Shown here piece by piece: positions 1 through 64,000 of a stretch of DNA of 64,000 nt. The notes beneath the pieces are model-generated. The model was given only the letters and a program-made list of their open reading frames with translations, was not told the DNA's origin and did no database searches. The translations under genes were made by a program, and so were the position numbers. The DNA is taken from IMG/VR virus record IMGVR_UViG_3300025770_000012, positions 1 to 64,000 of that record; one strand, written 5' to 3'. This DNA is from a virus. Numbering within the stretch: the first letter of the stretch is position 1; each line of letters opens with the position of its first letter.

Positions 1-213
1 TTAATTCATCACACTTACCTATGTGTAGTCCACCCCAATCAACGCTTATAGCTGATCCTTTTGAAGCTATGGGAGAAAATTTCCTACTTACTTATAGTGT
101 CTCACGACAGTTTTGTAAGCGTTAACTAGATTACTCTAATTGATATAAATCCCACGTCTGACCCCCTACTTGTTTACCTCAGGGGTGATACGGTAGTATT
201 CCGTGCTTCGTGA
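1..213 (-). ncRNA. Candidate structured non-coding RNA or long 5' leader, truncated by the window edge
   Basis: No ORF in the track. Lies directly downstream of a consensus promoter. Several helices are fully paired only on the - strand via G-U pairs (34-48 with 116-130). GNRA-capped hairpins at 98-109 (GUGA) and 124-141 (GUAA). Confidence 0.55.
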
Positions 214-217
214 AATG

Positions 218-249
218 CAAATATAGGAGATAGCATCGATAAAACCAAA
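218..249 (-). promoter_or_regulatory. Bacteroidota housekeeping-sigma promoter (-33 TTTG / -7 TAnnTTTG), leftward
   Basis: On the - strand: TTTG (249-246), 20-nt spacer, TATATTTG (225-218). Matches the established Bacteroides/Flavobacterium consensus. Confidence 0.8.
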
Positions 250-472
250 CCTAAAATAAAATTTTTTCCCCGAGTATTAAGAAGTTGACCTGGAGGGCCA
301 TACTTCGTAGGGGTCCCCTTACCTATTGGGATAAGTTTTGAGATAGACTAAAATTTAAAAATTTGGTTTGTTAGTGAGTGTGTAGGGGTATTAGATAGAA
401 CACCCCACCGAGTTTTTGGTGGCCGAACGGCCCCACCAAATGTAAACATAGTTTAATCAAATCCTTTTAACC

Positions 473-793
473 ATGGCTAAAACAATTAGCAACAAAGTTG
501 ATTATGCTGCACGTAATGCAGCATATATCGGTAAGACACTACGTGTCGTTACCTGTAGTAAGGATACTAGACCTAAGAAGAAGGGCTTCTTCATTAGTCT
601 GGCATCCTCTAATATTAATAGTCGAGAGTTAATCTCGAGCTATAGCAGTAGCAGGCTAAAGCCTGGCTCCTTCGTGACCATCAATCAAGATGGATGGCTC
701 ACTGGTATTGCTTCCGTCTCCGACGTGAAAGCAATCCTAAAAGAAGACATAGCGTACAAGTCCGCTGTATCTTCTTTAAACTCCCTTAAATAG
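473..793 (+). CDS. Hypothetical basic early protein
   Basis: 106-aa ORF with A/T-rich initiation region, followed by a terminator. Confidence 0.7.
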   Translation: MAKTISNKVDYAARNAAYIGKTLRVVTCSKDTRPKKKGFFISLASSNINSRELISSYSSSRLKPGSFVTINQDGWLTGIASVSDVKAILKEDIAYKSAVSSLNSLK

Positions 794-804
794 GGAGTTT
801 TTTT
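778..804 (+). terminator. Intrinsic terminator
   Basis: aaactccct-taaat-agggagttt followed by a T run. Confidence 0.75.
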
Positions 805-852
805 AAATAATAGTATGTGATATAGTCCTATGGTCTAGTCACTTAGGTAACC

Positions 853-930
853 ATGTTGGTTAAGGTGAGGTGGGAGGGAGTGGGAGTCAATGTAATGACC
901 AGATCTCTCTCCCCATTTCACAGCCAATAT
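853..930 (+). other. Long imperfect RNA hairpin (possible RNase III-type processing site)
   Basis: atgttggtt/agccaatat, gtgaggtggg/cccatttcac, agggag/ctctct and gtca/tgac pair with multiple G-U pairs on the + strand; intergenic. Confidence 0.55.
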
Positions 931-1004
931 ATCTATCCATCTAATTCAAGCTATAACAAAGTATAGCACATTCAACAAATATTCATTTAAATTCATAAGA
1001 AAAC

Positions 1005-1604
1005 ATGGGACATAAATCCTATTCAATGGTAGCATTACTTACAACTCAAGTAGCTAACCTAACTGATGCATTAATTGTATCACAAGAGATCAACCAACGT
1101 CAAATAGACCAAATGGATGGCTTTCAACAAGAGCTATTCGCTATGGAAGCAAACCATGATAGTCATCTGGAACACTCTCGAGAGCAGAAACAAATAATAG
1201 AAGCTCAAAAGGAGATAGTAGCAGAGCACCAACAAAGATTCCTAGACTTAGAAGCAAAGTTAAAGAACACTCAATTTGAGCTCTCTTCTATGACAGATCA
1301 GTGCCTAGCTAATGACGATCATGCAGCCATGGAATATACACCTCCAACAGCAGAAGAGGAGATAAACTGTGCAACTGAAATGACTAAGAGATTAGTATCA
1401 TTAGAGATATTACAACATCTCAAGAAGAAGAACATCTCAGTCAGTACTAAACACGGTAAGTTTGAAGTGCCTACTAATGTTGAGCAATTACCTCCAAGTC
1501 TTTGCAGTCCTAAGCATAATGGTAAAGCTAATCCATTTTGGGGGGCAGCATATCAAAGAGCAAGGAGAAATGTGAAGAAGAACCTTCAAACTCTTCAAGC
1601 ATGA
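1005..1604 (+). CDS. Hypothetical coiled-coil protein
   Basis: 199-aa ORF with a Q/E-rich heptad-like N-terminal half. Confidence 0.8.
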   Translation: MGHKSYSMVALLTTQVANLTDALIVSQEINQRQIDQMDGFQQELFAMEANHDSHLEHSREQKQIIEAQKEIVAEHQQRFLDLEAKLKNTQFELSSMTDQCLANDDHAAMEYTPPTAEEEINCATEMTKRLVSLEILQHLKKKNISVSTKHGKFEVPTNVEQLPPSLCSPKHNGKANPFWGAAYQRARRNVKKNLQTLQA

Positions 1605-1849
1605 AATACTTCCTACCCGCATGCGTTAGAGGCGTAGGATATATCCTTGCATTTGCATTGACATATCTTACAGTCCATACTGTACTAACAACGATACTCG
1701 CCTTAATATCAGGAGAGACGTTTATAGGACTATTCCAATCAGGCCTAGCATTACTAAGTATACTTCTTACACTCTTAACAATAGGTATTATCCTAAAGAT
1801 AGAAGCAGATCTAGAAAAGGAAGCTAACCGAAGAAATGAGTACCGATGA
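1601..1849 (+). CDS. Small two-TM membrane protein
   Basis: Likely start MKYFLPA at 1601 (ATGA overlap with the upstream stop) rather than the track's 1538; two hydrophobic helices. Confidence 0.7.
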   Translation: MKYFLPACVRGVGYILAFALTYLTVHTVLTTILALISGETFIGLFQSGLALLSILLTLLTIGIILKIEADLEKEANRRNEYR

Positions 1850-2028
1850 GCCAAAACAGAGAACATAGCAAGTCCTTATTATATTTAGGGGCTTGCTTAA
1901 GCTCTGAAGATAAAGATACTATGACTACTACTTTAAAAGATAAGTATGGTTACAATACTCTTGACCTTCAAAGCTTTTGGAATCAGACACTAATCTTAAA
2001 AACCCAGGCAAATGCGAGAAGCATGTAA
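1846..2028 (+). CDS. Hypothetical protein
   Basis: 60-aa ORF with ATGA overlap with the previous gene. Confidence 0.6.
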   Translation: MSQNREHSKSLLYLGACLSSEDKDTMTTTLKDKYGYNTLDLQSFWNQTLILKTQANARSM

Positions 2029-2185
2029 CCAAATATTTGACTTATGCGTCCAAGCACTAATATTCTTAGCGGACGTTATAAATATATCGTATAAAGAAAT
2101 CAATGTAATAATGTTTGTGATATGGATGCCATTACACATCTTAGTCTTACACTACATTTTATATAAGAAGAGAAAAACTTCTTAA
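2012..2185 (+). CDS. Small membrane protein (57 aa), missed by the ORF track
   Basis: Translated by hand: MREACNQIFDLCVQALIFLADVINISYKEINVIMFVIWMPLHILVLHYILYKKRKTS; hydrophobic segment with a basic C-terminus. Confidence 0.7.
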   Translation: MREACNQIFDLCVQALIFLADVINISYKEINVIMFVIWMPLHILVLHYILYKKRKTS

Positions 2186-2199
2186 TAGTATAACATTAG

Positions 2200-2260
2200 T
2201 AACTCTTACCTCGGGCCGTTCCCTAATCCCTAACACACATTTGGAAGGTAAGAGTTATTT
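2200..2260 (+). terminator. Large-loop stem followed by T run (terminator or processing stem)
   Basis: taactcttacct (2200-2211) is a perfect 12-bp inverted repeat with aggtaagagtta (2246-2257). Confidence 0.55.
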
Positions 2261-2299
2261 TAATAAAAACAATAAAAACATCTAAAACCAGCATCAATC

Positions 2300-3217
2300 A
2301 TGAATGGAATTAAACTAGACTTAGGCCAAGACATAGGCACAGTCATAAAAGACGCACTATCTAAGATAGTAAATGAAGACAAAAAAATCTTCACAGACGC
2401 AATAGAAACCTTAGTACAAGAAGAAGTACAAAAGCTTAGACCTACTAAAGTAGTGATACCAGGGAGACCTATTCACATACTTAAGCAAAGAGCACATAAA
2501 AAGTTCAGGATAACTGCTACATTGTGTAACATAAGCAGACAGTGTATGTTAGTGGGGCCTGCAGGAACAGGTAAAACTACATTAGCTGCACAAGTAGCTA
2601 AAGCTGCAAATCTAAACTTCGCTGCTATCTCTTGCTCTGCAGGAATGAGTGAAGCACACCTAACCGGCAGAATGTTATTTAATGGGGAGTACGTAAGCTC
2701 TCAATTTGTTGAAATCTTTGAAAATGGAGGAGTATTTCTATTTGACGAGATAGACGCTGCAGATCCTAATACGTTATTAGTTATCAACTCTGCTTTGGCT
2801 AACGGATACATCAACCTAGTAAATAGGAAAGATAAACCCATAGCTAAAAGACATGGAGACACTGTTATTATAGTGGCAGGTAACTCATATGGTACAGGCT
2901 CTGATATTTATCACGGTAGAAACTACTTAGACGCAGCATTCCTTGATAGGTTTGCCTTGACTAAGATAGAAGTAGACTATGATGAAGAGTTAGAAAAATC
3001 CTTCGGTGCAGATATTTCCGATAAATTAGTAATCGGTAAGTTTCACCAGTTCAGAGCTAACGTAAAGAACTATGAAATTAAGCGCACTGTATCTACAAGA
3101 GCTATCATTGATGCTCTTATGCAAAAGAAAGCAGGATTAAGTATGCAAGGAATCTACGACAGATTCTTTCAAGGTTGGACTCCCGAAGAAATCATGAAAA
3201 CCAAAGGAGATGCGTAG
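2300..3217 (+). CDS. MoxR/CbbQ/CobS-like AAA+ ATPase
   Basis: Walker A GPAGTGKT, Walker B FLFDEID, sensor AGN, LDAAFLDRF arginine finger, STR sensor II. Confidence 0.9.
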   Translation: MNGIKLDLGQDIGTVIKDALSKIVNEDKKIFTDAIETLVQEEVQKLRPTKVVIPGRPIHILKQRAHKKFRITATLCNISRQCMLVGPAGTGKTTLAAQVAKAANLNFAAISCSAGMSEAHLTGRMLFNGEYVSSQFVEIFENGGVFLFDEIDAADPNTLLVINSALANGYINLVNRKDKPIAKRHGDTVIIVAGNSYGTGSDIYHGRNYLDAAFLDRFALTKIEVDYDEELEKSFGADISDKLVIGKFHQFRANVKNYEIKRTVSTRAIIDALMQKKAGLSMQGIYDRFFQGWTPEEIMKTKGDA

Positions 3218-4097
3218 AATGAAACAATACACCCCTGAATTTGTATCCTTCCTTAATTGGGAGGATACTTCAGAGGAAGGAGAAATGCTAACACATGAGT
3301 TCGCAGTATTTAAAGATGTTAAACATCTTCTAGATGGTATGGACGGAATTAAAAACAAATACAATCATGGCGTTGATGACCCAAGTTGGACTCATGGAGA
3401 GCTAGGCACAAGAGAAAGAACTAAACATTCAGTCTACTATGCCAAGCCTACAGCAAAAACAATTGCCAAAGTCAAAGAACTTAGAACTGAGTTAACCAAT
3501 ATTAAAGCTGTTAAAAACAACTTTAAGATAGCAACTAACAAACGTTCTAAGATTAGGTTTGACAATCACGGAGACGAGTTAGATATAAATAGATTAATGT
3601 GTGGAGCACCTGATTATTGGAGCATTAAAGCCAATAGTAAAGTTGAACCAGCTATTAAACTATTCCTAAATCTAACTCTATCTTGTGGAAATGGCGAGGA
3701 GAACTTCCAACGCTTAGCGGCTCTCACCGCGGTGGCCGCTGAACTGCTCCAACGAATGGGTAAAAATGTAGAGATTAAATGCATTGCACCAATTAGGAAA
3801 AGAGATGACGAAAGAATACTCAGACACGGAGTAATCTTTACAGTCAAGCGAGCTGAAGAACCAATAGATATATACAAGATAGCCTCTTTGGGATGTCCTG
3901 GATTATTTAGAGACTACATCTTCAGAGCTATAGGCAATTGTATAGAAAACAATGGTAATGATATGGGCTCTTCGGAGAAACTATCAGAAGACCATAGACA
4001 AGAACTAGGGATTGATTACATGATTGAACAACAATGGATCAACGGTAAAGAAACCCTATTTGTTGAAGACATCTTTTCACAGGAGATGGCCAAATAA
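3210..4097 (+). CDS. Putative degenerate vWA/CobT-like partner of the AAA ATPase
   Basis: Overlaps the AAA gene; GDELDINRLMCG pre-vWA motif followed by beta-strand LFLNLTLSCG and helix AAELLQRMG. Start may be 3219. Confidence 0.6.
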   Translation: MRRMKQYTPEFVSFLNWEDTSEEGEMLTHEFAVFKDVKHLLDGMDGIKNKYNHGVDDPSWTHGELGTRERTKHSVYYAKPTAKTIAKVKELRTELTNIKAVKNNFKIATNKRSKIRFDNHGDELDINRLMCGAPDYWSIKANSKVEPAIKLFLNLTLSCGNGEENFQRLAALTAVAAELLQRMGKNVEIKCIAPIRKRDDERILRHGVIFTVKRAEEPIDIYKIASLGCPGLFRDYIFRAIGNCIENNGNDMGSSEKLSEDHRQELGIDYMIEQQWINGKETLFVEDIFSQEMAK

Positions 4098-4102
4098 GAG
4101 AG

Positions 4103-4137
4103 AAACAACAAGGGGCTTAAAACTCCCTTGTTGTTTT
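4103..4137 (+). terminator. Intrinsic terminator
   Basis: aaacaacaagggg...cccttgttgtttt hairpin. Confidence 0.75.
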
Positions 4138-4177
4138 AATTAAAATTAACTATAAACACTTTTAAAACAATAAGATC

Positions 4178-4618
4178 ATGTATAAAGAATTATACGCTGA
4201 AACCCTTGGGGGCTTTACGCACACAGGAGAAACAATAGAAGAAGCATGTTGCCTATCTGACGGATATTTAGACAGCAAACAAACTGAGTTCAAAGAACTG
4301 CTTAAAAATAATCTAGGAGACGTTGGGCTTAAGTCTGAACTATACCAAAAAGCTCTATACGAATTAGCACCAGCAAATCTCATAGAAGTATTCTTTACAG
4401 GAGTAATTATAGGACGCTTTGAATCCATGATGGAACGAGAGATTGATAAAGATGACTCACCAAACTCTGAAAAAGCAAAAGTGTTCTCTTCACTGAAGAA
4501 AGCAATTGAAATGTACTACCACATACTAGATAAAGTGAATGAAGACGACCACGAAGAAAAAGCATCGATGGAGAAAAACCTCCGAAAGTTACTCGAAGCT
4601 GCGTGTATGATACTATAA
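4178..4618 (+). CDS. Hypothetical protein, paralog of 4798-5076
   Basis: Shares LYxExLGxFxH and SExxQxxLYExxPxNLxExxxxGxxIG with the next gene. Confidence 0.8.
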   Translation: MYKELYAETLGGFTHTGETIEEACCLSDGYLDSKQTEFKELLKNNLGDVGLKSELYQKALYELAPANLIEVFFTGVIIGRFESMMEREIDKDDSPNSEKAKVFSSLKKAIEMYYHILDKVNEDDHEEKASMEKNLRKLLEAACMIL

Positions 4619-4732
4619 AACGAAAGCCGCCTTCCAAATGAATCATGGGCAAATTATGACTGTAGGAAAAGACTATAAACCTTGTACAAGTCGAGATACC
4701 AAGGCATAAGCTTGTAAAATATTATCTCATAC

Positions 4733-4774
4733 ACATCAGAGGAGACTTCAAAATAAGTGTCCTCTGATGTTTTT
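4733..4774 (+). terminator. Intrinsic terminator
   Basis: acatcagagga...tcctctgatgt followed by TTTT. Confidence 0.7.
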
Positions 4775-4797
4775 AACACATTTTAAAACCGTTATAA

Positions 4798-5076
4798 ATG
4801 GAAAAGAAATTTAGAACCCTATACGACGAAGCTTTAGGACAATTTGAACACGATAAACCTGACCTCTTAGAGGTTATGGGTATTCCGACAGAGCGTGCAC
4901 AAGAGCTGAAAGACAAATTAGAAAAGATAATTGACTCGGACTTATGGAAAAGATCCGACTCAGAAATGCTTCAACACTCGTTGTATGAAGCAGAGCCGCA
5001 AAATTTAAAAGAGACCCTATTAGTAGGCTACATGATAGGTGTCCTTAAACAATTAGATAGCCATGATAACTTATAA
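4798..5076 (+). CDS. Hypothetical protein, paralog of 4178-4618
   Basis: Aligns by eye with the N-terminal part of the 146-aa protein. Confidence 0.8.
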   Translation: MEKKFRTLYDEALGQFEHDKPDLLEVMGIPTERAQELKDKLEKIIDSDLWKRSDSEMLQHSLYEAEPQNLKETLLVGYMIGVLKQLDSHDNL

Positions 5077-5088
5077 ACATTTTTCACC

Positions 5089-5679
5089 ATGGAAAATACA
5101 TTAAATACAGGTTCACTTGCTACCTTGAAAGCAGGACAGACGTTACTAGTTAACGCACGTAAAGTAAAGAACAACAAGATTCATCTTGAGTTCGCAGAAG
5201 TAATACAAGGTGGGTCAGCCCCAGTAAATGTATTAGCATTGTTAAACAAATCAGATGATAGATTCAGTTCTAACGCACGACGTGCTTGGGTAACTGCTGA
5301 ACCAGCTGATGCTGAAGAGTACTTCAACATAGATTTTGGACTATCCGCAGGATGGTACATGTCTGAGAAAGGTGAAATGCTTGACCTAGATGTCCTCAAC
5401 CCGACCATGGAAGGTGTGCGTTGTAGAGTTCTTGTTCAAGAAACCACTGAAGGTACTGAATACCAGATAGACAATCTAGACAAATCTGCTAAACGAAGAG
5501 GTAAAGATGGTGAGTTTATCACACATCAAGGTTCTTACATCTTCAGTAACACTATCGTTACATTAACAGATGAAGTAGATACAACTGATAGGCATGACTT
5601 TTTAGAGGCTGATACACAGGCTCAAGAGAAAGCCAAATCAAGAATAGAAGGAGTAAGTGAGCTCTCTGACATGATTTAG
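5089..5679 (+). CDS. Hypothetical acidic, beta-rich protein
   Basis: 196-aa ORF immediately upstream of the polymerase; no family recognised. Confidence 0.8.
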   Translation: MENTLNTGSLATLKAGQTLLVNARKVKNNKIHLEFAEVIQGGSAPVNVLALLNKSDDRFSSNARRAWVTAEPADAEEYFNIDFGLSAGWYMSEKGEMLDLDVLNPTMEGVRCRVLVQETTEGTEYQIDNLDKSAKRRGKDGEFITHQGSYIFSNTIVTLTDEVDTTDRHDFLEADTQAQEKAKSRIEGVSELSDMI

Positions 5680-5710
5680 AGAGTTGATTAACTATGTTTA
5701 CAAATCGGAG

Positions 5711-5739
5711 AGAGCACGGGAATTACGTTCCTGTGCTCT
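5711..5739 (+). other. 12-bp stem-loop upstream of the DNA polymerase gene
   Basis: agagcacgggaa-ttacg-ttcctgtgctct with no T tract; a stabilising, regulatory or weak terminating role is possible. Confidence 0.45.
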
Positions 5740-5815
5740 TGATGATTATTACGGCTGCACTGTGAATTCGGTTCAATGAGGTTACACACTTTTTCAACAT
5801 CTAAACCTATATATA

Positions 5816-7702
5816 ATGATTTACCTAATCAACAGTACCTATAAAGGTACACATAAATTTAAAACAGCGTCCTTACAAGATGCTGTAGACTACTGTAAGA
5901 CACAAGATGTCCTCTCAGTAGACACAGAGACTACAGGTTTAGACTTTACCTCAGACAAAGTAATCCTATTTCAAATAGGCACAAAAGAAAAGCAATTCCT
6001 CATAGACACACGTTCCGAAGGAATTGAACTTCTAAAACCCATCCTTGAGTCACCAACTATACTTAAACTCTTTCACAATGCTAAGTTCGATTTGAATTTC
6101 ATCAGGTCAAGCTTCGGTATTAGATGTGAAACCGTCTATGACACTATGCTCATGGAAAAGGTACTCACCTGCGGTAAAGGAGAATCAGCTAGCCTATTCA
6201 ACACTCTTATCAGAAGACTTAAGATAGAGCTTGACAAGACTCAGCAGTCCTCCTTTGTAGGACATAAAGGAGAGTTTACTACTCCTCAACTCATCTATGC
6301 TGCTAAAGATGTGGAACATCTGATAGACGTCAGATACATTCAAAACAAGCTTATAACTGGGAACAAACTAGACACCCTAGCAGATCTAGAGAATGAAGTA
6401 GTAATATCTTTTGCAGATATAGAATTCAACGGCTTAGACTTAGACCAAAATGCTTGGCTAAAACTAGCTGATAATGCTTTAACTAAAGCAGAAGCACACA
6501 TGAACACGTTAGATGAGCATATAACTGCGGATAAACAGTTCAAGAAATTTGTCATGTCTTCTGTTCAAGGAGACCTCTTTACCGATACAGCAGATTTACG
6601 CAAGATAGACGTTAAGTGGACTTCACCTACTCAGGTGCTAAGCGTATTCCAATGCTTAATACCTAAGTTAGACAATGTTAACGGTAAAGAACTGTTCATA
6701 CATAGATTCTCTAACCCTATCATAGATGAGTATATAAAGTATAAGGAGCAAATGAAAATCTACACTTCATACGGTGAGAGATTCATGCAAAACCTTAAAG
6801 GCGATGGAAGAGTACACACATCCTTTCATCAAATCTTAGATACTGGGAGAGTATCCAGTTCTAAGCCTAATATGCAACAGATACCAGCGGACAATGCTTT
6901 TAGGAATTGCTTTATAGCACCTGAAGGATGGAAGTTTGTATCTGCTGACTACAGCTCACAAGAATTAAACGTTATTGCATTCGGGTCGCAAGATCCCGTA
7001 TGGCTAAAGGCACTTGAAGAAGGACAAGACCTGCACTCAGTATGTGCAGAGCTCGTGTACGGAGACAAGTGGATGAAAGCTGCTGATAAAGACTGTAACT
7101 ACCTAGTAGCTAAAGGAAAGTGCAAGTGTAAACAGCACAAGAAGCTCCGTACCAATGTCAAGTCGATTAATTTCGGCTTGGCATACGGAATGGGGGCCAA
7201 CAAACTAGCTGCTACATTAGATATAAGTAAGAAAGCAGCAGAGAAACTAATCGAAGACTATTTCGAAGCGTTCCCTGCTATTAAAGGCTTCTTAGAGAAG
7301 CTGTCTAACTTTGGAACTAAGTTCGGGTATATAAAGACCTTTCCTCCTTACAATAGGAGGAGATGGTTTAACACCTGGTTCCCTAAGATGTACAATTCTA
7401 GGGAGAACTCACAAGAGTTTTCATCAATAGAGCGAGCCTCAAAGAACACTCCTATTCAAGGAGCTAGTGCTGATATGACTAAGAAAGCTCTTATTTTAAT
7501 CAGAAACTATATTAAAACACATGACATTCCTGTCAAAGTAGTGATGACTGTGCACGATCAAATAGATACTATCTGTGAAGAGAGCTATCTAAAAGAATGG
7601 ACAATTCAATTTAAACTATTAATGGAAGAGGCAGCAGCAGAGATAGTAACCAATGGCCTGTTAAAGGCGGAGGTATCTGTATCTGATTGCTGGGAAAAAT
7701 GA
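5816..7702 (+). CDS. polA: Family A DNA polymerase with 3'-5' exonuclease
   Basis: Exo motifs DTETTG, HNAKFD, YAAKD; TGRVSSSKPNMQQIP; motif A ADYSSQEL; motif B KSINFGLAYG; NTPIQG; motif C VHDQ. Confidence 0.97.
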   Translation: MIYLINSTYKGTHKFKTASLQDAVDYCKTQDVLSVDTETTGLDFTSDKVILFQIGTKEKQFLIDTRSEGIELLKPILESPTILKLFHNAKFDLNFIRSSFGIRCETVYDTMLMEKVLTCGKGESASLFNTLIRRLKIELDKTQQSSFVGHKGEFTTPQLIYAAKDVEHLIDVRYIQNKLITGNKLDTLADLENEVVISFADIEFNGLDLDQNAWLKLADNALTKAEAHMNTLDEHITADKQFKKFVMSSVQGDLFTDTADLRKIDVKWTSPTQVLSVFQCLIPKLDNVNGKELFIHRFSNPIIDEYIKYKEQMKIYTSYGERFMQNLKGDGRVHTSFHQILDTGRVSSSKPNMQQIPADNAFRNCFIAPEGWKFVSADYSSQELNVIAFGSQDPVWLKALEEGQDLHSVCAELVYGDKWMKAADKDCNYLVAKGKCKCKQHKKLRTNVKSINFGLAYGMGANKLAATLDISKKAAEKLIEDYFEAFPAIKGFLEKLSNFGTKFGYIKTFPPYNRRRWFNTWFPKMYNSRENSQEFSSIERASKNTPIQGASADMTKKALILIRNYIKTHDIPVKVVMTVHDQIDTICEESYLKEWTIQFKLLMEEAAAEIVTNGLLKAEVSVSDCWEK

Positions 7703-7725
7703 AACATAAACTTAAATATTAAACC

Positions 7726-7983
7726 ATGATTAGACAAACACAGGTAGAGTCCTATGAAAAACTCCAACCAGACCTTTCTAGAAGGCAAACAGAGGTATAT
7801 GACTGCTTAAAGAGCTCTCGTAACGGCCTTACTAACCGAGGAGTGGCTAAGCTTTTAGGTTGGGACATAAATAGAGTTACAGGTCGCATGAATGAGCTTG
7901 TTGCTAAAGATGCAGTTACAGGAGACACTACAGTTTTCGATAGCCAGACTCAACGTACAGTTACTCTATGGAAAGTAACGTAA
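7726..7983 (+). CDS. Winged helix-turn-helix protein
   Basis: LSRRQTEVY...GLTNRGVAKLLGWDINRVTGRMNELV followed by a beta-hairpin wing. Confidence 0.75.
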   Translation: MIRQTQVESYEKLQPDLSRRQTEVYDCLKSSRNGLTNRGVAKLLGWDINRVTGRMNELVAKDAVTGDTTVFDSQTQRTVTLWKVT

Positions 7984-9134
7984 CCACACATAGAACTAAA
8001 GATGAAGAACAACGGAAAGCCCTCAATAACTGGGCTCTCCAAGGCTTCATCGGCAGTATTATCGCGGGTACAGGATTCGGTAAATCAAGATGTGGTGTTG
8101 TAGCTGTTAGCTACGTGCTCAACAAGCTGAAAGGCTCTAGGGCACTAATTTTAGTACCTACGACACAACTTCAAGATCAATTTGCTGAGGAATTTCACAA
8201 ATGGGGGCATAGCGATTGCTTAGACCGTGTTGATATTCTTTGTTATCAAAGTGCATATAAACTTCAAAAACAACATTACGATATAGTAATATGCGATGAA
8301 GTGCACTTAGGATTAAGCAAAGAGTACCGCAAGTTCTTCATAAATAACAAGTATGAAAAACTCTTATGTATGACTGCTACTCCACCAGAGGAGGAGGAAT
8401 ACAAGCATCTGCTCTATCGTATTGCACCAATCGCTTACCATATTACATTAGACGAATGTGTTGAGCTAGGATTGGTGTCTCCGTATGAGATACACTGTAT
8501 ACCGATACAATTAACAGTTAAAGAACGAAGACGTTACCAAGAGATCAACAAAAAGTTTGTTGAGCACAAGGTAGCTTTAGATCCGGACGCTTTTAATTTT
8601 GCAAAGATTGCCTTATCAAGCTCCAATGTCTCTTCAGCAATGAAGGCACATGCCATTGGATTTTATGACACTATTCGTCAAAGAAAAGAAGTCATAGATT
8701 CAGCAGAAGGTAAGGTAAAGAAGTTTCAAGAAATAGTATTAAGCAGCAAAGACAAGAGAATCATATCTTTTGGTGGAATAAACAAGTTTACAGACAGACT
8801 AGCAGAGAGTGTTACGCCCTTAGCAGAGATCTATCATAGTAAACGCACCACTCAACAAAAGAAAGAAGCTCTACGCCGCTTTAAAGAAGGGGAGATCAAT
8901 GTACTGTGTTCAACTAAAGCGTTGAATCAGGGGTTTGATATTCCTAACGCTAATCTTGGGATTATCTGTGGGCTAACCTCCAAATCACTTTCTATGATAC
9001 AACGTGTAGGAAGACTAATACGATTTGAAGAGGGGAAAGTAGGCAAAATCTATGTTTTATACGTAGAAGACAGCCAAGAAGAGAAATGGTTAAAGAATTC
9101 AGTATACAATCTGAAGAATATAACCTGGCATTAA
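7968..9134 (+). CDS. Superfamily 2 (DExH) helicase
   Basis: GTGFGKS, LVPT, DEVH, MTAT, QGFDIP, QRVGRLIR. Confidence 0.93.
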   Translation: MESNVTTHRTKDEEQRKALNNWALQGFIGSIIAGTGFGKSRCGVVAVSYVLNKLKGSRALILVPTTQLQDQFAEEFHKWGHSDCLDRVDILCYQSAYKLQKQHYDIVICDEVHLGLSKEYRKFFINNKYEKLLCMTATPPEEEEYKHLLYRIAPIAYHITLDECVELGLVSPYEIHCIPIQLTVKERRRYQEINKKFVEHKVALDPDAFNFAKIALSSSNVSSAMKAHAIGFYDTIRQRKEVIDSAEGKVKKFQEIVLSSKDKRIISFGGINKFTDRLAESVTPLAEIYHSKRTTQQKKEALRRFKEGEINVLCSTKALNQGFDIPNANLGIICGLTSKSLSMIQRVGRLIRFEEGKVGKIYVLYVEDSQEEKWLKNSVYNLKNITWH

Positions 9135-9146
9135 ACTTATGAAAAA

Positions 9147-9178
9147 CTTTTTTATTATGTATATTTTTATTATATTTG
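9147..9178 (+). promoter_or_regulatory. Putative Bacteroidota sigma promoter for the replication genes
   Basis: TATATTTG at 9171-9178 in an intergenic gap; the -33 element is weak (T run). Confidence 0.6.
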
Positions 9179-9218
9179 ACACGATGTTCTGTTCGTTCAT
9201 AAAGAAACCTTTTATATT

Positions 9219-9770
9219 ATGACTATAGAAATAGATTTTGAAATCTTAAAAGACACTCAAATGAGTGCAGATGACTATCTCTATCTTTATATAGTATATA
9301 GAAAAGGGTTTAATTATTTAAGCAGCCTCAATTTAAAACCCAATTTAGAGCAACTGCAACGCAGTGGTTTCATTAAACTCGGCGAATCGCCTGATCAGCA
9401 TGAGATACAGCAAGCTTTTATAGACTTGTTTACCTCGGATTTTGATCAGATGTTCGCTGAGTTAGTGGGGCTCTATCCGGTTAAAGTTGAAACATCCACA
9501 GGTATTCGAGTGTTACACGCTATCGATCCAGAGGCTAAATCTAATAGAAGAACTAAAACGTTATACAGTAAGGTAGTTAATCAGAAGAAAGCCACACATA
9601 ATCATATTATGACGTGCCTTAAGAAGCAGCTACTTGTCCAAAAAGACAATTTAGGGTATTTACAGAATTTAACCACATGGGTTTCCCAACATACTTGGGA
9701 ACAATACGAAAATTTAAGCGAAGATGACACAAGAGCCACCACCAGACCAAGAATCACAAGATCTTTATAA
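9219..9770 (+). CDS. Hypothetical replication protein (possible initiator or helicase loader)
   Basis: Directly upstream of and overlapping the DnaB-like gene; FAELVGLYP and YLQNLTTWVSQHTWE resemble phage replication-organiser C-termini (inference). Confidence 0.6.
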   Translation: MTIEIDFEILKDTQMSADDYLYLYIVYRKGFNYLSSLNLKPNLEQLQRSGFIKLGESPDQHEIQQAFIDLFTSDFDQMFAELVGLYPVKVETSTGIRVLHAIDPEAKSNRRTKTLYSKVVNQKKATHNHIMTCLKKQLLVQKDNLGYLQNLTTWVSQHTWEQYENLSEDDTRATTRPRITRSL

Positions 9771-10674
9771 AAAAAGAGGTTTTCATAGCATAGAACAATC
9801 AGTCGATACCTCCTTAACAGAGGTAAGGACAGGTATGCTAGGGAAACGCCGTCTCTTACCAACAAAATGGGACAAACTGAATAGAAATTTATTAGGGGGA
9901 CTACAGCCTGGAAAAATGTATGTAATAGCAGGAAGACCCGGAGTGGGTAAGTCTGCATTCTCTAATCAATTGATATTTGATGTTTTAGATAGAAACGTAG
10001 ACAAAAAGCTTATAGTATTATACTGGAGCTTTGAGATGCCTGGGCATCAGCAAATTCTACGAGCTGGATCTAAAGATGTAAAGAAAGAGGTTATTGATCT
10101 TCTATCGGTAGAAAAGAAACTATCTAAAGAAGACTACGATCGTTATGAAGAGAAGGTAGCTGCCTACAGGCATTATCCTATCTATTTTAATAATATTCCT
10201 AGGACCATCAAATACATCAAAGAAACTAACGTTGAGGTATTTAAAGAAACTCCTGGAGCATTAATTATTAATCTATTTGACCACTCAAGGCTTATTATAG
10301 GCCAAGCGGACTCAGAACTACAAAGATTAAATGAACTCTCTAAAGGTTGCATGTGGATGCAAGCTAAAATGGGAGTTATTACTGTATTACTATCACAGTT
10401 AAATAGAAACATAGAACGTGAGCATAGAGCTAAACAGCAATATCAGCCCATGCTTACTGATTTATTTGGAGGAGATAGTATAGGACAAGACGCACACGTA
10501 GTTATGATGCTACAGAGGCCCTTTGATTTGTATGGAATAACAGAGTTATACTGTAATGAAGATCCAGTAGGATTACTTGCAGTACATATTGAAAAAAACC
10601 GTGACGGCCTGCTTGGGATGATACCATTCGAAGCAGACATGAGCACATTTACAATTACCGAAAGAACTAAATAA
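9724..10674 (+). CDS. dnaB: DnaB-like replicative helicase (C-terminal ATPase domain only)
   Basis: AGRPGVGKS, SFEM, LSQLNR, IGQDAHVV, EKNRDG. Confidence 0.92.
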   Translation: MTQEPPPDQESQDLYKKRGFHSIEQSVDTSLTEVRTGMLGKRRLLPTKWDKLNRNLLGGLQPGKMYVIAGRPGVGKSAFSNQLIFDVLDRNVDKKLIVLYWSFEMPGHQQILRAGSKDVKKEVIDLLSVEKKLSKEDYDRYEEKVAAYRHYPIYFNNIPRTIKYIKETNVEVFKETPGALIINLFDHSRLIIGQADSELQRLNELSKGCMWMQAKMGVITVLLSQLNRNIEREHRAKQQYQPMLTDLFGGDSIGQDAHVVMMLQRPFDLYGITELYCNEDPVGLLAVHIEKNRDGLLGMIPFEADMSTFTITERTK

Positions 10675-10886
10675 TGATTTTATTAAACATCAGCCTCTGT
10701 GCCCTGGGCTTTCTATTAGGGTTCGTATTAGGGTTCATTTTTAGTACCTATAAATCTGCTCAATTTGCAGCTTTTCAGCAAGATACTATTGAAGAACTAT
10801 CTATTGATAAAAAGGATCTTCAGAGCTTAATAGCTAAAAAAAGAATTAAAAAACCAACTAGGAAAGCAAAAAAAAAGGAAAAATGA
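10674..10886 (+). CDS. Small single-TM protein with basic tail
   Basis: N-terminal hydrophobic helix, Lys-rich C-terminus, TAATG coupling with the upstream gene. Confidence 0.65.
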   Translation: MILLNISLCALGFLLGFVLGFIFSTYKSAQFAAFQQDTIEELSIDKKDLQSLIAKKRIKKPTRKAKKKEK

Positions 10887-10983
10887 ACCAATTAAATAAA
10901 GTAATAGGCTCATGATACTATCAAGTGAACATAACCAATAGTGAATGAACTCACTTAATAGCATAACTAAAAGTGAAAACAAA

Positions 10984-11097
10984 ATGGAAGACGAACTAAC
11001 AAGTGACTGCTGCGGAGCTTTCACCACCCACCCCGAAATGGGTATATGCCCTGACTGTTTAGAGCATTGTGAATTTACATCTACAGAAGATGAATAA
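10984..11097 (+). CDS. Small zinc-ribbon-like protein (37 aa), missed by the ORF track
   Basis: MEDELTSDCCGAFTTHPEMGICPDCLEHCEFTSTEDE; an in-frame upstream ATG at 10945 is also possible. Confidence 0.7.
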   Translation: MEDELTSDCCGAFTTHPEMGICPDCLEHCEFTSTEDE

Positions 11098-11178
11098 CGA
11101 CTGTCAGCATCGTGCTGATAGGTAAAACATAATTAAATATAACGTAACGGTCTGTGTTTAAAACTATGTGATACCAAG

Positions 11179-11256
11179 AAAGGAGTCCGCAAGTAAAATC
11201 AAATAAATGGTGAAGACCTTGCTTAGTTGATTAGCTGACTTAGCGGGCTCCTTTTT
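11179..11256 (+). terminator. Extended imperfect hairpin ending in a T run
   Basis: aaggagtccgc/gcgggctcctt, aagt/actt, aatcaa/ttgatt, ggt-gaag-acc. Confidence 0.55.
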
Positions 11257-11281
11257 AGTATTAATTTAAAACTATATAAAA

Positions 11282-11443
11282 ATGAAAAGACTTATAGGAG
11301 TTAAAGAACTTAGAGCTCTACTAGAGTCTGAAAACACTATCTATGAAACCATGGATACTCTTAATAACATGGCTAGAAAATATGCTAGAGACACCACAAT
11401 AGAAGTGATGACTAGAGAATTTAAAGATGGCCGCAAAAAATAA
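11282..11443 (+). CDS. Hypothetical protein (53 aa), missed by the ORF track
   Basis: MKRLIGVKELRALLESENTIYETMDTLNNMARKYARDTTIEVMTREFKDGRKK with an A-rich initiation region. Confidence 0.6.
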   Translation: MKRLIGVKELRALLESENTIYETMDTLNNMARKYARDTTIEVMTREFKDGRKK

Positions 11444-11449
11444 AATAAC

Positions 11450-11524
11450 ATGACATTAATAATCATAGGAATGGCTGCGTGCATTTTCGCACTTTACTTT
11501 ACTTATAGAAACAGAGAAGACTAA
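11450..11524 (+). CDS. Putative 24-aa single-TM peptide
   Basis: MTLIIIGMAACIFALYFTYRNRED; fills the gap between two genes. Confidence 0.45.
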   Translation: MTLIIIGMAACIFALYFTYRNRED

Positions 11525-11541
11525 CTTAAACTGATAATACA

Positions 11542-11979
11542 ATGATAGAAACAAAACCTTTAAGTGCACGTTTACAAAAAATAGTAGACGATGTATTTCC
11601 CATGCTTGAACAAATAACTGGAGTAGATCAGGAATTAGCATGCAAAAATGACAGACGGCGTTTTGTGGTAGATTCCCGTAAAATTTTAGTAAACATATTA
11701 CGTAAACAAGCAAATTTAACGTGTATGCAAATAGCTAGAATTATAAGTAAAGACCACACTACAATAGTCCATTACGAGAAGATGCATAAAATACATATGA
11801 TAGAACCTGAATACAGACGTATGTATTCTGCTGTAGCTGGTATGTACGCAATAAATGATACTATAAGAACTCATGAAAGTCTTAAAAACCAGTTTGATAC
11901 TCTACAGTATCAGACTAAAAATCTTTTAAATTCTCTTGAGAAACAATGTGATTTAATGGCCCAAATAGCTGAACTATGA
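11542..11979 (+). CDS. DnaA C-terminal (domain IV)-like HTH protein
   Basis: RRRFVVDSRKILVNILR...LTCMQIARIISKDHTTIVHY resembles the DnaA R...RQ...IG..F..RDHTTV signature; C-terminal coiled coil. Confidence 0.8.
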   Translation: MIETKPLSARLQKIVDDVFPMLEQITGVDQELACKNDRRRFVVDSRKILVNILRKQANLTCMQIARIISKDHTTIVHYEKMHKIHMIEPEYRRMYSAVAGMYAINDTIRTHESLKNQFDTLQYQTKNLLNSLEKQCDLMAQIAEL

Positions 11980-12227
11980 CAAAAGCACGTATAATAGAAT
12001 TTGACTCCGAGCATGGAAGCTTGTACATAGAAGTTAAATATGAATATGACCCAGGATTTAGAGGGTCACAAGATGAACCTCCTGAAGTAGACCAAATTTC
12101 TATACTCGATGTAAAGATTATGTCTAAAGGAGAAGAATATGTTAACTTTATTACAACCTTAAAAGATGACATTCAAGAATACGAACGTGAAGGTGGGGGT
12201 AGATATAACCCTGCAGATGATCGTTAA
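11976..12227 (+). CDS. Hypothetical protein
   Basis: 83-aa acidic ORF with ATGA overlap; YEYDPG...DEPPE motif. Confidence 0.7.
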   Translation: MTKARIIEFDSEHGSLYIEVKYEYDPGFRGSQDEPPEVDQISILDVKIMSKGEEYVNFITTLKDDIQEYEREGGGRYNPADDR

Positions 12228-12291
12228 CCGAAGTGCACAGATACACTGTGTGCTATAATTATTAACCTGGTGGTTCAGGGATTATAATTTG

Positions 12292-12325
12292 GCGAGGGGG
12301 AGTACAATGGTAGTCCCCCTTTTGC
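12292..12325 (+). terminator. Probable intrinsic terminator
   Basis: aggggga...tccccct followed by ttt. Confidence 0.55.
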
Positions 12326-12354
12326 ACTAATAAAAATTTAAATAAAAAACATAA

Positions 12355-13065
12355 ATGGATACCTATATTGAATTACCAAACCAAAAGATAAAGGCCAGCC
12401 GGAAATCACCTAAACATATGATTGTGTATGGTGCACCTAAGGTTGGTAAAACTACTGCACTAGCTCAGCTAGACGACTGTCTAATAATTGATTTAGAAGA
12501 CGGATCAGATATGCTAGATGCTTTAAAAATAAAAGCACATAGTTTACAAGATCTAGCTAAGATCGGAAAAGCAATCATGCTCGACGGCAGACCATATAAA
12601 TATGTAGCCATCGATACAGTCTCTAAATTAGAAGAGTGGTGTGAAGATGAGGCTAAGAAGATTTATATGAAAACTCCTATGGGTAAAAACTTTGAAGAGA
12701 AAAATCCTGGAATGTCAATACTTTCATTACCTAATGGTGGAGGGTACTTATACTTGCGTATGGCATATAAGAAATGGATCGATAGATTAGGAATGCTAGC
12801 AGATCATGTCATTCTTGTAGGGCACTTAAAAGATAAGATGCTTGAAAAGAAAGGCAAAGAAGTAGCAGTTAAAGACTTAGATCTTACAGGAAAGATTAAA
12901 CAAATTACGTGTGCCAATTCGGACGCAGTTGGGTATATCTATAGAGAGAATGATGAAACAATGATTTCTTTTGATTCTTTAGGTGATATTACAGCCGGAT
13001 CTAGATGTGACCACTTAAAAGGTAAGACCATGCCTCTAGATTGGTCAAAAATATTCATAGACTAA
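12355..13065 (+). CDS. Sak4/AAA_24-like phage ATPase (recombination or ssDNA annealing)
   Basis: YGAPKVGKTT, IIDLEDG, AIDT, GGGYLYLR, LVGH, SDAVGY. Confidence 0.85.
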   Translation: MDTYIELPNQKIKASRKSPKHMIVYGAPKVGKTTALAQLDDCLIIDLEDGSDMLDALKIKAHSLQDLAKIGKAIMLDGRPYKYVAIDTVSKLEEWCEDEAKKIYMKTPMGKNFEEKNPGMSILSLPNGGGYLYLRMAYKKWIDRLGMLADHVILVGHLKDKMLEKKGKEVAVKDLDLTGKIKQITCANSDAVGYIYRENDETMISFDSLGDITAGSRCDHLKGKTMPLDWSKIFID

Positions 13066-13077
13066 ATAACAATAAAC

Positions 13078-13458
13078 ATGTCTAAACAAACAATTACAAT
13101 CTCCATGATATTGGAGGACCTATCTAATGGAATAGATAGAAAAGGAATACAGGATAAGTATGGCCTTAAACTATGGGAAGTGACAACTATGTTCGACCAC
13201 CCACAACTTAAGGGCAAACGTCCTAGTAAGAAAAAGGAACTGTCTTTCGATTTTATCGATGATATTTCCGTACCTTCACTTTCCGTTTCTGAAGAAGTAG
13301 TAGATCCTGCACAGATTACTTTAGATGAAGGGATTGAAGAAATAACTGCAACTCAAGACAGTACATCCGAATACGCTAATGAAGAGGAAGAGGAAGTCGA
13401 AGACACCCCTCTTTACGAAGAGCTAATAGAAGATGATCTTGATACATTTGAACTATAA
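13078..13458 (+). CDS. Small protein with HTH-like N-terminus and highly acidic C-terminus
   Basis: DLSNGIDRKGIQDKYGL followed by a D/E-rich tail. Confidence 0.75.
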   Translation: MSKQTITISMILEDLSNGIDRKGIQDKYGLKLWEVTTMFDHPQLKGKRPSKKKELSFDFIDDISVPSLSVSEEVVDPAQITLDEGIEEITATQDSTSEYANEEEEEVEDTPLYEELIEDDLDTFEL

Positions 13459-13483
13459 TATTAATTAATTAAAAACTATAAAC

Positions 13484-14260
13484 ATGGCTATTAAAAGCAA
13501 CGCAAGTACAGAAGAAGTGATGGGCTCTGGCATTAAATTGTATTCAGGCATCACAAACATGGCAATCATTGCCGTAAACCCAACTATGGCAGATTTACAT
13601 GCCTTAGACATTAACGTTAAATCTGAGCAGAACTATGACGTAACCATAGCTGACGCTTCTTATCAGAAGATAGCATTCTGGTTGAGGAACAGTCAAGCTA
13701 CAGTTCGTTTAGAAATTCTTATGCAAAGTGAGAAGAGAACATCTAAGACAGGTAAATTCCAATGGATTAATAACATTGGACAGGCTACTTGGTCGGATGA
13801 TGCTCCAGCATATGAATGGTGGAAGTCTGAAGGACAGCGTCATGCATATGTGGGAGAGGAGACTTTAGTTAGTTTTGTTAAAGCATGGGCTAACGTAGCG
13901 TCAGGTGATGAGGTTTCATTTGAGACCATTGACAAGATTGTAAAAGGGGATACTAAAGAACTTAAAGATTTAGTTAATCTTCTAAATTCTAACTCAATTA
14001 GAGTACTAGTAGGAGTTAGAGATGGTAAATATCAATCAGTATATACTAAGCACTTTGGAAGAATTAAGCCACAGCGTGACGATCTATTTATTAAGTCTCT
14101 TAATGATGACTATGGAACATTCAATGCAGATTTTAATGCAGATCTAGCTTGGGGAGACCATATACCAACAATTGATCTAATTTCACCTGATGCAGTATCA
14201 GAAGATGAAGATTGGGCCATGCCTGTAACAGCGAAGGCTGCTACTGTAGCGCCCTTCTAA
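13484..14260 (+). CDS. Putative single-stranded DNA-binding protein (crAss-like)
   Basis: Located between Sak4-like and primase genes; aromatic beta-rich core; acidic tail ending in -APF. Confidence 0.65.
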   Translation: MAIKSNASTEEVMGSGIKLYSGITNMAIIAVNPTMADLHALDINVKSEQNYDVTIADASYQKIAFWLRNSQATVRLEILMQSEKRTSKTGKFQWINNIGQATWSDDAPAYEWWKSEGQRHAYVGEETLVSFVKAWANVASGDEVSFETIDKIVKGDTKELKDLVNLLNSNSIRVLVGVRDGKYQSVYTKHFGRIKPQRDDLFIKSLNDDYGTFNADFNADLAWGDHIPTIDLISPDAVSEDEDWAMPVTAKAATVAPF

Positions 14261-15264
14261 TGATCAAAGCTAGAAGTAGCGATGATTACTTACACACGGA
14301 TGTCATACTCAGTAAAATCACTGAGTATGACGTCTTTGTGTATTACTGCCCTAGCTTTAAGGAACTAAATAAGAAATTTTGTAGTGAATTACGCAAAGAT
14401 AGAAGCCCTACCGCATCAGTTATCTTATGGAATAAGAAGCTGTTGTATAAGGATTTCGGACATGCTGAACATTCGTTCAATTGTTTTGAGTACATACAAT
14501 GTAAGTACGGTTGCACCTTCATGGAGTCACTCCAAAGAATAGACTGCGACTTTAATCTTGGATTGAATGCATTTAAACAAGAGCACCTATTCAGCATGGG
14601 TCAACAAGGTAGTTCTGGAAAACAGCCGGATTTAAAGACTGCTAGCACGTTTATTAGAAAGAAAAAGAGATCTTGGAGTTCCGATGATAGAAACTTTTGG
14701 GCTAAGTACTTCATTAGTAAGGAAATATTACTTATATTTGAAGTAGAACCTATAAGTTATTATTGGGTGAACGAAAACAGATTCAGTTGTAAAACAGTTA
14801 CTTACGCCTATAAATTCGGGCCTCGGTATAAAATTTATGCTCCTTACGAAAGCGAGTATAAGTGGAGTAGTAACGTAAAATCTACTGATATTCAAGGACT
14901 AAAGCAACTACCTAAGACAGGTAAGTGTTTAATTCTTACCTCTTCTCTAAAAGATATAATGTGTTTAAAAGCCGCGGGATTCAATGCCATAGCTCTTCAG
15001 AGCGAGATGCAGATGCCCGATACAAGTTTAATACAAAACCTTTATACCAGATTTGAAGAGATCATTGTCTTCTATGATAACGATTACGACAATGAAAACA
15101 ATCCTGGCCAGACAATGGCCAAGAAAGTCTGTGAAGAGTTCAACTTAAGTAATGTGTATATACCGGATAAATACGAATCGAAAGATCCGTCAGATTTGGT
15201 ACAAAATGTAGGTTCGCTTAACATTTTAAAACACCTTATAAATGAACAAAGAAGATGTACTTAA
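14260..15264 (+). CDS. DNA primase (TOPRIM, crAss-like)
   Basis: Likely start MIKARSS at 14260 (TAATG overlap); FCSELRKDRSPT, YKDFG, LTSSLKDIMCL, FYDND, KDPSD. Confidence 0.88.
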   Translation: MIKARSSDDYLHTDVILSKITEYDVFVYYCPSFKELNKKFCSELRKDRSPTASVILWNKKLLYKDFGHAEHSFNCFEYIQCKYGCTFMESLQRIDCDFNLGLNAFKQEHLFSMGQQGSSGKQPDLKTASTFIRKKKRSWSSDDRNFWAKYFISKEILLIFEVEPISYYWVNENRFSCKTVTYAYKFGPRYKIYAPYESEYKWSSNVKSTDIQGLKQLPKTGKCLILTSSLKDIMCLKAAGFNAIALQSEMQMPDTSLIQNLYTRFEEIIVFYDNDYDNENNPGQTMAKKVCEEFNLSNVYIPDKYESKDPSDLVQNVGSLNILKHLINEQRRCT

Positions 15265-16402
15265 ATATTTACGAGAGAAGACTGGGTATGTAAAAAAAGG
15301 CTCCGTATGGTTAGCTGATAAGCTAGGTATTTCGGAAGATCTTGCTGCAGATTGCAAACAGACTGTGTCTTCCGAGCTACGAAAAACAGCAAGAGATTCT
15401 TTTATAGAGTTTACAAATGAAAACGTAAATGAGATTGACGATACTGGGTTTAACAACCACTTAAACAGTATTGGATTGAAATTAGAAGATGTCAAGTCAG
15501 TTAAGTTTTGGCAAACAAGTTCTGGGGAATCCAGATACTCTGTAGTACCTAGAACTCAATGGCATGAGTTAGAGTCTGATAAAGCTGTGTTCTTAGAATC
15601 AGTAAAACAAAAATCCCGTAAGATAGATCGTCATGTATATGAAGTAAAGACAGACCCTTGTTTAGGAGTTCTATCTCTGCCGGACATACACTATGGTAAG
15701 ATTACAGGAGAAGGCATGAACGCTGTAGAAAAAGATTTCTTAAAGGCAGTTGTAAGCCTATGGAATAAAGCAGAAGGTGCTAACATAGAACGTTTACTCA
15801 TGCCTATTGGAAACGACGGTATGAATTCAGAGGGTCTTAGACAGACTACGACGAAAGGCACACCACAAGATGATTACATGGGTTGGAGAGAATCTTTTAG
15901 AGGCTATTGGCATCTAATGGATACTGCTCTAATGTGGTTATCTGAACGTGTACCTGTTGACGTAGTTATTGTCCAAGGTAATCATGATTTTGAACGAATG
16001 TTTTATGTTGGAGAATTGCTAGAAGCTAGATACCACAATAATGCGAATATTAACGTAAACAATTCCTTGGAAGAAAGAAAATATTACCAGTACGGTAAGA
16101 ATATGTTTTTAAACTTCCATGGGGACAAAGTAAAGAAGAATAATATTCCTTTGCTTATGGCTACAGAACAACCAATTATGTGGAGTGAGTGTAAATACAG
16201 AGAGGCTTTCATGGGACACATTCACAAAGAACTTGTGGATGAGATTATGGGGACTAAACTGAGGTTTATACCTAGTATATGTGGAAATGATGAGTGGCAT
16301 AAAGGGAAAGCCTATGTAGGTACCCAGAGAGTAGCTCAGATACACATGTATAATAAAGACAGGGGTTATGAAGGCATGTTCCAAACAAACCCTGCAGAAT
16401 GA
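15242..16402 (+). CDS. Calcineurin-like metallophosphoesterase/nuclease with N-terminal HTH-like region
   Basis: DIHYG, GND, GNHD, FHGD, GHIH motifs. Confidence 0.88.
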   Translation: MNKEDVLKYLREKTGYVKKGSVWLADKLGISEDLAADCKQTVSSELRKTARDSFIEFTNENVNEIDDTGFNNHLNSIGLKLEDVKSVKFWQTSSGESRYSVVPRTQWHELESDKAVFLESVKQKSRKIDRHVYEVKTDPCLGVLSLPDIHYGKITGEGMNAVEKDFLKAVVSLWNKAEGANIERLLMPIGNDGMNSEGLRQTTTKGTPQDDYMGWRESFRGYWHLMDTALMWLSERVPVDVVIVQGNHDFERMFYVGELLEARYHNNANINVNNSLEERKYYQYGKNMFLNFHGDKVKKNNIPLLMATEQPIMWSECKYREAFMGHIHKELVDEIMGTKLRFIPSICGNDEWHKGKAYVGTQRVAQIHMYNKDRGYEGMFQTNPAE

Positions 16403-16833
16403 GTTGGAAAAGAAAAGGAAAACGAAAAGTAAAGAACGTTAAGAAAACAAGTTATGATGGGATCATATTCCAATCTCAGCTTGAGGCGCACATGTATAAA
16501 ATCTTACACAAAAAGAATATAGATGTTGAGTATGAAAAACATGTCTTTACCATCTTTGATGCTTTAGTATACCCACAAGCATGTTATGAGGGAACAAAAA
16601 GGAAGCTGTATAATAAAGGGTCTAAAGTCAGACCTATTACTTATACACCGGATTTTGTAGATCCCCACGGCAAGTGGATAATAGAGACTAAAGGATACGC
16701 GAACGAATCTTTTCCATTAAGGTGGAAATTATTTAAACAGCATTTAAAAAGCAAAGGATTGCCCTATGTTCTTTTCATGCCTAGAAACAAAATACAATGC
16801 GAAGAAGTATTAGACTTAATTAAACAATTATAA
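16399..16833 (+). CDS. PD-(D/E)xK endonuclease (DUF1064 / T7 endonuclease I-like, possible resolvase)
   Basis: YDGIIFQSQLE, YTPDF, IETKG. Confidence 0.85.
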   Translation: MSWKRKGKRKVKNVKKTSYDGIIFQSQLEAHMYKILHKKNIDVEYEKHVFTIFDALVYPQACYEGTKRKLYNKGSKVRPITYTPDFVDPHGKWIIETKGYANESFPLRWKLFKQHLKSKGLPYVLFMPRNKIQCEEVLDLIKQL

Positions 16834-16834
16834 A

Positions 16835-17995
16835 ATGAAACATAACGAGCAACTCGCTCGAATTTCAAAATCTCTAATCTTTAAAGAGCCCTTTTACGGG
16901 CTCTTTTTGGTTGGATTAAAAAAGAAATTCACTAAGGGCGTACCAACCGCAGGTGTTGCTAAACACAACATCGGCATACAACTTTACATAAACCCTACTT
17001 TTTTTGAAGGTTTAAGTGAAGCACACCAATTAGGATTATTAAAACATGAGTTACTTCATGTATCCTTTGGTCACATGACGTTAAGAGACTTGTACCCAGA
17101 CCATAAGCTATTTAATATAGCCGCAGACTTAGAAATAAATCAATACATAGATAAGGAAAACTTGCCTGAAGGGGGGATGGTTCTGAGTATGTTCCCTGAG
17201 CTGCACCTTCCACATAGAGCGGGAACTAAAGTTTACTATGACCTACTATCTGAGGGGCATAAGAACAAAACCTGCCCTGCGCTAGAAGAAATGATGGCAT
17301 GCAACGGTGGAGGAGAAGAGGACATCCATGCTACATGGGAAGAATTCGATTCTTTAGACGAAGCTGAGAAAAAGCTGATACAAAAACAAGTAGAACATCA
17401 GCTTAAAGAGACCGCAGATGTTATAACAAAGAAACAAGGGAGTATACCTGGAGAGTTAGCAGAGATTATATCTCGCTTATTAAACCCAGAACCCCCGAAG
17501 TTCAATTGGAAAGCATATCTACGAAGATTTGTTGGAAGCTCTAGTATAGTCTATACAAAAAAACTAAGACGTAAAGACAATAAGAGGTATTCAGCTAACC
17601 CGGGACTTAAAATAAAAGTTAAAAATCACATCCTGGTAGGAGTTGATACATCCGGATCTGTCAGCACAGATGAGCTAATAGAATTTATGCATGAGTTAAG
17701 TCATATGAGTAAAACTGGACATAAAATCACAGTTGCACAATGCGATACTCAATTAGTTAGCGTTGCAGAATTCGATCCAAAAAAAGATTGGGATATTAAA
17801 GGCCGTGGTGGCACTAGTTTTCAACCTGTAGTAGATCATTATAACGAAAAAGATAAGCAGTATACAGCGCTTATATATTTAACAGATGGTGAAGCTTATC
17901 CACCAGAAGACTGCCCAAAAAATACATTATGGGTACACAGTTCACAAAGCAGCATAAACGACAACCTTCCGGGGTTAAAAATTAAATTAAATTAA
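16835..17995 (+). CDS. DUF2201-type metallopeptidase plus vWA protein
   Basis: HELLH zincin motif, NIAADLEIN, MIDAS DTSGS, GRGGT, YLTDG. Confidence 0.92.
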   Translation: MKHNEQLARISKSLIFKEPFYGLFLVGLKKKFTKGVPTAGVAKHNIGIQLYINPTFFEGLSEAHQLGLLKHELLHVSFGHMTLRDLYPDHKLFNIAADLEINQYIDKENLPEGGMVLSMFPELHLPHRAGTKVYYDLLSEGHKNKTCPALEEMMACNGGGEEDIHATWEEFDSLDEAEKKLIQKQVEHQLKETADVITKKQGSIPGELAEIISRLLNPEPPKFNWKAYLRRFVGSSSIVYTKKLRRKDNKRYSANPGLKIKVKNHILVGVDTSGSVSTDELIEFMHELSHMSKTGHKITVAQCDTQLVSVAEFDPKKDWDIKGRGGTSFQPVVDHYNEKDKQYTALIYLTDGEAYPPEDCPKNTLWVHSSQSSINDNLPGLKIKLN

Positions 17996-18006
17996 AAGTA
18001 GAAAAC

Positions 18007-19188
18007 ATGGCAGAAGTCAATTTAAACATTGATGAGTTACGTACATTCGTAACTCACATAATCAACAACAACAGAGCTTTACAACAAGATGGGAAAAAAC
18101 CAGTAGCTGTAGAAGTCATAGGAGAATCAGGTATTGGTAAAACTACCAGCATCATGGACCTAGCACAGGATCAGGGCCTAGACTTTGTTAAGCTCAATCT
18201 AGCTCAAATTGAAGAATTAGGTGATTTGGTAGGATTCCCTATCAAGCAATTTCAAATGTACACAGAAAAAGACGGCAAGAAAGTCGGCAAATGGGTAGAT
18301 GAAGTTGCAGTTAGTGACCACTCTTCTCTAGGGTTTAAAACCACAGGTAAAAGTAAAATGGGATACGCAGCTCCTGAATGGATTGCAGACAAGAAACAAG
18401 GAGGTATACTTCTTCTTGATGATTGGAACAGAGCAGACGTTAGATTTATACAAGCGTGCATGGAATTAATTGATAGACAGCAATACATTTCTTGGACCTT
18501 GCCTAAAGACTGGCACATAATCCTTACAGCTAACCCGGACACGGGAGATTACATGGTAAACTCTGTGGATTCAGCTCAAAAAACTCGTTACGTTACCGCA
18601 AACTTAAAGTTTGACATGGATGTATGGGGACGTTGGGCAGAAGCGGAAGAAATAGATACTAGATGTATCAATTTCATGCTACTTAATCCAGAGTTAGTTA
18701 GTCAAAGTACCAATGCTAGATCCATTTCTACATTTTTTAATGCCATTTCTAGTATACCATCTTTTGAGGACCAATTACCTCTTATACAGATGATTGGAGA
18801 GGGCTCTGTGGGGATAGAGTTTGCAAGTATGTTTACTACTTTCATTAATAACAAGCTTGATAAACTAGTGACACCTAAAGAGCTTCTCTTAGGTGAGGAT
18901 GATAAAGCTACTATGAGTAAATTAAGAGTGTGTGTAGGAGCTAACGAAGAGTACAGAGCAGATATTGCTAGTATTCTTGCTACACGATTGGCTAACTACT
19001 CCGTTGTGTATTCAAAAGACAACACTATAAGCTCTAAAATAACAGATCGACTAATAACTCTTTGTACTAAAGAGTACTTTACAGACGATCTTAAGTATCT
19101 AATGGTTAGAACTATATTTAATGGTAATAAGCAAAAATTTAACAAAATGATGATGAATGCGGAAATCATCAAAATGACAATTAAGTAA
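18007..19188 (+). CDS. MoxR-type AAA+ ATPase
   Basis: GESGIGKT, LLLDDWNRA, TANP, DSAQKTRY, NARS. Confidence 0.88.
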   Translation: MAEVNLNIDELRTFVTHIINNNRALQQDGKKPVAVEVIGESGIGKTTSIMDLAQDQGLDFVKLNLAQIEELGDLVGFPIKQFQMYTEKDGKKVGKWVDEVAVSDHSSLGFKTTGKSKMGYAAPEWIADKKQGGILLLDDWNRADVRFIQACMELIDRQQYISWTLPKDWHIILTANPDTGDYMVNSVDSAQKTRYVTANLKFDMDVWGRWAEAEEIDTRCINFMLLNPELVSQSTNARSISTFFNAISSIPSFEDQLPLIQMIGEGSVGIEFASMFTTFINNKLDKLVTPKELLLGEDDKATMSKLRVCVGANEEYRADIASILATRLANYSVVYSKDNTISSKITDRLITLCTKEYFTDDLKYLMVRTIFNGNKQKFNKMMMNAEIIKMTIK

Positions 19189-19190
19189 TC

Positions 19191-20219
19191 ATGGCAACAA
19201 AAACAGTATTCCAGCCTTATAGGCCAGAAGCTGTTACTGCTCTGGGAATCACTGACGATCGGTACTATGGAATACCGATCGCCAGTGGTAACAGGGTTGA
19301 AACAGTTTTAATAACAGAATCAGAGTCTACGTACAACAAGTTAAGAGAAACTCTATCTACAGAAACAACTTCACAGTTGTCTTCTTTAAAGAGAGCTTTT
19401 ATTTTACCTTTATGTAACATATCTCAAGATAGAATAAAAGCAGCTCTTAAAGAACATAACATAACAGTAACTAATGATTATGAATTAGCAGATTGTATTA
19501 TAACCCACGAAGGATTTCATAGAAGACTTCAATCGGGGGAGAGTATACCATCCACAGCTTGTTTACTGCATCTAAGTAACTATTATACTAATGTTACTTT
19601 AACTACTGGTATATCACTATACCACGCTGAAACAGGAAACGATGTCTTTTTGGATGACAAATGTGCACCTGGAAACTCTAGGTGGAGAATCGCTACACTT
19701 AGCGCCCCTTATGATTGCTATGCTATCTCAGGATTAGCTATAGAGCTAGAAGAAAAAATACAAAACAACGAATTACAAGTAGTCTCAGTAGAGGCTGTTT
19801 TACAGTCGTCCGCTAACATAACTGACCTAACTGAAGAGTTAATAGAGAGTTTGGAAAGTATGCTAAATTCTCATGACGCAGAAAACTTGGCAGTAGTTTC
19901 ATCGATTTTACCCACGATAGAGGCTACTAAGTTTCCCTGGTTAATGTATAAACTAGCACAGACAATAGGGCACAGTGAAGGCAGATTTTCTAGACAAAAA
20001 GATGTGCTGTACTGGTGGGTCAAATCTGAGATTTCACGGTTATACGTTTGCAGTGCGGAAGAGGCTATTCAATTCTTTGAAGAAAGGGGTCTTCTAGATA
20101 AGCATACCTTTAGAATGCTTGAACCTATCTGTAGAAAGCAGATAGATATTTACAATAGAAGCCTATACACGTTTACCGTACAAGTAAAGCCTGAGTATAG
20201 ACACTTATTAACAGATTAA
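19191..20219 (+). CDS. Hypothetical protein with BRCT-like segment, paralog of the next gene
   Basis: NISQDRIKAALKEHNITVTNDYELADCIIT and SLESMLNSHDAENL. Confidence 0.8.
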   Translation: MATKTVFQPYRPEAVTALGITDDRYYGIPIASGNRVETVLITESESTYNKLRETLSTETTSQLSSLKRAFILPLCNISQDRIKAALKEHNITVTNDYELADCIITHEGFHRRLQSGESIPSTACLLHLSNYYTNVTLTTGISLYHAETGNDVFLDDKCAPGNSRWRIATLSAPYDCYAISGLAIELEEKIQNNELQVVSVEAVLQSSANITDLTEELIESLESMLNSHDAENLAVVSSILPTIEATKFPWLMYKLAQTIGHSEGRFSRQKDVLYWWVKSEISRLYVCSAEEAIQFFEERGLLDKHTFRMLEPICRKQIDIYNRSLYTFTVQVKPEYRHLLTD

Positions 20220-20229
20220 TAAATTAATA

Positions 20230-21363
20230 ATGATAGTTCATACACTAAAAACAGGACAGCAGAAAAACACCATTGATGTTTCAGGCAAGTGTTTCCTTTT
20301 GGAAGGCCAAACTTCATGGGGGGAACTTCCTACACAAATACGTGATATTATAGATAACACAATTAAAACCATAAACTTTAAACACATTGATAAAATATAT
20401 AGATACCCTAACATAGATCTGTCAAGAGATAAAATGGGTTTTTTAAAAAAAAAACATAATATTAAAATCACGCGTAAAAAAGAAGAAGCAGATCTACATG
20501 TAACCTCTGAAAAGATAATATCTGACTTGTATGTTACTAGATGGGGAGCCTATTTCATAGATAAACTTTCATTTCTAGAAGTTTTTGAAGCGAACCATGA
20601 AGTACAAATGCCTGACTGTATGCTTGAAATTCTAAATGCATTAAAAGATACAGATGGATTTTTAATATCTTCAGGATACGGATTTAAGAAGAGACTATCG
20701 AATCATCATAATAACCAAGAGCCAAGCGACCTGTTTATACAGGCTCTTTTAGACCGATGTTCAACGGGCGATAAAAGGGTTCATGGTGGTGGGCTATCAT
20801 ATCAAGTTATAGATACAAATAAGCTAGCGGATTATGAAAGTCTAATAGCTAATAAAAGTAAGGTGATGTTAGATGTAGATCTAAATGAACACACTGGATC
20901 AGACTCTATTACTATAGATAAGAAACAGTATGCTTCTTTAGAGACTATGTTGACTTCTACAGATAAAGATAATTCAACATTGGCACTGTCTATGATGGCC
21001 CATTGCAATCTTGCAAAATCTAAGACTATGTTAGCATTTTTATTTTTTCATTATGGAGATCTTATGAAATCAATGCCAGGTTGGAATCAAGTAGCCTTTA
21101 AGACGCTAAGAAAACGGTATTCTAAATATTGGCATTTATCGAATAGCTACCATTATAATGTCCCAGCCAAGTACGAGAACTTTGTTAGTCTTCTTATAGA
21201 AGATGGGGCCTATACTAAAGAAGCTGAAAAAAATATACTAGATTTAGTATTTGATACTGCAATCTTACAGAACAACATTGGTAAAACCAATAGTTTGTTT
21301 AGTTTACAGAGAAAAGACCTGAAAATGAACACTAAAAAATTAACACAAATAACCAGCAAGTAA
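20230..21363 (+). CDS. Hypothetical protein with BRCT-like segment, paralog of the previous gene
   Basis: DLSRDKMGFLKKKHNIKITRKKEEADLHVT and SLETMLTSTDKDNS. Confidence 0.8.
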   Translation: MIVHTLKTGQQKNTIDVSGKCFLLEGQTSWGELPTQIRDIIDNTIKTINFKHIDKIYRYPNIDLSRDKMGFLKKKHNIKITRKKEEADLHVTSEKIISDLYVTRWGAYFIDKLSFLEVFEANHEVQMPDCMLEILNALKDTDGFLISSGYGFKKRLSNHHNNQEPSDLFIQALLDRCSTGDKRVHGGGLSYQVIDTNKLADYESLIANKSKVMLDVDLNEHTGSDSITIDKKQYASLETMLTSTDKDNSTLALSMMAHCNLAKSKTMLAFLFFHYGDLMKSMPGWNQVAFKTLRKRYSKYWHLSNSYHYNVPAKYENFVSLLIEDGAYTKEAEKNILDLVFDTAILQNNIGKTNSLFSLQRKDLKMNTKKLTQITSK

Positions 21364-21403
21364 GCTGTTTGTTAGTTGATTGATAAATAGTGTTTAGATG
21401 AGG

Positions 21404-21437
21404 AGTGCCGAGGAAGAGTAATCCTTCTCGGCACTTT
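21404..21437 (+). terminator. Stem-loop/terminator closing the AAA-vWA cassette
   Basis: agtgccgag...ctcggcact followed by ttatt. Confidence 0.65.
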
Positions 21438-21461
21438 ATTAACAAATAAAAATAACTTAAT

Positions 21462-22226
21462 ATGGAAAAAGAAAACACAGAGCCAGTGGTTCTAATAGAC
21501 GGAGATAGTCTTCTCTACTTTGAGATGGGGAAGAACACCTTAGAAGAAGCCTTACTTGGCATCGACGAAAGGATTATGAATATGTTAGACGCAGGAAAAA
21601 CAAAACGATACGCCGGATTCCTAACAATAGGAAAATGTTTTAGGTACAAAGAAGCAAAAACACGTATATACAAAGGCAATAGAAAACGAGGAAGCAAACC
21701 AATCATATTTTACGCACTAGCAGAATATTTAAAACAACATTGGCAATTCACATATGTGTCAGCTTTAGAAGCAGATGACTTAGTAGCTATTTATAGCGCA
21801 GAGTATCCTGCGGCACTGATATGTAGCCCAGACAAAGATGTTCTACATCAAGTGGAGGCATCGCATTACAATTATAGAACCAGCAAATACATAACAACTA
21901 CTACGAAGCAGAGTGATACTTTCTTATGGAAACAGATGCTAATGGGAGATTCAACTGATGGAATAGTTGGGATCCCCAAATTAGGTGTAAAAACAGCAGA
22001 TAAGATGCTAGACCCCTTGAAAACAAAGGATATGCCAACTTTTGTGCTAAACAAATACATCGAAACCTTTGGAATTCACGAAGGAATTAGTAAATTTGGA
22101 GAAACCTTTAAACTTGTTTATATCTTAAGATCTCGTAAAGAAGCCTTACTAGAAACAGGAATAGAGTTAGACGATTTAGTCATTAACAAGGTAGAAACAG
22201 CAGAATCCGACGAATTATGGGCGTAA
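21462..22226 (+). CDS. 5'-3' exonuclease (T7 gp6 / FEN-like)
   Basis: LIDGDSL, YKGNR, LEADD, PDKD, GDSTDGIVGIPKLGVKTA. Confidence 0.92.
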   Translation: MEKENTEPVVLIDGDSLLYFEMGKNTLEEALLGIDERIMNMLDAGKTKRYAGFLTIGKCFRYKEAKTRIYKGNRKRGSKPIIFYALAEYLKQHWQFTYVSALEADDLVAIYSAEYPAALICSPDKDVLHQVEASHYNYRTSKYITTTTKQSDTFLWKQMLMGDSTDGIVGIPKLGVKTADKMLDPLKTKDMPTFVLNKYIETFGIHEGISKFGETFKLVYILRSRKEALLETGIELDDLVINKVETAESDELWA

Positions 22227-22975
22227 AATGTGATCAATTAGTATTTACACCTATCTCTCCTCTAACTTTTAGAGTGAGCGGTGGGACTAAGATATTAGAA
22301 TCACACACCCTTAACAATCTCATACAATCTGTGGAGGGCCCTGAAACGCATATACCTTTAGGAATCACATATATTGTAAAAAAACTGCGGTATAAAGTTA
22401 ATATCATTGAAGAAAGATGGACTCAAAATATTTTAGCCTACGATTTTACTACGGCGAAGAGAACAAAGTCTTCTATCTTCATGTTACCTATATTCGGAGC
22501 AAGCAGGAGTCTCTACTTATGGAGTCAACTGTTTATGAACTGCTTCATTGGAGAAGAAGATGGGACACCTGTTATTCAATTGCTGTATAGAGATTCAGCA
22601 GACCCGTTATTTATAGATTTTGAAAACGCCTTAAATCAATTTAGAACATTTAAACGACAAGAACGACCAGCTAAAGATTTTGTATTGTACACCTTTGCCA
22701 TACCAAAAAGACATTTAAAAACATACGACCATTTTAAAAACGGAGAATATTCAAAGCTGACCTTAACATATAAACATGCTATTTTAGATTTTCATGGGTA
22801 TGAAGTAGACAGTCTAATTGGACAAGTTCTATTTAAAACACCTACCCGTAAAAAAGCATTAGAGCAAAAAATAGGAATACTTCTACCTGAAGATTCTGAG
22901 TTACTAAGCATAATCAACTTAAAAGACGAAATATTCAACCCAAAAACATACTTCAATGAGCAACGACTACGATGA
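22217..22975 (+). CDS. Hypothetical protein
   Basis: 252-aa ORF overlapping both neighbours. Confidence 0.8.
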   Translation: MGVKCDQLVFTPISPLTFRVSGGTKILESHTLNNLIQSVEGPETHIPLGITYIVKKLRYKVNIIEERWTQNILAYDFTTAKRTKSSIFMLPIFGASRSLYLWSQLFMNCFIGEEDGTPVIQLLYRDSADPLFIDFENALNQFRTFKRQERPAKDFVLYTFAIPKRHLKTYDHFKNGEYSKLTLTYKHAILDFHGYEVDSLIGQVLFKTPTRKKALEQKIGILLPEDSELLSIINLKDEIFNPKTYFNEQRLR

Positions 22976-23270
22976 CGAATTACTAAAAGCCGGATATTAT
23001 TCTACTGACACAGCAGAATCCCCATTCGAGCGAGACGTGGACCAAATAGCTACACACATTACAAATATATTAAAAACCAAAAACAAAGCATATGGTAATA
23101 GTGCACTAGAACCTTGCAATATATTCAGTCAACTGGATGCTAAGGAGTCTATATGTGCTAGACTAGATGACAAACTAATGAGGATTAAAAACAAAGGCAT
23201 CACTGATGCAACTGAAGATACAGTAGATGATCTCATCGGGTATCTGTTTTTATTAAAAATGTCTATGTAA
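22956..23270 (+). CDS. DUF1599-like (nucleotide-modification-associated, all-alpha NTP-PPase-like) protein
   Basis: KNKAYGNS...RLDDKLMRI...EDTVDDLIGY. Confidence 0.8.
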   Translation: MSNDYDDELLKAGYYSTDTAESPFERDVDQIATHITNILKTKNKAYGNSALEPCNIFSQLDAKESICARLDDKLMRIKNKGITDATEDTVDDLIGYLFLLKMSM

Positions 23271-23304
23271 GTAAAAGGGGGGCTAATGCCTCCCTTTTTA
23301 CTTT
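23269..23304. terminator. Bidirectional terminator between the convergent replication and virion arms
   Basis: gtaaaaggggggc-taat-gcctccctttttac with A and T runs flanking the stem. Confidence 0.85.
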
Positions 23305-23344
23305 ACCAACTTAGGTACCCCCTTTTTTCCTGTGTAGCCGTCTT

Positions 23345-26300
23345 TTAGCGGACGATCTTATCTTGAGGATAGATCTCAGCAGCGCGCACTACCCCAGAGA
23401 GACCAGGTAAGAACTTCCAAGTATAATATCCTGGGCCTGTTCTGTCTTGTGCAGAATCTTCTCCGAAGAGTCCGTCTCGCATCTCATCCATAGAGTTCGA
23501 AGTCCACTTTAAACCTTGTTGAGCAAGTGAAATAAGTGGAATACCAGATGCTCTAGGTCCTGTCATCTCTGTAGGATCGTAGAATACAGCAGTCTCACGG
23601 TATATCCTATTGACCACACTCAATAGCTTTCTTCCAGCCCAAGATTGTTTTAGATCAACTTTATCATCATCGTCCCAGTCTCCTCCAAGCGCAAGCATGA
23701 GTCCTATTAAGAGGAACACCGCTCTAAGCTCCATGAGAGCTCCTCTAATGTTAGCACGTTTAAAGTCTAAAAACTTTTCAAAAGATACTTCCTTTTCTGC
23801 TTCATTTTTAAAATCAAATTCTGGGTTACCTTTTTCGTTCTCTATAAACTTTTCAAATTCTAACCGAGCTCTATTATCTTTAATTTTATAGGCATTAGTT
23901 AAACCAAAGGTTCCTATATCTACACCAATCTTAGCTAAATCAGTAAGAGCGTCTGTAGTAAAGATATGCATCCATGTCTCCGTGTCTACTACTTGCCCAA
24001 AACTGTCAAATTGTGCATCTGCTCCTATGTTGCCCCACATTGTCTTCCAAGTACCCTGATCAAAATTCTCCATAATATAATCATAGCGCAGGTTTCCAAA
24101 TCTTTCAATGGCAATACCAGGTAACCAAGATCTGTAATGGATAAACAGCCTGTTAATCAGCTTATTTTGAGAATTAAATCTATCCTCTTTAGGCACAGCA
24201 CCCTTCACTTTGGATCCTATTTTATGTACTTTTTGTTTAAAAGATACCCAATTTCTATTATTTTCTTTTAAATTCTCCACTTCAGGAATCTTAGTAAGAT
24301 ACCTATCTTGAGTTCCTGTACGTTCCCAGGTAGGGTTTTCTTCAATTTCAATAGTATCCCATATGGATTCTGTCCCTTCAGGAAGGTCCTTTAAAAGTTC
24401 TAACTTTTTTGTTTTTGGATTAATTCCGTAGTTCATAGCCATACCTGCTGCTAAAACAGCATCTAAAGTACGATCTGCTCGAGCTAAAAACTCAAACCAT
24501 CTATCCGCTGTCATGTATTTAGCACGAGTAGTAGATGATAGCATATCCGCACGCCTTGTAGACAAGTCCTCTAAGGTTAATTGAAAGTACTCAAATACTG
24601 CACGTAACTTAGGGTCTCGTGAGAAGTATGCTTTTTGTGCTGCTCTTAGATTAGATCTTGTTAAATATAATCCTTTAGAAGCTTGCATTTCTAATCCCAT
24701 AAATCCAGCACCCAAAGCTCCAATTGCTACTGGAGATTTTAAACCAAGAGTAGCTATAGTATGGTAATTTTTAGCTACTAATATAGTTTTATTAACACTT
24801 AAATCTTTACCGAAAGTTTTATCTTTAGTAACCAGACTTTGTCCAAAAAATTCTGCATTAATAAATTCGGTTATAGTACCAGCATTAGTTCTAGTAGCCT
24901 CTCCTTTTGCTCTACCAATAGAATCAAGAATTATATCCCCAAGTTTATCTTGTGTAGCTTCTTCTATATGAGAATCTTTAAAAAGACTTTCCATCATAAG
25001 CAGAGTAGGAGTTATGTCATTTAAATAGCTATACATATGAGCGGCGCTTCCTAGTAGATAAAGATTTTTACCTAGCTCTTTACTTTTTAAACTAGAATCA
25101 TACTTATCTTGACTGTTCTTTAAAGGAGTAACATGAAATCTTGGTATGCTACGAAGAAACTCTCCGTCCAACCCTACCATACCAAATTGCTTATCATGCT
25201 CCTTAAGTTGAAATTTATCTAACCATGCTTGCTTCATCTTTCCCATGTCAAACCCATCCTGTAAGAACTGGTCGATCATATTTTTATGAATATCTGCAAC
25301 ATAGTTATATTTCTTATCTACACCCATCAATCGTAAGAACTCAGATGTTTTCTTAATATGGTAATCATAAAAATCTTTAAGTACTGGAGAATTTTGAATC
25401 TTCATGTACTCAGGAGATAGATATTTACCCATCTTATTATTATCCTTGCCAGCCTTTAAAAAAGGGTTTGTAGGATTATACCATGCGGTCTCATGTTTAG
25501 GATTAAATCTAGTTTCCCACTTTGCTAGTCTAGAAGCCTGTGTTTTAGCACTTCCTCCTTTCTCTTTTAAAAGCTTAATTTGATTCGCTCTCCAATTCTT
25601 GTACTCTTTATCAAGTAGCTCTTGATCAACCTCAAAATACTGCTGTAACCATTTTATATCCTGATCCTCAAATGCCTTTTTTCTATCTTCAGTATACTTC
25701 TCATTAAATCTAGCATAGAGATTTCTAGTGTTAGGGTTAATAAGAACATCGTATACTGACGCGCCTGGGTAGCCATTTGCAGACCCCCACTCAAAAAGTG
25801 CATTAGTTTTAGATTCTATTTCAGTAGCTAGCTCTTTTTCTATTCTAACTAGGTGTCCTTCTATTTCAGCTTTAAAGTTATGTATCAACCTAAGCGCAGG
25901 GTGAGACTGACCTGATCTACTAACCCAGTCTGCAGTAAGCTTACCAACTTCTTTATTAAACTCTGTAATACCTCGAACCCCTTTATTACTAGCAGATACA
26001 TCAAGACGTTCCATCATCTTTTCTACTAAAGATTCCTGCTTTCTAGCTATGTCAGCATGTAATACTTCCAAATCTTTGGACAGTCTAGCTGCTGCATCCT
26101 TGTCTTTTTTTTCTAAAGATTTAATAATATCTGTCAGTGTTGTAAACTTACTAAAGTGCTTTAAATCCTGGTATGCATTATTTAGTTCTGCAGCAGACAT
26201 GTAGTCTGGATTGGGATCCCCATTTTTAAGGTACTCCTTATTAGTATTCAGGCCTTTTTCTATAACTTTTAACGTTTGAGAAACCTCCCTAATAACTGCA

Positions 26301-28246
26301 TTAGCGCTTTTAGATACCTGCAGGTCTCTAATAATTCTTCTAGACGCATTAATTCTTTCTTGCAAACGTTGCCTCTCAGCATAGTTGGCATCTTTTTGTT
26401 GAGAAATAAGAATAGTTAATCTATCCCCTTCCTTTCTTATCAACTTATCTAGCCTAGCGAAACCGGTAGTCTCGTGAGCCAAAGCTAGCTGTTGTATGTA
26501 TTGATTATCATCTGTTTCTAGCTGAATATCATTTACAATCTTGGTGGGCATGTTATTAGAGTCTCTCTTATAGTCTAACATAATAGGCACAACTCTAGAT
26601 CTAACAACTTCAGTAACTCCGTATTCACTTAACAGAGTATGTACATAACTACCCATCTGTAAGTCATAAGTCTCAGCGCTCTCTAACCATACGTCCTTTC
26701 TAAGAACTACTTTACCTGTTTTTTTATCTCGGTAAGCATATCCAGTATGTGTTTGAGCGATCTTAGATTTGTAGTCAAATATAGCTGCTGAACCATCACT
26801 AAAGAATGCAAGAAGGTCAATAGTACCACCCATCTTCTTAGCACGATTAAGAACAAACATCTCTGTACGAATATGAACTTTACCTTTAGGATCTTTTTCC
26901 TTCTGTATTGCTTTAATGTCTGCAACTAATTTCTTAGCATACGCATTAAGCTTCTTAAAGTTTGCTCCGTATTCTGAGTACTCTCGTTCTATTTCTGCAG
27001 GGCTTATTTTAGAATTACCAGCATGAAAGTCAATTAGACGCTCCATAGTTTCGTGAACCCTATTTCCTGAGGTAGTGTGTATCTCAGACCATCTGTCATA
27101 CTTCTCTTTCTGCTCATCCGAATAGTATCTTTCTGTACTAGAATACTTCAAAGACCCCTCGTCTGACATACGTTTAAACAGAACCTCACCAGTTACTGAG
27201 TTTCGGTAACGCATCACCGTGGTCTCTCCAACACCGGCTAATTTCTTAAAGTACGGATCATCTCCCACAGGCACTGGTACGGCTTCCCACTTCGATTGGT
27301 CTGCTTCTACCCTTTCTAATGGAGTGGCTTCTGCCGTAGCAGAGGATGCTTTATAAAAGGTTTCATCTGGCAATACCATAGTAGCCGGATCTGCTTGCAT
27401 CACATCAGCTAAACGATTATCCATAAGAATCCGCGCAGTCTTTGAGAAAGGGTTCCCGGCTGTGCCAAATACTTTATTTAGAAGGGCTAATACTTTTTGC
27501 CACCATCTATTTAATCTCGATAATTTAGCAGGGTCTAGCTCTGTAGCTTCAACGTCTGTCTCATTACCCATAATGTGACGTGCTATTACTTTACCAATCG
27601 CTTCACGTTTAAGAAGCTCTACGTTTCCTTCATATTTTTTATAGTAGAATCCATTAGGATCCATAATTTCCGCAAATTCAGCATATCCCTCAATCTGACT
27701 CATCATAGAGCGGTATAAGGGATGGTCATCAGTTTGAAGCATAGCTGTAATAAAGTGAGCTGCCTCCTCTGCTAATGCATCAGTAGTTGCCTCACCTTGA
27801 GAAAGTCTTATAACTCTATCAAGAAGTCTAGCCTGACCGACTACTGGAAGTACCTGTCCAGTCTTATCTTTAATCTGGCTAGCAACTTCAACTTTAACTC
27901 CCACGGTCTCTAAGAAGTTATGAAGTGCCTCACCTAGCTTGTCTTTCTTGTACTCATGGCTTAACTCATGTACAGCAGCTTCATATTCCCCCACATTCTG
28001 TGCCGCCTTAGTTATTAAACGTACGGCGTCAGGAGTTAAAGCAGGGTTGACCTCCCCCTGATTATTCATAACAGCTTGAATTTCTCCAGACTCCGCTTTA
28101 GTTTGGAGTTCTAGGTATGAAGCATACGATGCGGTAGGATCGCCTACTATCTGATTGATAAATTCAAACAGAGCAGATGGATTCCCATCATTAGCATATA
28201 CTTCAACTACTTTGCCTGCGTTATCTTTTACTATATTACATGCCAT
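23345..28246 (-). CDS. Large virion cargo/ejection protein with RecB-like PD-(D/E)xK domain
   Basis: 1633 aa, coupled to the RNAP gene; GNRVH, GTIDLL, IFDYKS, LQMGSY; degenerate zincin EEAAH. Confidence 0.8.
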   Translation of the reverse strand: MACNIVKDNAGKVVEVYANDGNPSALFEFINQIVGDPTASYASYLELQTKAESGEIQAVMNNQGEVNPALTPDAVRLITKAAQNVGEYEAAVHELSHEYKKDKLGEALHNFLETVGVKVEVASQIKDKTGQVLPVVGQARLLDRVIRLSQGEATTDALAEEAAHFITAMLQTDDHPLYRSMMSQIEGYAEFAEIMDPNGFYYKKYEGNVELLKREAIGKVIARHIMGNETDVEATELDPAKLSRLNRWWQKVLALLNKVFGTAGNPFSKTARILMDNRLADVMQADPATMVLPDETFYKASSATAEATPLERVEADQSKWEAVPVPVGDDPYFKKLAGVGETTVMRYRNSVTGEVLFKRMSDEGSLKYSSTERYYSDEQKEKYDRWSEIHTTSGNRVHETMERLIDFHAGNSKISPAEIEREYSEYGANFKKLNAYAKKLVADIKAIQKEKDPKGKVHIRTEMFVLNRAKKMGGTIDLLAFFSDGSAAIFDYKSKIAQTHTGYAYRDKKTGKVVLRKDVWLESAETYDLQMGSYVHTLLSEYGVTEVVRSRVVPIMLDYKRDSNNMPTKIVNDIQLETDDNQYIQQLALAHETTGFARLDKLIRKEGDRLTILISQQKDANYAERQRLQERINASRRIIRDLQVSKSANAVIREVSQTLKVIEKGLNTNKEYLKNGDPNPDYMSAAELNNAYQDLKHFSKFTTLTDIIKSLEKKDKDAAARLSKDLEVLHADIARKQESLVEKMMERLDVSASNKGVRGITEFNKEVGKLTADWVSRSGQSHPALRLIHNFKAEIEGHLVRIEKELATEIESKTNALFEWGSANGYPGASVYDVLINPNTRNLYARFNEKYTEDRKKAFEDQDIKWLQQYFEVDQELLDKEYKNWRANQIKLLKEKGGSAKTQASRLAKWETRFNPKHETAWYNPTNPFLKAGKDNNKMGKYLSPEYMKIQNSPVLKDFYDYHIKKTSEFLRLMGVDKKYNYVADIHKNMIDQFLQDGFDMGKMKQAWLDKFQLKEHDKQFGMVGLDGEFLRSIPRFHVTPLKNSQDKYDSSLKSKELGKNLYLLGSAAHMYSYLNDITPTLLMMESLFKDSHIEEATQDKLGDIILDSIGRAKGEATRTNAGTITEFINAEFFGQSLVTKDKTFGKDLSVNKTILVAKNYHTIATLGLKSPVAIGALGAGFMGLEMQASKGLYLTRSNLRAAQKAYFSRDPKLRAVFEYFQLTLEDLSTRRADMLSSTTRAKYMTADRWFEFLARADRTLDAVLAAGMAMNYGINPKTKKLELLKDLPEGTESIWDTIEIEENPTWERTGTQDRYLTKIPEVENLKENNRNWVSFKQKVHKIGSKVKGAVPKEDRFNSQNKLINRLFIHYRSWLPGIAIERFGNLRYDYIMENFDQGTWKTMWGNIGADAQFDSFGQVVDTETWMHIFTTDALTDLAKIGVDIGTFGLTNAYKIKDNRARLEFEKFIENEKGNPEFDFKNEAEKEVSFEKFLDFKRANIRGALMELRAVFLLIGLMLALGGDWDDDDKVDLKQSWAGRKLLSVVNRIYRETAVFYDPTEMTGPRASGIPLISLAQQGLKWTSNSMDEMRDGLFGEDSAQDRTGPGYYTWKFLPGLSGVVRAAEIYPQDKIVR

Positions 28247-31200
28247 TATTCACACTCATTTTCGTTGTTTGCTTTTCTTAAAGATTGTAGGTCTAAAGTA
28301 CTTGATACTGTTTCAGGTGCTAACTCTTTAGGTTGAGAAGGTATCAACTTCTGCGTTTCTAATGTTTCTACTGCAAAGAAACTTCGTTTAACTCTGCCAT
28401 TAATAAAGGACGTGTTGTATTTATCCTTAGAAAAGTCAGCCCAGTTTTTATATCCTGAGCGTTTTGCAATAGAGGCTTTAAGGGCCTTTTCATCCTTAAC
28501 TCCAAAAATACGATATTCATCCTTATTAAGCAACTCCCGCAATGAGCTGGTTGAAATGTGCTCTAAATGAATAACAGTTCCATTGGGTAATATCTTCGTT
28601 CCAGCCTTAACCCGCTTTGGGTCATTAACATCATATGCAAAATGCAACATGTCACGTTTAGATTCGTGTAGCTGCTTAATTATTTTTGTAGTTAGATGAA
28701 GCCTTTGTCTACCAAATGGATGATTATTAGATTCTATAATCGACTTATCTGTGTTTACTTCTATTAAGTGGCCCATAATGCCTTTTTTAGCTCTTCGCTT
28801 ATAGACATAATAACCATCTTCACTAGTGCCTACATATTCTAAGTGCACTGTAAAATACTTCTCATTTGAATTGGACGCGATACCTTTTGCAGCCCCTCTT
28901 TGTCTAAGTGACTTTATAGTTACTCTGTCATCATTAAACTCTTTAGTGTAGATCACTTCATCAGATTTATACATACTCTTATTGGAGTACTTATGACGTG
29001 TAATCCTAGGGTTATCCCAAGAATTATCTAAGAAGTCTATTTTTATGTCTTGGATTACTGAGGTAGTAATACCCCCAACACTTATAGCGTCATGAACTGC
29101 CTTCAGCATAGGTGCTGTTGCATCTAAAACTTCAACTCCAGGGAGCGCATGAAAGAAAGAAGTAGGATGAAAACCTGTTCCAGACTTCATCATACTAAAT
29201 AGTACAATATCATCCGCTAGTCTTTTTCCAGTGGGTCCACTATTAGAAAGCTCATACCAAGCATCTGCTAAGTCATCAATTTCTGAAGGAGCGTACTTTC
29301 TAGAGAATAACTGCATCATATCTATTGTATGATCGAAATCTGTAGGGTCTGTAAACTCTTGCAAACTAGAAATAAGGTCTTGAATAAGAGCGTTATCTGG
29401 GAAGGTATCTTTAGCTTTAAGTACTCTAGCAGGTAAACTGTTATCTCCTTGGAAGTACTCAGACAAACTCTCATTTAACTTAGTTAAATCAGTTCTTTGA
29501 TGTGCCTGCCAAACCCAAGAGGTAACAAAATTATCAAATGCACGTAGTACATATATAATCTCATCTTTTGATTTACCTTCTGAAATAAGATCTTCTGCCA
29601 TTTCCACCATCGCAGACTTTAAAGGATTAATCGACTTACCATTAATATCAGTACTCATTGCCTCTTTCAAATCAGTCTGTGTAAAGTAATCTGGAGCTGT
29701 AGTATACATATCCTGTAGTTTACTTACAAAAGGAGCAGACTTATCTATTCCCTCCTCAGACCCTAATTGACCAAGACCAAAGATTCTACTTGTCTTATTA
29801 GAAAGACCGTAGAATGCATTCTTACGATTTACAATATTACCAAGCGCAGCTAGATGTATAAGATCATACCCACTTCCTATCTTATCCGTGTCGAAGGATG
29901 AGAGCTTCTGAGCTTTTCTAAGAAGATCTGCATATTCTTTATATCGTAAGAAGTCTGAGAAGATTTGAGCTTGTAATCCCTTTTGTCCCTTACCCATATC
30001 CTTGAGGTTAGTAACTAGCAGACTATCTGAAGCTCTAACCATTTTACCAGATCGAGATTCCTCATGTCTGTCCAAAGCCATCTCATTTAAAGCGGCTGTT
30101 CCTTCAGATTCTCCTACTAACTTTCTAATCTGATCTTGAACATCGGTTTCAGAATACGACTCAGCATAATCACTTGTTGTGGAAGCTATAGATTGCATAT
30201 TCTTTAAGCGATAGTACTCTTGTATTACAGGCTGTGACATAAACTTAAGAACTGTTTCTAGAGGAACTCCAGCGCGTATTAGCATAACGTGCACTGCAGC
30301 TCCTGATTGCCCTGCATTGACATACATAGCAAATGGATCCTTCTCACCATCTACATAAGCAGTAATGTACTGCTGCATAGAACGATTTATATAGTTTCCA
30401 TTAACATCTTTAACTCGTGATAAAGAAATAGTCTCATTCTGCAGGCCTTCGAAGTTTAGATTATATACTGTAGTATCCATTGGATCTCCAAATCTATCTA
30501 CTTCTTCTCCTGCCTGATTAAACCCAAATCCGGCTCTTTGTGATTTTCCAAGGTCAGACATATTGGTTGCAATAATACCCGTACCCCCTAACGTTTGGTG
30601 CATTTGATACGTAGTAGTAATGAGATTATCCATACTAAATATATCAAAGAGTGCTGTGGCTTCTGCTTCTACACCCTTAATACCTGCGGCTACTTGTGCG
30701 TTATGTATCTCATGTGCAATATCCTTTAGCTCAAATGCACCTACTGGGGCAATTAACTGTGGAAAGCTTGCTGGGTGCTTTAAGATATTCTTCATATTCT
30801 CAAGAAGCATATTCTGAACAACGTCACTAGGCTGTTGCATTACATCAGATAGATTATCCCATCCCATCTGAACCATTGTAGTACTTAACTCTATACCCAT
30901 GACAACCTTTTCAGAAGGATCTATCTCATCTCGGTAAGCTGTGATGTCAAGTAAGAAATCTCGTAAGCTGTTAGAATCTGTTCCAAATAACTCTGCAGCT
31001 GCAGCTCTGAATGCGTTAACATCCCTATCTAACAACTCTAATGGATTGTCTATTCTTGATACTAACCCTACTTTACTTGTTCCATCTTCTAAAACTGTTC
31101 TAGAAACATTAGGTAAGTAGATAGTTAATTTATCAATATCATAGTCAGCTCCTGACTTAGCTACCATCTCATGTGGTACAACTACTGTTGCCCCCATACT

Positions 31201-34200
31201 CTCTGGTAAGAAATCAGCTACTTTGATAAACTCTACAGAATTCAATCCCTCAGTAGGGATACGGAATCCTACTAGTTCTCTAGCAGCATCAGTTAAGTCT
31301 TCAATTCTAACTTCTCCTTCTCCAAAGTGCTTACGCATGTAGTGAGGTAAGTAAACTTCCATAGCTGTTACAGTTTTACCATCTTTCTCGAAATCATAAA
31401 AACGTAATGTTCTATACCCTGGTAAATCTACTGTATCTTGCTTTCTAGCTTTTAAAGTAAACCCTACATCAGGTTGAAGTACAGCCATAGTACCATTGAT
31501 CTTTCTAGCTATAACCGCATTGGTTACTATTGAATATAGAAGATCATCTAATTTTTGTTTATTGGCTAGCGAGTTTGTATATGAAAGATCCCCAGCAAAT
31601 AACTCTTCAACTGTATCCTTCATATGCTCCGGATTCTCTCTCTTAGAAAGTTCTTCAAGGAGAGCATTTTTCATAGACGGCTTAGATTTTCCTGGGATGG
31701 CCTCATATCCTTCTTGAGTTCTAATGAATCCTAACTTAGCCGCTAATGATGCTTTATCCTTTTCTATCATCGCACTATGGATGGCATGGAACTGCTCATC
31801 CAAAGCTTTAAACTCTGGTCCGTAATTTTCAGTATTTAATACCCCGTCTACAAAGACATTCATAAGAGCCATACTTGCAGACTGTGTACCTACTCGGACG
31901 TTAGTCTTATTCTTTAAAGTAGGATCTAACTGCACACCAAAGTATTCAAGATCGAATTCTTGTTGGTATGAGCTGTCGGCGGACAGTGGTATGTACTCTC
32001 CGGTTTCTGTATTAAATGCAGGCTCAAATTGACCCTTAGCATTAGTCTTAGCTCCAACCTTAGTACCAGACTCAAACACCATATAGTCAAGATTATTATT
32101 AACCATATCATAATAAAGATCATCCATAGCAGTATCCTGACCTTGTTGTGACACGGTCTTGGATAAATTTGGATGTACTGGGTATAAAGCGAATTTGTTG
32201 AAGATATTGACTCGCATACCTCCTACTACAGAAGGTGCAAATACTTGTGGCTTCAATGGTGGAAACAGCGCTAACTCTGAAGGATGTACCTGCTCTCCGG
32301 CAATGATCTTTCTATATGCCTGCTCCTGCTTATCACTCCAGTTATCTGTTAAGAACAATGTACTCCGATAAAAGTCAAACGTAACTAAACCTCCACCATC
32401 AAAGATTTCCATATTAGAATATGCTTTAGACACAGAATCTACAAGATCCTCACGGCCTAATTCTACAAGTCTGTTTATGTACTTATCTAAATATGGAGAC
32501 TTCCCAATAACATGTTCCTTTCTAGTAACGAATCTAACAGTTGGAGTATGATCCTTCTTCGTACCCATATTAGGCATGTTATTATTCATCCACTCTAGTA
32601 TACCTTGTGTGTATGTTGGATACTTCTTAACACCCACCATACCCGATGTTCTCTTGAACACATCTTTATAAAGTGCAGGACTACCTAAGAACAATCTATG
32701 TTGCTCTACTATTCCAATCAACTGATTGTTAGCTAATTTAGTAGCTACCCTATTTATAACCGCAGAAGATACTCTACCGTTATCTGTAAACGCAGCTGAT
32801 CTTTCTCTCTCCGGCAGTGACTCATATGCCTCGTCTATGTGAGTATTATCAATACCAATGTTATTATATCCACCCTTTGCTCCTTTGCTAATAAAGCCAT
32901 ACTTAGTTAGTAAGTCTAAAGCCTCCTTTTCTTTTTTAGCTAAGAAAGCCAGTATTTCTATTTGGGCATCTTTTCCGTATACTGCATCTAACAGTTTAGG
33001 ATCTGTTTCTGATAATTTACCATTTCCAATATGGAATAGAGCCAATTTCTGAATCCGTGGAAAGGCTACAGGGTCACCAAAGAACTGTAGTTTCTGCCCG
33101 TTCTTTTTTAATTCTGGAATTTGTTGAATCTCTTTATTATTAGCGATTGAGTTAGCCATTAAGATTTCACCCAAAAGCAGGTCTTGTAAATACTTACGCA
33201 TTTCCGGTAAAGACCTATGCTTATTATGGCCTATCTGCAAGGCCTTTTCCATCTTCTTATTTCCTGTTCGAATCAATGGAACAAAACCCTCTAAAATAGA
33301 AGCTACATGCTCTAACGCAATATTGGCCTTGGTAGTCCTAGAAATATCATGCCCCACTCCTCTATGTATATCCTTACCTCCCTCAATGGTCCTTATATTC
33401 ATCACAGGCTCCGAGAGATATAATGACCCTCGCATCCAAGGTGATTCTTTTAATAAAGCCTCTGCCTCTTCTTCGGTGCTATTCAGTTTGTCAGCTAGTA
33501 TATTAATATAGCTTTTACGAGTAATACCGAACACCACTTTATTCATAGGATTAACGTGTTGAAGTGTGATAGCTAAATCTGTAGTATCTATCTCGTAGCC
33601 TAATAAAGTCTTTAAGTTACCTTCTACCTCTCTACCAAACAAAGAAGATACGTCTCCTTCTGATTCTATAATCTCTTTAAATACCCATCCAGCCACTGCT
33701 TCAAACCCCTCTAGTCTGCCATTCTCCTGCATCTCAATAATACGAGACTTATTGCTATAGTTGATTCCAATAACATCAAGTAATGCTAGCAGCTGTGGGA
33801 ATGTTAAGTTTGTCTGAGTCCACTGTTTGAATGATTTGTGCTGCATAAGACCAGACCCACTAGGTATACCAATGCTTCCTTTTTTATCTATATCAAGTAC
33901 ACGTCTACCCCCTTCTATAGTTTTACCCAGTCCTCTTCTAACGTTGTCTTTGAAGATGCTGTTCCATGAGCGCTTTAATATATTCTCTGCTCTGTCTGTA
34001 TTAGAATTAGTAAAATATCTACCCGGATTAGTTTCATAACTTGTCTGGTTAGCCATTAATGTCACATACTCTTCAGAAGCCACATTGAACGTATTCAAAA
34101 AGCCCATTAACATGTACATCTGATTAGCGTTTAAATGCTCTACAGATTCTATTCCCTGACGTATACCTAAACGGTCAAGTAAAAACGCGTATGTTTTGTT

Positions 34201-37200
34201 TTCTTGGGCAAGCCCTTGTAATACATCTACCATGTCTTCCACATTGTGGACATTAGCTAGATTTTTATACAGAGTATTAATAACTTGACTAAACGTAGCC
34301 AACTGATATGTACCCGATCTATTCTTCTTAAACAAAGATTGCCCGTCCATATCACTAATGGTCTGAGGTAAAGTACCTAGAAGTAATTTAACTCCAGGAG
34401 AAACAAGTGTTCTCTGATCAATAGTATTAGCAGCTCTAATTCCAAGAGTATCTCTGCTCATACCATTCTCTTCTAGTTCCTGATTTAGAACCTCTTCTAA
34501 GCTTCTAGTATTTGCATCCAATTTAAATTGCTGCAAGTACTCTATATTCTTAGCAATCAGAGACCCCCATTCTGCTTCGAGAACAGTTAAGACCTCCTCA
34601 AGTTTCTGATAATCCGTTTTAAGCTGTAATATACTCTTAGCCATAGATGCAGGCTTCCCTGCAGCTCGCCAAGTTTGTATCATTGCATTAGTTTTTTCTC
34701 TTAAAGCTTTTTTGTCCTGTACAATAGAACTTCTCACGATAGAATAGACAGTGCCCTTACTTCCAGGTATGCCGTATAGTTTACCCAGCTTTTTACCCAA
34801 TGCTTTGGGATCATTTTTAATCCCGAACAGATCTTCAATCTTGATAGTATCTGTTTTAGACATAACGTCAAATAGCGCCACTGTCATACCACTGCTCAAA
34901 TCTCGCTGAACTCCCGTAGTAGATTTCTTAGCTCGACTTGCCGCTCCTGCTCTTCCGTTTAGAGCCTCTTCAACACTGTAGACGGTATAATCCTCAATAG
35001 CATTATTATAGTACCCTGTGTGGATCCTATGAAACAAATCTTGTGATTGCTTTGCACTATTTAAGAACTTAAATAAGAAACTAAATAACTTCTGAATCCA
35101 AGACTTTTCTATATTGTCCCCGACAGTATAGTTACCATCAGCTTGGACATATTCACGAAACTCCTCAGCTAACCACTCATCTGCTTCTAAATCTGTAAAG
35201 TCTTTAAGATCTTTAACTGCTCCTTTATATGTAGTTGCTTTTCCTTTTAGACCTCGAACTTCATTGTATAGCTCAGCTCTTTCCTCTGGAGAAAGTAGTT
35301 TTAATGTGATTCCGTGGAATGTCTCGTGATAAAGTGTACCGGCGGCAGCATCTGCAGAAAGAAGTATTTTCTCTGTCTTACTAAAGAATCCCCAATCTGT
35401 ACCATTGACTAGCCTTCTAACTATTTCAACATCAAAGATAGGATTACCATGTTTGTCTTTGGGAACCATCTTCAAGAATTTAGCATATTCTTCCTCGAAG
35501 TTCATACGCTGATAGTCATCGGATATAAGAGCAACTCTGCTGCTTCCTAATGTATCATCATCTTCTTCCTCATCCTCTTCAGGAAGTTCTTCTATGTCGT
35601 TCTTTTTAAGATCCTTTTCATCCTTCTTTGCTTCGTCTTCAGTCTTTTTACCTAGATCTCCCAACTTCTGTTCAGTAGTCTCATATACTGTATACTCAAC
35701 TACTCCATCCTCATCTACATTTTCTCGAGATGTATATATAGCAGCCATTAGCTCTGCAGACATTTCATCAGTTACCCTCTCTAACGCTATAGAGTTTCCC
35801 TCTGGTCCTGTTATAGATTCTAAATCAAAGTGAGTTAAACCGTTCTCATGGTCAACGTGATTTATAGTGAGTATAATCTCAACACCGCTTGATCCTTGAA
35901 CGTACCTATATGTCTGTCCTTCCATAACCCCTGAAGGGGCCAGCCCCTCTACCTTCTCTTCGGCAACTGGAGTTTCTTCGTCAGTTTCGTCGTCGAGAAT
36001 ATCTGCATTTACAGGAACGTTTCTCAACTTTGGGGCTGAAGTTGGGTCTCCCATCTGAGATAAAGGAGTGGTCTTAACTTGTGAGCCGTAAGTAAGATAA
36101 ACATTCATAAATTGAGGAACCTCATACGATAAGTTATCTCTACTAGCAGAGGACACATCTTCTTCCATATTTACTGTAACGGGAACCTCATGAATACTTC
36201 TAGATGAAGTTTCATTAAGAGCCTTTTTACCCATTAAGAAATGAGTATAGTTATCCCAGACTCTAGTAGTCACTGTAAGATCTGCTCCAACTACGACCTC
36301 AGTATACTGCTTATAATTAGGATTAGCATCCTGCTTTTTTAGAAGGGCTTTTTCTTTATTAGTTAAACGAGCTAGTTTATTTCTAATCTCCGACTCACTT
36401 GCAGTTTTATGTTTTTTTCTAGCTGCTATTATCTTCTTGCGAATAGCCTTCATTACGTCTGAACTAGATTCAGTAGCAATATCTGTTCTTCCTTTGCTTC
36501 GTACTTCTTCGTCAGCTTTTAACGCTAGATTATTAACTTGAACATGTAGATTAGCAATGAATGTTCGAAGCTCCTCATGCATAACAGGGTATGTCTCCTC
36601 ACTTGCTAATTGAGCAAATGTGATAGACTGGTCTCCGAAATACAAAGTATCTCCCTTAGTAAAAATAGAAAACGCAGAGTTTTCCCTTCCTGCAGAGTGC
36701 TTACCAAAGTATATTAATTCAGTAAGCTGCTTTATAATACTCTTATCGTAGTTAGGAGGGAATAGAGCGGATGTGGGTGTGAAATCAGCATTCTCAGTCT
36801 TAGAGTTCTCCACTTGAGTAGCTAAGAGCTTTAAGAGATGGTACACATTACTAGCTATCTGAGGAGGTAGCGTATTCATTTTAAATCTAACTAGGTTATC
36901 ATCCTTAACTGCATAGAGAAAACCTGCTCTAACAGTGTATTGTCTACCCGCAATGGATACCTTATTAGTTTCCTTATTACTACTAATTCTAAGATCAATA
37001 TTTTTAACATCTTCTTCTCTTTTAACCAGCGTAGTGCCTGCAAATCCTTTATGGTCATAGTTCAGACCTGGATAAATTTGCATTCCGTGAGATTTACCAG
37101 AGATAGGAATATAAGTGTTACCTTCAGATTGAGCTAGTAACTTTCTACGGAAATCTACATGCTGCTCTAGAATAGCTTTAGACTCCTCTGACATCTCGCC

Positions 37201-40200
37201 AGTAAAAAAGTACTTACCATCAACTTTAAACCCAGGTACAGTTCCATTTACTTTCTTAAGATCTGCTCTACCGTATCTATAAACTTGATGAGTCTTACCT
37301 TGAAGATCTGCTTGAGGCTTGTACGCCTCACTGCCCATCATACTAGTATAAATGACTCTTCCGTTTACTCTTACTGGAACACCGCGTGAATCTACTACTA
37401 AAAGAACAAGATCTTCTTGAGATTCATCTCTCAACTCATTTGTACTAAACTTAGTTGGTTTCCCCTCTTTATTTGTAGCCGCAGAATACCTTGGATCTCC
37501 CTTAGCTCGCTTAGCTCCTGGATGATTATAAAAGAGAACATCTGCCCCAACCTTATTATCAGCATTTGCTAACTGATTATCAAAATCTATAATATTCTGT
37601 CTTGTAAGAACAACTAACTTATGATGATTTGCCAAATCATTTCTATTAGTTTTAGCTGTCCATTCAAAAAATACTTCTTGGTTTATATACGCTTGAAGTT
37701 GAGCTTTCTCAAAAGGCTTTAACTCTCGTTGTGTGGCAAGCAACTGCAATTCTTCTCGCTTAGCACTAGCAACTGCATGGCTTCCTGCAGTTTTACCCAT
37801 TCCAGTATGTATAATTGCAGGACTATTATAATAAACCTTTGGCTTAGTTCCCTTTTGATTATCTATGCTCTTCTCAAATTCCTCATCGTCCATCTCTGCC
37901 TCCTTATTATTATCTTCATACTTTCCTTTCTCTCTTTCGTCGGGGATAGTACTAGCTTCTGGCGTGAGAATATCATCTATAATAGTAGTAACAGTATTAA
38001 ACTGATCAATTAAGATGTTGTTGGCGGCGACAATTTTCCCTTGAAGGGTAGTCTGTTTCTGCACCTCCTCAAAAACGGGACTTAGCTCCATTTGTAGCTC
38101 TGTCCTAAGTTTTTCAACAGCAGTATTATATCCAAGCAGCATAGCGTCAACATTGTTAACCATAGCTTCATATGTAGCCCTATTCTGTTCTTCTGTTGCG
38201 CTTTTAAATCTAGCATCATAAGACCCATCTGCTTTGAAATGGAGCATACTTCTAAGACTTTCTAAAACAGGTAACGCTTCTTCGTATTTAGTTTTAAGAT
38301 CTGCAACTCCTGCATCGAGAAGTCGTACAAGCTCCAGAGGAAGCTCATCCATAGTAGATGCAAAATGATATACAGCTTGTGCTAGCTTGTTTAGTTTGTC
38401 CACATCCTCCTCGGTAGTGAACATCTCAGACAGCAATTCTACATCTTTGAAAAAGCCATCCCCTACAAACTTTTCTAAAGTTTCAGCTAATGTATTCCAC
38501 TGTGTTTTTAGATGCTCTTTGATTCTCTCAGCAACATCCTCTCTAGACTCTGCTCCTAAAACAACCTCAATCAGCTTATTGACATTATTAAGCTTTTCAA
38601 CTAAGACAGCTTTATTTACTTCAATACTAGAAATAGCTTGTTCAACCGCTGCTAGCTCTACTGCCAAGTTTTTAACTTTCTCTGCAAGATCTTTCTTACG
38701 TCTCTCACTTACTCGTGAAGAGTTTGCTTTAACTAAATCTTCAGCTAACTTCTCTGCTGCTTCAACAGCATTCTTTAGTCGTTGATCTTCTGCTGCTATT
38801 TGATTTTCTAATTCTTGTCTAGCCTCGATTGTAGCAATGTCGATAATCTCTTGCACCTGAGCCCCAGCACTTATTTCTCTAAGATTCTCTGCCTGTAATA
38901 AAAAGCTAAGATTACGTTCTTGATACTCTGTTGTAAACCCATTAGCTTTTAATAGTTCATTTATCTCCTCAATTCTTTTGCTGGCCTCTCTGTTGCCTTC
39001 TAGCTTTTCTAAAGCTCTTAACTCTAAAATAAGCTCCACATTCTCTTGTGTAGGATATGTGATTAAGAAGTTGTCCTGATCCGAAGTTGGCTTACCCGGT
39101 CTTACATAGAACCTATATGTTCCCGTTTTAGGACCAGTCTCTATCTTAACACCTGCCGTGGTAAGAGCCGTTTTTAAAGAATCTATTTCTGATAGCCCAG
39201 AATCTTTTTCACGAAGCGCTAAAGCATCTTTAATAATTTTCTCTTCTATACCTGCCTCTTTAGCTCGAGCAAGAAGACCTTCTTTGGTATCCTTATTAAT
39301 TCTAGTATAATCAAATTCAATTACTTTTCCTTGGTACTTGACGAATAGACGCTTAAGTCTGAGATCTTTAATGTCTTCAGCATTGTCTGTCGCCGGGTCA
39401 TGTAACATCTCAGGACGTAACATCCTAGGCTTTGGTACTTTTTTACCTCTGTGCTCCTGACTTCCTAAACCAAATGCTGCTTCGTTCTCATGGTAATCCA
39501 TAAGCTCGTTCACCATATCTATCTTTCTGTGACGTCTAGCTCTGACCTTTCTAAGGTCCTTCATCATAGTCGTTACATTCTTAATATTTTCTGTGTGCGA
39601 TCCAGGATCGTCATTCTTCCACTTATCTAAAAGAGCTTGCTCTGAGGCACTTAAATCTGGGTCTAACCCTTCATTTATCGCTTCTAGTAACTCGGTAGTC
39701 TTCTTATCTATCGAGTCAAATTCGTCTCCTAAAGTTCTTAGCTTAGCCCACTTAACTTGCTCTGCTTCAGTGCCTCCAATATTATGACCGTCTTTATCAA
39801 AGACAGCAGGTTTAGGAGTTACTGAGTCGTCTTCTTCTAATGCGGTTATTTCCTCCTCTAATTCTTTTCTACGCGTGATTAGGTTTAACACCAATTCCTC
39901 CATATGTGTAGGATCGGTAAATTCTTTGATGCCAACCATCTTCATGTAAGCCTTAGCTTCAGGAAGTGCTAATATCTTTGACTTCTGCTTCTTTGTCAGA
40001 CGGCCCCACAGTCTAGATACTCTAGCTCGAACCCCTATATCTTCTCTCTTATCTCTTTCTAAACGAGATTCCACATCCATCTCTCCTTCCAGTGTGCTCC
40101 CTATGATCTCTTCAATAGCTTGGATCATAGCATCTTCACGAGCATCTAAGTTCTTACTAGTTGCCAGCGCGTGTACAATAGCATCTTTAACGTCTTCGTC

Positions 40201-42156
40201 GTAATTAACAAACGTTCTATTTACTTTGTTAGATGTAGTTTTTATTTCAGCAGTTCTAGCTTCCATTAAATCTGCCATCTCTGTTTGCTTATTTCTAATC
40301 TCTGCATCATTTAAGTCTTGCAGCTCATCCCAAGCAAAGTTTTGTCTAAACTCTTCAACGGACATATTACGGATAGTTTCAATATCATCTAAAACCTCTT
40401 GCTCAAATCCAGCTTTAAGTCTACTGCTTATATAGTTAAAGATGTTATCATCTTTAGTATTCTTACCCATGTAAGGGCTATCAATGATCTGAGACAGGTC
40501 TGCCTGGTCTAAATTCACACCTCCTCGAACCATACGATCTCTGTATAGGTTAAGTGATGTAACAGCGTCGGAATTCTCTTTAAGATCTGTAACCAACTGG
40601 TCCAACATCTTCTTTTCAAACTGGCCGTCTTTAATGGTACCATACACTCCTCCTTGCCATTTAAACCCAGTCTTAGTCTTACCAGTTAGTTTATCTACTA
40701 CCGCATCTCCTTTAGAATCTGTTTTAACTCCCATACCAGGAAGCCCGATAGCTGCTAATAAAATTCCTATACCAATTTCTTTTTGTCCTTCTTTGGAGCC
40801 ATATGCCTCCCCCATAGCCCCACCAATGTTACTTACTAATTCAGTTGCCATTCCTAGAGCGGACGGATCTTTTTTACTATGGTACCAATTCTCTGCAGCC
40901 TCTTGTCCTGATAGGTCTAATAATTTTTGACCTCCCTCTTCTACAAATCCTTCATATAAAGGAGCCTTTAAAACTCTCCAAGCCTGCCTAGTAAATCCTC
41001 TTCCTTTACCAACTGATTTATATAAGGCCTTGTAATCTCTTGCCTTACCTTTTACACTGTTACCAATTTGCTTTTTAAAACTATTTTTAGTAGCATTAAA
41101 TCCTTTACCAAAGATTCTAGGGAACATCATATAGTTACCATACCCCACAAGAGCAACATTACCTGCAAATACAGCATTAGCACTCTTAGTGGCAATGTCT
41201 ACCAAATGGGCCATCTCTTCGTCTCCAGGCTGTCTGCCATACTCCTCTAGAAATGCACCTGTAAGGTTAGTCATAGTCTGATCGTAGTGGTGTCTAGCTT
41301 CTACACCAGATTCATACATAGCACCTGTACCTAACTGTCTTAATGTGGTACGAGCATTAGACCACCTTTTAGCATTCAGAATATCATCTGCAGCTTTACC
41401 TGCTCCCTTACTAGTTGCTCCGGCGCCTAAGTACGCTTTTCCTTTACTGAGCCCGGAAGCTTTCCCCGCTTTATGAAAAAGCTGTCCTGCCCGTGCTGCA
41501 AGTGAAGACGTAGCAGCACCTCTAGTTAAAGCCTCTGATAAAACAGCACCTACAACAAAAGATAAACCTTGAGAAAAGTCATTAGCCCAAAAATTAGCTG
41601 TCCCCATAGATTGGAAAAAGTTATAGTCCTGTTCTTCTTTAGTATAGTAATGTGGAAGGGCACCATCCATCCAATCATTGATGCCATCCATGCTTCTCTG
41701 AAAGTCATTATCAAAGAAAGATTTGGTTGCATTGTCTCCTTCAGGACCATCGAATAGACCTCCTAAGAAAGCACCTCCTCCATAGACTAATCCTACTGTG
41801 GATCCCAAGACATTGGTACCAACACGAGTAACTAGTTTAGGTAAAGCATATGCCCATTTTTCTCCTGTAGATTGTCCGTAAGCTCTTAAATCATCTGGAT
41901 CATCTGAAATGAATGAGAAAGGACGATCAATATATTTTGCATACTCAGCATAATTAACATTCTTAAGCTGTACTCCTGTTGAAGGAGTATACGAAGCTCC
42001 TTCCATATCAAAAGGAATAGGCTCCGCAACGGGAGCTTCTTCGGTACCTGTTGTATCTATAATACCATCAGACCCAACTTCATTTCCATCCCCAGGCTGA
42101 ATTAGATCCGAGTTTGATGTTAAATCTGGGCCTCCATGTTGCTTCTTGTATGTCAT
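28246..42156 (-). CDS. Giant virion protein containing crAss-like virion RNA polymerase and a zincin domain
   Basis: 4636 aa; GFRIPTEG and catalytic GADYDIDKL (DYDID at 31132-31146) as in phi14:2 gp66-type RNAPs; HETFH...EWLAEEF at about 35158-35328. Confidence 0.92.
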   Translation of the reverse strand: MTYKKQHGGPDLTSNSDLIQPGDGNEVGSDGIIDTTGTEEAPVAEPIPFDMEGASYTPSTGVQLKNVNYAEYAKYIDRPFSFISDDPDDLRAYGQSTGEKWAYALPKLVTRVGTNVLGSTVGLVYGGGAFLGGLFDGPEGDNATKSFFDNDFQRSMDGINDWMDGALPHYYTKEEQDYNFFQSMGTANFWANDFSQGLSFVVGAVLSEALTRGAATSSLAARAGQLFHKAGKASGLSKGKAYLGAGATSKGAGKAADDILNAKRWSNARTTLRQLGTGAMYESGVEARHHYDQTMTNLTGAFLEEYGRQPGDEEMAHLVDIATKSANAVFAGNVALVGYGNYMMFPRIFGKGFNATKNSFKKQIGNSVKGKARDYKALYKSVGKGRGFTRQAWRVLKAPLYEGFVEEGGQKLLDLSGQEAAENWYHSKKDPSALGMATELVSNIGGAMGEAYGSKEGQKEIGIGILLAAIGLPGMGVKTDSKGDAVVDKLTGKTKTGFKWQGGVYGTIKDGQFEKKMLDQLVTDLKENSDAVTSLNLYRDRMVRGGVNLDQADLSQIIDSPYMGKNTKDDNIFNYISSRLKAGFEQEVLDDIETIRNMSVEEFRQNFAWDELQDLNDAEIRNKQTEMADLMEARTAEIKTTSNKVNRTFVNYDEDVKDAIVHALATSKNLDAREDAMIQAIEEIIGSTLEGEMDVESRLERDKREDIGVRARVSRLWGRLTKKQKSKILALPEAKAYMKMVGIKEFTDPTHMEELVLNLITRRKELEEEITALEEDDSVTPKPAVFDKDGHNIGGTEAEQVKWAKLRTLGDEFDSIDKKTTELLEAINEGLDPDLSASEQALLDKWKNDDPGSHTENIKNVTTMMKDLRKVRARRHRKIDMVNELMDYHENEAAFGLGSQEHRGKKVPKPRMLRPEMLHDPATDNAEDIKDLRLKRLFVKYQGKVIEFDYTRINKDTKEGLLARAKEAGIEEKIIKDALALREKDSGLSEIDSLKTALTTAGVKIETGPKTGTYRFYVRPGKPTSDQDNFLITYPTQENVELILELRALEKLEGNREASKRIEEINELLKANGFTTEYQERNLSFLLQAENLREISAGAQVQEIIDIATIEARQELENQIAAEDQRLKNAVEAAEKLAEDLVKANSSRVSERRKKDLAEKVKNLAVELAAVEQAISSIEVNKAVLVEKLNNVNKLIEVVLGAESREDVAERIKEHLKTQWNTLAETLEKFVGDGFFKDVELLSEMFTTEEDVDKLNKLAQAVYHFASTMDELPLELVRLLDAGVADLKTKYEEALPVLESLRSMLHFKADGSYDARFKSATEEQNRATYEAMVNNVDAMLLGYNTAVEKLRTELQMELSPVFEEVQKQTTLQGKIVAANNILIDQFNTVTTIIDDILTPEASTIPDEREKGKYEDNNKEAEMDDEEFEKSIDNQKGTKPKVYYNSPAIIHTGMGKTAGSHAVASAKREELQLLATQRELKPFEKAQLQAYINQEVFFEWTAKTNRNDLANHHKLVVLTRQNIIDFDNQLANADNKVGADVLFYNHPGAKRAKGDPRYSAATNKEGKPTKFSTNELRDESQEDLVLLVVDSRGVPVRVNGRVIYTSMMGSEAYKPQADLQGKTHQVYRYGRADLKKVNGTVPGFKVDGKYFFTGEMSEESKAILEQHVDFRRKLLAQSEGNTYIPISGKSHGMQIYPGLNYDHKGFAGTTLVKREEDVKNIDLRISSNKETNKVSIAGRQYTVRAGFLYAVKDDNLVRFKMNTLPPQIASNVYHLLKLLATQVENSKTENADFTPTSALFPPNYDKSIIKQLTELIYFGKHSAGRENSAFSIFTKGDTLYFGDQSITFAQLASEETYPVMHEELRTFIANLHVQVNNLALKADEEVRSKGRTDIATESSSDVMKAIRKKIIAARKKHKTASESEIRNKLARLTNKEKALLKKQDANPNYKQYTEVVVGADLTVTTRVWDNYTHFLMGKKALNETSSRSIHEVPVTVNMEEDVSSASRDNLSYEVPQFMNVYLTYGSQVKTTPLSQMGDPTSAPKLRNVPVNADILDDETDEETPVAEEKVEGLAPSGVMEGQTYRYVQGSSGVEIILTINHVDHENGLTHFDLESITGPEGNSIALERVTDEMSAELMAAIYTSRENVDEDGVVEYTVYETTEQKLGDLGKKTEDEAKKDEKDLKKNDIEELPEEDEEEDDDTLGSSRVALISDDYQRMNFEEEYAKFLKMVPKDKHGNPIFDVEIVRRLVNGTDWGFFSKTEKILLSADAAAGTLYHETFHGITLKLLSPEERAELYNEVRGLKGKATTYKGAVKDLKDFTDLEADEWLAEEFREYVQADGNYTVGDNIEKSWIQKLFSFLFKFLNSAKQSQDLFHRIHTGYYNNAIEDYTVYSVEEALNGRAGAASRAKKSTTGVQRDLSSGMTVALFDVMSKTDTIKIEDLFGIKNDPKALGKKLGKLYGIPGSKGTVYSIVRSSIVQDKKALREKTNAMIQTWRAAGKPASMAKSILQLKTDYQKLEEVLTVLEAEWGSLIAKNIEYLQQFKLDANTRSLEEVLNQELEENGMSRDTLGIRAANTIDQRTLVSPGVKLLLGTLPQTISDMDGQSLFKKNRSGTYQLATFSQVINTLYKNLANVHNVEDMVDVLQGLAQENKTYAFLLDRLGIRQGIESVEHLNANQMYMLMGFLNTFNVASEEYVTLMANQTSYETNPGRYFTNSNTDRAENILKRSWNSIFKDNVRRGLGKTIEGGRRVLDIDKKGSIGIPSGSGLMQHKSFKQWTQTNLTFPQLLALLDVIGINYSNKSRIIEMQENGRLEGFEAVAGWVFKEIIESEGDVSSLFGREVEGNLKTLLGYEIDTTDLAITLQHVNPMNKVVFGITRKSYINILADKLNSTEEEAEALLKESPWMRGSLYLSEPVMNIRTIEGGKDIHRGVGHDISRTTKANIALEHVASILEGFVPLIRTGNKKMEKALQIGHNKHRSLPEMRKYLQDLLLGEILMANSIANNKEIQQIPELKKNGQKLQFFGDPVAFPRIQKLALFHIGNGKLSETDPKLLDAVYGKDAQIEILAFLAKKEKEALDLLTKYGFISKGAKGGYNNIGIDNTHIDEAYESLPERERSAAFTDNGRVSSAVINRVATKLANNQLIGIVEQHRLFLGSPALYKDVFKRTSGMVGVKKYPTYTQGILEWMNNNMPNMGTKKDHTPTVRFVTRKEHVIGKSPYLDKYINRLVELGREDLVDSVSKAYSNMEIFDGGGLVTFDFYRSTLFLTDNWSDKQEQAYRKIIAGEQVHPSELALFPPLKPQVFAPSVVGGMRVNIFNKFALYPVHPNLSKTVSQQGQDTAMDDLYYDMVNNNLDYMVFESGTKVGAKTNAKGQFEPAFNTETGEYIPLSADSSYQQEFDLEYFGVQLDPTLKNKTNVRVGTQSASMALMNVFVDGVLNTENYGPEFKALDEQFHAIHSAMIEKDKASLAAKLGFIRTQEGYEAIPGKSKPSMKNALLEELSKRENPEHMKDTVEELFAGDLSYTNSLANKQKLDDLLYSIVTNAVIARKINGTMAVLQPDVGFTLKARKQDTVDLPGYRTLRFYDFEKDGKTVTAMEVYLPHYMRKHFGEGEVRIEDLTDAARELVGFRIPTEGLNSVEFIKVADFLPESMGATVVVPHEMVAKSGADYDIDKLTIYLPNVSRTVLEDGTSKVGLVSRIDNPLELLDRDVNAFRAAAAELFGTDSNSLRDFLLDITAYRDEIDPSEKVVMGIELSTTMVQMGWDNLSDVMQQPSDVVQNMLLENMKNILKHPASFPQLIAPVGAFELKDIAHEIHNAQVAAGIKGVEAEATALFDIFSMDNLITTTYQMHQTLGGTGIIATNMSDLGKSQRAGFGFNQAGEEVDRFGDPMDTTVYNLNFEGLQNETISLSRVKDVNGNYINRSMQQYITAYVDGEKDPFAMYVNAGQSGAAVHVMLIRAGVPLETVLKFMSQPVIQEYYRLKNMQSIASTTSDYAESYSETDVQDQIRKLVGESEGTAALNEMALDRHEESRSGKMVRASDSLLVTNLKDMGKGQKGLQAQIFSDFLRYKEYADLLRKAQKLSSFDTDKIGSGYDLIHLAALGNIVNRKNAFYGLSNKTSRIFGLGQLGSEEGIDKSAPFVSKLQDMYTTAPDYFTQTDLKEAMSTDINGKSINPLKSAMVEMAEDLISEGKSKDEIIYVLRAFDNFVTSWVWQAHQRTDLTKLNESLSEYFQGDNSLPARVLKAKDTFPDNALIQDLISSLQEFTDPTDFDHTIDMMQLFSRKYAPSEIDDLADAWYELSNSGPTGKRLADDIVLFSMMKSGTGFHPTSFFHALPGVEVLDATAPMLKAVHDAISVGGITTSVIQDIKIDFLDNSWDNPRITRHKYSNKSMYKSDEVIYTKEFNDDRVTIKSLRQRGAAKGIASNSNEKYFTVHLEYVGTSEDGYYVYKRRAKKGIMGHLIEVNTDKSIIESNNHPFGRQRLHLTTKIIKQLHESKRDMLHFAYDVNDPKRVKAGTKILPNGTVIHLEHISTSSLRELLNKDEYRIFGVKDEKALKASIAKRSGYKNWADFSKDKYNTSFINGRVKRSFFAVETLETQKLIPSQPKELAPETVSSTLDLQSLRKANNENECE

Positions 42157-42169
42157 ATTCTATATATTA

Positions 42170-44434
42170 TTACCCTCTAACTTCTTTCTCTTTAAACAGA
42201 GTAAATCCTGCCATGTAACGCTGCTTTGCTTCAAGCTGATCTCCCGCAGAAAGCTTATCAAAGGGAGTATTGGTAGGTAAGCCCTTCTCCTGCATAAGTA
42301 ACGCAGCTTCATTATTTAGTCCGTTTGGATAGGCACGTTCATAAGAACCAAAGATATAACTATTTGCCCAATTATAGGCATTCTGTTCAGTAGAACCGGT
42401 ATGAGCTTGATGTAATCTAGTTAACTGATCTACAAACTGAGCTCCTGTGGCTTCTTTATTTTTACCCTCCCCAGTCTGAGATTCCTCAACATAATTGATC
42501 CACTGCCTGCCCTGGTCTAGTATGATAAGATCTGCTTTATTCAGCCCCATAGTAATTTGCTCTAACAGATTTTGATACTGCGGTGAGTTAGCCTTTGGCT
42601 TAGCTAAGTACGTATCGCCATTTATACTCCATTTAAACATTAATTCGGTATCATCTACCTCACTTGGAGCAACAATTCCTCTGAATTCTATGTCCGCATC
42701 TCCGGGCCCCTTTCCTTCACCGTCTGGATCAAAAATACCCTCCCATCTTGAACTAAGTTCTGGAACTCCAAATATATCCCAATCTTCGGGATCCCAATTT
42801 TTCTCGATGCTCCCAATAGCTTGATTCATTTCTTTATTATAAATATCTGGGACCCATGTTTCTGCTTCGAAAATATCTCCATCATAATTGTTCATCTTAT
42901 CGGTTAACTCGTCTCCTCCTCCTTGCTGCTTATATAATAGAAATGCTTGTGCATTCTTTTTAAGTTGTTCCCACGTTGCTTCCCCCTCTTGGTAGTCAGT
43001 ACCTAAAAGTTCATTAATGTGCTCGACATCATTAAGGTTTGCCGCCAACTCTTCGGCCTCAGAATCAAGCATACCAAAAAGCATTCCATCCCCCTGCTGA
43101 GGATTCCACGTATCTCTTACATTTCCGGACTCACTTGTAAGCATCTTACCTCCTTGATAAGCAGAATCACCCACTGCACCAATTGCACCTCCCGCCAGGG
43201 CACCGTAGCCTACCATTGTTGCACCCGCCGCCAGTGTAGGTAGACCGATCGGGGCACCAAGACCTGTAGCGGTTAACGCAGCCCCAACCACTGATAACAC
43301 TAGACCTGCAGCTGCTCCTAAAACTGTTCCTACTCCAATAGCTGATCCTAACTCTTCCGCGTCAAAATCATCATCTGCTGCGTAAGTTGGATTCCAAGTT
43401 TGAGTTGTAGCATATTCCATATAAGAACCAAACTCATTATGTCCTCTAAATAAGTTTTGATTCTTTTTCCACAGTTCGTACTCCTCAGGAGTAAGAGACT
43501 CTCTTGCAACACTGTTATCTATGCTGCGCATTTCTTTAGCAGCTTTCCATTTATCACCGGCAGGTAAATCTCTAAATACATCTCCATGCAAAGATAATAT
43601 TTTATTACCATAATCTTTGCCAGTAAGTCCCGCTTGCTGCATTGCAGTATATCCTTTATTAAGTGCACCCGAGCCAGACATTGCGTGCGCACCATTTGTA
43701 ATGGCGGCTTGTTTAGTCATATGTATTTGCTGATCTGTAAGAGATTGCATTCGTTGATTAATATCCGTTAAAGCTTCGTCATGAGTAAAGCCCTCTATCT
43801 GTGTTAATCGTCTGTAATCTTGATCTCCAACAGTACCTTGAAGATACATTTGGGTTAAGCCTGCTGCTATAGCATCTGCTTTTCTTCTAGAAATACCTGT
43901 GTAATCAGCCTTTATGTTTCCGACCATGGACGCCATATTGGCAGCATAATCTTGCTCGGACTCGTTAAGGGGTTGGTATACATTCTCCACATATTCCCCC
44001 TCCTCATTCTTATAATAAGATACATGAGTATCTGCAGATCCTCTTCCAAAATCTAAGAAATTAGCACCCGTTTTTATGGTAGCCTCGTTCATATAATCAA
44101 GCTCCTGCTTACGAGCTGCGAAAGATAACTTAGCAGACCTTAAACCTCTGTCCGATTCTAGATCTGTCATTACTTCAGATACAAGTAATCCGGAATCTTC
44201 CCAATTGCCCTGATCTACATAGTTTGACATCTTGTCTCTCACCTGGCCTTTAGCAGATTCTACTAAATGTTTATCACCTTTAAGGGTATCCATGGCCCCT
44301 AAGGTTACATCGATAGTATCCTTAGCAGCCTTATTTGTATCCCATCTCTCACGAAGAATAGCTGCAGACTCTGCCTTAAATGGATTTACGTATTGGCTAA
44401 CGTATGGTTTTAATTCGTATTGTTCAACTGGCAT
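42170..44434 (-). CDS. Virion cargo/ejection protein with long glycine-zipper hydrophobic hairpin
   Basis: About 60-aa GxxxG-rich hydrophobic stretch (about 43170-43350); position next to the RNAP gene. Confidence 0.75.
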   Translation of the reverse strand: MPVEQYELKPYVSQYVNPFKAESAAILRERWDTNKAAKDTIDVTLGAMDTLKGDKHLVESAKGQVRDKMSNYVDQGNWEDSGLLVSEVMTDLESDRGLRSAKLSFAARKQELDYMNEATIKTGANFLDFGRGSADTHVSYYKNEEGEYVENVYQPLNESEQDYAANMASMVGNIKADYTGISRRKADAIAAGLTQMYLQGTVGDQDYRRLTQIEGFTHDEALTDINQRMQSLTDQQIHMTKQAAITNGAHAMSGSGALNKGYTAMQQAGLTGKDYGNKILSLHGDVFRDLPAGDKWKAAKEMRSIDNSVARESLTPEEYELWKKNQNLFRGHNEFGSYMEYATTQTWNPTYAADDDFDAEELGSAIGVGTVLGAAAGLVLSVVGAALTATGLGAPIGLPTLAAGATMVGYGALAGGAIGAVGDSAYQGGKMLTSESGNVRDTWNPQQGDGMLFGMLDSEAEELAANLNDVEHINELLGTDYQEGEATWEQLKKNAQAFLLYKQQGGGDELTDKMNNYDGDIFEAETWVPDIYNKEMNQAIGSIEKNWDPEDWDIFGVPELSSRWEGIFDPDGEGKGPGDADIEFRGIVAPSEVDDTELMFKWSINGDTYLAKPKANSPQYQNLLEQITMGLNKADLIILDQGRQWINYVEESQTGEGKNKEATGAQFVDQLTRLHQAHTGSTEQNAYNWANSYIFGSYERAYPNGLNNEAALLMQEKGLPTNTPFDKLSAGDQLEAKQRYMAGFTLFKEKEVRG

Positions 44435-44445
44435 GATTATTAATT

Positions 44446-47400
44446 TTAAAAGTATCTACGCTTATAGCCATTACTGCTAAAGCCTCCCTTCTGCGCTTTG
44501 TCTGGCTTATCATTACGGTTATTAAAAGTAGTCATCATCTCTATTCCTTTGGGTGAATTAGGATCTATATTGTTTTTAAGTAGGAGTTCTTGGTAATTAG
44601 CGCGTTCGTCTACGCCAGTGGTACCTGCGATAGCAGCTGTATATCTATCTTGAGCATCGTACGACAGTCTATCTCTGTTCATATTAGCCAAGTTAGAAGT
44701 AGCAGTATCTAAAGCCATTAGCTTTCTGTTCTTCACTCTAACATCCTGGTCTCTATTATACGTTTCTGTAGCAGATCTTTCAGCAGCATTAACCACATTG
44801 ACATCTTTTTGATTGCCCACATTTACTTGAGAAGCGGTTAATGCATTTTGAGCATTGGTAGCTTTACGCTGAGCATCCATAACAGTTTCTTGGTTCCTTA
44901 TAGCATCGTTAGCTTGTAACTCCTGAGATCGTACCTGACCCAAAGCTTGTTGCTTTTTAGAGTAAGCTGCCATTTTATTTATAACATTAGACGATCCTCC
45001 ACCTGATGAATCTATAAACTGATTCATTGCGTGGGCATCTGCTCCAACAATTGCTTTGTCAGAATTTAAATCAACTCTCTCTAAATTAGACTTGGCTAAA
45101 CGCTCAGCAAAGATTGGAGGTATATTGGCCATAAGGTTATTTTTCTTATAGTCAGGCCCTTGTTTAGAAGCTAATGCTGCAGGAAGTAATTGAGCCATAG
45201 CAGCAAGTTGAGATAATTTATCATCTCCTTCCTCTAAGATTTCATCGGTGCCGCTGCTATCCTCCGTATCAACTGTCTCCATATTTCCCTCATCGTCTTC
45301 TTTAACTACTTCTTCCTCACCCTCTTCCTCGTCAGTGTTACCAGTAGCTGTTCTCCAAGTCTGTTCTCCTAGTTTACCATCTACTTTAATCGTATTATCA
45401 GGATGTAGTTCATTCCAAGAGCTTTGATAAGCTGTTACTTTATCAGCATCTTTCATATCTTCAAGACTTGTTATACCAGCAGCTTCTAAAACAGCAGGGT
45501 CTGCATTTTCTATCCAATTGTCTCTAAACTCGGAATCTTGCAGACTCTCTCTAAAAGCCGAATCATCACTACCTGCGTAAAACGTTTGTCCATCTACTAC
45601 ATAACTATCTTGTCTATCAGCTATATCTCCATACACCTCTGTGTCGTAATATGTATCAGAGGCTACTTTAAAGGTATTTCCTCTACCTGAGGGAGACCTA
45701 GAACCAGAAGTACTAGTAGTAGTAGGCTTTGATGTAGCAGGTGCTGATTCTGACTTAAGTTCAGCTTTCTCTGCAGCTCTGCCCTTTTCAGCCTCTGGTG
45801 AAGCCTCCTGTGTGCCGGCTACATCTGAGTAGTCTGCAGGAAGGTTATTAGATTTTCTATGGGCCATATATTCCTCTTCACTCTTAAATCTACGTCTCTT
45901 ACCATCGCCCCCTAGATAATAAACTGCGTCAGAGTTAGGATCTTTATAATAAGTACCAGACGGCTCTTTCTTAGACTTAGACATAAATGGTGTAGTATTC
46001 CCACCTCCACCTCCACCTCCTACACCGCCCCATTGGTATCTTAGCCCACCATTTTTAGCTAGATTCACAGGTTTATTAGCCAACGGCTTTCTACCATAAT
46101 GTTGCTCTTGTAGCTGGGCTAACATGTGCTTTTGGTTTTCTTTTTCCCCAGGAGATGAATTACTGTTAAGTATAGATTGGTGGTTCTCAGCAAAGGTACT
46201 TCCATTTTTAGCTTTACCGTCTGATGAGAAGAAATAATCTCTACCAGCAATCCTATCTTTAGTTTCTTGATCTTCAACTTCGGTTCCAACATCATTAGAA
46301 CCTCCTCTCTCTAATCTAGTATCTTTATCCACATCTAGTAAAATTCCACTTTGAGAGCCCTGTCCAGATTCATCGTGTTCATTACCTAGATAAATTTCTG
46401 CATGCTCTCCACCAGGCAATGACTTAGCTACTCCACCAGGTAATCGTTTTCCTCCAGTTTCGTACTGCTGCATTCGCGCCATATAGTTTCCTTCATCTCC
46501 AACAGGTTGAGCTTGCGGTACTCCCATATATCCTCCTTTCTGCATTTGAGGACTAGGCTTAGCTTTTTCACAATCTACACAAGGTTCCATTCCGTATCCA
46601 GTATTTACAAAAGGAGGAAGAGCTCGTTGTCCTCCATCTTTGGCTGTAGTATTTGTACCAAGATCATACCCAGAAGTAGTCTTAGATTGGAGCTCTGCTA
46701 TTTTAGCTTCTGTAGAATTGGCGTACATATCTCTGACTAACTGACTATTATCTCCTTCAATTTGACTGTCTTCACGTCTCTTATTAGAATCCCACTGTAG
46801 TCTAGCTTTATTTCTGTCATGAAGAGTCTCCGCTACCCCCAGTCCACCACCGACAACACCACCAACAACACTCCCTACAGGACCAAATACGGAACCGTAC
46901 CCCGCAAATTCCCCTGCCCTAGACATCATGTTACCTCCAATCTCAGCAGCATTTACAGTTCTATCATTATCATCCGCCCCTAGCACTTTAATACCAGTAC
47001 CTGCCACATTAGCTATTGTAGCATACGGCGTCGAATATGATCCAGCACTAGAGACGGCTGATGTCGCTGCTTCTGTTCCCACCTTTTTTGCTGCCTCTGC
47101 CCCTGCAGTTTTTGCCCCTTCGGTTGCTACCTGCTTCGCACCATAATTAGCCATAACATCCAATGCTGACCCCATCCCCTCCTTCGCAAAAGTAGACGAT
47201 GTCTTTGAAAGTAAGGCATCTCTTGTTACATCTCCTGTAAGACGCTTTGCAATCTCTCCAGAGCCCCTCCTTAAACCGTCCGTAGCAGCTTGCTTAGCCA
47301 GTTGTTTAGCTTGGTGATTAGCTAGTACGCCAGACACCCCATTTTTGAATTTCTCCGATTGAGAGTACTCTAAGGATTTACCTGCAGTAGTAAACGCAGA

Positions 47401-47697
47401 GTTTCTCCCCTGCCGATCTTCCTCGAGTCCCTCTGAAATGAGATTTTTATTTTCCTCCCTAGTCCTTACCGCTTCTTCTGCCAACGCCGCAGAGTCTGTC
47501 ACAGCCTTTTTCTTACCTAAAGCTAAAGCCTCCTGCTTAGCTTTGAGTGTATTAGGATCGTTTTCCGCATATACTATATTAGCAGTAGTGTTTCCAGATC
47601 CTTGCCCTGCCGCCTGGATAGTATTATCAGAATACATCTTGCTGCCTGCGAATTGGTATCTGCGTGTTTGTCTTTTATTAAGTGCTCTTTTGGCCAT
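44446..47697 (-). CDS. Virion cargo protein with glycine zipper, PG-binding-like motif and repeated GG motifs
   Basis: FGPVGSVVGGVVGGGLG; VTAYQ...KVDGKLGEQT; low-complexity linkers. Confidence 0.75.
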   Translation of the reverse strand: MAKRALNKRQTRRYQFAGSKMYSDNTIQAAGQGSGNTTANIVYAENDPNTLKAKQEALALGKKKAVTDSAALAEEAVRTREENKNLISEGLEEDRQGRNSAFTTAGKSLEYSQSEKFKNGVSGVLANHQAKQLAKQAATDGLRRGSGEIAKRLTGDVTRDALLSKTSSTFAKEGMGSALDVMANYGAKQVATEGAKTAGAEAAKKVGTEAATSAVSSAGSYSTPYATIANVAGTGIKVLGADDNDRTVNAAEIGGNMMSRAGEFAGYGSVFGPVGSVVGGVVGGGLGVAETLHDRNKARLQWDSNKRREDSQIEGDNSQLVRDMYANSTEAKIAELQSKTTSGYDLGTNTTAKDGGQRALPPFVNTGYGMEPCVDCEKAKPSPQMQKGGYMGVPQAQPVGDEGNYMARMQQYETGGKRLPGGVAKSLPGGEHAEIYLGNEHDESGQGSQSGILLDVDKDTRLERGGSNDVGTEVEDQETKDRIAGRDYFFSSDGKAKNGSTFAENHQSILNSNSSPGEKENQKHMLAQLQEQHYGRKPLANKPVNLAKNGGLRYQWGGVGGGGGGGNTTPFMSKSKKEPSGTYYKDPNSDAVYYLGGDGKRRRFKSEEEYMAHRKSNNLPADYSDVAGTQEASPEAEKGRAAEKAELKSESAPATSKPTTTSTSGSRSPSGRGNTFKVASDTYYDTEVYGDIADRQDSYVVDGQTFYAGSDDSAFRESLQDSEFRDNWIENADPAVLEAAGITSLEDMKDADKVTAYQSSWNELHPDNTIKVDGKLGEQTWRTATGNTDEEEGEEEVVKEDDEGNMETVDTEDSSGTDEILEEGDDKLSQLAAMAQLLPAALASKQGPDYKKNNLMANIPPIFAERLAKSNLERVDLNSDKAIVGADAHAMNQFIDSSGGGSSNVINKMAAYSKKQQALGQVRSQELQANDAIRNQETVMDAQRKATNAQNALTASQVNVGNQKDVNVVNAAERSATETYNRDQDVRVKNRKLMALDTATSNLANMNRDRLSYDAQDRYTAAIAGTTGVDERANYQELLLKNNIDPNSPKGIEMMTTFNNRNDKPDKAQKGGFSSNGYKRRYF

Positions 47698-50600
47698 TAT
47701 CGGTACATTTTTCGGATAGAGACATTTGTAGAGTATAAATTTAAGGAATTATTCGTTACATTACTATAAATTAGACGAATTCCTACCCATTTATCTATAA
47801 ATTTCTTCTTTTGATTCCAGTTTTTGTTTAAATCTAAGTAAGCTGCGTTTATAACTTCCGACATCCCTGATACAGTAAACATAGCTGCTATAGATGAAGT
47901 TGTTACAGTTCCCATATTAATACCCCCAGCAACGTTCTCAGCAGTGGACATATAGTAGGGAGAGGTATTAACAGCTATAGCTGCTAAGTCTCTAAAGTTG
48001 TTGACCTTCCAGTTATTCCCGATACGTCGTATATTTATAAGATAATCTAACATAGATTCCCCAGAGTTCTGGAACGTATTATATAGGAAAAAGCTTGTAA
48101 AGCCGTGATCTAGAATATTAACCCCTAAAGGAGTAAAAGTTTCTAGAGTATAGTTTAATGAAGCAAGGACAGCAGTATCTGATTTATGTTCATTATGGAT
48201 GACTTCAAATTCGAAAGGAAACGGAGTTTCCTCTGCCACAACCTCTTGATAGAAAACACCTTTATTCCCTACATTATGCTGCCATATACCAACATTACCA
48301 AATACAGTTCCTAAGCCCAATGCGCCCAGTGTCTCGCTTCTCTCATACTGGTCTGTAAAAGAGTAGAAGTCTGTAGATGTATTAAAATATAGGTATGGCT
48401 GGTAGTCATGAAATCCACCCCAAACACCTAGTGCAGGATAGTACGAAATAGTCCAACCATCACAAGTAAAGTATTTATGGTCTTCACAGCTTAGAGGAAG
48501 CGGTACCCAGACATCATCAATAAGAACCTCATAAATAGATAAGCCAGAGTCAAACCTTATAACTCCCCTTTCAAACTCCCCTATAAAAAAAGCAGTTGGC
48601 ACAAGGTCTCTTTTAGTTAAGAGTATTCTCTTATACCTTGGATCCCATGTAGAGTGCATTCCCATACCTTGTATAGGATTGTCGATACCATATCCTGAGT
48701 ATCCGTAATCCTCTAAGTTGAATTTTAAATTCTCGTTAAACCACTGTCTCATTCCCAAGCCGCTGATCTCACTCATCGACTCTCCCATTAAGAATACTTT
48801 TCTAGCGTTTACATCTACAAAAAAGTACCCATATCTGGTAGTAAGAACCGCCCATTGAGATTGTGTGCCACCAAAGCCTCCCTCAGTCTGTATAACTTCA
48901 TCTGGCTCTTGCTCGAATATATCTCCTCCTCCTATAAAGGCTTGAGTTCCATCACTGAGCCCCATAGACTGCTTACCTTTTGTGGCAAATAGACTGTCCT
49001 CCATATGGAAGTAAAGTAGATTGTTAAAACTGGCTAGAGACCAAAGCTCTCCACGATTCTTTGGAAGATCTTTATATTGATTAGCTAGGAAGATCCTAAA
49101 ATTATCAATAAGACTTGTAGTATCATCCTTGGTGCTTCTATGCGTCCTTGTAGAAAAGTCATCTTGATCCACAGTTTTAAGAGGCAAAGGAAATGCCGGT
49201 CTAATATCGTTAACTGAAGAGTAATCTGTATTATAAGTTAAATTATCGAAATGGCTATAATCACCATCTTCACTGCCCACCTGTCTAAGAATATCTCTTA
49301 CAGGTGTGCCAGGAAAGTATAAACTTTTATCACTCTCCATATGTCTGAATGCTATATTATCTGTACTCTCTACAATAACTGAATGTACGGCTTTTTTAGG
49401 CGTACTAGATAAAGCAGGAGTGCTAGGTTTAAGAGCTGAGGCAAAAGCGTACCTAGCTATAAAAGTATCCCCACCAAAGATACCTGTATCATAAAGTGGA
49501 GTCTCATTAATGGCTTGTAAAGTAGCAATACTATAATTTGCATCAAAAACTCCGTACTTGTTTGTAAAAGTATTTGGAGATCCATCCGCTTCAAAAATAA
49601 AATTCTCTAGCTCGTCCCCTAGAACTTCGAATCCCGTCCAAACTAAAGTTTGACTATCCAAGGATTTGTATACATCTGTTTTAAATGCATGTAGATTAAT
49701 TAAATACATCTGCATTCTATGCCAAGGCTCTGTAGCATCTGAAGCATCATACGCTAAATCTACATTCTCATTTACTAACATAGGACTAGCAAGAGGGTAG
49801 TATACCCCAAATCTATAACTAGGTTCGCCACTTGGACTAGCTGGATTTACGGATAATGGAGGCAATTCATGTTTATCTCGTAACCCAAAAGCAGCACAAC
49901 TAACTCCGAACTCATTAAACAACTTACCCCCAAAACCTAAAGATTGCCCTCTAAAAATAGTATCTCCAAGAAGATATGTTTTAGATTTTTGAGAAAGTAT
50001 TCTAGGATACGAGTAGGTAAAAATAGAATTAGAACCTGTGCCCTCTTGATCAAACCTTGAGTTTAAATAATTTACCCCCATCGTGATTACAGAGTACATT
50101 TCTTTAGGGTAACACGTTGACGCGTCGTACCCCCATAGCTCTTTAACTATTAATGGCTCTCCGTCATCCGCCTCCACATTTGCTATGACGGTATTCATTC
50201 GACGGTTTTGTGTAATACCTGGCCCATTCCAAACATATGGTACTACTACATATTCAGGCTTAATATGAGTGGCTCCCGCAATGCTTCCTTTATGTTTAAG
50301 CATTGTAAAATCATGAAACGAAAAGTTCTTATACCCACGACTGTCGTGCTCGTAGGCACCTACTTGGTCATTAAATATGGTCTCATACTCGGGGTACTCA
50401 TCACTAGCAAGTGGCCATGGATCAACATTATAAAATTCTTCAGGGTCTGAAGTTAAAGATTGTAATACCTGCATAGTGGCTGCAGAGGTCTGAAGGCCCG
50501 GTGTTGTTGCATCCTGTGCTTCTTGGCAAATACCTATTACAGCTCTATGTTGTTGCATAGGCATTAATAAAGATTGCCCTAAAATTCTACGATTAACATG

Positions 50601-53204
50601 TTCTCGTTTGGCGTAAAAGATTCTAAATCCTTGTACTGTATCAGCTATAGCTCTAGGAATTTTAATGTCAGCTAAATTAAACCCTAGTCTTTGAACCTCA
50701 TGAGATACTTTAACATCACTGTATAATCCAGTATCTAAAAGCGCATCCTCTTGGGGCCTTATAAAAAATGATACGTATGACATTTTTGGCATAGCTTCAA
50801 CATCTTCAACATTATTACACCCCGATATGTTAAAATCAGAATCGCAGTCCTCTTGGTTATGGGTACCTATCATTCTTATATCATCTCCCTTCAGACCTGT
50901 ATATCTACATTGTATCTGTATAGTATCTCCAGCACTCAAGTTAATATATGGGGTCGCTCCTCCTAGTTGCCCCGCAGAATCATTCAACCAATAAGCCTCA
51001 CTGGGTGAGCTGAAAGAGTCGGTCGTACCACCTTCCCCCCAGCCAGACTGGGTTGCTGACCCATCGGCAACTTCCCCTAAGAAAAGTGGAGCTACATCAT
51101 TCTGATTCCAACACCCGCCATAGTCATTTGTGAACCCGTTTGTAGGAATTTCACCAGTTGTAAGCAAGTCCTCTTGCACACCTCCTATCATCCTCAGTAT
51201 TCTGGCCTCTACAGGCTGATTTGTGGTATTACCATTCTTCTTAGTGAACCATAGTAAAGCTTTAACACTGACTTGTATATCCGTAAGGGCTGTAAATACA
51301 CCATTTCCAAAATAGGCGCTTGCCGCTTCACCATCTCCAGCATACTCATAATCAAGATTCTGAAAGTTTGCCCAAGTATCATCATCCTCTGTGAACGTAT
51401 CTTCGTCGCAACTCTCACGCACATTAGTAAACCAAGTTGGATCTATACCCCCACCTACCGAAGAAGTTCCATCAGAGTCAAAGTGTTCAGAATTATGACT
51501 TAGAATGGTTTTATACTTCTCATTAGAATTAGACGGGAAATGGTGGTGTCTAACATTTGATCCTTTTAAACTGTCTAAAATACCATATTCGTTCCACACC
51601 TCAAAGTTATCTGTTTGAGGGTAGAACTCAGTGGCATTCTCCCAGTACTGCATTCCCAAAGTGCTACCTACAGTATCTGAATAATCATAAAAATGAAAAT
51701 TTCTACTATACTGCTTACTTAGATCTCTTAAATCTCTTGCTATTTCATTTGACTCACCTTCAAAAGGAAGCACAGATAGTTCTTGGCTAAGAGCCTTTCT
51801 ACCAGGAATATGGTACGCATATGACATGCTACCATCATTCATTACAAATGCAATATAAAATGCATACACCTCATCTCTTGTGTAACCTTTATATTTAAAA
51901 ATATTAGGAGCCCACCTATACGACCTAGTCTCGTCAACCTTGTTCCCCATATCAACAACTTTGGTACCGAAGCCTGTTTCAAAATTATCTACAGTAGCAT
52001 ATATAGTATCAAAATCTGGTATTGGGTGCACTACAGCGTCGAGTGAAATATTATTGGCGTATTTCTGATACCCTACATCCTTACTGCCTGTAAGATTTCC
52101 AAGGTATAAAATACCATCTAGTTGTCTAATAGTTTTGGCAGTCTCATATGATGTAGTATCTATTATAACCTCTTCCACAGAAGAAGTAGCCGATCCCTCA
52201 GTTCCGCTGTATACAATTCCCGCTTTAATAGCTACACTCAAGTCCACATCGTTTAACTGAAAAGCCTCTTTAACTCCTCCCATCGTACGTATAATAACTG
52301 GGCGGATAAATTGGTAATCCGTATTTAGATTAGACACTGTCCATTTAATAGCCTTAGAGGTCTGCCCACCATCCTTGAATCCACTCTTCCTTGTTGTAGG
52401 GCGAGTATGGTCAAATTCTGGTACAATTGAAACTGGGTTGGCTACAGTCAAGTAATTAGTAGCTACAAAGTCTGCATCCACATAAGCTAGGGCTAAGTAA
52501 TAAACACCAGTCCTAAGACCTCCTCCTTCTATAATTGATGATTGATTAGAAGATTGATTATCAGGAGTATCCGAAAGATTAATAATATACTCTAAGGATA
52601 CTCTAGGAACCGGACCTGAACTCGGGAACAAATTCAATAAGTCTATATGATTCGCGTGCGTCTCTTGAGGATCGATTGCATATAACCAAGAGATAGGATT
52701 CCCTTCTGCAATACTTCTTTGTTGCCTAGCTACATTAAATGCCCTAGGAGTGTTTAAATCGTCTGTAAAGTAAACTATTAAATCTCCTTTAGAATCAATC
52801 TTAAAGGTACCTTGTATGGGGTGTGTTTCTCTTAACTTTAGATCATGAGGAAGCACAGTAGCAGAGACATCCGGTCTGTACAAAACAGTGTATACATTAT
52901 TTTCCCATATACCAATTTCACTACTAGGAACTATACCAGTTATATCTAGGGTATTTACAATATCTGTTACAAAGATAACCGTACGATCGTTATCAACTTC
53001 GATAGCTCCGATAGCTTTATACTCTTGTGTGCCAAATATTGACGAATCTCCTAGATACCCAGTAAGACTCGTACCCCCCTCATTAGATATGGCACCATCA
53101 ACAGCTGCTACCACAGCATTACGAGCGTATCTCCAAGACCCTTCAATTTGGTCTATAGGAGCGGTATCTTTAAATAACCCCTTTATAAAGTGCTTTTCTG
53201 CCAT
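47697..53204 (-). CDS. Tail muzzle / stabilisation protein (crAss-like)
   Basis: 1835 aa; N-terminal KGLFKD...SWRYARN...NEGG, beta-propeller-like segments, GGDTFI, GGTQSQW, WTISY; position between cargo and ring genes. Confidence 0.8.
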   Translation of the reverse strand: MAEKHFIKGLFKDTAPIDQIEGSWRYARNAVVAAVDGAISNEGGTSLTGYLGDSSIFGTQEYKAIGAIEVDNDRTVIFVTDIVNTLDITGIVPSSEIGIWENNVYTVLYRPDVSATVLPHDLKLRETHPIQGTFKIDSKGDLIVYFTDDLNTPRAFNVARQQRSIAEGNPISWLYAIDPQETHANHIDLLNLFPSSGPVPRVSLEYIINLSDTPDNQSSNQSSIIEGGGLRTGVYYLALAYVDADFVATNYLTVANPVSIVPEFDHTRPTTRKSGFKDGGQTSKAIKWTVSNLNTDYQFIRPVIIRTMGGVKEAFQLNDVDLSVAIKAGIVYSGTEGSATSSVEEVIIDTTSYETAKTIRQLDGILYLGNLTGSKDVGYQKYANNISLDAVVHPIPDFDTIYATVDNFETGFGTKVVDMGNKVDETRSYRWAPNIFKYKGYTRDEVYAFYIAFVMNDGSMSYAYHIPGRKALSQELSVLPFEGESNEIARDLRDLSKQYSRNFHFYDYSDTVGSTLGMQYWENATEFYPQTDNFEVWNEYGILDSLKGSNVRHHHFPSNSNEKYKTILSHNSEHFDSDGTSSVGGGIDPTWFTNVRESCDEDTFTEDDDTWANFQNLDYEYAGDGEAASAYFGNGVFTALTDIQVSVKALLWFTKKNGNTTNQPVEARILRMIGGVQEDLLTTGEIPTNGFTNDYGGCWNQNDVAPLFLGEVADGSATQSGWGEGGTTDSFSSPSEAYWLNDSAGQLGGATPYINLSAGDTIQIQCRYTGLKGDDIRMIGTHNQEDCDSDFNISGCNNVEDVEAMPKMSYVSFFIRPQEDALLDTGLYSDVKVSHEVQRLGFNLADIKIPRAIADTVQGFRIFYAKREHVNRRILGQSLLMPMQQHRAVIGICQEAQDATTPGLQTSAATMQVLQSLTSDPEEFYNVDPWPLASDEYPEYETIFNDQVGAYEHDSRGYKNFSFHDFTMLKHKGSIAGATHIKPEYVVVPYVWNGPGITQNRRMNTVIANVEADDGEPLIVKELWGYDASTCYPKEMYSVITMGVNYLNSRFDQEGTGSNSIFTYSYPRILSQKSKTYLLGDTIFRGQSLGFGGKLFNEFGVSCAAFGLRDKHELPPLSVNPASPSGEPSYRFGVYYPLASPMLVNENVDLAYDASDATEPWHRMQMYLINLHAFKTDVYKSLDSQTLVWTGFEVLGDELENFIFEADGSPNTFTNKYGVFDANYSIATLQAINETPLYDTGIFGGDTFIARYAFASALKPSTPALSSTPKKAVHSVIVESTDNIAFRHMESDKSLYFPGTPVRDILRQVGSEDGDYSHFDNLTYNTDYSSVNDIRPAFPLPLKTVDQDDFSTRTHRSTKDDTTSLIDNFRIFLANQYKDLPKNRGELWSLASFNNLLYFHMEDSLFATKGKQSMGLSDGTQAFIGGGDIFEQEPDEVIQTEGGFGGTQSQWAVLTTRYGYFFVDVNARKVFLMGESMSEISGLGMRQWFNENLKFNLEDYGYSGYGIDNPIQGMGMHSTWDPRYKRILLTKRDLVPTAFFIGEFERGVIRFDSGLSIYEVLIDDVWVPLPLSCEDHKYFTCDGWTISYYPALGVWGGFHDYQPYLYFNTSTDFYSFTDQYERSETLGALGLGTVFGNVGIWQHNVGNKGVFYQEVVAEETPFPFEFEVIHNEHKSDTAVLASLNYTLETFTPLGVNILDHGFTSFFLYNTFQNSGESMLDYLINIRRIGNNWKVNNFRDLAAIAVNTSPYYMSTAENVAGGINMGTVTTSSIAAMFTVSGMSEVINAAYLDLNKNWNQKKKFIDKWVGIRLIYSNVTNNSLNLYSTNVSIRKMYR

Positions 53205-54088
53205 TATCCTCTATATAAATCTTCTCGTGTGTTTAATTCTTCAAATGATTGACTATGTCTGTTAAGGTGAGGTATTAATCTAACCCACTGATTCATGAAT
53301 GATTCATACCTATCAATATCAGGGAAGTTAGCTGCATTTCTAGCTTGAGTACAGTAGTACTTCCATTGAGTTTCTGCTAGTTCGTATCCAATTCCGTTTG
53401 CTTTGAACGTAGGATTCATAAGTAATAGTTTTTTATATATGTACCAGAACATAGCCTCCTTAAAGCTAATGTCATCTGGAACTAATGGGAAGCAGTCTTC
53501 ATCAGTAGGTATGGCCTTATAGCTAAGGCATATCTTCCCTGAAGGAAATGAGGTTTTAATATAATCATTATCGATTATATAGGTATCATCGTAGGATACT
53601 GTCTCATTAACACAGCCTGTACAATGCATGCTTGCATGGAATGTGCTAGCACCATATTGCAATGGCTGAAGAGAAGCGCTATCTTTAAAAAAGACATTTT
53701 CTAAAACTACAATTCTAGAATTGATTTCATTAAGTACATTGACTGTGTCTGCGTAATCCTCACCTGCCTCAGTGGCATCTAAGATAGCCTTCTTCAAAGA
53801 ATCCACTTTTAATATTAGAGTATCTAACTCAGTTGACGCTGTAGGTGATACTACGGTATTAATTGCTACTTGATTGATATAGTAGAGATCATTAGGCAAA
53901 AGTACTTTATGGTCCACCACAGTGAGGAGACATTGACGTTGAACGAGTTGAGGTGAGGCCCCGATATGCTCGAGTGCTTCACCTATCCATTCTATCGCAT
54001 CATCTATCCAATTATCAGTATCAGGGCGCAGATCTCGAAAGATCTTCCTAATAATAACTTGGCTTGATATAGTTTTATAAATTGCCAT
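53204..54088 (-). CDS. Tail ring / tubular protein (crAss-like)
   Basis: DAIEWIGEALEHIG, ICLSYKAIPTDEDCFPLVPD, WKYYCTQAR; position beside the muzzle gene. Confidence 0.75.
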   Translation of the reverse strand: MAIYKTISSQVIIRKIFRDLRPDTDNWIDDAIEWIGEALEHIGASPQLVQRQCLLTVVDHKVLLPNDLYYINQVAINTVVSPTASTELDTLILKVDSLKKAILDATEAGEDYADTVNVLNEINSRIVVLENVFFKDSASLQPLQYGASTFHASMHCTGCVNETVSYDDTYIIDNDYIKTSFPSGKICLSYKAIPTDEDCFPLVPDDISFKEAMFWYIYKKLLLMNPTFKANGIGYELAETQWKYYCTQARNAANFPDIDRYESFMNQWVRLIPHLNRHSQSFEELNTREDLYRG

Positions 54089-54095
54089 TTTCTAT

Positions 54096-54818
54096 TTAAT
54101 CTAGTGATTCAATTTCAGGATCTAAGAATCCAGCTTCCTGTTTGCAATATTTACCTTTGTTTCTTTTTTGTTTCCTACGTCGTTGTCTTGTGTCTCTGTT
54201 TCTTTGTCTTGTGTTTTTGTTCCTCTTTCTTTGCTCATTCCACGTATCCCACTTACTTCCACCTAATTGCTTTTCATCTGCCCCAGAAACCTGGTGAACA
54301 TTAATTTCTCTAGCCCTATCATAAGGGTCAGTGCCAGAATCAGTATCACGGTATTCTCTATTAGTTTGAAGCCTGCCTTGTGTATTGTTCCAATCTATCA
54401 TATTTGCAATCCCTGATCTATTTGCAATAGTTGTGCTGTCTCTAGCTATAGCAGTATCAATTTTAGATCGACTATGATCACCTCTTCGACCCTTTGTATT
54501 AGGCATAGTAGGATCATATATTAGAGGTTTATCTACTTGTTTTCCATCCCATATATGGGCAAACCCCGCTTCTTGACGCCTGAGGAAGTTTGGTGTCTCC
54601 GCTGCATTGTTAGGGTTGGTGCCTGGAGAAGAGACGGTCTTAACGTCATAATTCATAGGCGGCTCTACTGGAGGGTTCTCACTAACTGGCGGCGGCACAG
54701 GCGGTGCAACACCAGGCCCTCCTAGTCTATTCCACATTCTAGGAGGAGCTCCTCTAACCATGTTTTTAACAAACTGTTTTGCTCCAACTCCCGCTCGTTG
54801 AGATTTCTTACTTGCCAT
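54096..54818 (-). CDS. Basic, Pro/Arg-rich low-complexity protein (putative internal virion protein)
   Basis: PPVPPP tract, RKRNKNTRQRNRDTRQRRRKQKR tract, KQEAGFLDP C-terminal motif. Confidence 0.7.
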   Translation of the reverse strand: MASKKSQRAGVGAKQFVKNMVRGAPPRMWNRLGGPGVAPPVPPPVSENPPVEPPMNYDVKTVSSPGTNPNNAAETPNFLRRQEAGFAHIWDGKQVDKPLIYDPTMPNTKGRRGDHSRSKIDTAIARDSTTIANRSGIANMIDWNNTQGRLQTNREYRDTDSGTDPYDRAREINVHQVSGADEKQLGGSKWDTWNEQRKRNKNTRQRNRDTRQRRRKQKRNKGKYCKQEAGFLDPEIESLD

Positions 54819-54824
54819 CTTTTC

Positions 54825-55298
54825 TTAGTGCTTCTTAAAGTTTAAATAAGCCAAATCATTATTTTTTAAAAGGTAGATTAGCTTCTCTTTGTTGCCTTTT
54901 GACCCCCTAGTGGCGTCGAATCTATAAACTGACTTATTCGGAATTTTACATTTTCCTTTATTCCAGTAGTATTTACAATAGAACTCATCGGTAAAATAAA
55001 TATGCCACTTAGTGCCCAGCTTAGTATCAGAGTTATAAAGAGGATCTCCATTTTTAATGAGCTCTTCTTTATACTTATTACTCTCTCCCCAATCAATTCT
55101 AGGGGATCTAGGATCTCTTTCCCTCCTAATAATAGAAAGGCTTGAGAGATTATTCCCCATATTAAAAGGTTTACCTTCAAGAATATATTCAAATATTTCT
55201 ACGTTAAAAGTGTGGCATATATCAAAAAACACCGTCCTATCTATATCCCCGCCCTCTTCAACATACTGTTTATATATGTCACTGAGGTTGTAGATCAT
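54825..55298 (-). CDS. IHF/HU-like protein of the crAss-like structural module
   Basis: Helix-helix then ILEGKPFNMGNNLSSLSI, RIDWGES, YRFDATR. Confidence 0.65.
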   Translation of the reverse strand: MIYNLSDIYKQYVEEGGDIDRTVFFDICHTFNVEIFEYILEGKPFNMGNNLSSLSIIRRERDPRSPRIDWGESNKYKEELIKNGDPLYNSDTKLGTKWHIYFTDEFYCKYYWNKGKCKIPNKSVYRFDATRGSKGNKEKLIYLLKNNDLAYLNFKKH

Positions 55299-55945
55299 TC
55301 AAATAAAATATCCATTGGGGGCTCTAAAAATCCACCTTCCATTTTTCTCTTAGACTTCTTACCTCCATGTCCGAATCTGTTTTTTACATCAGATTCTATA
55401 TCAGCCATTATAGCGTTTTCTTTTGCTTTTTTAGATGCGTTAGCTACTGCACCAGAATTGGAGTTCGAGGTACGATTAACTTTCCGTGCAGCTCTATTTG
55501 TCTTCCTACGAAGAACTCTCTTTGCCTTACCAGTAAGAGCAGCAGTAGGAGCAGCAGTAGGTTTAGCTACTGCTAATGTCTTTGCAGGAGCAGCACTAGA
55601 AATAGTTGTAGGCTTCTTTGCTGCTACCAGTTCTGGAGGTTTATTATGACTTTTGTGTAGTTCGTATTGGCGTTTCTCAGCCTGCTTCTTAGCATACGCT
55701 TCCTCCGCTGCTCGCCCTTTAGTTGCATCCTCTGATGGTGTGGTATCTCTTTGTGGTCCTTTTTGGTACGCAGCGTTAATTGAATTTTGAGCTTCCTTCC
55801 ATTGAGTACTGTTTTTATCGGAGTTATTACGTATTTTAATATACGAATCTAATTTAGGATCTCTCTTTTTAGCTTCCGCATAAGGATCTTTTGGTTTAGA
55901 CGCTCCTTTTGGAGGCCTAGCGGAGTTATCATTTATCTTTCCCAT
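55295..55945 (-). CDS. Lys/Ala/Pro-rich basic protein (putative internal virion protein)
   Basis: AAKKPTT/AAPAK/AKPTAAP tracts; KMEGGFLEPP C-terminal motif. Confidence 0.7.
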   Translation of the reverse strand: MGKINDNSARPPKGASKPKDPYAEAKKRDPKLDSYIKIRNNSDKNSTQWKEAQNSINAAYQKGPQRDTTPSEDATKGRAAEEAYAKKQAEKRQYELHKSHNKPPELVAAKKPTTISSAAPAKTLAVAKPTAAPTAALTGKAKRVLRRKTNRAARKVNRTSNSNSGAVANASKKAKENAIMADIESDVKNRFGHGGKKSKRKMEGGFLEPPMDILFE

Positions 55946-55957
55946 ATCTAATTTATT

Positions 55958-56677
55958 TTATTGTTGTTCTTGTTGTTGGGGTTGAGTCCCAGGAATTCCC
56001 CTACTCGATTTAGGATCTTGAGACCTATCATTCATAGTATCAGAAAACGTTCTAGAAATCAAAGACAGTTCCCCATTTAGAAGTCCTTGATTTATTAATT
56101 GCAGCATGTCCATAGGAATAGGAAAATCGGTCGCACTGTCATCATAACAAGCACCACCGGAACAATCCCCAAAAACAGCTATATCCCTAGGATCTTCAAA
56201 AACCCCACGGATATTTATATACTCTAGACCTTCTGCATTGTAAATATACAAATATTTATCTATCATATAAGCTTTTCTCTTATTTTTTGTGTATTTATCG
56301 TAAGGAAGCCACTTAATAGCATTCGAATTAACTAATGGAATAGTACTGAATCCAGTTACGTCTCCAACATAGGTAATAGCTTCCTCAAAGTTATACCTAA
56401 TAGTTTTAGGTACTGCTTTAACTGTTCTGTAAACTGCGCAACTAATTGGCAGATCACAGCACTTAGATGCATCAACAGCCTCAAGCTGGATACACCCTAA
56501 ATCTTGTTCCACATGTCTTGTGGTTAATCCGTTACGGGCATAGTCTCTTCTTATAAACATAGCTCTATAATGCAGGATATTAAACTTTATCTGCTCTAGA
56601 GAAATATGCTCATCATGATTAGACCTTCCTCCTCGGAGTAAGTTTAAGAGATTGTATGCAACTTCATCAAATGTCAT
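55958..56677 (-). CDS. Tail ring / adaptor protein (crAss-like)
   Basis: QIKFNILHYRAMFIRRD, QDLGCIQLE, IRGVFEDP, FPIP. Confidence 0.7.
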   Translation of the reverse strand: MTFDEVAYNLLNLLRGGRSNHDEHISLEQIKFNILHYRAMFIRRDYARNGLTTRHVEQDLGCIQLEAVDASKCCDLPISCAVYRTVKAVPKTIRYNFEEAITYVGDVTGFSTIPLVNSNAIKWLPYDKYTKNKRKAYMIDKYLYIYNAEGLEYINIRGVFEDPRDIAVFGDCSGGACYDDSATDFPIPMDMLQLINQGLLNGELSLISRTFSDTMNDRSQDPKSSRGIPGTQPQQQEQQ

Positions 56678-56683
56678 TATCTT

Positions 56684-57139
56684 CTATTTTCTATCTTGTG
56701 AGCTAGTTCCGTAGTAGTATGCAAAAATGTTACCAATAACAACACCTTCAACCATACCTAAAAGGTGTATAAAAAGATCATTGTCAGTAATACCATCTAC
56801 ATATACTACTGCATATATTAAAAATACGAAAGAGCCTAATCCTATAATACCTGTTAGAGCCATCATCCAATCTTGCCCTCCTGCTTTTTTAATTTCTACT
56901 TCTCTAGATCTAGCAGAAGACCTATCAGCTACTTCTAGCTCATACATTGCCTTCGCTTGATTTAGAGCTATCTCCTTATCTGCTGGAGATATAGATTCAT
57001 CTTTTTCAATAAGGTTTTTAACTACCCCCAAGACACCTGCGTCAGGAAGTAAATCCCCTGCAATGTCTAAGATACTTGGAGCAGTCTTTTCCAAGAACTG
57101 TCCTAGTTTAGTATCTTTAAATTTCTTTTTATCTTCCAT
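56684..57139 (-). CDS. Putative holin (3TM-holin-like)
   Basis: EVADRSSARSRE, two C-terminal TM helices, YYYGTSS end. Confidence 0.7.
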   Translation of the reverse strand: MEDKKKFKDTKLGQFLEKTAPSILDIAGDLLPDAGVLGVVKNLIEKDESISPADKEIALNQAKAMYELEVADRSSARSREVEIKKAGGQDWMMALTGIIGLGSFVFLIYAVVYVDGITDNDLFIHLLGMVEGVVIGNIFAYYYGTSSQDRK

Positions 57140-57145
57140 ATTTTC

Positions 57146-57508
57146 TTAAAATGAGTCCATTAAAATATCATCGATCGCGTCTTGCACTTCTTCTTCAGTT
57201 GTCTCAAGCTCCATCATAATGTTAGCTTGGAACCGCTGAACTTCTTTTCCGTCCCAAAAAAGTATAATAGTTGGGACAACAACTATCTTGTGTTCTTTTT
57301 GTAACTCAGGGTTAGCAGCTATGTCTACTCTCTTGCCTTCGCAATCACTAAGATTATCTATCCAACTAACGCTATTAGAAGCGTTAAAACTAGCATTAAA
57401 CTCTACCACACAAATGCCCGAGTCTGGTATTTCTTCAACTGCGGGGGCGGTTACATATACTGCTGTTGACAGTAAGCTAAGGAGGCATATGGTAAGAAAG
57501 GCTTTCAT
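57146..57508 (-). CDS. Exported thioredoxin-fold protein lacking CxxC
   Basis: Signal peptide; VVEFNASFN replaces VxFxAxWC; VDIAANPELQKEHKIVVVPTIILFWDGKEVQRF. Confidence 0.75.
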   Translation of the reverse strand: MKAFLTICLLSLLSTAVYVTAPAVEEIPDSGICVVEFNASFNASNSVSWIDNLSDCEGKRVDIAANPELQKEHKIVVVPTIILFWDGKEVQRFQANIMMELETTEEEVQDAIDDILMDSF

Positions 57509-57514
57509 AAGTTT

Positions 57515-57799
57515 TTATTTTAAGGCATCTATTTTTTGTTCTATAGATTTAAGATCATCTTTAATTTCTTTTACATCGTCTTGAGTAGTCATAATAGTTT
57601 GACGCACCAGCTTATCTTTCATGTCAAACTCCATACGTGTTATTTCTGGGTCAAGAGGAAGTGGTAATTCCATAGCTCGCGCTATATCAGCCTGCAGAAT
57701 AAACCACATTGAAATTATGGTTGCCATTCCTACCCCTACCGCTATCAAGGTTTTTATATTTACTGTAAACCCTGTATTTTCATCTAATTTCATACTCAT
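57515..57799 (-). CDS. Single-TM protein with C-terminal coiled coil
   Basis: LIAVGVGMATIISMWFIL followed by DDVKEIKDDLKSIEQKIDAL. Confidence 0.75.
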   Translation of the reverse strand: MSMKLDENTGFTVNIKTLIAVGVGMATIISMWFILQADIARAMELPLPLDPEITRMEFDMKDKLVRQTIMTTQDDVKEIKDDLKSIEQKIDALK

Positions 57800-58890
57800 T
57801 ATTTTATTACGTAATTAACACCCATTGTTACACTCCCAAAGGATCTCCCCCAGTACTCACTAAATTTACCTTCAGCAAAGACTCCTAGGTGTTTACCTAT
57901 GTTAGCCCCGAAGACAACTCCTGCATTATAATCTATCCATGAATCTCCTACTACTCTTGCATAAGAATACTCATACTCCCCAAACTCTTTGTGTAAGGGC
58001 ATTACGTTTGCCCAAGTATGGATCCAAAAGTCTTTAGAGTAATGGTAGAAGTCAAGCCCAATCGCAGCTGATAGCTGATATTGATTTGGGAGTAGGCTTC
58101 TTACGTCTCTATTATACTCATTTACGATTCTTCCATATTGGTAGCGTCTGAACTCAGAGTCTGTTTCAGCAACTAAATTACCTTCAGGTCCATACCACTC
58201 CCAATCACTCCATTCCCCCGAAGTAAATTCCCCATCACTATTAGAATCTATGTATACCCAGTTATCTGTGTAGTCATAGTCATATGCTAATAACCACCAA
58301 GCACCAAGGTTTTCTTCTATCCAATCCTCAATAGGGGCTACAGTATAAGCTGGGTGTCTACGACCTGCTACCCCTGCAGTAAAGTTTAATTTCTTACCTA
58401 CTTTAACACGTAGTTTAAGAGCAGCTTCTAAATACTTTACATCAGCTCTACCATTCTCTAAGAAATCAAGTTCTGCTACAAACCATTTAGAGAGGTGTCT
58501 AAGGAAATATCTCTGGTCCATTGCTCCTCTACCAGTAAGTCTTACCTCAGAGCGTTCAAACACGTACTCAAAACCGCTTACAGCACCTACATTTGCTTCT
58601 TCTGACATGGATACTTCTGATCCGTCATAGAAATTGGTTGCTTTAATCTCGTACTTAAAACGTGCTAACTTCCTTAACCCAACAGAAAAGGTGTAGTTAG
58701 GCTCATACTCCATAGGGATTACAGTAAGTAACCCATCTCTGACAGCATACACATCCTCTTGAACCATAGAGTTAGACTGATTGAAAGAAGCATAAAATGT
58801 ACTATACTTAAAAAAATCCTTAACAACCTCTTGCCCTACACATGATAGTGTAAAGAAAGAACACAGTAGAATAAGTAATAATTTTTTCAT
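57799..58890 (-). CDS. Putative outer-membrane beta-barrel-like protein
   Basis: Signal peptide MKKLLLILLC..; alternating amphipathic strands; aromatic-rich; C-terminal SVTMGVNY strand. Confidence 0.6.
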   Translation of the reverse strand: MKKLLLILLCSFFTLSCVGQEVVKDFFKYSTFYASFNQSNSMVQEDVYAVRDGLLTVIPMEYEPNYTFSVGLRKLARFKYEIKATNFYDGSEVSMSEEANVGAVSGFEYVFERSEVRLTGRGAMDQRYFLRHLSKWFVAELDFLENGRADVKYLEAALKLRVKVGKKLNFTAGVAGRRHPAYTVAPIEDWIEENLGAWWLLAYDYDYTDNWVYIDSNSDGEFTSGEWSDWEWYGPEGNLVAETDSEFRRYQYGRIVNEYNRDVRSLLPNQYQLSAAIGLDFYHYSKDFWIHTWANVMPLHKEFGEYEYSYARVVGDSWIDYNAGVVFGANIGKHLGVFAEGKFSEYWGRSFGSVTMGVNYVIK

Positions 58891-58898
58891 AGTAATGA

Positions 58899-59279
58899 TT
58901 AAATTTTATAGTATCCGTAATCTAAACCCATAAATCCGTGTACACCATCTCCTGTCACATCAACCGCAGCATCTCCCCAACCTTCAGGGTGTGTAACGGC
59001 TTCTTGACCAGTAACTTCTCCATCTACAACGATGTCTGCACCTACAAGTCCTTTCCATAGAACGTCTACGTGGTATCCGCTAGATAGTACTGGAGCAGTA
59101 GTTTCTTCTCCTTCTTCGTCGTATACACCTGGAGTAGTTACTATATTGCCTAATCTAGCAATAGTGTGCCCGTGTGTAGGGTAGCTGTTACCTTCTTCAT
59201 CTGTGCCTACACCTAAAGCTGTTATAGCGGTGTCTGCTTGAGCTTTGCTTGCAAACTCATATTTACCTATTTTTTTCAT
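58899..59279 (-). CDS. Small acidic tail-fibre-associated protein
   Basis: GVYDEEGEETTAPV...YHVDVLW; directly downstream of the tail lectin genes. Confidence 0.6.
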   Translation of the reverse strand: MKKIGKYEFASKAQADTAITALGVGTDEEGNSYPTHGHTIARLGNIVTTPGVYDEEGEETTAPVLSSGYHVDVLWKGLVGADIVVDGEVTGQEAVTHPEGWGDAAVDVTGDGVHGFMGLDYGYYKI

Positions 59280-59280
59280 G

Positions 59281-60528
59281 TTATAATGTTGTTAGCGCAG
59301 TTAGCTCTGCGTCTGTTAATGCTGTTTTAAATACTTGTAGTTGTTTTACTTTTGCGAATAAATATTGAGCACTAGTACTAGAAAACTCTAAAGTATTTAA
59401 ACTTACAGGTACTGCACCACTTGAATCTGTTGATACTTCAGTTCCATCTATCCATAATGCAAAATCATTTAATTTATACTTAAATGCAATTTTAGAAAAT
59501 GAAGTTTCATCAGTAAGTGTATATTGACAAAGTCCCGATAATCCTGTAGAAATATAACATAAAGCCTGAAGTATATTTGAAGCATTACTATACCTTATAA
59601 TTATTCTATTGTCGCTTGTCCCATCACTTATTGTTATACTTCTGTATGTTGAATCATTACTTAAAGCAGCCATCTCAACAAACAAAACCCCCTCAGTACT
59701 ATTAATAGAATTACTAATACCTGTCTGTGAACAAGTCTCCACAACCCTCGTAACTGCAGTACCACTTGTAGGTATGTATGATGTAGCGTCAGAACCTGCT
59801 TCTAATTGTAATCCCCAAACTAAAACTCCATCAGTACCATTAGCAGTAACAGCAGGGTCTCCCTTTGCATCACACACACCTATACCACTTCCACTACCTA
59901 AGACAAAAGCATTTCCTGATGTATAACTTATTTTATACCAATCATTACCATAAGATACGATTGTGGCTGTTGGAGTTCCTGCACTTCCCGGTACTACTTG
60001 TGTAGTCCCATCACTTAAATCGTAATAAATAAAACCAATTTGACTACTAGAGTTAATATAAACCCATACTACATTTTTACCACTTGCTTTAACAAATGCA
60101 CTAATAGTATATATAGAAGTAGAATTTGTCGTAGAATTGTGTATGTATCTGTAATCACCACTACTACTTGGATATAAAAGAGAAGCGTTGTTTGTTCCGT
60201 CAGGAGATTGAGAACTATTATCAACAACTGTTACATTACTTCTCGACCATTCACTTTCATTAAAACTTTCGCTATATTCAAATAAGTTAGTCCTCTGTGG
60301 CTCTAATAATATATGTGGGCCCGCTCCCCCTGTGTAGTCTATACGAGGTACGTTATAAATCTCAGCATAATTTACTAAACCATCTTCATCTACAACCGTA
60401 GCACTTGATGCCCGTGTAAAATCAAATGGCAAAGGTTTATTCTTACCGCCCGCGTCGCTGTAAGCAAGCAAAGAATCCGCCTTCACTGCCCAATGTCCGT
60501 CTGTACCTAATTTTAAACTTGCTGACAT
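59281..60528 (-). CDS. Tail fibre / receptor-binding protein (CBM-like plus LamG/concanavalin-like), paralog 1
   Basis: FTRASSAT, PRIDY, LLEPQRTNL, WGLQLE..TSYIPT, ALTDAEL. Confidence 0.8.
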   Translation of the reverse strand: MSASLKLGTDGHWAVKADSLLAYSDAGGKNKPLPFDFTRASSATVVDEDGLVNYAEIYNVPRIDYTGGAGPHILLEPQRTNLFEYSESFNESEWSRSNVTVVDNSSQSPDGTNNASLLYPSSSGDYRYIHNSTTNSTSIYTISAFVKASGKNVVWVYINSSSQIGFIYYDLSDGTTQVVPGSAGTPTATIVSYGNDWYKISYTSGNAFVLGSGSGIGVCDAKGDPAVTANGTDGVLVWGLQLEAGSDATSYIPTSGTAVTRVVETCSQTGISNSINSTEGVLFVEMAALSNDSTYRSITISDGTSDNRIIIRYSNASNILQALCYISTGLSGLCQYTLTDETSFSKIAFKYKLNDFALWIDGTEVSTDSSGAVPVSLNTLEFSSTSAQYLFAKVKQLQVFKTALTDAELTALTTL

Positions 60529-60529
60529 G

Positions 60530-62632
60530 TTATTTAACTGTGTAATTATAGGCTACTGCCATTCCTTCGAAAGAGCTCCACTCAGGTAAATCTCCATTGG
60601 TTGTTAGATACTCAAGCTCGTCGTCTACTAATGCTCTGTTGAATACTTGCAATGATTTTATTTTGCCATAGAACCTAGTAGAAGATCCGTTTCCTAAATC
60701 AAAGTTTAATGTGTTAAGCTCGTCAACGGCAAATGCCGCAACACTTGTGTCTGTAGAACCCGCTTGTGAACCGTTAACAAAAAGCTTAAAGTCGTTAAGT
60801 TTATAATGAATAGCAGTCTTATAGAAAATACTCACATCAAGATTCTCCTGCGCGATTGCAAGCTGACTAGTGGTATTCACCACTTGGCCTTTTATAAGGC
60901 CTGACGCAGTGCTATGGTATAAACCTACGCGGTTATCGTTAGTTCCATCTGAGATAGTTATATACTCATTAGAACTAAATGCATCAGTCAAACCTGCGAG
61001 TTCCGAATATAATACACCCTCCACGCTGTTAAAATCTTTAGCTGCACCTGCTCCAGTACAAGCCTCTCCACCTCGCGTTACCGCAACCCCGGTTGTTGGG
61101 ATATATGATGTTGGGTAAGAACCTTCTTCTAATTGTGCGCCCCAAACGTAAACTCCTTCTCCATTTGAAATATTAGTTCCATTAGAAATTGTAGTTCCAT
61201 TATAACTTAAATATATTCCACTATACTTACTTGTAGTGTCTGCATCAAATGTTGATGTACATCTATACCACCCATTACCAAAATCTTCAATACTACTTGA
61301 AATAGTTCCTGTATTAGATAAATTAGTGCCATTATTTAAATCAAAATAACTTATAGTAAAAGGGTTTAATCCTACTAAAGCAATATAATCTATTTCTCCT
61401 TTTTTTGCAAAACAAGATAATGTATATACACTTCCTGAAGAAACTGTCGGTGATACGCTAATATATTGCTGATTTGCAGCATTTAAAGCATTTAATTTAT
61501 CTGCTGTTATTTCTCCACTTGGAGATGTTAATTGATTTGCCACTACAACTGATTCCCCCACACCCCATTGAGTAAAATCCTCACTATATTCAACCAAATT
61601 AGTCCTCTGTGGTTCTAAAAGTAAATGCCCCTGAGGATTGTTTAAGAAGTCTATACGAGGTATATCACCAACTGCGTCTGCAATTTTCTTTAAAGAAATA
61701 TTGTGAATCTCTACTGTGTAGTTTGAAGTCGACGTCTCTCGTGCAACTAGGAGATGTATACTACTGCTATTGGACGTGAAATAATGTACCACTGTTTGTA
61801 ATTCACCGTTCATTGTTAATTTCGAAACTAGAGAGACCAAACCCCCGGTATTGGCGGAGTTATCTTGAAATCGAACTTGCTTTCCAGAAGTCCCCTTTAC
61901 AGTAAACTCAGCTCTATATAATTTGCTGTCTACATACATAGAATTCATATTTGACTCGCTTTGTAGCACGTAGGCATAACCACTACCTCCGTTATTAGCG
62001 ATAACGTTCATTCTAAATTTACCCTCGCTAGTCAGATCTATAGAGGAGAGTACACTACCTGTGGTTGTCCATCTGTTATTCGGATCAACTTCTTTTATTG
62101 AGATACTGTTTAGAACTACATTTGTCCCACTGAGATATAGCCCAGCAAATGAAGGATAATTCGCCGTTTTAATGTATATAACGTTAACTCCAGTGCTTGA
62201 AATGGAAGATGACGGGCCGTCTTTGAGCGTCACCGTCAATGTCGAGCCATTTAAGTTATAAACGTCTACTGTTACTTTATACCACGTTGACACAGCTGCA
62301 GTAACTGTATGTGTAACCGACCCGTTAATTATTAACCTATTTTCACTAAAAGACACACCGCCCCACCACCCAGCTTCATCAGCAAAATCAACAGCATTTG
62401 AAGGAATTCTCTCTATACCCAACTCACTAAAGTCTCCATTCTGAATTAACTCAGGTGAGGGGTCTGACATCTGCTTAATTAAACCATCTCTCCCTACATA
62501 CGTAGCGTCAGTACCTCTAGCAACGGTAAACTCCGTATTAAGGTATTTACCCCCAACTTGCTTATAAGCTAAAAGATTGTTCTCTTTAGTAGCCCAGTTT
62601 CCGTTACCTAATTTTACTGTTGCGTCGCTCAT
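60530..62632 (-). CDS. Tail fibre / receptor-binding protein, paralog 2 (extra CBM-like modules)
   Basis: Same boxes as paralog 1 plus an ELIQNGDFS...SIKEV insertion. Confidence 0.8.
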   Translation of the reverse strand: MSDATVKLGNGNWATKENNLLAYKQVGGKYLNTEFTVARGTDATYVGRDGLIKQMSDPSPELIQNGDFSELGIERIPSNAVDFADEAGWWGGVSFSENRLIINGSVTHTVTAAVSTWYKVTVDVYNLNGSTLTVTLKDGPSSSISSTGVNVIYIKTANYPSFAGLYLSGTNVVLNSISIKEVDPNNRWTTTGSVLSSIDLTSEGKFRMNVIANNGGSGYAYVLQSESNMNSMYVDSKLYRAEFTVKGTSGKQVRFQDNSANTGGLVSLVSKLTMNGELQTVVHYFTSNSSSIHLLVARETSTSNYTVEIHNISLKKIADAVGDIPRIDFLNNPQGHLLLEPQRTNLVEYSEDFTQWGVGESVVVANQLTSPSGEITADKLNALNAANQQYISVSPTVSSGSVYTLSCFAKKGEIDYIALVGLNPFTISYFDLNNGTNLSNTGTISSSIEDFGNGWYRCTSTFDADTTSKYSGIYLSYNGTTISNGTNISNGEGVYVWGAQLEEGSYPTSYIPTTGVAVTRGGEACTGAGAAKDFNSVEGVLYSELAGLTDAFSSNEYITISDGTNDNRVGLYHSTASGLIKGQVVNTTSQLAIAQENLDVSIFYKTAIHYKLNDFKLFVNGSQAGSTDTSVAAFAVDELNTLNFDLGNGSSTRFYGKIKSLQVFNRALVDDELEYLTTNGDLPEWSSFEGMAVAYNYTVK

Positions 62633-63999
62633 TATTGTATTGTATATCCGTTAGCAGCTACAAGCTCACTAAAGCTGTTGTAACTATCACCTGTTAAAGC
62701 TTCCATTTCAGCGTCTGTTAAAGCCTCATTGAAATATGCTAAGCACTTTACTTTCCCCACGAAGGGATTTCCAGTTCCAGTCCCAGCAGTAAAAGTAATC
62801 CACTTGAGAAGATCTGCGTCAAAATCTATATTGTAAGTACTAGATCCTGTTGAGAAATAAGTCTCAAGCACTCCGTTTATATAAAGTTCTATTACATTAG
62901 GCCCCCACTTAAAAGCTACTTTGTTATAATCGTAAATAAGTGGATACGGATCGCCATCGTGTTCGCCTGCGGAGGTGCTAGTAGTGGCCACAACAGCCCC
63001 ACCTTTTTTAACTTGAAGAATAATATTACCAGCGCCACCTGACTGATAAAGTAAAAATCTATTGTTAGTACTGTTGTCACTTAACGCCATAGAAACTTGA
63101 TGATCAACACCTTTTGCATAAGCTATTTCTGTATAGAAAGTTCCTCTTTTGCTATCTATAAGAGATGTATTCCCAGATCCTGTCATAGTCTCCTCACTCC
63201 GTGTTACAGAAGATCCTGTATGGGTTGGAATGTATGAGGTTGGGTACGCGCCTTCTTCAAACTGAGCACCCCAAACAAAAGTACTACTACTCCCATCTCC
63301 TGTAATTGCTTCAGTATTGTCTGCACTTGCTAATTGCAGTCTAATTTTAGCACTTCCTGTTGTAGCATTTGCTGTTGTTGTTGCTGTACATTTATACCAA
63401 CCATTGCCAAAATCAGTTATAGTTCCTGAATATCCACTATCAATAGTACCTAAAGCACCACTATTAATGTTAAAGAAAACATTTCCTGCCGAAAAAGCAC
63501 TACCTACACCTGTAAACCTTATTAAGAAAAAATCATAGTCCCCCTTCTTTACAAAACAAGACATAGTATAATCTTCTCCACTTGTAACTGATAAACTTCC
63601 AACATCTAAATATTGTTCACTTGTACCACTTGTTGAAACTATTGTACTTGCATTTGTCCCTCCATTTGGAGATGTCGTAGTATTAGAACTTATAGTTGAA
63701 TTAATTTCAGACCAAGCTGAGGCACTAAAATCCTCACTATAAGGAAGTAAATTAGTCCTAGCAGGCTCAAGTAATATATGTCCGTTCAAACCGTCTTTAT
63801 CGTAACTTATTCTTGGTATGTCTAGGTCGTCAGCTAAGGTTATATCTTGGACTGAGATACTGCTTATAGTTACAAAGTCGGTTGTACTTGTTGAACCTCC
63901 TCTAAGGAATAATCTAAAAAACCATTTATCATTCGCTACTACTGTAGCTGCTGTGTAGTAAAATGTATGAGTTCCTACACCTTGTTCGGGTAAATCAAT
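62632..63999 (-). CDS. Tail fibre / receptor-binding protein, paralog 3 (5' end outside the window)
   Basis: The frame stays open from 63789 to the edge (IDLPEQGVG...DIPRISYDKDGLNGHILLEPARTNL), so the track's TTG start is an artefact. Confidence 0.8.
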   Translation of the reverse strand: MDLPEQGVGTHTFYYTAATVVANDKWFFRLFLRGGSTSTTDFVTISSISVQDITLADDLDIPRISYDKDGLNGHILLEPARTNLLPYSEDFSASAWSEINSTISSNTTTSPNGGTNASTIVSTSGTSEQYLDVGSLSVTSGEDYTMSCFVKKGDYDFFLIRFTGVGSAFSAGNVFFNINSGALGTIDSGYSGTITDFGNGWYKCTATTTANATTGSAKIRLQLASADNTEAITGDGSSSTFVWGAQFEEGAYPTSYIPTHTGSSVTRSEETMTGSGNTSLIDSKRGTFYTEIAYAKGVDHQVSMALSDNSTNNRFLLYQSGGAGNIILQVKKGGAVVATTSTSAGEHDGDPYPLIYDYNKVAFKWGPNVIELYINGVLETYFSTGSSTYNIDFDADLLKWITFTAGTGTGNPFVGKVKCLAYFNEALTDAEMEALTGDSYNSFSELVAANGYTIQ

Positions 64000-64000
64000 A

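Follow-up and report, generated by a model that had tools for sequence, protein, structure and literature searches.

Structured RNAs of phages and mobile elements

Phages of the crAss-like group rank with the most abundant viruses that infect Bacteroidota and, to our knowledge, almost nothing is known of their RNA biology apart from the non-coding RNAs of Cellulophaga phage phi14:2. In the report on that crAss-like phage, abundant lncRNAs are described from the intergenic regions g004-g005 and g005-g006; they appear together with the early genes, which are a product of the virion polymerase and lack a common promoter motif, and their function is given by the authors as unknown (bioRxiv 10.1101/2020.03.07.982082). 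Like the lncRNAs described in that text, the RNA reported here is non-coding and comes from long gene-free gaps of a marine crAss-like phage; the phi14:2 host, according to the same source, belongs to the Flavobacteriia. The early genes of phi14:2 are described there as having no shared promoter motif, whereas the present RNA has a promoter of host type. At the sequence level, a 17-nt core motif of the RNA was absent from the whole phi14:2 record at up to 3 mismatches, an nhmmer comparison of the RNA with phi14:2 returned nothing, the RNA model run with filters off on the first 9 kb of phi14:2 gave noise only (at most 6.8 bits), and BLASTP detected no similarity between the flanking proteins and phi14:2. 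A synteny of phi14:2 g006-g010 with the genes downstream of one relative (L070) was considered and dropped for want of BLASTP support.

Other structured RNAs resemble the present one in position. As described in the sources, conAn2, HK022 put and EAR each stand behind a promoter and head a very long co-directional block, as the RNA does here (PMC8191782, PMC9378689). The conAn2 RNA of pLS20-type plasmids is reported to span 260-600 bp, similar to the present RNA, and to act only in cis (PMC8191782). Systems of the conAn type have a gene for a partner protein (conAn1) immediately upstream of the RNA on one transcript; the present locus holds no ConAn1-like gene. Further differences are that the late operon here has its own promoter past the RNA, that the host group is Bacteroidota here and Firmicutes or Proteobacteria in those systems, and that no Rfam sequence relation links conAn2, put or EAR to the present RNA.

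ROOL (about 580 nt) and GOLLD (about 800 nt) are both families in Rfam. One preprint presents them as large ornate phage-borne RNAs with strongly conserved unpaired stretches and no known function, features that the present RNA shares (bioRxiv 10.1101/2024.12.08.627333). At about 300 nt, however, the present RNA is much smaller, has no Rfam match and, unlike ROOL and GOLLD in this comparison, does not lie beside tRNA genes, none of which occur in the window. The pRNA of phage phi29 belongs to a family of packaging RNAs with a role on the portal. Like phi29 pRNA, the present RNA is phage-encoded and structured and has its own promoter, and it heads the terminase/portal module; it is about twice the size of pRNA, has no Rfam match and comes from an unrelated phage group. 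By analogy, a pRNA-like part in the packaging motor would be a speculative role for the present RNA.

A probable RNA gene divided by a contig join

The window, that is, the whole 64,000-nt stretch analysed here (positions 1 to 64,000 of virus record IMGVR_UViG_3300025770_000012), has a gene-free left edge, in agreement with an earlier reading made from the sequence alone: positions 1-347 contain no open reading frame (ORF) of at least 30 aa on the minus strand, and the sole frame is one of 40 aa on the plus strand at 3-125, open at the window edge. That reading had placed a promoter-driven structured RNA within 1-249. The element found does have its 5' part there but is not contained in the interval, since it runs past position 1 and resumes at the other end of the contig. 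Window positions 1-142 match genome positions 84806-84947 at 96%; 1-126 are identical to 84806-84931, and 5 mismatches fall within 127-142. Related contigs cross this join uninterrupted, one of them (L004) being contiguous there. The overlap of the contig ends is an assembly wrap-around and no biological end.

Because the two ends overlap, the window holds a truncated RNA gene. Circularising the contig, as the sequence-only reading had proposed, recovered the remaining third at genome 84805-84711, so that the structured RNA occupies window positions 207 to 1 on the minus strand, continues at genome 84805 to 84711 and has a joined length of about 302 nt. The supposed contig end had concealed one-third of a gene, which calls for caution in annotating circularly permuted viral contigs. 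The two contig ends carry two alleles of one helix (P4, below) that differ at 5 sites and keep the stem (A-U to G-C and U-A to U-G, with the loop changing from GUAA to UUAG). The RNA sits in the divergent gap between two gene arms, where the sign of the GC skew flips.

An uncatalogued family in marine crAss-like phages

In viral and metagenome contigs of marine origin, a covariance model together with motif scans yielded 62 copies of the RNA, which represent 41 distinct sequences. The model (R1) gave its 62 matches in 97 sources, and 36 of the 41 distinct copies are full length; these fall into 12 groups when the cut-off is 90% identity and into 8 when it is 80%. When stretches retrieved by exact-motif scans were checked by BLAST, 13/13, 19/28 and 40/40 proved homologous. 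Within the window, cmsearch with R1 matched 1-207 on the minus strand with a score of 186.9 bits (E 2.9e-54); this match, truncated at its 3' end, covers model positions 1-228 of 323 and constitutes the 5' two-thirds of the RNA. Another locus (L002, 1406-1642, minus strand) matched model positions 87-323 at 210.6 bits.

The family is uncatalogued, and its carriers are uncultured marine crAss-like phages. Among 50,697 deposited phage records, neither window 1-1000 (blastn, 'distant' setting) nor the L070 copy of the RNA (E up to 1) found a match. In bacterial genome contigs an invariant 21-mer of the RNA had 0 matches, and a second, degenerate 21-mer recovered 3 stretches that matched in the motif only and included no true copy. 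The RNA model had 0 matches in 151 sampled Bacteroidota genomes under strict filters, a search run without a positive control genome. As a family marker, AAGCGTTGATTGGGGT was discarded: among its 23 stretches just two, both already-known copies, were real and the rest were chance matches. No description of the RNA was found in the literature, supplementary files aside.

Several established classes were tested and rejected. A search of Rfam 15 (4227 models), which the sequence-only reading had recommended, was run on the window and on homologs and identified no known family. The whole window had 0 matches at the gathering threshold; a permissive search of L004 across the join returned RAGATH-9 as the only model touching the RNA, with a score of 17.9 bits where the threshold is 75.2; and with E values up to 5 allowed, none of ten further RNA-bearing loci had a match within the RNA. 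Matches of microRNA type in another relative (L104) fall outside the RNA. Neither a tRNA nor a tmRNA was found in the window by ARAGORN. A loose likeness to the P7/P8 region of group I introns had also been noted, and it did not hold: there was no Intron_gpI match at E up to 10 or 5, and the element on which the likeness was drawn, GACUACAC, corresponds to variable, unconserved arms of helices P9 and P10. A group I intron inserted into a gene was rejected as well, for a promoter rather than an exon lies upstream in 30/33 loci. A pseudogene remnant was tested with 15 related loci of the lysin gene, at which coding genes and not the RNA precede that gene; 33 proteins encoded upstream at these loci were compared with the circularised genome by tblastn, and none matched the region.

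A conserved predicted promoter upstream of the RNA

The pattern TTTG-N20-TATATTTG is present at 249-218 on the minus strand, with a -33-like TTTG at 246-249 and the -7 box TATATTTG (TAnnTTTG) at 218-225; we take these boxes to represent the Bacteroidota promoter consensus. What had been called a perfect leftward promoter holds as a motif and as a box kept in relatives, TAnnTTTG being found within 60 nt upstream of the model match in 30/33 loci (two of the other three are contigs that begin at that point). Its mere occurrence is at chance level: the window contains the pattern 3 times versus 2.26 expected, and 37/100 shuffles have at least 3. Support for this predicted promoter lies in its conservation across loci and not in motif count. 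The -33 box is not clearly conserved in relatives, nor is the sequence farther upstream. In the 30/33 loci the box lies 6-33 nt upstream; the RNA begins within about 10-35 nt of its promoter box, with no ORF between.

Host RNA polymerase would start at this Bacteroidota-type promoter (-7 box TATATTTG, 225-218), with a transcription start expected near 211-213 from the position of the box, and leftward transcription would cross the artificial contig join to about genome 84711; the 5' and 3' ends of the RNA are both inferred. Expression was followed in 4 of 6 RNA libraries among 20 listed runs, on contigs at depth 2-5.5. One RNA library (X12) covers parts of a 106-aa gene, of the RNA and of the lysin gene, and two others (X16 and X17) cover the end of the 106-aa gene only. 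The only run that covers the RNA alone (X18; L039 3314-3467, inside the RNA) may reflect DNA carry-over. Such cover means presence in the libraries, not a transcript, its ends or its strand, and uncovered parts are not evidence.

Predicted fold and its covariation

Covariation shows a fold of two multi-helix domains. The 5' domain comprises P1, P2 and then P3, which closes P4 and P5/P6; P7 connects it to a 3' domain in which P8 closes P9 (containing P10 and P11) and P12, and the small hairpin P14 is the terminal element of the RNA. Throughout the family the junction strands and two loops are invariant. Five of the hairpins drawn in the sequence-only reading (190-204, 161-186, 124-141, 98-109 and 10-25) reappear as the family helices P1, P2, P4, P6 and P10, the last at 11-26.

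P1 (190-204, minus strand, as are all helices here) pairs ACGG with CCGU around a 7-nt loop. Its variants fold alike: in 20/20 distinct variants the segment forms a hairpin of 4-6 bp with differing arm sequences, and the 62.5% of cells paired in the model alignment (A4) reflects a register that differs between clades. P2 (161-186; 186-181 with 166-161) is paired in 100% of cells, with both-side changes in 2/6 pairs (UG/UA/AU/CG), and the P2 region of relatives has an additional inner hairpin capped by GAAA. The three-way junction that holds P4 and P5/P6 is closed by P3 (69-155; 155-150 with 74-69), which is also 100% paired; covariation is silent on it, since 5/6 of its pairs never vary. Invariant strands flank P3, namely GGGUCAGACGUGGGAUUUAUA at 164-144 (21 nt) and AGGAAAUUUUCUCCCA at 85-70. 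P4 (124-141; 141-135 with 130-124, GUAA loop), assigned by comparison of alleles and variants, is variable in length; 20/21 distinct variants fold as hairpins and one has no stem, and the stem is missing from two relatives. P5 (86-120; 120-115 with 91-86) encloses P6, is 91.8% paired and has both-side changes at 5/6 pairs. P6 (98-109; 109-106 with 101-98) carries the loop GUGA, which remains GNRA-type among relatives (GGGA in L004), and differs from L041 by two compensatory pairs. All 14 distinct variants of P5/P6 share one fold.

The hairpin read at 48-70 (P7; 70-65 with 53-48) forms in the window's clade, where in L041 a C-G to U-G change preserves pairing on the minus strand only. Family-wide it is weakly kept and is the weakest helix, its inner stem being 70.1% paired, with a register that varies between clades. 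Register differences likewise explain why P1, P6 and P7 are just 62.5-73.5% paired in A4. The remaining helices reach beyond the window or lie at its edge. The 5' strand of P8 (38-43) has its partner at genome 84757-84762, and 5/7 of its pairs changed on both sides, for example UA:19/CG:17 and AU:20/GC:15. The 5' strand of P9 (30-36), with its partner at genome 84788-84794, is 100% paired and has both-side changes in 5/7 pairs. P10 (11-26; 26-23 with 14-11, loop AUAGGUAA) is 96.7% paired, with GC:19/AU:16 at the closing pair. In P11 (1-10), 99.3% paired, the 5' strand (10-7) is followed by the invariant loop AAUUAA (6-1), and one pair takes GU/GC/AU/CG; the contig break falls inside this hairpin, as its 3' strand lies at genome 84805-84802. 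Hand-drawn pseudoknots (P8/J11-9, the P7 loop with AAAUUUUC, and GAAAUUA with AAAUUUUC) were dropped because their partners are invariant or accounted for by nested helices.

Covariation among homologs, which had been named as a check, was found. In A4, 35/76 modelled pairs show both-side changes with pairing kept; such changes occupy 288 cells compared with 104.9±10.2 in shuffles, 0/500 of which reach 288, a significance that is overstated because A4 is fitted to the model's own structure and the sequences are related. Fairer evidence is given by the slid control, in which 89.9% of cells are paired versus 41.7-54.6% when partners are slid by 1-3 columns, and by the several pairs that show 4-5 pair types, each of which requires repeated independent changes. 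RNAalifold reported both-side changes in 17/45 pairs. The family alignment has 335 G-U and U-G cells against 101 A-C and C-A cells; this excess indicates that pairing is strand-specific. Folding energy did not behave as proposed: the window fragment is no better than shuffled controls (z = -0.96 on the minus strand and -1.39 on the plus strand), and for the whole RNA the signal is weak and strand-blind (z = -2.04 sense, -2.32 antisense). In a six-frame check the longest stop-free stretch was 32-91 aa, with the best frame differing between sequences, and P4 length does not vary in multiples of three; by these comparisons the family appears to be non-coding. Homologs, covariation, promoter conservation and the G-U excess together uphold the claim of a phage non-coding RNA behind a Bacteroidota-type promoter on the minus strand.

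Genomic setting and possible roles

At the loci examined, the RNA always heads the arm of packaging and head genes and shares its strand; this co-directional arm of about 60 kb has genes for the terminase large subunit (40-42% identical to crAss-like phage terminases), portal and major head protein. The first conserved gene of the arm is GroES-like and lies 75 to 2092 nt from the RNA; TAnnTTTG ends 14-24 nt before its ATG in 20/20 loci where it was found. Zero to four variable 'cargo' genes stand between the RNA and the GroES-like promoter, in the present genome a 198-aa lysin-like gene (phrog_3000). The gene directly after the RNA varies (lysin-like, DUF5675, SET domain, Peptidase_M15_3, DUF5872-like, an unknown ORF or none), and the intervening genes are mutually unrelated. 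In 21/33 loci an ORF begins 11-39 nt past the RNA with no promoter between, and at these loci the RNA is a 5' leader in the physical sense at least. A second TAnnTTTG is present 39-63 nt past the RNA and before the first gene in 11/33 loci, most of which have a T-run directly at the RNA end.

In our view, positions 1-207 on the minus strand are probably the 5' portion of a stand-alone gene whose product is a structured non-coding RNA about 300 nt long. It is read as stand-alone because the GroES-like/terminase/portal operon has its own promoter. The RNA may be a discrete, stably folded product that would act in trans and would not regulate the next gene; a cargo gene, where present, would simply ride on the promoter of the RNA, and the invariant single strands would contact a conserved partner, a protein or RNA machine of host or phage. 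Its fixed place at the head of a co-directional arm of about 60 kb fits a cis-acting role equally. The nascent RNA could stay on its polymerase, as do HK022 put, EAR and conAn2, and the RNA-bound polymerase could read through terminators along the virion-gene arm. We regard such antitermination as rather unlikely. In its favour, a promoter is always found immediately ahead of the RNA, the invariant single strands would be apt for binding RNA polymerase or a similarly conserved machine, and in 21/33 loci the next gene follows without a promoter of its own. The size of the RNA also falls within the reported conAn2 range of 260-600 bp (PMC8191782). Against this role, a separate TAnnTTTG promoter serves the conserved late operon in 20/20 loci, and in 11/33 loci a late promoter stands 39-63 nt past the RNA, mostly behind a T-run; with the late promoter sited after the RNA, most late transcripts would never carry it. 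Furthermore, no ConAn1-like gene lies between promoter and RNA, and neither its sequence nor Rfam ties the RNA to any antiterminator RNA.

A switchable 5' leader for the late operon had also been suggested, and a riboswitch- or attenuator-like device for the next gene, here the 198-aa lysin-like one, now seems very unlikely. It is true that in the window's clade the lysin-gene ATG lies 16 nt past the RNA, that the last hairpin overlaps the purine-rich AAGGGAG, and that alternative pairings can be drawn in the window sequence. One of these, a 15-bp long-range helix (116-130 with 34-48), takes the strands of P5 (115-120/86-91) and P8 (38-43 with bases beyond the window) and has a covariation of 0.169 compared with 0.168 in shuffles, 223/500 of which reach it. 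As this sole proposed competitor covaries at shuffle level, two mutually exclusive conserved folds were not found, and neither was one constant downstream gene or pathway, the genes behind the RNA ranging from lysin-like, DUF5675, SET and Peptidase_M15_3 to small ORFs or none. The GroES-like gene has its own promoter, no riboswitch family matches, and known leaders fall far short of the size of this RNA, which has about 300 nt and 15 helices. Least probable of all is a DNA-level element (replication origin, packaging site or genome terminus) at the strand switch with hairpins acting in DNA. The divergent gap, the change in GC skew sign and the contig ends falling within the element would suit it; compensatory changes in hairpins are symmetric, so that DNA cruciforms would fit too, and the antisense folds as well as the sense. 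The G-U excess (335 versus 101 cells), however, marks strand-specific pairing, the promoter is one-sided and at a fixed distance in 30/33 loci, and the nested long-range helices P3, P5, P8 and P9 are atypical of duplex-DNA sites. In addition, the contig end is an assembly overlap crossed by related contigs, and a single 11-nt two-copy repeat was detected but no iterons.

A stand-alone RNA gene might have a more specific role. The RNA is about 300 nt long and has some 15 helices, and its junction strands do not change even though the proteins encoded nearby diverge; RNAs of such kind have mostly proved to be ribozymes, the cores of ribonucleoproteins or RNAs that bind central machines directly. 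A speculative proposal, which we think unlikely, would make it the core element of a novel RNA machine, a putative ribozyme or RNA subunit of a ribonucleoprotein used in trans in virion production. In such a machine the invariant junction strands, namely GGGUCAGACGUGGGAUUUAUA (21 nt), AGGAAAUUUUCUCCCA, the AAUUAA loop and AGCACUG, would make up the site of activity or docking, and the RNA could act at the terminase/portal module, in the manner of pRNA, or on a conserved host machine. The analysis yields an alignment and a covariance model of the family, together with a secondary structure and inferred RNA boundaries; with these in hand, synthesis, probing, imaging and reporter assays of the RNA become possible without a cultured phage.

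Extent and Distribution of the RNA

The source record is a viral contig of 84,947 bp in which window 1-142 is repeated at genome 84806-84947 with 96% identity, the two copies being identical over 1-126 and differing at five sites within 127-142. A near-identical contig, L004 (the same as L033 and L039), runs unbroken from the 106-aa gene across window position 1 into the sequence preceding 84806; together with the recurring ends, this contiguity identifies window position 1 as an assembly wrap-around. We found that R1, the covariance model of the RNA family, matched the minus strand of this genome twice, at window 1-207 (186.9 bits, model positions 1-228, 3' end cut) and at 1406-1642 of L002, a stretch of the right end of the record (210.6 bits, model positions 87-323), and the RNA therefore consists of window 207..1 followed by genome 84805..84711, about 302 nt. 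Its 3' end lies 16 nt ahead of the ATG of a lysin-like gene, and the contig break is located within helix P11. All five end-copy mismatches fall in helix P4 with the stem preserved, and this small variation is the probable reason why assembly halted; sequences from two strains were probably assembled together, with the contig broken at the P4 site. The P4 copies at window 124-141 and genome 84929-84946 (L002 1624-1641) are different alleles (loop GUAA to UUAG), the right-end one being that of the L004/L039 contig.

A search guided by the lysin-like protein gave 30 loci, and non-coding DNA was common only to the L004 contig; the other loci carried coding genes upstream, not the RNA. Comparison of these upstream genes left no trace here of a pseudogene origin of the RNA region. 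Another contig, L041, was reached through a repeated 11-mer, and a four-way alignment of the window sequence, L004, L041 and the right-end copy showed hairpin-preserving changes: two double changes in the 98-109 hairpin (loop GUGA to GGGA), A-U to G-C in hairpins 124-141 and 10-25, and C-G to U-G in hairpin 48-70. Blocks invariant in this alignment served as exact search patterns. All 13 viral-contig loci found with GGGGGTCAGACGTGGGA were true, as were 19 of 28 found with AGGAAATTTTCTCCCA and 40 of 40 found in metagenome contigs with a 19-mer; 40 distinct stretches remained after duplicates were dropped. BLAST homology with distant members begins near window 190 and stops 1-43 nt past the join, bounds that mark a discrete element, and an R1 search of 97 sources (745,146 bases) returned 62 matches. 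Two copies of the 11-mer TATCACCCCTG lie 199 nt apart within the RNA, at window 174-190 (5' strand of P2) and genome 84779-84795 (3' strand of P9). The repeat is peculiar to this clade, since elsewhere in the family the P9 copy has changed along with the strand it pairs with.

No Rfam family matched the RNA, and no tRNA or tmRNA was detected. There was no match among 50,697 deposited phage records and no homology to the RNA in phi14:2; two invariant motifs had no true match across 185,579 species (one genome each), and none of 151 sampled Bacteroidota genomes gave a match.

Secondary Structure and Covariation

RNAalifold predicted 45 pairs from 34 full-length sequences (alignment A2), 17 of them changed on both sides. 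When variable segments were folded singly, every distinct variant of P1 (20), P2 (15), P5/P6 (14) and P12 (18) formed a hairpin despite differing arm sequences, as did 20 of 21 for P4, the remaining one lacking the stem. A 78-pair structure written on A2 was used to build R1 (323 positions, 76 pairs), whose search yielded A4, an alignment of 41 distinct rows. In A4, 89.9% of cells were paired, compared with 80.7% for shuffled partners and 41.7-54.6% for partners slid 1-3 columns; 35 of 76 pairs were changed on both sides (shuffled, 26.9±2.1), as were 288 cells (shuffled, 104.9±10.2, with 0 of 500 reaching 288; slid, 21-72), although the shuffle control is generous because A4 was fitted to R1 and its sequences are related to one another, with the 36 that are distinct and full-length falling into 12 groups at 90% and 8 at 80% identity. 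Further pair types were fewer than in shuffles (74 vs 79.9); some family pairs showed four or five pair types.

R1 mapping placed P1 to P12 and P14 on the minus strand, with P12 and P14 past the window edge. The best-supported helices are P2 (window 186-181/166-161), P4 (141-135/130-124; its outer part), P5 (120-115/91-86), P8 (43-38 with genome 84757-84762), P9 (36-30 with genome 84788-84794) and P12, the 3' partners of P8 and P9 lying outside the window. P10 (26-23/14-11), P11 (10-7 with genome 84805-84802, loop 6-1) and P14 had 95.9-99.3% of cells paired, each with 1-2 pairs changed on both sides, and P3 (155-150/74-69) hardly varied. P1 (204-201/193-190), P6 (109-106/101-98) and P7 (70-65/53-48) were 62.5-73.5% paired because their register differs between clades. 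Insertions of ~70 nt in L094 (about 2810-2880) and ~40 nt in L065 (about 4250-4300), both RNA-bearing contigs, lie at the P4 position, which is therefore an expansion site tolerating extra sequence.

Five of the six local hairpins proposed in the sequence-only reading were recovered as family helices, and the sixth, 48-70 (P7), is weak beyond its own clade. The 15-bp long-range helix of that reading (116-130/34-48) did not survive: across the family it was 82.0% paired (81.7% shuffled), with covariation of 0.169 vs 0.168, reached by 223 of 500 shuffles. Its strands are parts of P5 and P8, and its G/U-rich 3' strand accepts any transition, which explains its strand-specific look. Folding energy failed to set the 215-nt fragment apart from shuffles (z = -0.96 on the minus strand, -1.39 on the plus strand), and for the whole RNA it says little by itself (z = -2.04 sense, -2.32 antisense). 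G-U plus U-G cells numbered 335 vs 101 for A-C plus C-A. Over all frames, open stretches reached a maximum of 32-91 aa, in a frame that varies among sequences. RNA libraries contained pieces at depth 2-5.5, one run covering only an internal 154 nt of the RNA, a hint of expression rather than proof.

Promoter, Transcription Unit and Possible Function

On the minus strand, TTTG (249-246) and TATATTTG (225-218) are spaced 20 nt apart. This motif occurs in the window at chance frequency (3 matches vs 2.26 expected), and with the unremarkable folding of the fragment, the window alone gives the RNA little support. The earlier proposal of a promoter-driven non-coding RNA holds instead through covariation and a TAnnTTTG box at most 60 nt upstream of the R1 match in 30 of 33 loci; among the exceptions, two out of three are truncated contigs. 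After the RNA, a second TAnnTTTG follows at +39 to +63 in 11 of the 33 loci, where the first ORF begins at +73 to +93, and 21 have an ORF beginning at +11 to +39 with no intervening box; in one, the flank was too short to judge. A GroES-like gene was present in 20 of 31 loci inspected, its distance from the RNA ranging from 75 to 2092 nt, and each of the 20 has a TAnnTTTG whose end precedes the ATG of this gene by 14-24 nt; in the other 11 the gene was not found by motif within the available flank. The same holds in this genome, where TATATTTG precedes the GroES-like ATG. We conclude that the RNA and its promoter are a unit of their own, ahead of the promoter of the late operon, and that a slot for cargo genes lies behind the RNA.

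The conserved, promoter-driven structured RNA is real, and its family is uncatalogued. The most likely reading, held with moderate confidence, is a stand-alone RNA that would act in trans. A put-like role, in which the RNA would act in cis by antitermination, is unlikely, being weakened by the late operon's own promoter. Far less probable is a leader or switch for the genes behind it, and a DNA element is the most improbable of these readings.

Neighboring Genes

No ORF of at least 30 aa lies on the minus strand in window 1-347, and the first plausible gene is the 106-aa ORF on the plus strand at 473-793. Past the join, the minus-strand gap extends to a 198-aa gene (ATG at genome 84695) with matches to phrog_3000 (2.1e-34) and to an endolysin PHROG (1.5e-17). 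Next on that strand come the GroES-like gene and then the genes for the terminase large subunit, the portal and the major head protein; terminases of crAss-like phages share 40-42% identity with the one encoded here. Plus-strand genes occupy 0.5-22 kb and minus-strand genes the remainder, and the RNA region is thus a divergent gap between two arms.

The 198-aa lysin-like gene spans genome 84099-84695 (L002 794-1390, minus strand), outside the window. Its protein is 83% identical to the L004 counterpart, and the flanking DNA is about 99% identical. In relatives, the slot holds DUF5675, SET-domain, Peptidase_M15_3 or other genes; the intervening genes (lysin-like, DUF5675, SET, Peptidase_M15_3 and a weak DUF5872 match) are mutually unrelated. 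From these sequence comparisons, the slot looks like a recombination hot spot.

On one metagenome contig, a long perfect hairpin ~350 nt downstream of the RNA (L104 640-818) matches several microRNA-precursor families below threshold (e.g., MIR9555, 45.4 bits vs 119) and is probably merely a long inverted repeat. Near the start of the plus arm, window 2300-4097 encodes an AAA_5 ATPase (phrog_249, annotated 'porphyrin biosynthesis', CobS-like) and then a DUF7192 protein. Between the RNA promoter and the 106-aa gene, a small GC hairpin at window 418-432 (GGCCG-UU-CGGCC) reads GGCCA-CU-UGGCC in L004, a compensatory G-C to A-U change. Beside it on the minus strand lies a terminator-like CCACC...GGTGG with a T-run, and this element could stop a leftward transcript coming from upstream of the RNA promoter.
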